Shown: positions 1 through 36,302 of the stretch, one piece after another | Numbering within the stretch: the first letter of the stretch is position 1 | Layout: the number at the start of each line of letters is the position of its first letter | Origin: Nitrospinota bacterium | GTDB lineage: Bacteria; UBA8248 | DNA: 36,302 nucleotides | Direction of reading: 5' to 3' | Assembly (NCBI GenBank): GCA_036231405.1 | Contig: JAZAHK010000020.1 | Location: forward strand, 1-36,302 | The notes under the pieces: generated by a model | The model's input: only the letters and a program-made list of their open reading frames with translations | The model's database searches: none | What the model was told of the DNA's origin: nothing | Made by a program: the position numbers and the translations under genes

Positions 1-138
1 TTTTTTCATTTGTGTTAAGTTCCCTGATGAAAGAAGTTCCCATCCCTGTTGAACAAATAGATAAGTTTTCCAGGAATAAAAATATAAAATTATTCCTAGA
101 ACAAAAACAAATGAAAAATATAGTCTATTTTTTTTCAT
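1..138 (-). CDS. Partial membrane protein, N-terminus only (possibly TVP38/TMEM64/DedA-like); runs off the window edge
   Basis: Manual translation: ATG at 138, MKKNRLYFSFVFVLGIILYFYSWKTYLFVQQGWELLSSGNLTQMKK, open to position 1. Basic N-terminus followed by a hydrophobic helix. The family is a guess. Confidence 0.5.
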   Translation of the reverse strand, partial: MKKNRLYFSFVFVLGIILYFYSWKTYLFVQQGWELLSSGNLTQMKK

Positions 139-212
139 ATCCCACTTTGAATTTAAAAAAAATAAAAAATACGTTACGATTTTTGTAGTAATTTTATCAC
201 TATGAGAATCGT

Positions 213-941
213 ATGAAAAAGAAATTTTTAACCAAGAATGAAGCTAGAAATGCGGTTTGGGATACATTACAAAATGAGAAAGTAGCCTCGTTTCCCTTTC
301 CTCCAAAAGGACGTATTCCAAATTTCAAGGGTTCAAGTGAAGCGGCCAAACGTTTGTTAGAAATTTCTCCATGGAAAGAAGCAAAATTCATAAAAATTAA
401 TCCTGATTCCCCACAAAGATTAGTCCGAGAATTATGTCTAAAAATGGGGAAAATATTAATAGTTCCAACACCAAGGTTGAAAGGTGGGTTTCAGAAAATT
501 AACCCCCTTAGAATTCCAAAAAATAAATTCAAAGAAGCTGCTACGGTATCAAAAGGAAATTTTTGGAGTGAGGAAATTTCTTTAAAAAAGATTCCCTCAG
601 TAGATGCTATTGTTACAGGCTCGGTGGCAGTAACAAAAACAGGGAAACGGTTGGGTAAAGGAGAAGGATACAGTGATTTAGAACTGGCAATCCTTATAGA
701 ATTAGGTCACCCAATGGTACCAATAGGAACCACCATCCATCCTTATCAAATCCTGGAAGATTTCCCGTCGGATTCACATGACCTGTCGCTTTCCACCATT
801 ATTTCCCCCGACGCTACAATACAAATCGAGAATCCCTCGAAAAACAAAATAAAAATTGAATGGAAGAAAATCGATACGAAAAAATTATCAGAAATGCCAA
901 TACTAAGAGAACTACAGAAACTAAAAAACATTAATATCTAG
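213..941 (+). CDS. 5-formyltetrahydrofolate cyclo-ligase family protein (MTHFSD-like paralog subfamily)
   Basis: Motifs PFPPKGRIPNFKG, KINPDSPQ, VPTPRL, GSVAV..G.RLGKGEGYSDLE, HD. Confidence 0.88.
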   Translation: MKKKFLTKNEARNAVWDTLQNEKVASFPFPPKGRIPNFKGSSEAAKRLLEISPWKEAKFIKINPDSPQRLVRELCLKMGKILIVPTPRLKGGFQKINPLRIPKNKFKEAATVSKGNFWSEEISLKKIPSVDAIVTGSVAVTKTGKRLGKGEGYSDLELAILIELGHPMVPIGTTIHPYQILEDFPSDSHDLSLSTIISPDATIQIENPSKNKIKIEWKKIDTKKLSEMPILRELQKLKNINI

Positions 942-2830
942 TAATCATTCTCAGAGAGAGAAGCTTTTATCTCTTCCAATATTAATGGATCGTCTATAGT
1001 TGCGGGGAGTTTATAAGTTTCTCCATCAACTATTTTAGACATCGTTCCCCTTAATATCTTTCCAGAACGTGTTTTTGGTAAACGCTTCACAACTATGGCT
1101 TCCTTAAAAGCAGCAACAGCACCAATTTGTTGACGGACTAACTTGACCACATCAACTACAATACTTTCACTCGTATGTTCCGAACCAGATTTCAGAACAA
1201 GAAATCCCATAGGTATCTGCCCTTTTATATTATCTTTTATTCCAACAACAGCACATTCTGCAACGTCAGGATGAGAACACAAAACCTCTTCCATAGCGCC
1301 GGTAGAAAGCCTATGGCCAGCAACATTGATAATGTCGTCAGTCCGAGACATCACAAATACGTAACCATCTTCGTCCATATACCCAGCATCTCCTGTTTTA
1401 TAGAATCCAGGAAACTCACTGAGATATGAATCAACAAACCTGTCGTCTGCATTCCACAATGTCGAAAGGCAACCGGGAGGAAGGGGCAATTTCACACAAA
1501 GAGAACCCATCTCTCCCCTACCTACTTCTCTGCATTCAGGATCAAGTACAGAAAAATCAAACCCTGACACTGGTTTCGTAGGGGATCCATATTTCACCGG
1601 TAATTTTTCTATTCCAATACTATTCGCAAGCATCGGCCATCCCGACTCTGTTTGCCAGTAGTGATCAATCACGGGAACTCCAAGTTGTTTCTCTGCCCAC
1701 ATAACTGTATCTGGATCAGAACGCTCTCCTGCGAGGAATAAAGTTTCAAACAAACTCAGATCCTTGTTTTTCAACAATTTTGCGTCCGGATCATCACGTT
1801 TAATAGCTCTAAAAGCAGTAGGAGCAGTAAAAAGAGCTTTCACTTTATGCTCAGAAATAATCCTCCAAAACACTCCTGCATCAGGAGTGCCTACAGGTTT
1901 TCCTTCAAATAAGATAGAGGTGCAACCTTGAAGGAGTGGTCCATAAACTATATAAGAGTGACCCACTACCCATCCTATATCTGATGCTGCCCAAAACACA
2001 TCACCAGTTTCGACGTTATAGACATTCTTCATTGACCATTTCAGCGCAACCATATGCCCACCATTATCCCTGACCACCCCTTTTGGCTGAGCAGTTGTAC
2101 CTGATGTATAAAGAATATAGAGAGGATCTGTAGAATCGACGAGAACACATTCGGTTGATTCTGATTCGTCCATAAAATCAGTCCAATCAATGTCTATTTC
2201 ATGATTAATCGTGGCTGAGATTTGTTCTCTTTGTAAAATGACACAACGTATAGGCTTAGTCTTAGAAAGAAGAAGTGATTCATCTAACAAGGGTTTATAT
2301 GGAATAACTCCTGATGGTTCGATTCCACAAGAAGCAGAAATTATCATTTTTGGTTTAGCATCATCTATACGAGTTGCTAATTCATTAGGAGCGAATCCTC
2401 CAAAAACTACAGAATGTACAGCACCAACCCTTGCACACGCGAGCATAGCAATTACTGCCTCTGGAACCATGGGCATATAAATTAAAACTCGATCCCCTTT
2501 CACGACTCCTTCTCTTTGTAATCCTCCTGCAAATTTCGAAACCTTTTCTAAAAGTTCTTGATATGTAAATTTTTGAATTGGAGCACCTGTAATAGGACTA
2601 TCATAGATCAAAGCTACCTGTTCTCCTCTGCCTTCATTAACATGACGATCCAGACAGTTATAACAAGTATTTACTTTTGCTCCTGGGAACCATCGATAAA
2701 AAGGGGGATTTGATCTATCTAATATAGCATCCCACTTTTTATGCCAAAACAAATCTTTTGCTGCATTCATCCAATATTTTTCAGATTCATCTATCGATTC
2801 AATAAATTCGCTCTCATACCGAGAATGCAT
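938..2830 (-). CDS. prpE: Propionyl-CoA synthetase / short-chain acyl-CoA synthetase
   Basis: YILYTSGTTAQPKG AMP-binding loop, DHYWQTESG, TGDAG, SRTDDIINVAGHRLSTG, LPKTRSGK, GVVRDNGG. ATG at 2830 is preceded by GAGGA; the ORF track starts at GTG 2842. Confidence 0.88.
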   Translation of the reverse strand: MHSRYESEFIESIDESEKYWMNAAKDLFWHKKWDAILDRSNPPFYRWFPGAKVNTCYNCLDRHVNEGRGEQVALIYDSPITGAPIQKFTYQELLEKVSKFAGGLQREGVVKGDRVLIYMPMVPEAVIAMLACARVGAVHSVVFGGFAPNELATRIDDAKPKMIISASCGIEPSGVIPYKPLLDESLLLSKTKPIRCVILQREQISATINHEIDIDWTDFMDESESTECVLVDSTDPLYILYTSGTTAQPKGVVRDNGGHMVALKWSMKNVYNVETGDVFWAASDIGWVVGHSYIVYGPLLQGCTSILFEGKPVGTPDAGVFWRIISEHKVKALFTAPTAFRAIKRDDPDAKLLKNKDLSLFETLFLAGERSDPDTVMWAEKQLGVPVIDHYWQTESGWPMLANSIGIEKLPVKYGSPTKPVSGFDFSVLDPECREVGRGEMGSLCVKLPLPPGCLSTLWNADDRFVDSYLSEFPGFYKTGDAGYMDEDGYVFVMSRTDDIINVAGHRLSTGAMEEVLCSHPDVAECAVVGIKDNIKGQIPMGFLVLKSGSEHTSESIVVDVVKLVRQQIGAVAAFKEAIVVKRLPKTRSGKILRGTMSKIVDGETYKLPATIDDPLILEEIKASLSENDY

Positions 2831-2975
2831 TTTTGTCCTCACAGAAGGTCTAATATTGATTAATATATAAGATTCATTAGCATAACAAATATTCCTAAAA
2901 TATGTTCAAATGAAATTATCTTTTATTCTTTTTACCAAAATTCCTTAATATCTTTTTCAGATAGGAGTTTACCGT

Positions 2976-4097
2976 TTGTCATTAATGAAGTGCACAAGCT
3001 GCGATATGCATTTTTCCGTTGAAGAACCGCGCTGGAAATGCGAATGTGGTGGCACTCTAGATATAGAAGTTCAAAATATCTTTCCAAGAGAGTCATTAGG
3101 TTCAAGAGAATCTGATTTATGGAGATACCAAGAGTCTATTCCGCTCAAAAATATAAAAAATAAAATAAGCCTCGGAGAAGGTATGACACCAACAGTTATT
3201 CTTTCATTCGCTGGGATAGAAATTTATTGCAAATTAGACTTTCTTTTCCCAACTGGATCATTCAAGGATAGGGGTTCCTCTGTACTAGTTAGCAAATTAA
3301 AAGAATGGAATATCAAAAAAGTTTTAGGTGATTCATCAGGAAACGCCGCAGCATCAATAGCTGCATATACATCACTTGCAGACATTGATTGTGACATGTA
3401 TGTCCCCGAGAATACTTCCAATAGTAAATGTATGCAGATCTCGGCTTTCGGTGCAAATCTAAAAAAAATAGCAGGAACTAGACAAGCGACAACTGACGCA
3501 GCAATAAAAGAAACGGGAAATTGTTTCTATGCGAGTCATTATTGGAACTGCTGGTTTAACCATGGTACTAAAACTTGGGCTTTTGAATTATGGGAACAAA
3601 TGCAACAATCAATCCCTGACTCTGTAATAGTTCCTGTCGGTCACGGTTCATTAGTCATTGGTGCCTATAAAGGATTTAAAGAACTCATGGATGCAGGATA
3701 TACAAATAAATTACCAAAAATTTATGGTATCCAGACTAAGAATTGTGCCCCACTAATTGAAATTTGGGATAAAAAACTAAATGAGATTCCTGAAATAAAA
3801 TCAAATCCTACATTAGCCGACGGAATTAGTGTAAGCAAACCTGTACGATGGAGAGAAATTATTAATGCTATTCATCAAACAGACGGAGAATTATTTTCAG
3901 TTGAGGAAAATGAAATTCCATCGATTTTAAAAGTTTTTTCAAAACAAGGAGTACTTATGGAACCTACATGTACTATTCCATTTTTAGGTCTAAAAAAGCT
4001 TTTGGGTTCGAATAAAATTTCTAAAAAAGATATCATTGCCATTCCAGTAACAGGTAGTGGTCTAAAAACATCAGAGAAATTACAACAATTCTTTTAA
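2976..4097 (+). CDS. Threonine synthase-like PLP enzyme (fold type II) with N-terminal Zn ribbon
   Basis: CxxC...CxCGG, SLGEGMTP, PTGSFKDRG (PLP lysine), DSSGNAA, PVGHG, TGSGLK. AGGAG precedes the TTG start. Confidence 0.85.
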   Translation: MSLMKCTSCDMHFSVEEPRWKCECGGTLDIEVQNIFPRESLGSRESDLWRYQESIPLKNIKNKISLGEGMTPTVILSFAGIEIYCKLDFLFPTGSFKDRGSSVLVSKLKEWNIKKVLGDSSGNAAASIAAYTSLADIDCDMYVPENTSNSKCMQISAFGANLKKIAGTRQATTDAAIKETGNCFYASHYWNCWFNHGTKTWAFELWEQMQQSIPDSVIVPVGHGSLVIGAYKGFKELMDAGYTNKLPKIYGIQTKNCAPLIEIWDKKLNEIPEIKSNPTLADGISVSKPVRWREIINAIHQTDGELFSVEENEIPSILKVFSKQGVLMEPTCTIPFLGLKKLLGSNKISKKDIIAIPVTGSGLKTSEKLQQFF

Positions 4098-4112
4098 TTT
4101 CAGGAGCGGGTC

Positions 4113-5333
4113 ATGCCAGAGGAAATAAATGCAATTCAAGTAGATCAAAACTATATTATTGAACTTTCACAAGAACTTATTCAAATCCCTGCAGAAAATC
4201 CCCCTGGTGATTGCTCTGATATTGCAGAAAAGATTTTAAAAGAACTTGATTCAATAGGAATCAGTGACATCAAAACATATGAATATGAAAAAGGAATGCC
4301 CAATTTCATTATTCAGACGGGAGATGGGAATGACAATGCAGGTCATTTTGTAATTGGCGGACATATGGACACCGTGCCAGTGCATCCAGATGAAATTGAA
4401 TCTTGGAAAGTCCCTCCATTTAGCGGTAAATTAATTGGGGACGAATTATGGGGGAGAGGAGCTGCTGATATGAAAGGTGCTCTTGCTTCTACCATTGGTG
4501 CATTTAAAGCTATCCAAGAACAAAAAATAAAAATTCCAGGAAAACTCACATGGGTCCTATTATCAGACGGGGAACATGGAGATTTTTACGGAGCCCAATC
4601 ACTTGTAAACAACGGAATTCTTAAGGAATTAGACGGCGATATGGTTCTATATACTGAATCGACAAGCAACAATATCATTCGTTCTTTTAAAGGCCGTATT
4701 TTTTTTGAAATCAAGGTACGCGGAAGATCCGTACACGTAAGTGTTCCACAAAAAGGGATAAATGCAATTGAAAAAATGGCAAAAATCATCGATGCCTTTA
4801 AAGCAGAACGCATCGCTCCTGATCCAGACCCCTTTTTAGGTCCATGCACGCTAACTTTCTCCACGATTCAAGGTGGATCTGCAGTTAATGTCGTAGGTGG
4901 TAGAGCAAGTGCTACATTCGACGTACGAATGATACCAGGACAAACATCATCCGAGGTGAAAAAACAGCTAGAAAAAATCATAGAAGAACTAAAAACCGAC
5001 GACCCTGAAATTGATGCTTCAATAGAAATAATACCTAGCGGAGCAAGGGAAGTAACAGAAATTTTAGAAGAAGAACCAGTCGTCGAATTGATGAAAAAAG
5101 TAATACCTGCAGTAAGAGGAAGCGAAAATGAACGTCTACCCGGCATAGAATCACCAGGTGCTCTCAGACTATTTATTGAAAACGGGATTCCTGGAATTTT
5201 CTTTGGACCTGGAGAATTTATATCAGAAGCTCATCTACCAAATGAGAGAGTTCCTGTAAAAAATTTAGTCGACGCAGCATCTATGTTTGCGACCGCTGCT
5301 AAAGAAGTTTGTAACGGTCCCAAACTAAAATAG
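4113..5333 (+). CDS. M20 family metallopeptidase/deacylase (ArgE/DapE-like)
   Basis: GHMDTVP, GRGAADMKG, SDGE, TES, GINAI, NVV, DVR, FGPG, AHLPNE. AGGAG RBS. Confidence 0.88.
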   Translation: MPEEINAIQVDQNYIIELSQELIQIPAENPPGDCSDIAEKILKELDSIGISDIKTYEYEKGMPNFIIQTGDGNDNAGHFVIGGHMDTVPVHPDEIESWKVPPFSGKLIGDELWGRGAADMKGALASTIGAFKAIQEQKIKIPGKLTWVLLSDGEHGDFYGAQSLVNNGILKELDGDMVLYTESTSNNIIRSFKGRIFFEIKVRGRSVHVSVPQKGINAIEKMAKIIDAFKAERIAPDPDPFLGPCTLTFSTIQGGSAVNVVGGRASATFDVRMIPGQTSSEVKKQLEKIIEELKTDDPEIDASIEIIPSGAREVTEILEEEPVVELMKKVIPAVRGSENERLPGIESPGALRLFIENGIPGIFFGPGEFISEAHLPNERVPVKNLVDAASMFATAAKEVCNGPKLK

Positions 5334-5344
5334 GTTTCTGTAAA

Positions 5345-5722
5345 TTAATAGCCTTCGTCGATGACTTCCTTTAGTTGAGTGCATCCTGCAACTAAGGCAG
5401 TCATTCCACAGGGAGGAAGCATACATTCTAAAGCTTCCGTGGCCTCTTCAACCGTAGCACCAAGTTGTAAGGCCTTTTTTAAATGATTTCGAATTCCTTC
5501 TAAGTCAGAAGGATTGCGAGAAGCACTCGCAACGGCAATAAAGAGTTCTTTGTACTTTTCAGGGAAAGGACCTTCTTTTTTCATAATATGATTCTTGAGT
5601 TCTTCATAGTGTTCCAAAAGATCTGGATCAACTTCACATAGAAGTTCATACGCAGGATATATGAATCCTCTAGCCGCTAACATCTTATCGTAAAGGGCTT
5701 TACCCCTTTCGCTCATTGCCAT
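5345..5722 (-). CDS. Carboxymuconolactone decarboxylase (CMD/AhpD-like) family protein
   Basis: DPDLLEHY...EKYKELFIAV...HLKKALQLGATVEEATEAL pattern; no CxxC motif. Confidence 0.8.
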   Translation of the reverse strand: MAMSERGKALYDKMLAARGFIYPAYELLCEVDPDLLEHYEELKNHIMKKEGPFPEKYKELFIAVASASRNPSDLEGIRNHLKKALQLGATVEEATEALECMLPPCGMTALVAGCTQLKEVIDEGY

Positions 5723-5757
5723 AGAAAACCTTCCGTATGATAGAAAAAAACATCAAA

Positions 5758-6516
5758 TTATTCATAAGGATAAACATCATGTTCAAGGACAGAAATCTCA
5801 TGGCCAGGCAAGATATATTCTTCTTTAGAAGCAATAGAAATACATCTATCTATACTATTAATCGCATCACTCATACTTGACATCTGCCCTGCTGGAACTC
5901 GACGATCCAAACCTTCCTGTATCTGAATAACATCAGCAGCAATTACGTACGTGCCAACCTTTGTTTCAACTGCTACAGAACAATGGCCGGGAGTATGCCC
6001 AGGGGTATGAAAATACATCACACCAGGAACAATTTCCGTTTCATCCTTCCAAATAGGTTCAAAAATGATGTTTTGCTGTGCGTAAACAGGCCACCTTGTA
6101 TTTGGATGAATTGGTGAATCGTAGGGCTTTGCTTGTAAACTAACGGGACACATCGCATACTGCAATTCTTTGGCCCAAACATACTTCACCGCGTTAGGGA
6201 AAAGGTCGCAATTTTGTGAATGATCCCAGTGCAGATGAGTCAAAATCAAAATTTCGACATCTTCACATTTCCATCCTGCACTCTCTACCTGTTTCTTCAC
6301 ATCTTGCTCAGAAGTTCTAGTTGCGGGCCATGGGGCACCACCTCTCTCGGGATCTAAGTAACTAGTATCAATCACTATCTTTTGATCCGCACCCTCGACA
6401 AGATAAATAAAAGAGGGAATATCAATTTTTGTGCCAAAATTTGTCCAGTAAACCATATTCGAATAATCGGTGTGGATAGTTCCACAATGTAACGGTCTAA
6501 TACTTAAATCTGCCAT
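5758..6516 (-). CDS. N-acyl-homoserine lactonase-like metallo-beta-lactamase fold hydrolase
   Basis: THLHWDH, TPGHTPGH, AAD and PGH metal-binding motifs. Confidence 0.85.
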   Translation of the reverse strand: MADLSIRPLHCGTIHTDYSNMVYWTNFGTKIDIPSFIYLVEGADQKIVIDTSYLDPERGGAPWPATRTSEQDVKKQVESAGWKCEDVEILILTHLHWDHSQNCDLFPNAVKYVWAKELQYAMCPVSLQAKPYDSPIHPNTRWPVYAQQNIIFEPIWKDETEIVPGVMYFHTPGHTPGHCSVAVETKVGTYVIAADVIQIQEGLDRRVPAGQMSSMSDAINSIDRCISIASKEEYILPGHEISVLEHDVYPYE

Positions 6517-6548
6517 GCCACATTTCCTTTTCTGATTAAAGTTATTTT

Positions 6549-7148
6549 CTAAACGTTTGCTCTTCTTGCAAATTCAACAACATCCATTAACTCTTGAGGA
6601 CCCTTCAGAACAGCAGCATCAAGACCTAATGAAATGTTAATACGATTACTAAAATTCCTGTAAGAAATTGATGCAATAATATCTAAAATATTTTCGTCAC
6701 TAAAACCTACATTCCTTAGCTTATTCAGATCATCTTCAGACATTGAATAATGGTCGAAAGTGAGTTTTTCTGCAAAAACAAGGATCTCTTTATCGGAATC
6801 ATCTAAAATCGGGGAGTTGTCGCGGTCCATAACTACACTAGCAACATCTGCAAGACTTACTTCATCGCCACTTTCATCACGGAAATTTTGGCCATGATTT
6901 AGCGTTCAACCATAACAGCCGCCAATGGTCGCAACGTAATAGGAAATCAATTCTTCTATTCTTTTCCCAAGTGAAGAGTTTCCTCCGTGGACGGCCATAT
7001 TCATCGTCTGCCTTCCATTCAAAACATCGGGTCTACGTGCCATGGCAAGTAAGAGTTTTGGAACTGCTCCTCGTTGTTCATTAATTTTCTCTAGAATAGA
7101 CTTCGCAGGCTCTTCCGTTTCGCCTAAACGTAAGGATGACATCCACAT
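6549..7148 (-). CDS. AhpD/CMD-like peroxidase-related protein, probable selenoprotein (in-frame UGA at 6906-6908, CYGU motif), 199 aa
   Basis: ORFs 6906-7148 and 6549-6830 share a frame. Readthrough gives EELISYYVATIGGCYG-U-TLNHGQNFRDESGD...FAEKLT...DLNKLRNVGFSDENILDII...NFSNRI, matching the CxxCxxxH peroxidase-related AhpD family. GGAGG RBS before 7148. Confidence 0.85.
6863..6896 (-). promoter_or_regulatory. Putative bacterial SECIS element
   Basis: Begins 9 nt after the UGA: CAU-G-GCCA-AAA-UUUC-[CGUGAU]-GAAA-G-UGGC-G-AUG. The apical loop starts 24 nt after the UGA with G at loop position 2. Confidence 0.65.
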
Positions 7149-7170
7149 ATATTAGGAACCTCCATAAAAA

Positions 7171-8223
7171 TTAACTTGCAGAATTTCGGACTTCTTTCTT
7201 TTTAAAGTGGGGCATTACCTCTTTTGCAAATCTTTCTAAAGACTTGATTGCATCACGCTGATTAATGCCTCTAAGTAAAAAATTCATCACATGATTTATC
7301 TTGAAGTCCTTTTCTAAGCGCTCTATATCTTTTATGACTTTTTCCGGAGGTCCGATTACTCCACCTCCTTCAATCTGTTCACGTATGGACAATTCATAAC
7401 TCATATTTCTTTTCAAAGATGATTTTTGTTCAATCGGCATCTCAATTGAATTTACCTCGCTTCTATAGTTTAGATACCAGGACTCGGCAGGTTCAATTTC
7501 TTTCCATGCAGACTCTGGATCGTCAGTTACATGAATATTATGGGCCATAAGATACGGGCAATCTTCAGGGGCTTTCCCTTCTTTTAGCATTGCTTGTTTA
7601 TATATTTCCATTTTCTCAAGATAATGCTCTGGACCTTTATGAGATGCAGAAGCCATAACATGAAACCCGTTTGCAGCTGCATATTCATAAGTCTCATGAC
7701 TCGTCCCAGCAATCCAAATTGGGATCGGATTTTGAATTGGTTTAGGATGTATTTCTATGTCAATACAACTATAATATTTTCCGTGAAAAGTGAGTGTTTC
7801 TCCCGAAAGAAGTTTCGTCAAAATTTCAATTCCCTCTTGCATACGCTCGCGGCTTTCAGAAGGATCTAAATTAAACCCTTGAAATTCTTTTGGTTGAGAT
7901 CCTCTTCCAATACCAAACTCGAGTCGACCACCACTAAGAACATCTACCAAAGCAGCTTGTTCTGCCAAGCGAATTGGATTATGGAATGGAACTATACTAA
8001 TGGCAGTACCAACCCTTATTTGTTTAGTCTTCTGTGCAATTGCCAAAGCAACCATCAGAGCATCCGGACACATCCCAACCCTAGAAAAATGGTGTTCAGC
8101 GACAAAAGCAGCATCAAACCCAAGTTCGTCTGCAATAACGCACTGTTCAATTAGATTATTGTATTCTTCTTGATAGGATTCACCTTCCTGACAGGAAGGG
8201 ATGAAAAAAATTGAAAATTTCAT
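7171..8223 (-). CDS. Luciferase-like (LLM class) flavin-dependent oxidoreductase/monooxygenase
   Basis: ADELGFDAAFVAEHHF, PIRLAEQAALVDVLSGGRLEFGIGRG, PKPIQNPIPIWIAG. Start moved to MKFSIFF (ATG 8223, AGGTG upstream). Confidence 0.9.
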   Translation of the reverse strand: MKFSIFFIPSCQEGESYQEEYNNLIEQCVIADELGFDAAFVAEHHFSRVGMCPDALMVALAIAQKTKQIRVGTAISIVPFHNPIRLAEQAALVDVLSGGRLEFGIGRGSQPKEFQGFNLDPSESRERMQEGIEILTKLLSGETLTFHGKYYSCIDIEIHPKPIQNPIPIWIAGTSHETYEYAAANGFHVMASASHKGPEHYLEKMEIYKQAMLKEGKAPEDCPYLMAHNIHVTDDPESAWKEIEPAESWYLNYRSEVNSIEMPIEQKSSLKRNMSYELSIREQIEGGGVIGPPEKVIKDIERLEKDFKINHVMNFLLRGINQRDAIKSLERFAKEVMPHFKKKEVRNSAS

Positions 8224-8243
8224 ATAAATACACCTATACAAAA

Positions 8244-8669
8244 CTAATTAAAAGCTGGGGGTGGATTCATGGTGTAGACCTTATTCACACTGATTTTGTA
8301 AATCACGCGAACCTGATCCTTTTGACGATTAGAGTAAGAATCCACGTCCAAATATTTTCTTGCAAGTACATCAATGTGTTCATCCGCACCCTCTTCCGTT
8401 ATGTCCACAACACTTCCTTGAATCCCCATCCAGAGAAACGCGTTTTCTGGATCAACTATAGCTAAAGAAACTCGTTCATTTCTTCTCATATTTTTATCTT
8501 TAACCCTTCCCTTAGCAGAATTAACTAGTATGAATTCTTCATCCACATTAAACCACAAAGGAGAAACTTGAGGAGAGCCATCTTCCATGGTCGTAGCTAA
8601 AAAAAGAAGAGCTTTAGATTGAAGAAGATGTATGTGAGAATCAGGAATTTTTCCAAGCAAGTCTGACAT
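8244..8669 (-). CDS. PPOX class (pyridoxamine 5'-phosphate oxidase-like) probable F420-dependent oxidoreductase
   Basis: LATTMEDGSPQVSPLWF, NSAKGRVKDKNMRRNERVSLAIVDPEN, HIDVLARKY, RV. Start at MSDLLG (ATG 8669 after GGAG); the longer ORF extension is antisense to the tauE-like gene. Confidence 0.88.
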   Translation of the reverse strand: MSDLLGKIPDSHIHLLQSKALLFLATTMEDGSPQVSPLWFNVDEEFILVNSAKGRVKDKNMRRNERVSLAIVDPENAFLWMGIQGSVVDITEEGADEHIDVLARKYLDVDSYSNRQKDQVRVIYKISVNKVYTMNPPPAFN

Positions 8670-8796
8670 TAAAAATCTCCGAAAACTAATTACAAAAAAA
8701 TCAAACACAATTTGAAGAACATAACCATATGCAATAAAGTGGTTTTTTTCAAATATATTAAAAAAATTAATCATTATTTGTCTAGATTGGATAAAA

Positions 8797-9540
8797 TTGG
8801 AATATTTCCTTGTTTTTTGTGCTGCTTTTGTTGGTTCTGGATTAAAAGCTGTTGGTGGGTTTGGTTTTGCAACACTTACTACTCCTACAGTTTCTCTTTT
8901 TTGGGACGTCCCTACAGCAATCATTGTAATCTCTATCCCAACTTTGGTGACCAGTTTTTTCAATTGTTGGAGAACTCGTGAAGCAGCAAAAGAAGGTTTT
9001 TCGATTTTTTTTCCCTTCTTTACTACAAGTCTTATAGGGCTTGGAGTTGGCTTAACTATCTTGCTAAATATGAACCCAAATTTAATGAAATTCATCTTAG
9101 GGCTTTTTTTAGTGATTCAAATTAGTTGGGATCACTTCAATAATTCAGAAACAAAGAAAAAAAAGAGTACTCTCACACGATCGATTGGGATGGGAGGAAT
9201 TGCAGGATTAATGCTAGGAACTGTTGGTATGCCATCACACGTTATCGCATCTTACTTAACAGGAATGAATTTATCAAAAAACAGATATCTTTTTATTTTA
9301 AGTAGCACGCAAGTGATTCTCCGTGTAACTACGATAGCGTTTCTTCAATCTAGACTTGTAGGCAAAGAAGTGATAGGCCTTACCGTTATCATGTTTATCC
9401 CTGTACTACTTGGGTTTGTGGTAGGAACTAAAATATACAAGTTCCTAACTGACAAAATATTTTTCAACATTATAAAAATTATTGTCTTATTAATGGGTTT
9501 TGCTTTAATCATAAGATATCTAAGTCAGCACATAAATTAA
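8797..9540 (+). CDS. Sulfite exporter TauE/SafE family membrane protein
   Basis: About 8 hydrophobic helices; FVGSGLKAVGGFGFA...P and GGIAGLMLGTVGMP repeats. Confidence 0.8.
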   Translation: MEYFLVFCAAFVGSGLKAVGGFGFATLTTPTVSLFWDVPTAIIVISIPTLVTSFFNCWRTREAAKEGFSIFFPFFTTSLIGLGVGLTILLNMNPNLMKFILGLFLVIQISWDHFNNSETKKKKSTLTRSIGMGGIAGLMLGTVGMPSHVIASYLTGMNLSKNRYLFILSSTQVILRVTTIAFLQSRLVGKEVIGLTVIMFIPVLLGFVVGTKIYKFLTDKIFFNIIKIIVLLMGFALIIRYLSQHIN

Positions 9541-9556
9541 AAGTTGATTTCAGCAT

Positions 9557-9610
9557 ATAAAAAAAGGCAAAAGACTTTAAAAGTCTCTTGCCTTTTTTAT
9601 GTTTTTTGTT
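9557..9610. terminator. Bidirectional Rho-independent terminator
   Basis: ATAAAAAAAGGCAAAAGACTT-TA-AAGTCTCTTGCCTTTTTTAT-like hairpin with A and T tails, between the convergent tauE-like and ABC ATPase genes. Confidence 0.8.
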
Positions 9611-9616
9611 TTTTTT

Positions 9617-10381
9617 TTAATTTCCCCTTACAGCATCGGTAGTCTCTTTTTCAAGTTCTACAAATCTTGGGTCAAAAACGTCTCTCTTATATTCCTCTGA
9701 TCTTGGAAGATCTACTTTAATCACTTTGTGAATTACACCTGGTTGTCCTGCAAGAACAATGATTCTATCTGCAAGAAAAACTGCTTCACTTAAATTATGT
9801 GTAACGTAGAAGATGGTCTTCTTAGTCTTTTTCCATACTTCTACGGTTAATGATTGCAGATCTTCTCTTGTTTGTGCATCTAAAGCACCAAAAGGTTCAT
9901 CCATAAGAAGAAATTCTGGTTCATAAGCATACGCCCTTGCAACGGCAACACGCTGTCTCATTCCTCCAGAAAGATTATGTGGATAAAATTGAGCGAATTT
10001 TTCTAAATGAACTAATTCAAGATATTTCATTGCAATTTCTACTCTTTCTTCTTTTCCTACTCCTTTCATTTCCAAACCAAACTCAACGTTACCAAGAGCT
10101 GTTCTCCAAGGGAAAAGTGCATACTCTTGGAAAACGACTGCCCTGTTTAATCTCCCAGCTTCATCTATAGGCCTTCCATCCAGTTCTATGGTACCACCTG
10201 TTGGATCAAAGAAACCGCCGAGTATATTTAAAAGAGTAGTTTTACCACAACCAGACAAACCAACGACTACTAAAAATTCGCCATCTTCTATTTCAAGATT
10301 GATATCAGTCAGTGCATGAACAAGTCTATCTTTTAATGTGTACTCCATTTCTAACTTTTGAATGCTTACTTTGGAAGACAT
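9617..10381 (-). CDS. ABC transporter ATP-binding protein, NitT/TauT family
   Basis: Walker A GLSGCGKT, VFQEYALFPW, LSGGMRQR, LLMDEPFGALDAQTR, VTH. Confidence 0.93.
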   Translation of the reverse strand: MSSKVSIQKLEMEYTLKDRLVHALTDINLEIEDGEFLVVVGLSGCGKTTLLNILGGFFDPTGGTIELDGRPIDEAGRLNRAVVFQEYALFPWRTALGNVEFGLEMKGVGKEERVEIAMKYLELVHLEKFAQFYPHNLSGGMRQRVAVARAYAYEPEFLLMDEPFGALDAQTREDLQSLTVEVWKKTKKTIFYVTHNLSEAVFLADRIIVLAGQPGVIHKVIKVDLPRSEEYKRDVFDPRFVELEKETTDAVRGN

Positions 10382-10456
10382 TATTTCCCCTATCTATTTC
10401 AGTTAATCAACTATAAATTTACAAAAAATTACTGGCTATTCTATGCCTTCTCAATA

Positions 10457-11329
10457 CTAACCTGATCCTACCTCTGCCATCATACCCCATTTAATGACAG
10501 TGGCTCTTTCCAGTTTTTCAAAAAGGAATTTTTCAATAATAAAACCCACAAGGGCTATAGTAGCTATACCGACAAGCATAAAACCCATATCTAAATCTTC
10601 GCGGCTATCAAAAATCGCATAACCTAATCCCCAGTCACTAGCTGCAACCATTTCCGCTGCAATTCCTGCTCTCCATGCACGTGCAAGACCAATACGTAGA
10701 CCCGACAAAATAAACGGTAATGACCCTGGTAAAGTCACTTTCCGAAAGAGAACCATTCCATTAGCATTCATTGACCTAGCAGCTCTTGTCCATATAGGGT
10801 TTACCGTTTTCACTCCAGTCCAAGTAGCAGAAATAGCAGGCAATGCGGCAGCAAAAGAAGTTATAAATATCATTGTGGCATTTCCAAGTCCGAACCAAAG
10901 AACACAAACAGGGCTCCACGCTAGTGCAGGAATCGGTAGTAACATACTTTGTATTGGAACCATAAATTTTTCAAACCAAACAGAAATTCCCATAGCAATT
11001 CCAATGCTTACTCCAACAACTGATGCTATCGCTATTCCAATCAATATTCTGTAGGAAGTATGCCAAGCGTGAACACAAAGAATACAATTCGTTTCTCCTG
11101 CTTTTAGAAAAATTACTTCGTACCCACGCTGTATAATAGACCCTTCGAAGGTTCCTGGGAAAACACCTGAACGAGGGAAAAGTGCCGGTTCTGCGGCAAC
11201 CCAGGTAAGGAGTTCCCAAATAAGGATAACTGCAATAAAACTTGGAACATTATCTTTTAACCATTGAACCAACCTCTCCCTACCAGATAAAACTGGAGGA
11301 AGTCTTACTTCATCTCTTTGCGTTACCAT
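10457..11329 (-). CDS. ABC transporter permease, NitT/TauT family
   Basis: PIPALAWSP...LWFGLG, EAA-like loop RAARSMNAN, LPGSLPFILSGLRIG, AAEMVAA..GLG. Confidence 0.9.
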   Translation of the reverse strand: MVTQRDEVRLPPVLSGRERLVQWLKDNVPSFIAVILIWELLTWVAAEPALFPRSGVFPGTFEGSIIQRGYEVIFLKAGETNCILCVHAWHTSYRILIGIAIASVVGVSIGIAMGISVWFEKFMVPIQSMLLPIPALAWSPVCVLWFGLGNATMIFITSFAAALPAISATWTGVKTVNPIWTRAARSMNANGMVLFRKVTLPGSLPFILSGLRIGLARAWRAGIAAEMVAASDWGLGYAIFDSREDLDMGFMLVGIATIALVGFIIEKFLFEKLERATVIKWGMMAEVGSG

Positions 11330-11405
11330 TACCCTACCCTCTTTGAAATTAAAAAGACCTTATTTTCTTGATTTTAAAAACCATTTTTTTGTGACAGATA
11401 ATAAG

Positions 11406-11435
11406 ACTATACTCGAAAATAAAGAGACAGCGCAA
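11406..11435 (-). promoter_or_regulatory. Possible sigma70 promoter for the ABC permease/ATPase genes
   Basis: Minus strand TTGCGC-18 nt-TATAGT in the 137-nt gap upstream of the permease. Confidence 0.3.
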
Positions 11436-11466
11436 ATACCGAACCTACTTACCTTTAACCTTTTCT

Positions 11467-11910
11467 TTATTTTTTTAAAGAAGATCCTTTCTTTGCGATT
11501 TTTTTATATTTTTTTGCTACTTCTTCCTTTGCAGTTTTCCCAATGTGTGCACCGTACACACTTTGATCTTCAGGTATCCCTTCTATTCCCCAAGAATTAT
11601 CTTTAGCTACAATAAACACGACATCTTCATCGTCCGTTGAAACCATACTATGCAAGGAATTTGCAGGAATATGAATTATCCCACCAGTTTGCACCGTCTT
11701 TCGCTTCCCATCAATCATCGCTTTCAATCTTCCTTTTTGTACAAAGATAAATTGCTCATTCGGATGTCTATGTGGTCTACTCCCAGTTCCTGCAGGTTTG
11801 TCAATAATCCCAAAAAGCATTTTCTCACCGTCTGCCCATACCCCTTCGGAAGTACTATAACTTGCTCCCGCAAGATTTCTTTTCATAGTTTTTGGATTGT
11901 AAAAAGGCAT
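11467..11910 (-). CDS. Cupin domain protein
   Basis: PHRHPNEQFIFVQKG and GGIIHIPANSLH cupin metal motifs. Confidence 0.88.
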   Translation of the reverse strand: MPFYNPKTMKRNLAGASYSTSEGVWADGEKMLFGIIDKPAGTGSRPHRHPNEQFIFVQKGRLKAMIDGKRKTVQTGGIIHIPANSLHSMVSTDDEDVVFIVAKDNSWGIEGIPEDQSVYGAHIGKTAKEEVAKKYKKIAKKGSSLKK

Positions 11911-11940
11911 ATAATCTCCAAGTTTAATTTAAACAGTATC

Positions 11941-12945
11941 TCATTTAATTTGTATCTCACTCGCAATAGCGAAACCCTTGTTCCCAATTTCCACTGGGCC
12001 ACTACAGCGACTATAAAACAAAGTTCCATTCGTAGGACTTCGCAATTCTTCGACAATTTCTAAAGTATGGGGATCAAGCATTTCTCCTAATAATTCTCCT
12101 CTGCGAACTTTTTTTCCTAAATCTGAGAATTGTGTTTTACGAGAAAGCAGATATCCTCCATGAGAAGGATTCACTTCAACCCTATTTGATTTATCAAAAT
12201 ACAATATCTTGTTTCTTTTTTCTCTTCCGCTAACCATACCAAGATGTATCAAAAGATTACGAAAACCATTTTCCATTGAATCACTATAAAAATTCTCTTC
12301 ACTCTCTGGCAAGTAGGAACCCCCTATTTCAACACTTATTGACGGCTTCCCTTTTTTCAGGGCAACACCAGGAGCACTACTAGGACTTAAGGGAACACCA
12401 TGCACCAATCTCGCTCCTCCCCTAGCAAATGCGTAAGCCATATTTTTAGATTTTTGACCGATTTTTTTTCTAAAATCAAGATCAACATCCACTCTGCATT
12501 GAATTCTTCCAGACGTTCCTCCAGAATGAAATTCAATAAAAAAATCCGAATTATCAATTAGTACAGAGCACAACAAAAAGGCATACCTCTCAGTAAGGGT
12601 CCCTTTCTCCTTTCCTGGAAAAGCTCTCCACAAATTTGTCTGTTCGTGCTGATCAGGAGATTGTCTTAAAAAATTTGAAAAAGCGTATGGATTTGCGACT
12701 GGAACAATTACTAGTGTGCCGGACAACGTTTCTGGGTTCAGAGACTGCAAAAGAGAATAAAAAGAACGAACTGGTTGTGCCTCATCCCCATGCACACAAC
12801 CTTGTACACCAAGGAATGGCCCTTTTCTTAAACCTCTCACATAATGTACCGTGAGTTTGGTTTCAGATCCTGTAAGCATTTTTCCTACATTTAGTTCTAA
12901 TTTTCCAGAACTACCAGGAGAAATATCAAATTTTTCAAAAAACAA
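11941..12945 (-). CDS. Succinylglutamate desuccinylase/aspartoacylase (M14 AstE/AspA) family protein
   Basis: HGDE, VPVANP, NLWRAFPG...GTLTER, EFHSGG, VEIGG and a C-terminal barrel-sandwich hybrid domain. Confidence 0.85.
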   Translation of the reverse strand: MFFEKFDISPGSSGKLELNVGKMLTGSETKLTVHYVRGLRKGPFLGVQGCVHGDEAQPVRSFYSLLQSLNPETLSGTLVIVPVANPYAFSNFLRQSPDQHEQTNLWRAFPGKEKGTLTERYAFLLCSVLIDNSDFFIEFHSGGTSGRIQCRVDVDLDFRKKIGQKSKNMAYAFARGGARLVHGVPLSPSSAPGVALKKGKPSISVEIGGSYLPESEENFYSDSMENGFRNLLIHLGMVSGREKRNKILYFDKSNRVEVNPSHGGYLLSRKTQFSDLGKKVRRGELLGEMLDPHTLEIVEELRSPTNGTLFYSRCSGPVEIGNKGFAIASEIQIK

Positions 12946-12970
12946 AACGCCCTCAGAAGATTTAAAAAAT

Positions 12971-13966
12971 CTACATAAATTGTTTTATGTCTACAACTTT
13001 TCCAGTGTTTGCACTTTCAATAACCGCTTGCAAAACTGCTATCACGTCGCGTCCTTCGGTACCACTCACTTCTGGTTTTGAACCATTCTTAATACAATCA
13101 GAAAATTCTTTAATCTGTTCAGCTAAAGCATCTCCCTCTTCTACAGGGATTTCTTTTCTTGTAGTTTCCTCTTTTCCTTGTAAAAATAATCTAGCACCTT
13201 CCTCTTCACTCCAAGCAGAACCTTCCGTGCCATATGCTGCAGTCAAACAAATTTTTGGAACAACATATGTAGTATTAATAAAACCAAGAGGACCACTATC
13301 AAATTCCAAAATAAAACTTGTAACATCGTCAAGATTTGTTTTTCCATAAAGTTTTTTACTAAATGCTGATACCCTTTTTACCGTTCCGGCAAGATAGACT
13401 AAATTATCTATCATGTGGACACCAAGTCCAGTCATTCCACCAGCAGGACACTCTTCTGGATCGTTTCTCCAACCTGCACGAGCATTTTGGCCTCCAACAT
13501 TTGATAAATTTGCATCTAATTGATGTAATGTTCCAAGTTCTCCCTGTTCGATCATCTCCTTAATTCTCCTATTTGCACCTTGTTTTCTTCGGTGATGACC
13601 TACTTGTAGAATTACCCCTGCACTTGTTGTCGCATCAATTGATTTGTTTGCATCTTCCACTGTAAGGGTAAGCGGTTTCTCTACAAAAACATGCTTTCCC
13701 GCACTTGCGGCTTCACAAATCATTCCAACATGTGTCGAATGTGGAGTCGTTAGAATCACTCCATCTACATGATCGTCATTCAAAACTTCGGAATAACTCT
13801 CAGCTGGCTTAGCACCAAATTCTTCAGAAAAAGAATCTCTTGTCTCTTTTGTTCTAGCAAAACAGCGGGCCAAATCTACATTCCCTGCTCTTGCGGATGC
13901 ATTAGCAAGCATTTTCCCCCAACCACCAAGTCCAACAACACCAAGACGAACGTTGTCTCCTGACAT
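12971..13966 (-). CDS. Gfo/Idh/MocA family oxidoreductase
   Basis: GVVGLGGWG Rossmann motif, TPHSTH, GKHVFVEKP, GVHMID. Confidence 0.92.
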   Translation of the reverse strand: MSGDNVRLGVVGLGGWGKMLANASARAGNVDLARCFARTKETRDSFSEEFGAKPAESYSEVLNDDHVDGVILTTPHSTHVGMICEAASAGKHVFVEKPLTLTVEDANKSIDATTSAGVILQVGHHRRKQGANRRIKEMIEQGELGTLHQLDANLSNVGGQNARAGWRNDPEECPAGGMTGLGVHMIDNLVYLAGTVKRVSAFSKKLYGKTNLDDVTSFILEFDSGPLGFINTTYVVPKICLTAAYGTEGSAWSEEEGARLFLQGKEETTRKEIPVEEGDALAEQIKEFSDCIKNGSKPEVSGTEGRDVIAVLQAVIESANTGKVVDIKQFM

Positions 13967-14059
13967 GTTTATCCTCTCTCCATTAAAATTAAAGTTGGAT
14001 CGAAAGTTATCATTTCATTAGATGCTATTCAACAGTCATCTATAGATTAAGATATGCAA

Positions 14060-14097
14060 GTCCAAAAGTTGACCTTTGGACATAAAAAATATAGGTT
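14060..14097 (+). promoter_or_regulatory. Putative promoter with a palindromic operator overlapping the -35 box
   Basis: GTCCAAA-N8-TTTGGAC (14060-14081) surrounds TTGACC (14069-74); after a 17-nt spacer comes TAGGTT (14092-97). Lies in a divergent intergenic region. Confidence 0.45.
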
Positions 14098-14149
14098 TGT
14101 TTCTCTTAAAAAAACAATGCACATTTATTTTTTCCCAAGGAGTCGAAAA

Positions 14150-14956
14150 ATGCCGTTCCATAGATTTGAAGATTTTGAAGCAAAATATCTAAGTCCACAT
14201 TTATCTTCTGGAGAAGGTCCAGTCATAGAGGGTAAATATATGTATTTCTGTAAAGTAAGAAAAGAACCCGGTACAGGTTCACAGTTTCACTATCATCCAA
14301 ATGAACTTATGATTTTTCCTTTAGTAGGAAGAATAAATGCTATGGTAGGAAAGGAAAGAAAAATCGTTTCTCCTGGAACCTTTGTCCATGTACCTCCTTA
14401 CGCAAGACACTCTATGTTCGCAACAGAAGATAAAAAAATGGAATACCTATACGTCAAAGATCACACATGGACGGTAGTTGGGCTTGCTGCAGACGAAGCT
14501 CCTCCAGAAGAAGCTCCCACAGTCGATGAAATAAATGAAAAACACGATAAAGGTACATGGGCAAGTCAAGAAAGAGATGCTTCAAAATCTAAAATTATTA
14601 TTGATGGGATTAAAAATAACTATTATCCGATCATAGATTCACTAGATGCCCTTGAAAGAACAGGATATCAAGAAAACTGGATACAAGGGGAAAGACTCGC
14701 ATTTGGTTTTATAGAACTTCCCGCAGGAATGGCAGAATCAACTTCAGTTAATGAAAGAGAGCAATTCATATACATATTGTCGGGTTCCCTTCATGCGAGG
14801 GTTGATAGCAAAGAAAAAACCGTAGGAGAAGGTGATATCATCGAGATTCCACAAGGTTCAGAAAGAAGTTTAAAAGCTTCTGATGAGGGTTCAGTTCGTT
14901 ATGCATCGGTGCGTTCAACTCCTGAACTTGAAAAACTGGTCAACGAGGAAAATTAA
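14150..14956 (+). CDS. Bicupin protein (N-terminal metal-binding cupin, C-terminal degenerate cupin)
   Basis: FHYHPNEL...HVPPYARH in domain 1; EREQFIYILSG...EGDIIEIP without histidines in domain 2. Start MPFHRF follows AAGGAG. Confidence 0.85.
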   Translation: MPFHRFEDFEAKYLSPHLSSGEGPVIEGKYMYFCKVRKEPGTGSQFHYHPNELMIFPLVGRINAMVGKERKIVSPGTFVHVPPYARHSMFATEDKKMEYLYVKDHTWTVVGLAADEAPPEEAPTVDEINEKHDKGTWASQERDASKSKIIIDGIKNNYYPIIDSLDALERTGYQENWIQGERLAFGFIELPAGMAESTSVNEREQFIYILSGSLHARVDSKEKTVGEGDIIEIPQGSERSLKASDEGSVRYASVRSTPELEKLVNEEN

Positions 14957-14957
14957 C

Positions 14958-16055
14958 ATGTCTAAGATTGATTCTATTGATCTATATCCAGTAGCAATAC
15001 CATTAAATCATCCTTACAAAAGTGCTACTAGGATGACCGCACATTCTGAGGATATCGTCGTTAGAATTCGTGCAAATGGCGTTTCTGGTTGGGGTGCGGC
15101 AGCCTTGCGTACTTTTCCAACTGGAGAAACCCTTAAGAGTGCGTACAAAATATTGGAAGAACTGCTAGTCCCAGTTATAGAAGGGAAAGATCCTTTCCAA
15201 AGGGAACAAATTCTCGAACAAATGGATAAGATAATTCCATTTCATCACTCTCCAAAGTCGGCGATTGACTGTGCTCTTCATGACTTACTTGGAAAAATAC
15301 TGGACACTCCTGTCTATAATTTGCTAGGGGGTAAAGTAAGAGATGAAATGCCAGCTTTTGATATACTCCCTATTGAATCTCCAGAGAGAACTGCTGAACT
15401 AGTTACAGAGTCTAAAGAAAAAGGAACATTTGCTTTCAAAGTAAAGATGAATAGAGATATCAAGACCAGTGTTAAAAGGGTGCAAAGTGCCCGTGACTCT
15501 GCAGGAGAAAATGCAAAAATTGTAGTGGATGCAAATATGAGTTGGACGCCTAAATTAGCGATTCAGGTATGCACACTTATAGAACCATTTTCTATCACAA
15601 TGCTTGAACAACCAGTGCCTGGTCATGATTTAGACGGACTTGAATTCATAACAAAGAACACGCGCATACCAATTTGCGCAGATGAATCACTTCGACCAGA
15701 CTATCTGGGTGAACTCTTGAGAAGAAGAGCTGCAGACATAGTCAACATTAAAGTAAATAGAGAGGGAGGACTACTTAATTGCAAAAAAGTAGCTGCATGC
15801 ATCAAAGTTTGTGGGATAGAAGGCCTATGCGGAAGTGTAATTCACAGCGCACTTAACGATGCAGCAAGCGCTCATTTCTTTGCATCTACTCCAAATATAG
15901 TATTTAACGAATCAGGAAAATCCCCTTCATGGCACACGGAAGACATAGTTAGCGGATTCAAAGTAGAAAATGGAAAAGTAAAGGTGCCTTCAGGACCGGG
16001 ACTTGGAGTAGAAATTAATGAAGAAGCTATAGATAAATTTAAATTTAAAATCTAA
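14958..16055 (+). CDS. Mandelate racemase/muconate lactonizing enzyme (enolase superfamily, MLE subgroup)
   Basis: SAIDCALHDLLGK...PVYNLLGG, FKVK, VDAN, EQP, DES, NIK, PGLGVE. Start MSKIDS follows GAGG. Confidence 0.9.
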   Translation: MSKIDSIDLYPVAIPLNHPYKSATRMTAHSEDIVVRIRANGVSGWGAAALRTFPTGETLKSAYKILEELLVPVIEGKDPFQREQILEQMDKIIPFHHSPKSAIDCALHDLLGKILDTPVYNLLGGKVRDEMPAFDILPIESPERTAELVTESKEKGTFAFKVKMNRDIKTSVKRVQSARDSAGENAKIVVDANMSWTPKLAIQVCTLIEPFSITMLEQPVPGHDLDGLEFITKNTRIPICADESLRPDYLGELLRRRAADIVNIKVNREGGLLNCKKVAACIKVCGIEGLCGSVIHSALNDAASAHFFASTPNIVFNESGKSPSWHTEDIVSGFKVENGKVKVPSGPGLGVEINEEAIDKFKFKI

Positions 16056-16057
16056 TC

Positions 16058-17143
16058 CTAGAATTCGTACAATTCCGAAGCAGACTCAAAATAGATACGA
16101 TTCTTTGTTTCTTCTGATAATCCATTGAAAATTTTTCTCGGATCGTCAAAATCCCAGTGTGGATAGTCAGAAGAGAAAACAAGTGTTTTATCAGCTTGCA
16201 CCATATCCAGTAATTGCAAATGCTGAACGTTATCTGGAGTTTCACATATTGGTTGTGTTGTAAATCGGACCTTTTCGAGAATATATTCGCTCGGGAGCTT
16301 CGTTAACCAAGGAACCTCATTACGCATAGATTTCCATTCCTGATCAAATCTCCACATCAAACTTGGAACCCATGAATAGCCAACCTCTTGAAAAACGAAT
16401 TTAAGTTTAGGAAATCTTTCAAACACCCCCTCCGCTACCAGGCTAATCACATGCGCTTGTCCAATCATGGGCATTCCTGTGTGAACCTCTATAAAATACG
16501 AAGGAATTCCAACTGGACTCATTGGAGTGTTTACACCAGCAGACTCTCCCGCACCATGGAACCCAATAGGAAGTCCAAAACGCTCCGCCGCTTCATAGAT
16601 CGGGTAATAATGCCTGTTTCCTAAAAGAACATCGAACTCTGGGATTTGAACCTGCACAACATAATCATTGTTCCCTAAGCGTTCAATCTCTTTAACAGCG
16701 AGAAGAGGGTCTCTAGGACCTACATTAATTGCAAGTTTAAGCCGAGAATCTTTTTTAGCCCATTCGTGAAGTAACCAATCGTTATTCGCAGAAATGAATG
16801 CCGCAGCCATATCTGCATCAGGCAAACCTCCAATTCCAAACAAATCACCAGAAATCATAATTGCATGTTCAATTTGAAAAAGATCTAGATGTTTTTCACA
16901 AAAGAATTTCAAATCAGAACCTGGTCTCCCTCCGTCTGGTGGAATAGCGTCGTTTCTCTCTGCACCATGAGGGTGAAAATACCAACGCTTTGGAATCGTA
17001 AAAACATTTCTTGCTGTATTTGAGTCAGGACCTTTACTTGAAGTCTGAACGCCCATCCTTTGCCTCCATTCTTCAGACAAATAAGGATGCAACTGAGACA
17101 TTGAGTTCATTCTTGGATGGACATCACAGTCAATTATTTTCAT
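16058..17143 (-). CDS. Amidohydrolase_2 family metalloenzyme
   Basis: IDCDVHP, PIYEAA...LPIGFH, GVFERFPKLKFVFQE, FSSDYPHWD. Confidence 0.88.
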   Translation of the reverse strand: MKIIDCDVHPRMNSMSQLHPYLSEEWRQRMGVQTSSKGPDSNTARNVFTIPKRWYFHPHGAERNDAIPPDGGRPGSDLKFFCEKHLDLFQIEHAIMISGDLFGIGGLPDADMAAAFISANNDWLLHEWAKKDSRLKLAINVGPRDPLLAVKEIERLGNNDYVVQVQIPEFDVLLGNRHYYPIYEAAERFGLPIGFHGAGESAGVNTPMSPVGIPSYFIEVHTGMPMIGQAHVISLVAEGVFERFPKLKFVFQEVGYSWVPSLMWRFDQEWKSMRNEVPWLTKLPSEYILEKVRFTTQPICETPDNVQHLQLLDMVQADKTLVFSSDYPHWDFDDPRKIFNGLSEETKNRIYFESASELYEF

Positions 17144-17283
17144 TTTCTCTCAATCTAAGTTTTTCATCAATAAAATCCATGGCACTTAGTTAGTAAAAAA
17201 ATACAGTTATGTTACTTTTTTACCATTGATTTAATCTTTCAAACAAACTACGTTGAAAAGAAAAACTTTTGTTTGAGGTCTCA

Positions 17284-18744
17284 ATGTTCAAATCACCCAA
17301 GAACTTTATATTTATAATGGCAGATGAACATAATTCAAAAACTTTAGGGTGTTACGGGCACCCTATAGTCAAGACCCCAAATTTAGACCTCCTGGCAAAT
17401 AGCGGAACTCTCTTTCGAAATGCATATACCAATTCTCCGGTTTGTGTACCTGCAAGAGCTAGTTTTGCAACTGGAAAATATATACATGAAACGGGAAATT
17501 GGGATAACGCATCACCTTATGACGGAAGTCAGAAAGGATGGGGACACCGACTTCAAGAATCTGGGCATCTAGTGACATCTATTGGGAAACTTCATTACAC
17601 GAATACAACTGATCCAACAGGATTCGACAAACAAATCTCACCTATGCATACATTAAATGGACAAGGAGATGTTTTTGGTTCTATTCGTGAGCCATCATTA
17701 CCCGTTAGAAATCAGAGCAGAGATCTTGCTCTTGAAATTGGACCAGGAGAAACCCAGTACATTAAGTATGACAGGGAAATAAGAGATAAAAGTTGTGATT
17801 GGATTCGAGAAATGGCAGATGAAAAATCCGGAAAACCTTGGTTTCTTTTCATCTCTTTCATTGCACCTCATTACCCCTTAATAGTACCAGAAGAATTTTA
17901 CGAAATGTATCCTTTGGATCAAATTGAACTCCCAAAAAAGCGAAAAAATAACATAGATCATCCTTGGTGGGATGCTTTCGAAAAATGCTTTACGTTCGAT
18001 GAACACTTTGAAAATGATGAGAAGAGAAAGATCGCTATCGCTTCTTACTATGGACTGTGTAGCTTTGTTGACGATAACGTCGGGAAGATTCTTGCTGCTA
18101 TTGATGAAAACGGCATCAGAGAAGAAACCAGGATAATGTATGTTGGCGACCACGGGGACAATCTCGGAGCAAGAAACCTTTGGGGAAAGGCTACAATGTA
18201 CGAAGAATCTGTTTCAATCCCAATGATTGTTTCAGGTGAAGGATTCCCTGAAAATTCCACCATAGACACACCTGTTTCCCTAGTAGATTGCTACCCAACA
18301 ATTATAGAAAGTATGGGAGAAGAGCTAAATGAAGAAGATAACGATAGACCTGGAGATTCTTTATTCTCAGTAGCAAACAATTCGACAGATATGTCTCGAA
18401 CGATATTCAGTGAATACCATGCTGCTGGATCGATTAGTGCATCCTTTATGATTAGGAAAAATAAGTATAAGTACATCCACTACGTCGGGTATAAACCGGA
18501 ACTTTATGATATGGAAAACGACCCCGAAGAATTACTTGATATATCCGAAAGACAGGATTCACAGAAAATACTAAAAGAATATGAAAAAATTCTTAGAGAT
18601 ATACTGGATCCAGAAAAAGCAGACGAATCTGCAAAAAAATATCAAAGAGAATTAGTAGAAGCATATGGAGGAAGAGAGTATCTCTTGAAACGCGGTGGGA
18701 TCAACACCACTCCTGCCCCAGGCGGAGAGGCAAAGTTTACGTAA
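17284..18744 (+). CDS. Sulfatase (choline-sulfatase-like, Cys-type formylglycine enzyme)
   Basis: IMADEH, TPNLD, CVPARAS (CxPxR), GKLH, PHYP, GDHG, K.TMYEES, ELYD..DP.E. ATG 17284 follows GAGG. Confidence 0.92.
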   Translation: MFKSPKNFIFIMADEHNSKTLGCYGHPIVKTPNLDLLANSGTLFRNAYTNSPVCVPARASFATGKYIHETGNWDNASPYDGSQKGWGHRLQESGHLVTSIGKLHYTNTTDPTGFDKQISPMHTLNGQGDVFGSIREPSLPVRNQSRDLALEIGPGETQYIKYDREIRDKSCDWIREMADEKSGKPWFLFISFIAPHYPLIVPEEFYEMYPLDQIELPKKRKNNIDHPWWDAFEKCFTFDEHFENDEKRKIAIASYYGLCSFVDDNVGKILAAIDENGIREETRIMYVGDHGDNLGARNLWGKATMYEESVSIPMIVSGEGFPENSTIDTPVSLVDCYPTIIESMGEELNEEDNDRPGDSLFSVANNSTDMSRTIFSEYHAAGSISASFMIRKNKYKYIHYVGYKPELYDMENDPEELLDISERQDSQKILKEYEKILRDILDPEKADESAKKYQRELVEAYGGREYLLKRGGINTTPAPGGEAKFT

Positions 18745-18760
18745 ACAAAATATTCTTTTT

Positions 18761-19597
18761 TTAAAATTTTTCCATTATTTCTTTGAGACCATCCATCTTT
18801 TCTAAAACTTCTTTTTCTCCACTGGAAGATAACCAGAATAAAATTCTTTCAGCACCGTCTTCTACAAAGCCTTCCACCACTTTCAGGTCAGACGCAACAC
18901 CAAACATCGTAACTGGAATAGGTCCTCTCCCTTTATCAGATGCCATATCGTTAAGTTTCTTTATTTTTTCAGAAAAAGAATCACCTTCCCTAGGATAAGG
19001 CATCCAGGCATCTCCATAACTAAGTACCCTTTGGAAAGTCCTATCGGCATCGCCACCTATCAAAATAGGAGGATGAGGATCTTGTTTAGGTTTTGGCCAA
19101 GACCAAATTTCATCAAACTCAACAAATTCTCCATGAAAACTTGCTTCATCTTCTCTCCAAATCACTTTCATTGCCTCTATACGTTCTTTTAGTATTTTCC
19201 ATCTTAGCAGGTAATCTGTTCCGTGATTTTTCATCTCTTCGCGATTCCATCCACCACCAATACCAAACAATACGCGTCCATTAGAAATAAAGTCTAAAGT
19301 AGCTACCTCTTTTGCTAAAATGATAGGGTCTCTTTCTATGACAAGACATATTCCCGTACCAAGAAGTATTTTCTCTGTGACTGAAACAGCAGAACCTAGT
19401 GCCACAAAAGGATCAAAACTATGAACATATTCCTTGGGAACATTTTTCCCTCGGCTCCATGCAGTTTTTCTAGACACCGGTATATGTGTGTGTTCCGGAA
19501 AAAGTAACGATTCAAATCCTCTTTTTTCGGCCTCAAGTGCAACTTTTGCAGGCAACATAGAATAATCTGTCGGAAAGTAACAAAGTCCAAACTTCAT
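18761..19597 (-). CDS. LLM class probable F420-dependent oxidoreductase (Rv2161c-like family)
   Basis: AEKRGFESLLFPEHTHIP, DPFVAL, LGTGICLVIERDPI..AKEVATLD..SNGR..FGIGGGWNREEM..HG, PKPKQDPHPPILIGG. Confidence 0.9.
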   Translation of the reverse strand: MKFGLCYFPTDYSMLPAKVALEAEKRGFESLLFPEHTHIPVSRKTAWSRGKNVPKEYVHSFDPFVALGSAVSVTEKILLGTGICLVIERDPIILAKEVATLDFISNGRVLFGIGGGWNREEMKNHGTDYLLRWKILKERIEAMKVIWREDEASFHGEFVEFDEIWSWPKPKQDPHPPILIGGDADRTFQRVLSYGDAWMPYPREGDSFSEKIKKLNDMASDKGRGPIPVTMFGVASDLKVVEGFVEDGAERILFWLSSSGEKEVLEKMDGLKEIMEKF

Positions 19598-19648
19598 AAA
19601 TGTCCCCCTCTTCTTAAAATCCTTAAATTAAAAACAATCTAGCCCTTT

Positions 19649-20653
19649 TTAAATCGACAAAATAAACCGATTGGCTTCCAAACTGAAATTGGTCCCTAGT
19701 TTTTCAGACATCTTCTCCATGCTTTCTTGGATTACTTTAAATTTTTTATCTTCCTCACTCAAGATAGCCGGACGACCGTCATTTTCAATGTAAGTCGGTG
19801 AAAATGATAAACTCCTAATCTTTTTCTCATGAATTGTACATTTTAAAAGAATAGATTCCTTGACCGTGGGCATAAACATAGGATGATCGTGATCAAGGAC
19901 AAGATTACCTAAATTGTAAAAGATTGCTTTCCCATTATACACCTCAATTCCTTGTAAAATATGGGGATGACTACCGACAACTAAATCTACTCCAGCATCA
20001 ATTGCTGCGTGTGCGACAGCTTTTTGGGCAAGAGTAAGGGTTCTGCTCTGACTAGAACCCCAGTGAAATGTAGAAACTAAGACATCCAGATTTTTTTTAG
20101 TTTCTTTCACGTCTTCAACCATAGATTCAAGATCTTCTTCATTGACATATGGTGGCCCATACAGGGGATCTTGCCTTATTGGGGCAACGCCAGGTCTTTC
20201 TGGTTGTGCACCCCAACCCATTGGAATATTCAGAATATAAGTAAGAAATCCTATCTTTGTCCCCTTTGACTCTATTACTACAGGAGTTCTAGCGTCCCTA
20301 ATATTTCTTCCTGCACCAGTATATTTGATCCCCTTCTCTTCAAGAAGCTTAAGGGTATCTACGAAAGGCTCGAACCCATAATCCAGACAATGGTTAGTCG
20401 CAAAACCAAGCACATCAAAACCACCTGCAATATATCCGTCTATCATCATTGGATCATGACGCATCACAATTTTACCATGTACAGGTTCACCTTTATTAGA
20501 AAGTGAAGATTCAAGAAAACCGAATCTCAAGTCTACACTTTCAAATTCATCGATTACTTTATCAAAAACTTCCTTAGGCTTCTCTCGATTTATCTCTATA
20601 TCTCCTGTAAATAAGATGGAAATCTCATTTTCTTTCGAAATAGGAGAACCCAT
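19649..20653 (-). CDS. CapA/PGA_cap family metallophosphoesterase-like protein, no signal anchor
   Basis: TGD, ATNHCLDYG, FHWG, IDAGVDLVVGSHPH, YNLGNL. Confidence 0.88.
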   Translation of the reverse strand: MGSPISKENEISILFTGDIEINREKPKEVFDKVIDEFESVDLRFGFLESSLSNKGEPVHGKIVMRHDPMMIDGYIAGGFDVLGFATNHCLDYGFEPFVDTLKLLEEKGIKYTGAGRNIRDARTPVVIESKGTKIGFLTYILNIPMGWGAQPERPGVAPIRQDPLYGPPYVNEEDLESMVEDVKETKKNLDVLVSTFHWGSSQSRTLTLAQKAVAHAAIDAGVDLVVGSHPHILQGIEVYNGKAIFYNLGNLVLDHDHPMFMPTVKESILLKCTIHEKKIRSLSFSPTYIENDGRPAILSEEDKKFKVIQESMEKMSEKLGTNFSLEANRFILSI

Positions 20654-20693
20654 TTCACACCTCCATAATGCTATTGATTAATAACACAAACCT

Positions 20694-21437
20694 CTAAGAC
20701 TCAACCACAGGCCAAAGACGCTTCGCCCTAGTAGGCGAACCCGGTGCGTGGAGCAATCTTTTACAGACGTGATAGGTCCAGTCATTTTCTCCTTCCATCA
20801 ATATATCCGCTCTTGGAAAATATTTAATAACTTTTTCCAACGAAGAAAATTCATAAAAAATGCTATGCTTTGCCCATCCTGCTGCTGAAACCAACTTTCT
20901 CGCTCCCACGGAACCTATCATATGCTTCATTTCTGGCAATCTATGTTGCGCATACCAAGAACTGAGATCAAAATCATCTTCTGGAGTAAAACAATTATAA
21001 CTACCCATTTGAATAATGGGCGCTGGGACTCCTCCATCTGCTCTAGTATGGGCATCCGGACCCTTTACTCGATCAACTTCTGTAAATATACATGACCTTT
21101 CTCCAATCCTTTTTCCTAGCATACTATGCGTTTCCTTATTCTCTTTCTCTAGAATCTGTTTTGGATTTAGATTCAAAAAAACATCACAACTCAGCCCACC
21201 AATCAAAAGTAAAAATTCCGTCCCACTTGGAATATCAGAGTCATCAGTGTAGAACAGATGTGATTTTACTTTTGATGAATCCGACTTTCTATCAATTAAT
21301 TCATAACTCGCTGCCCAAAGATAACCTGAACGTTTCAAGACATTTTTTGGCAAATATTCCTCATGCAACCAAGACAAATACTCTTGCTCATCTTCTTCTT
21401 TTAGATCGTACCATGTTGCAAAAATACCTTTATCCAT
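20694..21437 (-). CDS. Hypothetical protein with two EthD/DUF4286-like dimeric alpha-beta barrel repeats
   Basis: Repeated pattern EDEQEYLSWLHEEYLP...GYLWAASY and EDDFDLSSWYAQHRLP...GSVGARKL. GGAG RBS. Confidence 0.65.
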   Translation of the reverse strand: MDKGIFATWYDLKEEDEQEYLSWLHEEYLPKNVLKRSGYLWAASYELIDRKSDSSKVKSHLFYTDDSDIPSGTEFLLLIGGLSCDVFLNLNPKQILEKENKETHSMLGKRIGERSCIFTEVDRVKGPDAHTRADGGVPAPIIQMGSYNCFTPEDDFDLSSWYAQHRLPEMKHMIGSVGARKLVSAAGWAKHSIFYEFSSLEKVIKYFPRADILMEGENDWTYHVCKRLLHAPGSPTRAKRLWPVVES

Positions 21438-22097
21438 TTTCTCTCCATTATATAGAATCTAGGAATCACCCTTTTTTTCATTTAAAACAGCTTTCAAACA
21501 TTTTACTCCCATCATTAAAGAAGGACCTCCTGAGGGGAAAATCAGGCACTGGACAGTTTCAAAAATTTCGTCCTCGGTAGCACCAAGGCTTAGTGCCCTT
21601 CTAATGTGGTTCATTACGTAAACTTCTGTTTCAGGACCTGGGAGTCTAACACAAAGAGCAGCGATAATTATAAGTTCACGAAATTTTTCACTTAGAGCAC
21701 CCTCTCTTTTTATTACATGATTATAAAGAGCGCTTTGTTTAGTATGGTAATCTGGATCCTTGTTTATATAGAACTCCTGTTCCGGTAAAACCCATCCACG
21801 GTCCTTAATTGTCTGTTCTATTAACTCTTTGCTTTTATCATCATTCATTGGAACCCCCTTGAACACATTTCTTGAAAAGGCATGAAAATTTGAAGAAATC
21901 CTCAGTAAGGTAAAAAATACATTTTTCTTCACCCATTTGATATCTGCATGATAACAACTTTAAAATACAGTATCTAAACATTTAGGAAATAATCCAACTT
22001 GGAAACAAAATTTAATCGGAATCCAGACGTTTTTAAATAAGGTGTTCGGAAAATGAATAAAGGTATTTTTGCAACATGGTACGATCTAAAAGAAGAA
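21393..22097. repeat. 49-bp inverted repeat pair (21393-21441 and 22049-22097, 48/49 identical)
   Basis: GAAAATG(G/A)ATAAAGGTATTTTTGCAACATGGTACGATCTAAAAGAAGAA occurs on the minus strand at the start of 20694-21437 and on the plus strand at 22049. Confidence 0.93.
21459..21848 (-). CDS. Carboxymuconolactone decarboxylase (CMD) family protein
   Basis: GALSEKFRELIIIAAL...HIRRALSLGATEDEIFE; paralog of 5345-5722. Start MNDDKS (ATG 21848) follows AAGGGGG. Confidence 0.82.
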   Translation of the reverse strand: MNDDKSKELIEQTIKDRGWVLPEQEFYINKDPDYHTKQSALYNHVIKREGALSEKFRELIIIAALCVRLPGPETEVYVMNHIRRALSLGATEDEIFETVQCLIFPSGGPSLMMGVKCLKAVLNEKKGDS

Positions 22098-22180
22098 TGG
22101 TCCAGAAAAATGGAGGAAGTCTAGTGCATGCCCCTTTCTCTCCGTGTTTTGGACATCGAATATGGCCACTTATAAAATAA
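22053..22180 (+). pseudogene. Internally deleted remnant of a paralog of the 20694-21437 gene
   Basis: MNKGIFATWYDLKEE matches the N-terminus and is joined to WSRK..; the -1 frame then reads SLVHAPFSPCFGHRIWPLIK*, matching the C-terminus RLLHAPGSPTRAKRLWPVVES*. AAGGTG RBS retained. Confidence 0.75.
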
Positions 22181-22216
22181 TGATAAAATTTCAGATTAAA
22201 TATTAGGAGTTTCAAA

Positions 22217-23299
22217 ATGGTACGCAACAAAAGATTGGGAGTAGCAGTAGTAGGTTCTGGACGTATTGGCACTCTTAGAGCAAACATGGTAAGTAGACAT
22301 CCTTCATTAGAGTTTCTTGCGATATCCGACAAAGAAAAAGAGAGGGCAGAAAATCTAGGAGAAAGTGTAGCTGCAAACCTCGTAACGGACGATAATTATG
22401 AAATCATTTCACATCCTGAAGTTGACACTGTAATAGTTTCAACTCCCGAACACGACCATACAGAATCTATTATTCAAGCATTAGAACTTGGGAAACCAGT
22501 CTTCGTTGAAAAACCTCTTGCTCTTACTCTGGAAGATGCAAATAAAATCGTGGAAACCGTTGAAAAAACTGGGGTAGAACTCCGAGTAGGATATTCAAGA
22601 AGGCACGATAGACGCTGGATGGTCGCTAGAGAACAAGTAGACAAAGGAAGAGTGGGTGAAATCATTGCGATAAATGCAAGGGTTTATAACTCAAGAGCTC
22701 AAATGGAACAAATCTTGATCCGATCACCAGAGGCTACAATGGTTATGGACGCTCTTACTTACTATGTAGACATGGTGTGCTGGTTTAAATCTGGAATAAA
22801 ACCAGTCGAAGTAGTAGCAAGAGCAAATGGGAAAATTTTTAGGCAAATGGGATACGAATCTGAAGATGTAACTTGGGCTATTATAACTTTTGAAGATGGG
22901 GCCATTGTAAACTTAGGGATTTGTTATGCACTACCAGCTAAATATCCTACTCATGGACAGAGTGCTCGTTTTGAAGTATTAGGGACAGAAGGAGTGATAC
23001 TTCTAGATACCGACAATAAAGATAGTCTTCTCTATACAGATAATGGCATTCCACACGCCTATGTTCCAGGACATCAATCAAACTTGGTTTTTATGCAGAC
23101 AAATTCTTCTGGGGATTGGTCCATGGGAGATTTTTGGGGACCAATTGCTAACGAAACAAGAACATGGCTTGACCATCTTTCAACAGGTCATCCATGCCAA
23201 CACACAACTGCTCAAGAAGGAAGACAAACTGTAGAATTAACAATGGCAATTGACCTCTCGGCAAAGACCGGCGAAAAAATAAAAATACCAATGGAATAA
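22217..23299 (+). CDS. Gfo/Idh/MocA family oxidoreductase
   Basis: VVGSGRIG, VSTPEHDH, GKPVFVEKP, VGYSRR. AGGAG RBS. Confidence 0.9.
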   Translation: MVRNKRLGVAVVGSGRIGTLRANMVSRHPSLEFLAISDKEKERAENLGESVAANLVTDDNYEIISHPEVDTVIVSTPEHDHTESIIQALELGKPVFVEKPLALTLEDANKIVETVEKTGVELRVGYSRRHDRRWMVAREQVDKGRVGEIIAINARVYNSRAQMEQILIRSPEATMVMDALTYYVDMVCWFKSGIKPVEVVARANGKIFRQMGYESEDVTWAIITFEDGAIVNLGICYALPAKYPTHGQSARFEVLGTEGVILLDTDNKDSLLYTDNGIPHAYVPGHQSNLVFMQTNSSGDWSMGDFWGPIANETRTWLDHLSTGHPCQHTTAQEGRQTVELTMAIDLSAKTGEKIKIPME

Positions 23300-23327
23300 A
23301 ATTATATAAATCTACAGGAGATTCAAT

Positions 23328-23771
23328 ATGATAAATGTGACACAAAATAGTGTTGATATAGGACTGTCAACAAATAATATAAATGATATGAAAAAATTCT
23401 ATATAGATGTACTAGGATGTACTGAAGTTGTGACAACAGAAATCCCTGGAGACTTTATAGAGCAGGCCGGATTTGGCGGAAACAATCTCAGATTACACGC
23501 CTTAAAATTTGGTGATATTCTTATTAAATTACTTGATTTTGAAAATAAACCTAGTGGGAATGATCAAAAATTAGCAGATTCTCAAATTGGATTCCGCTAC
23601 CTAACTTTTTGGGTAGAAAATATGGAAGAAACAGTAGCACACTTAAAAAAAAATAATGTAGACCTTCAATGTCAGATACTTTCGAGAGTCCCAGAGAGAA
23701 AACTCGTATTCTTTAAAGATCCTGATGGGAATTTATTAGAACTAAATTGGATCGATCCAAATCGTGTTTAA
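23328..23771 (+). CDS. VOC/glyoxalase family protein
   Basis: MKKFYIDVLG, GFRYLTFWVENME, FFKDPDGNLLEL. Confidence 0.88.
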   Translation: MINVTQNSVDIGLSTNNINDMKKFYIDVLGCTEVVTTEIPGDFIEQAGFGGNNLRLHALKFGDILIKLLDFENKPSGNDQKLADSQIGFRYLTFWVENMEETVAHLKKNNVDLQCQILSRVPERKLVFFKDPDGNLLELNWIDPNRV

Positions 23772-23800
23772 TTTTGCAATATTTTTATAAGGATTCTTAA

Positions 23801-24583
23801 ATGGATTTGCAAAAGAAATTTAATCTAGAAGGTAAAGTTGCATTCATAAGTGGAGGAAGCAGAGGTTTGGGAAAAACCTGTGCGCTAGCCCTAGCTGAGT
23901 TCGGAGTTAGCGTCTCATTGGGTGCTACAGACGAAGAAAAACTAACAGAAGTTTCAGAAGAAATAAAAAATTTAGGAGGTGATGTAATTATTTGTCCCCT
24001 AGATATTTCAAACTCTGATTCTGTTCAAAAAGCTATAGATCACACAGTAAAGAATTTCGGAAAGCTAGATATTCTTGTTAATGCAGCTGGCATTTGCCAG
24101 CGCGTCCCTTGTCTTGAAATGAATGAGAAAGATATGGAAAAAACATTCCAAGTGAACACTTTTGGAACTTTCTATATTTGCAATGCTGCAGCTAAGTACA
24201 TGAAAGAGAAAGTAGTGTTCGAAAACGGAGGAGGAAAAATCGTTAATTTTGGTTCAGTCGCAGGTTTAAGAGCAAGACCTAACGTCCCTATCTACGCTGC
24301 TTCAAAAGCAGCTGTACATATACTTACTCAATCTATTGCCGTTGATTGGGCAAAATATGGGATAAGAGCAAACGTTGTTATTCCAGGGCAGTTTGATACA
24401 GATATGGGGGCTCCACTGATGAACGACCCTGACGCATTAGAGGCTTACGTCAGAAGAATTCCTGCCTCAAGAGTAGGACAACCAGAAGAATTACCTTCAC
24501 TTGTAATCTATCTATGTTCTGACGCCTCTTCGTATGTTACAGGAGGTCTTTTCACCATGGATGGAGGACTGACTTTACAATAA
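23801..24583 (+). CDS. SDR family oxidoreductase
   Basis: SGGSRGLG, DILVNAAG, GS, YAASK, PG, DGG. Confidence 0.93.
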   Translation: MDLQKKFNLEGKVAFISGGSRGLGKTCALALAEFGVSVSLGATDEEKLTEVSEEIKNLGGDVIICPLDISNSDSVQKAIDHTVKNFGKLDILVNAAGICQRVPCLEMNEKDMEKTFQVNTFGTFYICNAAAKYMKEKVVFENGGGKIVNFGSVAGLRARPNVPIYAASKAAVHILTQSIAVDWAKYGIRANVVIPGQFDTDMGAPLMNDPDALEAYVRRIPASRVGQPEELPSLVIYLCSDASSYVTGGLFTMDGGLTLQ

Positions 24584-24618
24584 ATTAGAATAGAAATTCT
24601 GTTTAGGAAAATTCAATA

Positions 24619-27600
24619 ATGATGAAAAAATTTAAAATTGGAGTAGATGTTGGTGGTACTTTCACGGACCTAGTAATTATGGACGCCAATTCAAATTTGC
24701 TCTGCTTAAGTAAATCACCCACAACCATTTATAATCCAGAAAATGGAATAATCTCCTGTATAGAAAAAGCGGCCAATTATCTAGGTGTTAAAAAAGAATT
24801 TCTTCTTCAAAATTGCGAAAAATTTGTCCATGGTACAACTGCAGCGACAAATGCATTACTAACCAAAAAAGGCGCTAAAATTGGACTTTTAACTACGAAA
24901 GGATTTCGTGATTCTCTATCTTTTCGAAGAGGGTTCAGAGAGAATGTATGGGATCATCGTGCTGCCTACCCCACTGTATTAGCACCACGTTATCTCCGAT
25001 TCCCAATACAAGAAAGAATAAATTCAGACGGTCGCAAGGAAATAGATTTAAGTGAAAATGACGTTTTAAAAACAACTTCTTTTTTAAAAAAAGAGAAGAT
25101 AGAATCATTAGCTATTTGCTTCATAAACTCGTATTTAAATCCTTCCCATGAAAAAAAAACAAGGAATATTCTTAAAAAAGAAGGTCTTAAAATTCCAATT
25201 TTTCTTTCTTCTGAAATCGCACCTATAATCGGAGAATACGAAAGAAGTTCTACAACCTGTGTAAATGCCTATATATATCCCGTTGTAACTTCCTATCTAA
25301 TAGAACTGGAAAAACAGCTTAGAGCGACTTGTTATGAGAATCCAATACATCTTGTTCAAAGTAATGGAGGAATGACTGATATAAAACAAGCCATTAAGAC
25401 TCCGATAAGTCTCGTGCTATCAGGGCCGGCTGCAGGTGCTTCTACCGGTTGTATTTATGCAAAATCCTTTAAAAAACAAAATGGAATTTTTTTCGATATG
25501 GGTGGGACTAGTACCGATGTTACTCTAATAAGGGACGGCACACCAGGTATGATAGATCAATCTACAGTAGGCGGCTACCACGTCAATCTGCCTTCCGTAG
25601 AAGTCCAAACTATTGGGACTGGAGGAGGAACCTTGATTTGGGTTGACGCTGCGAAAGGGATCAGAGTAGGCCCTGAAAGCGCTGGTTCTGAACCCGGACC
25701 TGCTTGTTATGGAAAAGGAGGAAATCAACCTACTATAACGGATGCAAATTTATTGCTGGGTCGAATTAACAAAAAAGGACTATTAAACGGAGAAATCCCA
25801 CTTTCAATCGAGAACGCCAGGTCAGCATTTAATAAGCATATTGCTAAAAAACTCAGGCTGAATTTAAATCAATCTGCTATAAGTGCAATACGTTTAGCAA
25901 ATCAGTTTATGGCAAGTTCTATTTTAACAATTTGTTCTCGACACGGATCTGACCCTAGAGACTTAACTCTCATTGCAGGAGGAGGAGCAGGAGGTATTTC
26001 CGCTTCTAGTGTTGCGAGAATTTGTGGTATCAAGAAAATCCTTATCCCAAGAGAAGCCTCTGCAGCCTGTGCTGTCGGGATGGTATGTGGACCTTTACGA
26101 TATGATCGGAAAAGAAGTTTCATGGTAAGAACTAGAGAAATAAGCACAAAAGAAATTCTAAAACAATTCGAAAGTTTAAAAAAAGAAACAAAAACCTTAA
26201 TTTCAAAAACAAAAAATCAAGAGTTAAATTTTGGAATAGATATGCAATATCCTGGTCAAGCCTGGGAATTAACTGTTTCTCTAGATACAATTTCTCTGAA
26301 AACACTGTCTCCCTCAAAACTTGAATCACTCTTTCACAAAGAACATTTAAACAATTATGGGCACAATAGGCCAAATGAACCAGTACAAATCACAGGTTTT
26401 AGGATTACAGTAAAAGAAAAACAAGACTCGTTTCCACCCAAACATCCAGAAATTCAAAGGAGAGGAAAAATTTCTCCTGAACAACGAAATGTTTATTTCG
26501 AGAAAACTGATAGTTGGGGAAACTCCAAAATATTTAAAGGTGAAAACATAACTAAGCAAACGAAGATTAAAGGACCTGTAATAATAGAAGAACCTTCCAC
26601 TACTATCTTAGTTGAACCTGGAGACATACTTTCCTTAAATAAAAACGGAGCATTTCAAATAGAACTAGTAACGAAAAAATCTGGGGAAAGAAAAAATCGA
26701 ATCAAAAAAATCGATCCTGCAAGCCTAGCTATTTTTCAAAATCAACTAGACCTTATTTCTCGTCAAATGGGGATCATAATGCAAAGGACTGCACGATCCA
26801 CCATTTTTAGTCAAGCACACGATTTTTCATGCTTCATAACCGACCCATCAGGTCAACTGGTATCTCAAGCAGATGGGCTTCCTATACATACAGGAAGTGG
26901 AGGTTTTGCAGTTCGTGCTGTTCTCAAGAAGTTCGATAAACAAATATATCCTGGAGATCTCTTTCTGCTTAATGATCCTTATATTGGTGGAGGAAATCAC
27001 CTTCCTGATTGGACCGTAATTGCTCCTGTTTTCGACCAAAACACTTTATGCGGTTTCGTTTCGAATCGTGCACATCAAGTTGATGTTGGTGGGGGTGTAA
27101 TAGGGACCTACAATTCTGATGCAACAGAAATATTTCATGAAGGAATCAGAATTTCTCCGATAAAAATTAGAGAGGAAGGAAATTTCGTTGGTGACATTTT
27201 AAAACTCATTCTCTCAAATACAAGAGCACCAGAAGTTATCAAACATGATTTTTCCGCAATGATCGGAAGTACGAAAATTGGAGTCTCTAAACTTAAAGAA
27301 ATAATACATGACAAAGGGAAGAGATTTGTCTTACAAGGCTTCTCAGAACTTTTGGATTACTCCGAATCTTTGATGCGTTCTGAACTAAAGAAAATTCCTA
27401 ATGGAATTTACAAGGGAAAAGAAACTATGAACACAGATTGTTTTGAAGCAAAAGAAATTCCGATACGATTGAAGCTAACTAAAAAGGGAACAAATATCAC
27501 TGCAGATTTTTCGGGAAGTTCTCCACAAATCAAAGGATATAAAAATAGTCCAATATCAAACACACATTCCGCTTTATATACTGGGATTTCTTCTCTAGTG

Positions 27601-28425
27601 GATCCAAATATTCCGCACAATGAGGGTTCATATAGACCTATAAAAATCATTGCGCCTGAAGGAAGTATCGTGAATGCAAGTTTCCCAGCACCTGTTACAT
27701 TGTGCACAGTATTTCCTGCCCACGAAATTATTCATTGTGTGTGGAAATCAATATACAAAAAATTGCCGGACAAAGTATCGGCGGCATGGGCAAAAACTGC
27801 ATATCCAATTACAGCAGGATACGATGAAAAAAATGAATTTTTTGTAATTTACCATTGGCTCGGAGGACCAGGGACTGGAGCTGTTATGGGAAGAGATGGA
27901 CTAGACCTTATAGGAAATCTTCCTACCCTAGGAGCTTTAACAATCCCAAATTTAGAACATTACGAACAAGATTATCCAGTTCACTTCGTCCGACAAGAAA
28001 TTAGAAAAGATGGTGGTGGACCTGGAAAATGGAGAGGCGGTACCAGTGTAGATTATGAAGTGCATATTAAATCTCCAATCAGTTGTTCTACAAGAGGAGA
28101 ATCTTGCAGAACGATAACATCATTCGGATTGAACAAAGGGAAATCAGGTTCAATTGCTAGAGTACTTTACAAAGAAATTGGAAAGAGTAAGTGGGTCACA
28201 CTTCCTCAATACAAAAATATTGAACTGCCACCAGGGAATCTTAAAATTGAAGGTGCCGGCGGCGGCGGTTTTGGAAATCCTTATCAAAGACACATAAAAA
28301 CAGTCTTAGAAGATGTCAAAAACGGTATTGTTTCTGTAAAAAGTGCGCTCCTGGATTATGGAGTGTCAATCAATTTAAGAAATTTTAAAGTAGATCAATC
28401 TAACACAAGGAAAGCAAGACACTAA
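24619..28425 (+). CDS. Fused hydantoinase A/B (ATP-dependent 5-oxoprolinase/N-methylhydantoinase-like cyclic amidohydrolase)
   Basis: A half: GVDVGGTFTD, HGTT.ATNA, SGPAAG, DMGGTSTD, GPESAGSEPGPACYG.GG. B half: HDFSC, NDPY.GG.HLPD, RAHQVDVGG, GGPGKWRGG, GGGGFGNP. Confidence 0.92.
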   Translation: MMKKFKIGVDVGGTFTDLVIMDANSNLLCLSKSPTTIYNPENGIISCIEKAANYLGVKKEFLLQNCEKFVHGTTAATNALLTKKGAKIGLLTTKGFRDSLSFRRGFRENVWDHRAAYPTVLAPRYLRFPIQERINSDGRKEIDLSENDVLKTTSFLKKEKIESLAICFINSYLNPSHEKKTRNILKKEGLKIPIFLSSEIAPIIGEYERSSTTCVNAYIYPVVTSYLIELEKQLRATCYENPIHLVQSNGGMTDIKQAIKTPISLVLSGPAAGASTGCIYAKSFKKQNGIFFDMGGTSTDVTLIRDGTPGMIDQSTVGGYHVNLPSVEVQTIGTGGGTLIWVDAAKGIRVGPESAGSEPGPACYGKGGNQPTITDANLLLGRINKKGLLNGEIPLSIENARSAFNKHIAKKLRLNLNQSAISAIRLANQFMASSILTICSRHGSDPRDLTLIAGGGAGGISASSVARICGIKKILIPREASAACAVGMVCGPLRYDRKRSFMVRTREISTKEILKQFESLKKETKTLISKTKNQELNFGIDMQYPGQAWELTVSLDTISLKTLSPSKLESLFHKEHLNNYGHNRPNEPVQITGFRITVKEKQDSFPPKHPEIQRRGKISPEQRNVYFEKTDSWGNSKIFKGENITKQTKIKGPVIIEEPSTTILVEPGDILSLNKNGAFQIELVTKKSGERKNRIKKIDPASLAIFQNQLDLISRQMGIIMQRTARSTIFSQAHDFSCFITDPSGQLVSQADGLPIHTGSGGFAVRAVLKKFDKQIYPGDLFLLNDPYIGGGNHLPDWTVIAPVFDQNTLCGFVSNRAHQVDVGGGVIGTYNSDATEIFHEGIRISPIKIREEGNFVGDILKLILSNTRAPEVIKHDFSAMIGSTKIGVSKLKEIIHDKGKRFVLQGFSELLDYSESLMRSELKKIPNGIYKGKETMNTDCFEAKEIPIRLKLTKKGTNITADFSGSSPQIKGYKNSPISNTHSALYTGISSLVDPNIPHNEGSYRPIKIIAPEGSIVNASFPAPVTLCTVFPAHEIIHCVWKSIYKKLPDKVSAAWAKTAYPITAGYDEKNEFFVIYHWLGGPGTGAVMGRDGLDLIGNLPTLGALTIPNLEHYEQDYPVHFVRQEIRKDGGGPGKWRGGTSVDYEVHIKSPISCSTRGESCRTITSFGLNKGKSGSIARVLYKEIGKSKWVTLPQYKNIELPPGNLKIEGAGGGGFGNPYQRHIKTVLEDVKNGIVSVKSALLDYGVSINLRNFKVDQSNTRKARH

Positions 28426-28438
28426 AGACCAACATAAT

Positions 28439-29773
28439 CTAAAGTCTAGGAATCTTGTCATTTTCAATGAGTTCAACGATAGAATCTTCGAAAACCGAGA
28501 TTGTTCTTTCAATATCATCTTCAGTATGTGCAGAAGAAGTAACACCGCCAGTATAAGATAAAAGATCCACTCCTCTACTTCTTAAGGACATTTGGAAGTC
28601 TAACACCTGATTCTGCGGAATACCTTTCAATCCATGAGCATTTAAACTCGTAAGATCATCCTTTTTATGCGAACCTAAATAAATGTGAAAGGTAGAAGAT
28701 TCTCCATAGACAAAACCAGCAATTTCGTGTTTTTTGAAAATCTGAGAAAAATTTTGTCTGAGCTTTCCAGCTAGCAAATCAGCTTTTTGTTGAACTTCAC
28801 CCAACTTAAATATCTCAAGAGCAACTATCCCACTAGCAGTTGACAAAGGATTCGCATTAAAAGTACCTCGATGGAAAACTCCAGCTTGAAGACCTTTAAA
28901 TTCTTTACTTGGGTCAAGCAAATCCATTAATTCAGATTTGCCGGCCACACAACCACCCGGTAAACCTCCAGTTAGGTTCTTGGCAAGAGTTGTTAAATCA
29001 GGAGTGACTCCCTCAAGTGCCTGAACTCCACCAGGACTCCATCTAAACCCCGTAATCACTTCATCAAAAATCAAAACTACATCATTTAAATCACATACTT
29101 TCCTAAGACCTTGAAGAAAAGCATCAGGAATGGGGACAGTCCCCCAAGAAGCACCAGACGGTTCCAAGATAATTGCGGCAATATCTTTATCTTTTGAAAG
29201 GACTTCTTCAACATATTTTAAATCTGCTGGGCAAACCACCGATGAATCGACCACATTCGGAGGCAATCCATGGGTCACTGGTTTATCAAAAGGGAACTTA
29301 ATTCCCACATTCGTATCGTCTCCCCAACCATGAAAATGCCCTTCAAATCGTATTATCTTACTTCGTCCTTTGAAAGCTCTTGCTATTCTTATTGCTAGTA
29401 TATTTGCTTCCGTTCCAGAACCCACAAATCTTACACGTTCGGATGAAGGATACATGTCAGAAATCAGTTCTGCCCATTCTAGTTCTTGTTCTGTTAAAGC
29501 AGAATATAAAGTTCCATCCCCAATTTTAGAATTCACTGCATCCACTATCGCATCATGAGAATGTCCTAATAAAAGTGCTGCACTACCCATCGAATAGTCA
29601 ATATATTCGTTGCCATCAACATCCCATTTTCGAGAACCTTTCGCCTTCGAAATAAAAATTGGAAACGGGAGCGCGTAACGCAGTTCACTTGTTATTCCGC
29701 CAGCAATTAAGGTTTTAGCTTTTTCAGACAAAAACTTAGACTTCTGCCTATGCGAGCTAAAAGAATCCTCCAT
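28439..29773 (-). CDS. Class III PLP aminotransferase (glutamate-1-semialdehyde aminomutase-like)
   Basis: WDVDGNEYIDY, SGTEA, FEGHFHG, LIFDEVITGFR, DLTTLAK, GTFNANP. Confidence 0.88.
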   Translation of the reverse strand: MEDSFSSHRQKSKFLSEKAKTLIAGGITSELRYALPFPIFISKAKGSRKWDVDGNEYIDYSMGSAALLLGHSHDAIVDAVNSKIGDGTLYSALTEQELEWAELISDMYPSSERVRFVGSGTEANILAIRIARAFKGRSKIIRFEGHFHGWGDDTNVGIKFPFDKPVTHGLPPNVVDSSVVCPADLKYVEEVLSKDKDIAAIILEPSGASWGTVPIPDAFLQGLRKVCDLNDVVLIFDEVITGFRWSPGGVQALEGVTPDLTTLAKNLTGGLPGGCVAGKSELMDLLDPSKEFKGLQAGVFHRGTFNANPLSTASGIVALEIFKLGEVQQKADLLAGKLRQNFSQIFKKHEIAGFVYGESSTFHIYLGSHKKDDLTSLNAHGLKGIPQNQVLDFQMSLRSRGVDLLSYTGGVTSSAHTEDDIERTISVFEDSIVELIENDKIPRL

Positions 29774-29867
29774 TTTTTAAACCCTCCGAAAATATTTGAA
29801 TTTCAGACGTAATATTATACTTCGTGAAAGCTTTCATTTAAAAATCTCTTATTAAAAATATATGAAA

Positions 29868-31433
29868 TTACTCTTCTTTTACATTCTTTTTTTTATTCTT
29901 TGGAACGAAGAAAATCATTGGGAAAACTAAAAGAAACATTGCGCCTAAGAAAAAATGAACAGAATTATAAGAAAGAATACCGGAATGTAGAGTTACGAGT
30001 TTTTCAGCCATTTTTATGGACTGCATTTTCAACAATGAAAGAGTATTTTGCTGTTGTAAAAAAATAGAAAAAATTTGTTCTTTAAAACTCCAGAATTCTC
30101 TATTTAACTCACTAACCGAACCAATCAATGCAACTCTATAGAATGCTTCTTCTCTGGCGAGCAAAGTCGTTAACAATGCATAACCAAGATTTCCTCCTAT
30201 ACGCCTGCTAAGATTATATAAAGCAGAAGCCGCAGTCGTATCCTGCGGAGATATAGTACTAAAGGATACTGCTGACAATGTAACAAAAAAGCATGGCATT
30301 CCAAATCCCATAATCATCAGAGGAAATGCCAGATCCCAATAATTTGCATCTAGTGTTAGTTGGGAAAGAAGGAAAAATGTATATGACATAAAACACGCAC
30401 CGCAAAAAATGAGGAAACGAGCACCAATAAAATTAAATAAAAAACCGACAGCAGGAAGCATAATAAAAAGAATTGCTCCACGCGGCAGGAGAACTAACCC
30501 AGCGTCCATCGCTGAATAAGAGAATAAACTCTGCAAGAGTTGAGGCATTAAAAAAGTTGACCCGAAAAGTGCAATACCGAATATGAAAATAATTAGGGAA
30601 CCTACACTTAACGGAAGATTTTTCAAAACTCTAAAGTTTATAATTGGATCCACAGTATTCAATTCCCAGAAAACAAGAACTATAGCGGCCAAAATTGTTA
30701 TAAAAGTCAAAATCATAATTAAATTAGAATTAAACCAATATTCTTCCTGTCCTCTTTCTAATACAAACTGGAGACCAACAAGAGTTATGGACAAAAGACA
30801 AATACCGGCCCAATCAACTTTCTGGATACCACGTTTCAGAAATGGAGGGTCAACTATAAAAATATTGACTAGTAACATCCCAATAAAACAAAAAGGAATA
30901 TTAATTAAAAAAACCCACGGCCAGCCGTATTCCTCTGTTAACCAACCCCCAAAAACTGGGCCGATAGCAGGTGCAAGAACAACACCCATGCCAAATATCC
31001 CCATAGCAATTCCTTGTTGTTTTGAAGAGAAAGTCTCTCTAAGAATTGCCTGAGAAATCGGTATTAGCGGACCCCCACCAATTCCTTGAATTGACCTGTA
31101 TATTATGATTTCAGTAAACGACCCGGCTGTTGCAGAGAGGAGAGAGCCAATTGTAAAAATAAAAAAAGATACCAGATAAAAATTTTTTCTTCCAAGGACA
31201 GTACTCCACCAACCTGTCATTGTAATCATTATTATTTGTGAAATAGAATAACTAGTCGCAATCCAAGTAACGGTGGACAAATCTACCCCAAATGCACCCC
31301 TCATTTGAGGAAGGGAAACATTCACCACACTCACGTCCATTACCGAAATAAATGTTCCAAAAACTGTCGCAATAGTTATCAAAAAACGATTTTTAGAATT
31401 AGAAACGAATTCTTCTCTCTGAATTTCATTCAT
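29868..31433 (-). CDS. emrB: DHA2 family (EmrB/QacA) MFS efflux permease
   Basis: About 14 TM helices; MDVSVVNVSLP, WIATSY, R.IQGIGGG, APAIGPVFGGWL....WPWVFLINIP, ASALYNL.RRIGG. Confidence 0.88.
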   Translation of the reverse strand: MNEIQREEFVSNSKNRFLITIATVFGTFISVMDVSVVNVSLPQMRGAFGVDLSTVTWIATSYSISQIIMITMTGWWSTVLGRKNFYLVSFFIFTIGSLLSATAGSFTEIIIYRSIQGIGGGPLIPISQAILRETFSSKQQGIAMGIFGMGVVLAPAIGPVFGGWLTEEYGWPWVFLINIPFCFIGMLLVNIFIVDPPFLKRGIQKVDWAGICLLSITLVGLQFVLERGQEEYWFNSNLIMILTFITILAAIVLVFWELNTVDPIINFRVLKNLPLSVGSLIIFIFGIALFGSTFLMPQLLQSLFSYSAMDAGLVLLPRGAILFIMLPAVGFLFNFIGARFLIFCGACFMSYTFFLLSQLTLDANYWDLAFPLMIMGFGMPCFFVTLSAVSFSTISPQDTTAASALYNLSRRIGGNLGYALLTTLLAREEAFYRVALIGSVSELNREFWSFKEQIFSIFLQQQNTLSLLKMQSIKMAEKLVTLHSGILSYNSVHFFLGAMFLLVFPMIFFVPKNKKKNVKEE

Positions 31434-31450
31434 ATTCTAGTAATTCCAAA

Positions 31451-32677
31451 TCATTTTTCCTGTTTAAAATTAGACGCAGAAATATGAGACTGAGAGGAAT
31501 CCCTTACTTTTACTCTCACAAAAACAGACATTCCTATTAAAAGAGGCATGTTCTTTAACTCTTGGTTCTCTAAAGTAATTTTAACTGGAACTCTTCTCAT
31601 TACTTTGATCCAGTTTCCCGTTGCATTTTCTGTAGGAAGAAGAGAAAACGAGTCACCAGTGCCGGAGAAAAAACTTTGTATTCTTCCAACAAAAGTCTGA
31701 TTGGGATAAGCATCAGGAATAACATCGACTTTTTGGCCTATTCGAAGATTCTTGACTTGAACTTCCTTGAAATTTGCCTGGACATAAATTTCTTTTAAGG
31801 GAACTATCAACCCTAAACTTCTTTCTGGCTGAACGAAACTACCAACTTCTATGTTTTTCCTGCTAAAGGTTCCTCCTGACGGAGCACGTATTGAGGTATA
31901 AGAGAGAAGCAATCGAGTTCTCTTTAACTTTGCTCTCGCTATTCCTAACTCGCCTTTTAGAGAGAGAGATTCTTCAATCTGTATTTTTGTAGATAGTTTT
32001 TCCTTATCTATCAAAGAAACTGAAGCCTTTAACTCTACCATTTTCTCTTTCAAAGCCTTTATTTTGTTTCTCTCTACATTTCTAGATGCCAGACTTGCCT
32101 TGTAAGTAGCAAGGTCCACTTCGTGTTTACTAACAATTTCTTCTAATATCTCACTAGATATGATTTTATGATGAAATAATTTTCTGTTTTTCAAAAGTAA
32201 GTCTTTTGTTCGCTTGAGATTCAAAAAACTTATTTTCACTTCATTACTTTTTTGCTGATAAAAGGAGTTAGCAGATTTAATTGTCTGTTCTAACATTGCC
32301 AGTCGTGATTTTCGCTCATTCACAAGAGGTTTAAAACGATCCCCTTCGTACTTAACTTTCGTTTTACTAGACTTGTATCTATTTTCAGCAACTAGAACCT
32401 CGGCTTTGGCATGTTCCACTGAAATCATAAAAAGCTTTGGCTCTAATTGGACAAGTAAATCTCCCTTTTTTACTTCCTCGTGCTCAGAAACAAAAACCTT
32501 CTGAACTATACCTTTAACTCGTGAAGTGATGGGTACTGTAGGGGCTTTAATATAGGCATTATCTGTAGTCTCAAAATCTCTATTATTTATCCACCATACA
32601 TAAACACTGCTGCAACTAAGCACCAATAAAAAAAGAACTCCAAAAACTATTGTGAACTTCGAACGTTTCATTTTCAC
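31451..32677 (-). CDS. emrA: HlyD/EmrA family efflux periplasmic adaptor
   Basis: N-terminal anchor, ETTDNAY, long coiled coil, IRAPSGG, ANFKE, FSLLP.ENATGNWIKV.RRVPV. The start may be ATG 32671. Confidence 0.88.
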   Translation of the reverse strand: MKMKRSKFTIVFGVLFLLVLSCSSVYVWWINNRDFETTDNAYIKAPTVPITSRVKGIVQKVFVSEHEEVKKGDLLVQLEPKLFMISVEHAKAEVLVAENRYKSSKTKVKYEGDRFKPLVNERKSRLAMLEQTIKSANSFYQQKSNEVKISFLNLKRTKDLLLKNRKLFHHKIISSEILEEIVSKHEVDLATYKASLASRNVERNKIKALKEKMVELKASVSLIDKEKLSTKIQIEESLSLKGELGIARAKLKRTRLLLSYTSIRAPSGGTFSRKNIEVGSFVQPERSLGLIVPLKEIYVQANFKEVQVKNLRIGQKVDVIPDAYPNQTFVGRIQSFFSGTGDSFSLLPTENATGNWIKVMRRVPVKITLENQELKNMPLLIGMSVFVRVKVRDSSQSHISASNFKQEK

Positions 32678-32723
32678 TTCCTATTACTCATTGCCTGATA
32701 ACATATGAGCAAATCAAATCTGC

Positions 32724-34025
32724 TTACGAGAGAGAAACGATAGCTGTCATAGAAACATCGGCTTCTGCATTCGGTGAGGGAAGCGGTATTTGAAGAGCGG
32801 TAAATGCCGGCCTATTCTTTGAAAAAATCTTTTCAAAAAGAGGTTCCAAAACAATCAGATCATTAATATCCTTCAAAAACAATGTTAAGTGAGCTACCTT
32901 TTCAAAATCCGCATCCAGTAGAGATAATGTTTTTTGCAATTGAGAAAGAATACTACTGGCCTGCGAATACACTTCTCTTTTTTTCCCTTCAATTGGGGTA
33001 ATATTTGACAAAAAGACCAAATCACCTGCCCTAGTACCAAGACTCATATGAGCTCCTAAAGAGTCATTACCTGTAGTAATAATCTCTTTTTTAAAATTAG
33101 ATTCTAAAGAGATAGCAGTGGGTTCAATTTCGATCCTTTCCCCTTTATGACCAACTTCTGCAACTTGCAAGACAGTCAGGGCTGGTGGATCAGACGGAAA
33201 GAATCGCTCATGAATTCGGTGAAATGTTGGAAAATCTCGCATGTCCTGAAGGTACACTGTTAGATTTAGAATTTGGCCAAGAGATGAACCGGAACCTTCT
33301 AGATGTTTCCTAATTAAATCGTAAGTAAACCACGTTTGCACTGCGATCGGGCCGTTTCGACTGTCTTCATGACTTCTTCCTACCTTCAGAATATGTCCTT
33401 CCTCTGGAATATCATCATAGCTATTAATCAATGGAGAACCAGGCTTAGACGTATCAGTTGGAATTTGTCCTGCAATAAAAAGATAGGGTCCAGCACCAAC
33501 AACATGAGAAAAATGTGCAGCAGAACTATGCTCTTTTGAACCAGGAAGTGCAGTTCTTTTTCCTAAAATTTCTTCCGCTTCAGGGTTGAGAGCGATTCCA
33601 TCTATATTAAATCGAACGTATTCATCGGGATCAAAATGACCCATACCCACAGCGGTACTTGGGGTCGGATCGTCAGGCTCATAAAAACGTCTTATAGAAT
33701 CAAAAACAGGGAAAAACCGTTTGTCTCTTTGATATAGATGAAACCGGACCAGACGAGTTAAATCCCCTCCTTCTTTTTTGAGTATGTCAGATACACTTTC
33801 ATACGCAGAGATAGATTGAGAGGCGATTGGCCCTTCAATTGAGTCAACCCAAGGGAAACGGTGATTTGGCGCCGGTCCTACATCCTCTACATCCTCATGC
33901 TTTGTACATAATTTTGAAGTTTTAGGATGCAATCCTAATTGACCACTGAAAAATAAAAAAAATTTAGTTTTTACATATTTTGGCCATTTACTTATACATT
34001 TTTCGAATTGATTATCTAAGACCAT
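32724..34025 (-). CDS. Protein with three tandem RidA/YjgF-like domains
   Basis: Three repeats of LF.SGQ...Q......I..IL...G..L..V....YL.D..DF.......F....PA.T (FLFFSGQ, YLFIAGQ, LVFLSNI). Confidence 0.8.
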   Translation of the reverse strand: MVLDNQFEKCISKWPKYVKTKFFLFFSGQLGLHPKTSKLCTKHEDVEDVGPAPNHRFPWVDSIEGPIASQSISAYESVSDILKKEGGDLTRLVRFHLYQRDKRFFPVFDSIRRFYEPDDPTPSTAVGMGHFDPDEYVRFNIDGIALNPEAEEILGKRTALPGSKEHSSAAHFSHVVGAGPYLFIAGQIPTDTSKPGSPLINSYDDIPEEGHILKVGRSHEDSRNGPIAVQTWFTYDLIRKHLEGSGSSLGQILNLTVYLQDMRDFPTFHRIHERFFPSDPPALTVLQVAEVGHKGERIEIEPTAISLESNFKKEIITTGNDSLGAHMSLGTRAGDLVFLSNITPIEGKKREVYSQASSILSQLQKTLSLLDADFEKVAHLTLFLKDINDLIVLEPLFEKIFSKNRPAFTALQIPLPSPNAEADVSMTAIVSLS

Positions 34026-34059
34026 TTTTTCCTCAAAACTTTTTTTTGAAATACAAAAG

Positions 34060-34956
34060 CTACTTTGTTAGATTTTTCTTGAAAAAAGAAACAACTTTAT
34101 TCAAAGAGCCTTCAAATGCTTTTTTATTAAACTCCTTGGCAAAATCTCCAACAGCTGGGTGATATTTTTCCCGATATCCTCCCAATTCATCAAATTTCCT
34201 GAAAGAGTTTGGATAACCTACCACTTTTAAATATTCATCTCCTTCCTCCTTAAGGAGCAGATCGTAGCTTTCTTTACTTTCTAGTTCGTCAGAAAGCCCG
34301 TACAAGATAAGGACCTTTTCCTTAAACTTCTCGCCTCCCTGCCACATTGGCTTCTCGTACAAATATTTAAAATTTGGGTAAAAGGCTATGGTTGCCTTAA
34401 AACCACCAAATGGGAGAGGAAAACGTTCCTTGTATCGTTGCTTAAATAGCATAACGGAGCCTCCCCACGACCATCCAATTGAACCTATTTTGTTTTTCAA
34501 AACATTTTTTTTCTTAGCTAAAAATTGAAATGCTCCCTTAGCATCCATCATTCTTTGACGCATGGGCACTTGTTGCCAGTCCCTCATTACATCACCACGT
34601 TCTCGATCTGAATCGTCCGTCATCCTGTTGCATAGGATTTTTCTTTTACAGTAATGATCTACAAAAAGAACGACGTATCCAAGCTTAGAGATCGTCTTCG
34701 CCCACCATAGTTGATAAGGGAAAATCCCACCTGCACCGTGGAGTGCAACTACTGCAGGAAATGGTCCTTTCCCGTTAGGGGTATAGAGTAGTCCAGAAAT
34801 TTTTTCTCCATCTTCTTCACTTGGAGTTAGAAAAGTAACCTCTTTAGAGCCCTCAAGGACTTTTTCATAATCATCAGATGTAACAGCATATGAAGAAAAA
34901 GTTGAAAGATGAAAGATAAAAAGAACCAATACAACAATCTTGTTCCTAAAACGCAT
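34060..34956 (-). CDS. Secreted dienelactone hydrolase-like alpha/beta hydrolase
   Basis: Signal peptide (..SYA), GPFPAVVALHGAGG, GWSWGG nucleophile elbow, AFYP, LILYG.SD, YP....F. Confidence 0.8.
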   Translation of the reverse strand: MRFRNKIVVLVLFIFHLSTFSSYAVTSDDYEKVLEGSKEVTFLTPSEEDGEKISGLLYTPNGKGPFPAVVALHGAGGIFPYQLWWAKTISKLGYVVLFVDHYCKRKILCNRMTDDSDRERGDVMRDWQQVPMRQRMMDAKGAFQFLAKKKNVLKNKIGSIGWSWGGSVMLFKQRYKERFPLPFGGFKATIAFYPNFKYLYEKPMWQGGEKFKEKVLILYGLSDELESKESYDLLLKEEGDEYLKVVGYPNSFRKFDELGGYREKYHPAVGDFAKEFNKKAFEGSLNKVVSFFKKNLTK

Positions 34957-35144
34957 AGTAATCCCCTTCCAAAGGATTTGAACTAAAAAATTTGAAGCAA
35001 GTTTAATCTTTCTCTAAAGATTCACGCATTATACTTTGAACAAACAAAGTTACAACTCAATTTCATTAATCATTATTTTTTCTTCATTAAAAATAGTACA
35101 GTTCCTATTAGATTTAAGTGTTTTAAACTAGTCAAAGACTTTAT

Positions 35145-36053
35145 TTGGTCTTGTTAATCGAAAAAATTTTGATTGGAAAGATAGGAACTTTGGACCATTA
35201 TCAAAATATCACTGAGCTTTCTGATGGGAAAATATTTGCTCTGCAAAACACTTTTCCACTCGACGGAAGAATTAGTGCATATCCTTCCAGCACTGTTGGT
35301 TATTCCTCCTCGAACTGTTTCCTTCTTTATGAAAAAAATGGAGCGTTGCTTTTAGATACAGGATACTCTTCCCACGAGAGCTCCATTCTTCAACAACTGT
35401 CCTCTATCTTAGAACCGAATACTCCTCTCTCTATTTTTCCATTAAGAATCAATGAATTTATGTCAGTTGGAAATGCGATGGCAATCGCAAGGGAATTTAA
35501 TGTTGTAGAATGCTATTCACAAGTTCCAGATATGGATTGGTGGTTAGATTTTGAGAGTACGGCAGCAAAAAAAGCCAAGTTTATTCCGACTACGGTTTTG
35601 AAGTTTCCAGCCAAAATTAAGATTGGGAGTAACAAAAGGGTGGTCGATGCTTTTAGTGCACCCATCCAACTTATAGCAACTAGATGGGTATATGATGAAA
35701 CAACGAAAACCCTTTTCACATCAGACACTTTTACTCAATTTTCCCAGGAAAAACCTGAAGGTCCCTGGGTCATGAAAGAAAATAACAAATCTAACAATTA
35801 TGATTTTACGAAATCATTCTTGCTGAATTCTCGTTACTGGTGGCTGGAAGGAGCAAATACTTCTCCCTTGAGAAGAGACATTAATGAAATATTTAAAAAA
35901 TTTGAAGTAGATACAATTGCTCCAGGGTACGGATCGATTATTAACGGAAAGGACCTAGTAAACGACGAATTTTCAACATTAATACAGATTTTAGAAGATT
36001 TAGACCGTAAAAAAACTGACGCGGCATATGTGCATAGAGATATAGAAAGGTGA
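35145..36053 (+). CDS. Degenerate metallo-beta-lactamase fold protein (FprA/ODP-like scaffold)
   Basis: NCFLL..K.GALLLDTG, WVYDETTKTLFTSD, IAPGYG; lacks the HxExDH/HxHxDH motif. Start uncertain (TTG). Confidence 0.7.
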   Translation: MVLLIEKILIGKIGTLDHYQNITELSDGKIFALQNTFPLDGRISAYPSSTVGYSSSNCFLLYEKNGALLLDTGYSSHESSILQQLSSILEPNTPLSIFPLRINEFMSVGNAMAIAREFNVVECYSQVPDMDWWLDFESTAAKKAKFIPTTVLKFPAKIKIGSNKRVVDAFSAPIQLIATRWVYDETTKTLFTSDTFTQFSQEKPEGPWVMKENNKSNNYDFTKSFLLNSRYWWLEGANTSPLRRDINEIFKKFEVDTIAPGYGSIINGKDLVNDEFSTLIQILEDLDRKKTDAAYVHRDIER

Positions 36054-36057
36054 GACC

Positions 36058-36302
36058 ATGATAAAAAATCCTCTTCCTAGAGAAATAGCACGCGGAGTCT
36101 TTTGGCTCGGTCGGTGCAGTGAACAACATTTTCGTGGAAAAGTCTATCACGCCTATAATGCAGCATTCCTCGTGATAGGAACCAAAAGTTCTTTGCTCGT
36201 GGAAACAGGACACCATGGAGATTTTTCGGTAATAAACAAACAAATTAGAGAAATTGATCTACCTAAAAAAAGTAAAATCGAACATCTCTTTATTACCCAC
36301 CA
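36058..36302 (+). CDS. Partial MBL-fold protein, runs off the window end
   Basis: Manual translation MIKNPLPREIARGVFWLGRC...HAYNAAFLVIGTKSSLLVETGH...IEHLFITH. The AAGGTG RBS overlaps the upstream stop codon. Confidence 0.8.
   Translation, partial: MIKNPLPREIARGVFWLGRCSEQHFRGKVYHAYNAAFLVIGTKSSLLVETGHHGDFSVINKQIREIDLPKKSKIEHLFITH

Follow-up and report, generated by a model that had tools for sequence, protein, structure and literature searches.

In bacterial selenocysteine (Sec) insertion of the E. coli fdhF type, a stem-loop located directly 3' of the UGA is bound by SelB, and the minimal SECIS element of E. coli has a spacing of 11 nt. Canonical AhpD is typically encoded adjacent to AhpC (ahpC-ahpD), and Bmp8, the tetrabromopyrrole debrominase, is a reductive enzyme that depends on Cys and occurs in marine bacteria. 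AhpD-like selenoproteins with a CxxU motif (TIGR01926/COG2128) have been published since 2005, when 27 sequences were reported from the Sargasso Sea (Zhang and Gladyshev 2005, PMC1088965), and the GOS selenoproteome included 299 sequences of AhpD-like 1 (COG2128), the family fourth in abundance there (Zhang and Gladyshev 2008, PMC2398784). A 2026 review also lists an "AhpD-like protein, TIGR01926, CxxU" (PMC13188914), in line with the statement of the initial annotation that such proteins are known from marine bacteria. Among the criteria given for selenoproteins is a SECIS-like stem-loop directly 3' of the UGA that has a G in its small apical loop (PMC1088965). For M. tuberculosis AhpD, an AhpC-reducing adaptor, a proton relay of Glu118/Cys130/His132/Cys133/His137 has been described (PMC3141380).

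The window (the whole stretch of 36,302 nt from a Nitrospinota bacterium that was analysed) contains a further member of the CxxU family. The minus-strand region 6549-7148 is very probably one gene encoding a 199-residue AhpD-fold "peroxidase-related" thiol/selenol oxidoreductase, in which the UGA at 6906-6908 is decoded as Sec. It shares with the published family the TIGR01926 model, Sec as the second residue of CxxU, widespread Cys homologs and a stem-loop just 3' of the UGA whose apical loop is small and includes a G; no categorical difference was found. The coordinates of the features are listed in the table.

Features of the selenoprotein locus (all on the minus strand of the window)
Feature	Coordinates	Strand	Remarks
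AhpD-like (TIGR01926) predicted selenoprotein CDS	6549..7148	-	199 codons plus TAG stop (6549-6551); ATG 7148-7146
In-frame TGA, predicted Sec codon U81	6906..6908	-	second position of the CxxU redox motif C78-Y-G-U81
GGAGG Shine-Dalgarno-like motif	7159..7163	-	read from the sequence; 10 nt 5' of the ATG
Glu66 codon	6951..6953	-	12 residues before Cys78; position of M. tuberculosis AhpD Glu118
His85 codon (CxxUxxxH)	6894..6896	-	position of M. tuberculosis AhpD His137
Candidate SECIS hairpin core	6867..6892	-	lower stem GCC/GGC, upper stem (A)AUUUC/GAAAG(U), apical loop CGUGAU 6876-6881
Full hairpin of the initial annotation with outer CAU/AUG arm	6863..6896	-	in the window the arm folds, with -7.2 kcal/mol for the entire hairpin; arm not conserved
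Competing hairpin AUCAUGG[CCAAAAUUU]CCGUGAU	6876..6898	-	MFE fold in the window; 9-nt loop without G; -3.8 kcal/mol
Luciferase-like (LLM) flavin monooxygenase	7171..8241	-	PF00296, 224.7 bits; 22 nt before the selenoprotein ATG
Metallo-beta-lactamase (MBL)-fold hydrolase	5758..6516	-	PF00753, 63.6 bits; weak lactonase-like matches; downstream
Carboxymuconolactone-decarboxylase (CMD)-family protein	5345..5722	-	125 aa, without CxxC; PF02627, 40.5 bits (cutoff 23); fourth gene

Two ORFs of the same frame, one of 80 aa stopped by the TGA (6906..7148, minus strand) and one of 93 aa (6549..6830, minus strand), are parted by this single TGA and 25 sense codons (codons 82-106), as the initial annotation had reported. 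Read through, the TGA bridges frames of 80 and 118 codons into 199 residues, and the translation around it (...IGGCYG-U-TLNHG...) bears out the joined sequence GGC-Y-G-UGA-T-L-N-H given previously. In the list of window ORFs obtained with TGA read as U, this was the sole frame judged to fuse two substantial table-11 ORFs via one TGA; the remaining one-TGA frames containing a table-11 ORF merely lengthened its 5' end. A scan of positions 5000-9700 gave 11 promoter-like and three terminator-like sites, which was not above shuffles. Word-indexed searches of 5.8 billion proteins returned from this clade the halves only, as pieces of 80 aa and approximately 93-116 aa, and an exhaustive search of representatives found as the nearest full-length protein the Cys-type P0022 (CIGC), which is 46% identical over the matched stretches. 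The gene is real and annotated wrongly as two, confirming the observation, made in the initial annotation, that gene callers split it. Because a full-length version from this clade was missing from both protein searches, the redox-active selenoenzyme appears to be absent from public protein sets. The practical value of the finding is an annotation fix; the selenoenzyme would otherwise be overlooked when selenoproteomes and antioxidants of these marine bacteria are inventoried.

Once U was replaced by C, the protein matched the NCBIfam model TIGR01926 "peroxidase-related enzyme" at 102.3 bits (cutoff 81.8), with residues 4-176 aligned on model positions 4-173 of 178. The Pfam CMD model (PF02627) scored 22.1 bits, just below the gathering threshold of 23; this shortfall is marginal, and the more specific NCBIfam model was passed. 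The structure model (pLDDT 93.2, pTM 0.90) superposed on AhpD-fold structures, and 6k40 from D. radiodurans was the best Foldseek match (TM 0.78/0.83). Five Cys-type structures of comparable length (about 185-197 aa), 6k40, 3c1l (Mesorhizobium Mlr4105), 2pfx, 2oyo and 2prr, were matched both by Foldseek (E 2e-8 to 4e-7; TM 0.71-0.78 on the query) and by the PDB sequence search (E from 3.6e-17, for 3c1l, to 2.4e-9), and the CxxC of each was aligned on CYG-U. They differ from the selenoprotein in having Cys for Sec, and the identity over the structural alignment is 22-33%.

M. tuberculosis AhpD (1knc, 1gu9) has in common with the selenoprotein the CMD/AhpD helical fold and the Glu...CxxC...His spacing (Glu -12, His +4 from the second Cys; PMC3141380), although the structural match is distant (Foldseek E 0.09-0.5, TM 0.43-0.50). 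Four of the five relay positions are kept (E66, C78, U81 for Cys133, and H85), whereas the His132/Tyr position is Gly80. Among 147 aligned representatives, Glu was found at the Glu66 column in 109 and His at the His85 column in 123; the residue before Sec is Gly (CYGU or CTGU), where 111 of the 147 relatives have Tyr. No ahpC adjoins the selenoprotein gene, and NCBIfam models identified no peroxiredoxin (AhpC) gene among the 32 window ORFs. The likeness to AhpD that was found thus concerns chemistry, and not a partnership with AhpC. In the predicted product, the C78-x-x-U81 redox centre lies where a helix begins, and Glu66 and His85 flank it at the proton-relay positions. We infer that Sec81, at the position of AhpD Cys133, acts as the attacking nucleophile and that Cys78 would resolve it to form a selenenyl-sulfide.

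Alignment of homologs showed TGA at column 81 in 31 of 34 related loci; two Thermoplasmata (archaeal) loci had TGT or TGC, and the remaining one was a fragment without the motif. The TGA-bearing loci were labelled Nitrospinaceae, Nitrospinota, unlabelled "bacterium", Dehalococcoidia, SAR202 and, in one case, Betaproteobacteria, and were 33-91% identical; the stop at this column was always TGA and never TAA or TAG. Among the 147 aligned distant relatives, column 81 was Cys in 90 and column 78 was Cys in 106, in agreement with the earlier placement of the UGA at the second Cys of CxxCxxxH. The public occurrence of the two halves only is also what would be expected of a dead gene whose TGA arose by faulty sequencing or assembly, or by a nonsense mutation that recently struck a TGY Cys codon, and one relative (L032) is a genuinely decayed fragment with in-frame stops. 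Such a pseudogene or artefact can scarcely be credited here, since the same TGA recurs in independently assembled loci down to 33% identity, the catalytic and family-invariant residues 3' of the TGA are all retained, and the dN/dS ratio of codons 82-199 was 0.079 against L001 and 0.123 against L003. The divergence among the TGA-bearing relatives also excludes a single contaminating sequence. Nor did the close relatives all carry TGY without a conserved hairpin, the outcome that the initial annotation had named as contrary to its reading; TGA prevails and the hairpin core is kept. These comparisons argue that the TGA is neither a sequencing error nor a recent mutation, and the dN/dS values indicate that the downstream half is under purifying selection and translated.

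In the next clade (loci L004 to L023), an ATG lies two codons past the TGA (TGA-ACG-ATG) and gene callers begin the downstream piece at it (P0002-P0004 start with MNHG), which would permit termination at the UGA and re-initiation just downstream, with two polypeptides made from a split gene. Of 22 sequences, 17 have ATG as codon 83, but the window's clade has CTA, CTT, CTC or TTA there, none of them a common start, and the next ATG (codon 107) is found in only 10 of the 22; with such patchy ATGs, a separate downstream protein has no conserved start. A genuine stop would also divide the CxxC/U...H active site between two chains; those relatives with Cys at the column carry it within a single chain. 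Termination also leaves the constant use of TGA unexplained. It was therefore considered very improbable, and decoding of the UGA as Sec was retained as the reading of the locus.

The synonymous difference was 0.40 in codons 82-96 and 0.79 elsewhere. Equally low values were obtained in seven of 185 windows of 15 codons, every one of which overlapped codons 78-100, and the gene-wide minimum of synonymous divergence was located just 3' of the TGA, over the candidate hairpin. This pattern shows an RNA-level constraint confined to approximately 15 codons after the TGA, as a SECIS predicts.

The hairpin of the initial annotation (CAU/AUG, GCCA/UGGC and UUUC/GAAA, with the loop CGUGAU 24 nt after the UGA) is present as described. 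CAU (6896-6894) pairs with AUG (6865-6863), GCCA with UGGC, and UUUC (6885-6882) with GAAA (6875-6872) around the loop at 6881-6876, and this hairpin is the centroid structure. In 14 distinct sequences, 88% of the cells, including those of the outer arm, were paired, versus 27-59% when the helix was slid. Pair 22-39 was compensatory (G-C in nine sequences and A-U in four), which in the Nitrospinota set is a single clade-level event, and the four upper pairs were invariant. In the outer arm, pair 14-45 was unpaired in eight of 14 sequences, pair 15-44 in three of 14 and pair 13-46 in two of 13. The conserved part thus comprises only the GCC/GGC and (N)NUUUC/GAAAN(N) core. Hairpin energies were computed for 13 of the 14 sequences, with the gapped L024 left out; the core had -2.7 kcal/mol in the window clade, and among the 10 next-clade sequences evaluated it had -10.6 in nine and -8.6 in one (L020).

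Folding of 6845-6915 (minus strand) by RNAfold, a check that the initial annotation had proposed, did not favour its hairpin: the MFE of -13.6 kcal/mol was ordinary (z = -0.76, with 45 of 200 shuffles folding at least as well), and the MFE structure contained the other, competing hairpin of the table, which is mutually exclusive with it. At this z value, thermodynamics alone lend the hairpin no support, and the better-than-chance evidence is comparative, namely the conserved TGA, the Cys homologs and the synonymous minimum 3' of the TGA. Of the SECIS-like hairpin claimed previously, the core therefore stood as conserved, but the outer CAU/AUG arm did not, and the fold is weak and has a competitor. 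The 6867-6892 hairpin with its 6-nt loop CGUGAU agrees with the published stem-loop criterion (PMC1088965), while in the window it does not surpass shuffled sequences in energy.

The five core pairs of the competing hairpin were paired in all 14 sequences, with a one-sided change from U-G to C-G and no compensatory change. By position, this 5-bp core is homologous to the base of a hairpin in the distant TGA-bearing orthologs of Dehalococcoidia type, which have a clean 7-bp stem (ACGGAGN-GUU-NCUCCGU) with its first base at the 11th nt after the UGA. There, 95.9% of the cells were paired versus 35-57% when slid, and a C-G to G-C swap was present in one sequence; 77 of 500 shuffles did as well. 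The covariation support for the hairpins is thin, and protein constraint explains part of the helix conservation, since the helices lie in codons for the conserved H-G...F-R-x-E-S-G. A long-range helix, GGCCAG/CUGGCC, that dominated the MFE folds of L004 to L023 was rejected as a shared element, as it is absent from the window's clade. Rfam gave no match at gathering thresholds in the whole window, and at E <= 10 the single match within 6750-7000 was an irrelevant snoRNA (E 9.1).

Like the fdhF SECIS, the candidate is an in-CDS hairpin right after the UGA whose small apical loop includes G(U), and the stem of the Dehalococcoidia-type orthologs likewise begins at the 11th nt. Unlike it, the best-supported hairpin of the window clade is weak; counted from the UGA, it begins at the 14th nt and its loop at the 25th, and orthologs in different phyla use different hairpins. 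In the proposed mechanism, a ribosome reaching UGA81 would meet a stem-loop in the next ~45 nt of the CDS that recruits SelB with Sec-tRNA(Sec), and Sec would be inserted in place of termination. The likeliest SelB-recruiting element may be the conserved GCC/GGC plus UUUC/GAAA hairpin with the G-containing CGUGAU loop. The understanding of Sec decoding is unchanged by this finding.

Sec machinery was not found in the window and the 34 loci (631,853 nt): ARAGORN detected no tRNA-Sec there, the tRNAs being none in the window and only those for Leu, Lys, Arg and Ala in five loci, and tblastn with E. coli K-12 SelA, SelB and SelD gave no match at E <= 1e-3. NCBIfam models likewise identified no sel genes in the 32 window ORFs. 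As indirect support for such machinery, the ten bacteria of BSepDB that are richest in selenoproteins include MAGs labelled Nitrospinota/Nitrospinaceae and Dehalococcoidia (PMC13326102). The lack of these genes in the 632 kb inspected, together with TGA being the rarest stop of the window, would suit read-through without Sec, either by genome-wide reassignment of TGA (Trp or Gly) or by near-cognate or suppressor insertion of Cys or Trp. This was judged highly unlikely, because TGA does end three of the 33 window genes and, in relatives, closes a full-length LLM gene whose match reaches model position 325 of 329; the source genome still uses TGA as a stop. In addition, no second frame fusing two substantial ORFs was noticed in the list with TGA read as U, the codon falls on the redox Cys column of a family whose Sec forms have been published, and the local RNA constraint 3' of the TGA fits a SECIS and not reassignment. 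Insertion of Sec at this codon remains the preferred reading.

Single in-frame TGAs in redox-like motifs were scanned for a second selenoprotein in the window and the 34 loci, which would be independent evidence of Sec decoding in these genomes, giving 433 candidates in 292 clusters (239 singletons), the largest of which, with 31 members, was the AhpD-like gene itself. No second selenoprotein was found among five further candidates tested: two were adjacent same-frame gene pairs with a real TGA stop between them, one ran on past the C-terminus of an M20 deacylase, and two were without a family match. Assignment of an M20 deacylase among the window ORFs to the selenium-related YgeY family was rejected as sub-threshold (168.1 and 142.4 bits versus cutoffs of 321 and 321.5).

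The earlier proposal of a 199-aa AhpD-like, peroxidase-related CxxU selenoprotein held in all of the tests run, which covered the TIGR01926 match, the fold, the Sec/Cys pair, the TGA, selection and RNA constraint. A family without a known substrate thereby gains a member that is well supported, by 31 orthologs bearing the TGA together with an outgroup of Cys type.

The selenoprotein gene is the second of a co-directional cluster in the order LLM flavin monooxygenase, AhpD-Sec, MBL-fold hydrolase and CMD protein. The LLM gene lies directly upstream in all 24 Nitrospinota-type loci, and the MBL-fold gene is present in 23, the exception being L018, which ends right after the selenoprotein gene. 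Bmp8 (6ohi, 6ohj) has an AhpD-type fold (TM 0.68-0.70) and differs in its identity of 14% to the selenoprotein. It might tentatively be suggested, as a rather doubtful assignment, that the Sec-AhpD of the Nitrospinota-type lineage is a dedicated selenol reductase in a four-gene small-molecule pathway and not a general AhpC-linked antioxidant; by analogy with Bmp8, its substrate would then be a product of the monooxygenase, either an organic hydroperoxide or an intermediate activated by halogenation or in another way, which it would reduce. If true, this would be the first substrate assigned to an abundant, functionally blank family of marine AhpD-like selenoproteins. The conserved cluster provides a handle for finding the substrate, and its fourth gene, encoding the CMD-family protein, was present in 23 of the 24 loci with 77-98% amino-acid identity.

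On the minus strand of the window, an 80-codon open reading frame runs from 7148 down to 6909 and is terminated by TGA (6906-6908), past which the frame is open as far as a TAG at 6549-6551; GGAGG lies 10 nt upstream of the ATG. The standard ORF list reports two separate pieces, whereas reading the TGA as U gives 199 residues (...ATIGGCYG-U-TLNHGQNFRDESGD...). The coordinates, the CxxU motif and the gap of 25 codons described in the initial annotation were all reproduced by the ORF list and the read-through translation. In the TGA=U ORF list, this gene was the only frame judged to fuse two substantial table-11 ORFs via one TGA, the remaining one-TGA entries with a table-11 ORF merely lengthening its 5' end.

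Coordinates of the study gene, its RNA hairpins and neighboring features in the window
Feature	Position	Strand	Remark
Predicted AhpD-like selenoprotein gene	6549..7148	-	199 aa
Upstream ORF piece	6906..7148	-	80 aa
Downstream ORF piece	6549..6830	-	93 aa, begins at Met107
Hairpin H2, core	6867..6892	-	
Hairpin H2, with outer CAU/AUG arm	6863..6896	-	
Hairpin H1	6876..6898	-	competes with H2
LLM flavin monooxygenase gene	7171-8241	-	22 nt upstream of study gene
MBL-fold (lactonase-like) hydrolase gene	5758-6516	-	32 nt downstream of study gene
CMD-family gene	5345-5722	-	125 aa, after MBL gene; PF02627, 40.5 bits
Third CMD-superfamily gene	21459-21932	-	PF02627, 36.8 bits
ORF with PPOX/F420-type domain	8244-9095	-	283 aa; domain at residues 156-276 only
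TauE/SafE-family membrane protein ORF	8797-9540	+	PF01925, 61.9 bits
Caprolactamase/hydantoinase-type ORF	24619-28425	+	1268 aa; alpha 5-682, beta 698-1267

The dN/dS of codons 82-199 was 0.079 against L001 and 0.123 against L003 (relatives 89-91% identical), and that of codons 1-80 was 0.019 against both. No conserved start for a separate downstream protein was found when codons 83 and 107 were compared in 22 sequences: codon 83, an ATG in 17 of them, is CTA, CTT, CTC or TTA within the window's clade (window and loci L001-L003), and ATG stands at codon 107 in only 10. Genome-wide reassignment of TGA was rejected, because TGA, although the rarest stop codon of the 33 window genes (TAA 18, TAG 12, TGA 3; ~38% GC), does end three of them and, in relatives, terminates a luciferase-like flavin monooxygenase (LLM) gene whose family match extends to model position 325 of 329.

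Scanning one genome per species with a degenerate pattern gave 139 pattern matches, and 34 loci (L001-L034) encode a relative. TGA occupies the Sec column in 31 loci (L001-L030 and L034; 33-91% identity to the window), labeled Nitrospinaceae, Nitrospinota, unlabelled 'bacterium', Dehalococcoidia, SAR202 and, once, Betaproteobacteria. Two Thermoplasmata loci (L031 and L033; 30-31% identity) carry TGT or TGC, and neither TAA nor TAG was found at this column among the 34 loci read. The recurrence of TGA at the same column excludes a sequencing error and, over this range of identity, a recent nonsense mutation. The motif is absent from L032 (10001-10234; 54% identity over a partial match), a decayed Dehalococcoidia copy in which only residues 102-180 match and two in-frame stops occur. 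In L021 (gene 10001-10573), eight codons of the C-terminal half are deleted in frame (...MSEAGFSDEN...), leaving 191 versus 199 codons; the deleted stretch is conserved throughout the remaining Nitrospinota-type copies.

Consistent with TGA at the Sec column, public protein sets hold the split pieces. A search for near-length proteins returned five of 110-136 aa, three beginning with MNHG two residues past the TGA, and a search for shorter proteins returned 15, of which 10 are exactly 80 aa. An exhaustive representative search gave 974 matches at E <= 1e-3; 147 of the 150 listed were aligned, three fragments (P0006, P0013 and P0021) being omitted. The initial annotation had placed the UGA at the second Cys of the CxxCxxxH motif, and query position 81 is indeed Cys in 90/147 aligned among the matches listed, with Cys at position 78 in 106, His at position 85 in 123 and the C..C...H triple in 78. 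The closest full-length relative among the matches listed, P0022 (201 aa; 46% identity across the stretches that match), has CIGC. With TGA conserved in relatives and Cys at column 81, this column is, as judged from the sequences, a classic Sec/Cys pair.

The study protein, with U stored as C, matched NCBIfam TIGR01926 'peroxidase-related enzyme' nearly end to end (102.3 bits; cutoff 81.8), and the Pfam carboxymuconolactone decarboxylase (CMD) match was marginal (22.1 bits vs 23). By sequence, the nearest solved structures were 3c1l (Mlr4105, E 3.6e-17), 6k40 (D. radiodurans AhpD), 2pfx, 2oyo and 2prr, whose CxxC aligns on CYG-U. AlphaFold2, run on an alignment of 50 sequences, gave a confident, all-helical model (pLDDT 93.2, pTM 0.90). 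These same entries were its best superpositions: 6k40 (TM 0.78/0.83) and, with E-values from 2e-8 to 4e-7, 3c1l, 2prr, 2pfx and 2oyo. The debrominase Bmp8 matched at TM 0.68-0.70, and M. tuberculosis AhpD was only a distant structural match (E 0.09-0.5). The AhpD-like peroxidase-related identity proposed earlier is thus borne out by family score and fold.

AhpD-like CxxU selenoproteins are described among the Sargasso Sea data (27 sequences, COG2128, predicted SECIS elements; PMC1088965), in the GOS survey as 'AhpD-like 1', the fourth most abundant family (299 sequences, 37 samples, 902 Cys homologs; PMC2398784), and in a 2026 review table entry, 'AhpD-like protein, TIGR01926, CxxU' (PMC13188914). 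Every defining feature of the family that was tested was found in the study gene, which therefore belongs to this already published family and is mis-annotated as two fragments. These orthologs may already be in BSepDB or the sequence lists of the cited papers; the study gene adds a strong comparative data set, a lineage-specific hairpin switch and a conserved gene cluster.

The proton relay described for M. tuberculosis AhpD (Glu118, Cys130, His132, Cys133 and His137; PMC3141380) corresponds here to Glu66, Cys78, Gly80, predicted Sec81 and His85, respectively; Glu stands at the first column in 109 and Tyr at the third in 111 of the 147 aligned among the matches listed. The Sec forms are CYGU, CTGU or CHFU. 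Where AhpD has His132 and Tyr is common, codon 80 (6909-6911, minus strand) encodes Gly before Sec; Gly also occurs there in the Sec forms of Dehalococcoidia (CTG-U) and in the nearest Cys form among the matches listed (CIG-C). The low pKa of Sec could render the fifth relay residue dispensable. The nucleophile of AhpD is Cys133; here Sec81 would attack and Cys78 would resolve.

Constraint on the RNA just 3' of the UGA was apparent at synonymous sites. When the window's clade was compared with 18 distinct next-clade sequences (lengths differed in L019, L021 and L024, which were excluded), 0.40 of comparable synonymous sites differed in codons 82-96 (772 comparisons) versus 0.79 elsewhere (9242 comparisons). 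Only 7 of 185 15-codon windows were equally low, every one overlapping codons 78-100, and H85 CAU, G86 GGC, F89 UUC, R90 CGU, E92 GAA, G94 GGC and V97 GUA are near-frozen. In our reading, selection acts on this RNA, which is what a bacterial SECIS would demand.

The 71-nt fold of the window was uninformative alone (MFE -13.6 kcal/mol, z = -0.76), its MFE structure being H1 (AUCAUGG, 9 nt, CCGUGAU) and its centroid H2, the hairpin of the initial annotation, which exists as described. Across 14 distinct sequences, H2 was paired in 88% of cells versus 27-59% with the 3' partners slid, and the four UUUC/GAAA pairs and C19-G40 were invariant. Pair 22-39 is G-C in nine sequences and A-U in four, a compensatory change coupling a synonymous AGU-to-AGC (Ser93) with AAU-to-GCU (codon 88). 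The core of the proposed hairpin is conserved, but conservation does not extend to its outer CAU/AUG arm, where 8/14 sequences leave pair 14-45 unpaired. The 5-bp core of H1 was paired in 14/14, its sole change being one-sided, U-G to C-G.

Energies (kcal/mol) were computed for 13 of the 14 sequences, L024 being left out. In the window, L001, L002 and L003, the H1 core was at -3.8 and the H2 core at -2.7, H2 with the outer arm reaching -7.2 (window and L003), -3.7 (L001) and -2.8 (L002); in 10 next-clade sequences, the H1 core ranged from -3.0 to -4.8, the H2 core was -10.6 in nine and -8.6 in L020, and H2 with the outer arm ranged from -9.5 to -15.1. In the seven TGA-bearing orthologs that are more distant, the shared structure is a clean hairpin of 7 bp (ACGGAGN-GUU-NCUCCGU). 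Its stem begins at nt 11 past the UGA, with its base in the same register as Nitrospinota-group H1, and pairing is 95.9% versus 35-57% when slid. Covariation consists of a single swap, C-G to G-C, in L034 and is statistically weak, since 77/500 shuffles score as well. The covariation evidence comprises very few independent events, located in codons for conserved residues. For the window's lineage, H2 is probably a better SECIS candidate than H1. In L004-L023, a long-range helix (GGCCAG/CUGGCC; +13 to +60 nt 3' of the TGA) surrounds the SECIS-like hairpin and dominates second-clade MFE folds, but the window's clade lacks it.

No tRNA was found in the window, no tRNA-Sec in the 34 loci, no sel gene among the 32 annotated window ORFs, and no tblastn match to E. 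coli SelA, SelB or SelD within the 631,853 nt of window and loci; these negatives concern a small sample and not the whole genome. Table 2 of BSepDB lists 48-54 selenoprotein genes in MAGs with the names uncultured Nitrospinota bacterium, uncultured Nitrospinaceae bacterium and Nitrospinae bacterium (GTDB UBA8248), and 46-49 in two Dehalococcoidia MAGs, all ranking in its top ten bacteria (PMC13326102). These counts lend indirect support to Sec decoding, tied to the window via the closest loci's labels only.

The window and 34 loci yielded 433 candidates for further selenoprotein genes in 292 clusters, and none of five tested was real. In the second Nitrospinota clade, same-frame gene pairs with nothing but a TGA between them occur at L004 7446-8873 (+) and 15 other loci and at L005 6329-8428 (+); they consist of an F420/mer-like LLM gene and a PPOX gene, or of two LLM genes, with TGA after Cys-Val or Ser. 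As CxU or SU selenoproteins they were rejected, since by family matches each pair is two complete separate genes, and such pairs are a trap for automated selenoprotein finders.

The study gene lies in a co-directional cluster (5345-8241, minus strand) of LLM, AhpD-like Sec, metallo-beta-lactamase (MBL) and CMD genes with intergenic gaps of 22-35 nt. Among the Nitrospinota-type loci L001-L024, LLM is kept in 24/24 and MBL and CMD each in 23/24, the missing case being L018, which stops just past the selenoprotein gene; the four-gene order was absent from L025-L034 (Dehalococcoidia, SAR202, Betaproteobacteria and archaeal loci). No peroxiredoxin gene was found near the study gene among the annotated window ORFs, and this together with the conserved cluster hints at a dedicated pathway role, a speculative and rather improbable reading.

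The small CMD protein has no NCBIfam match or CxxC motif and is encoded by the cluster's most conserved gene (89-91% identical to L004-L023; selenoprotein 70-75%, LLM 66-70% in the same loci). A third CMD-superfamily gene occurs in the 36-kb window. The 283-aa PPOX/F420-type ORF, whose 5' part is overlapped by the TauE/SafE-family ORF, is probably over-extended, its true start likely being an internal Met. Caprolactamase/hydantoinase-type alpha and beta parts are fused in one polypeptide in the 1268-aa ORF.
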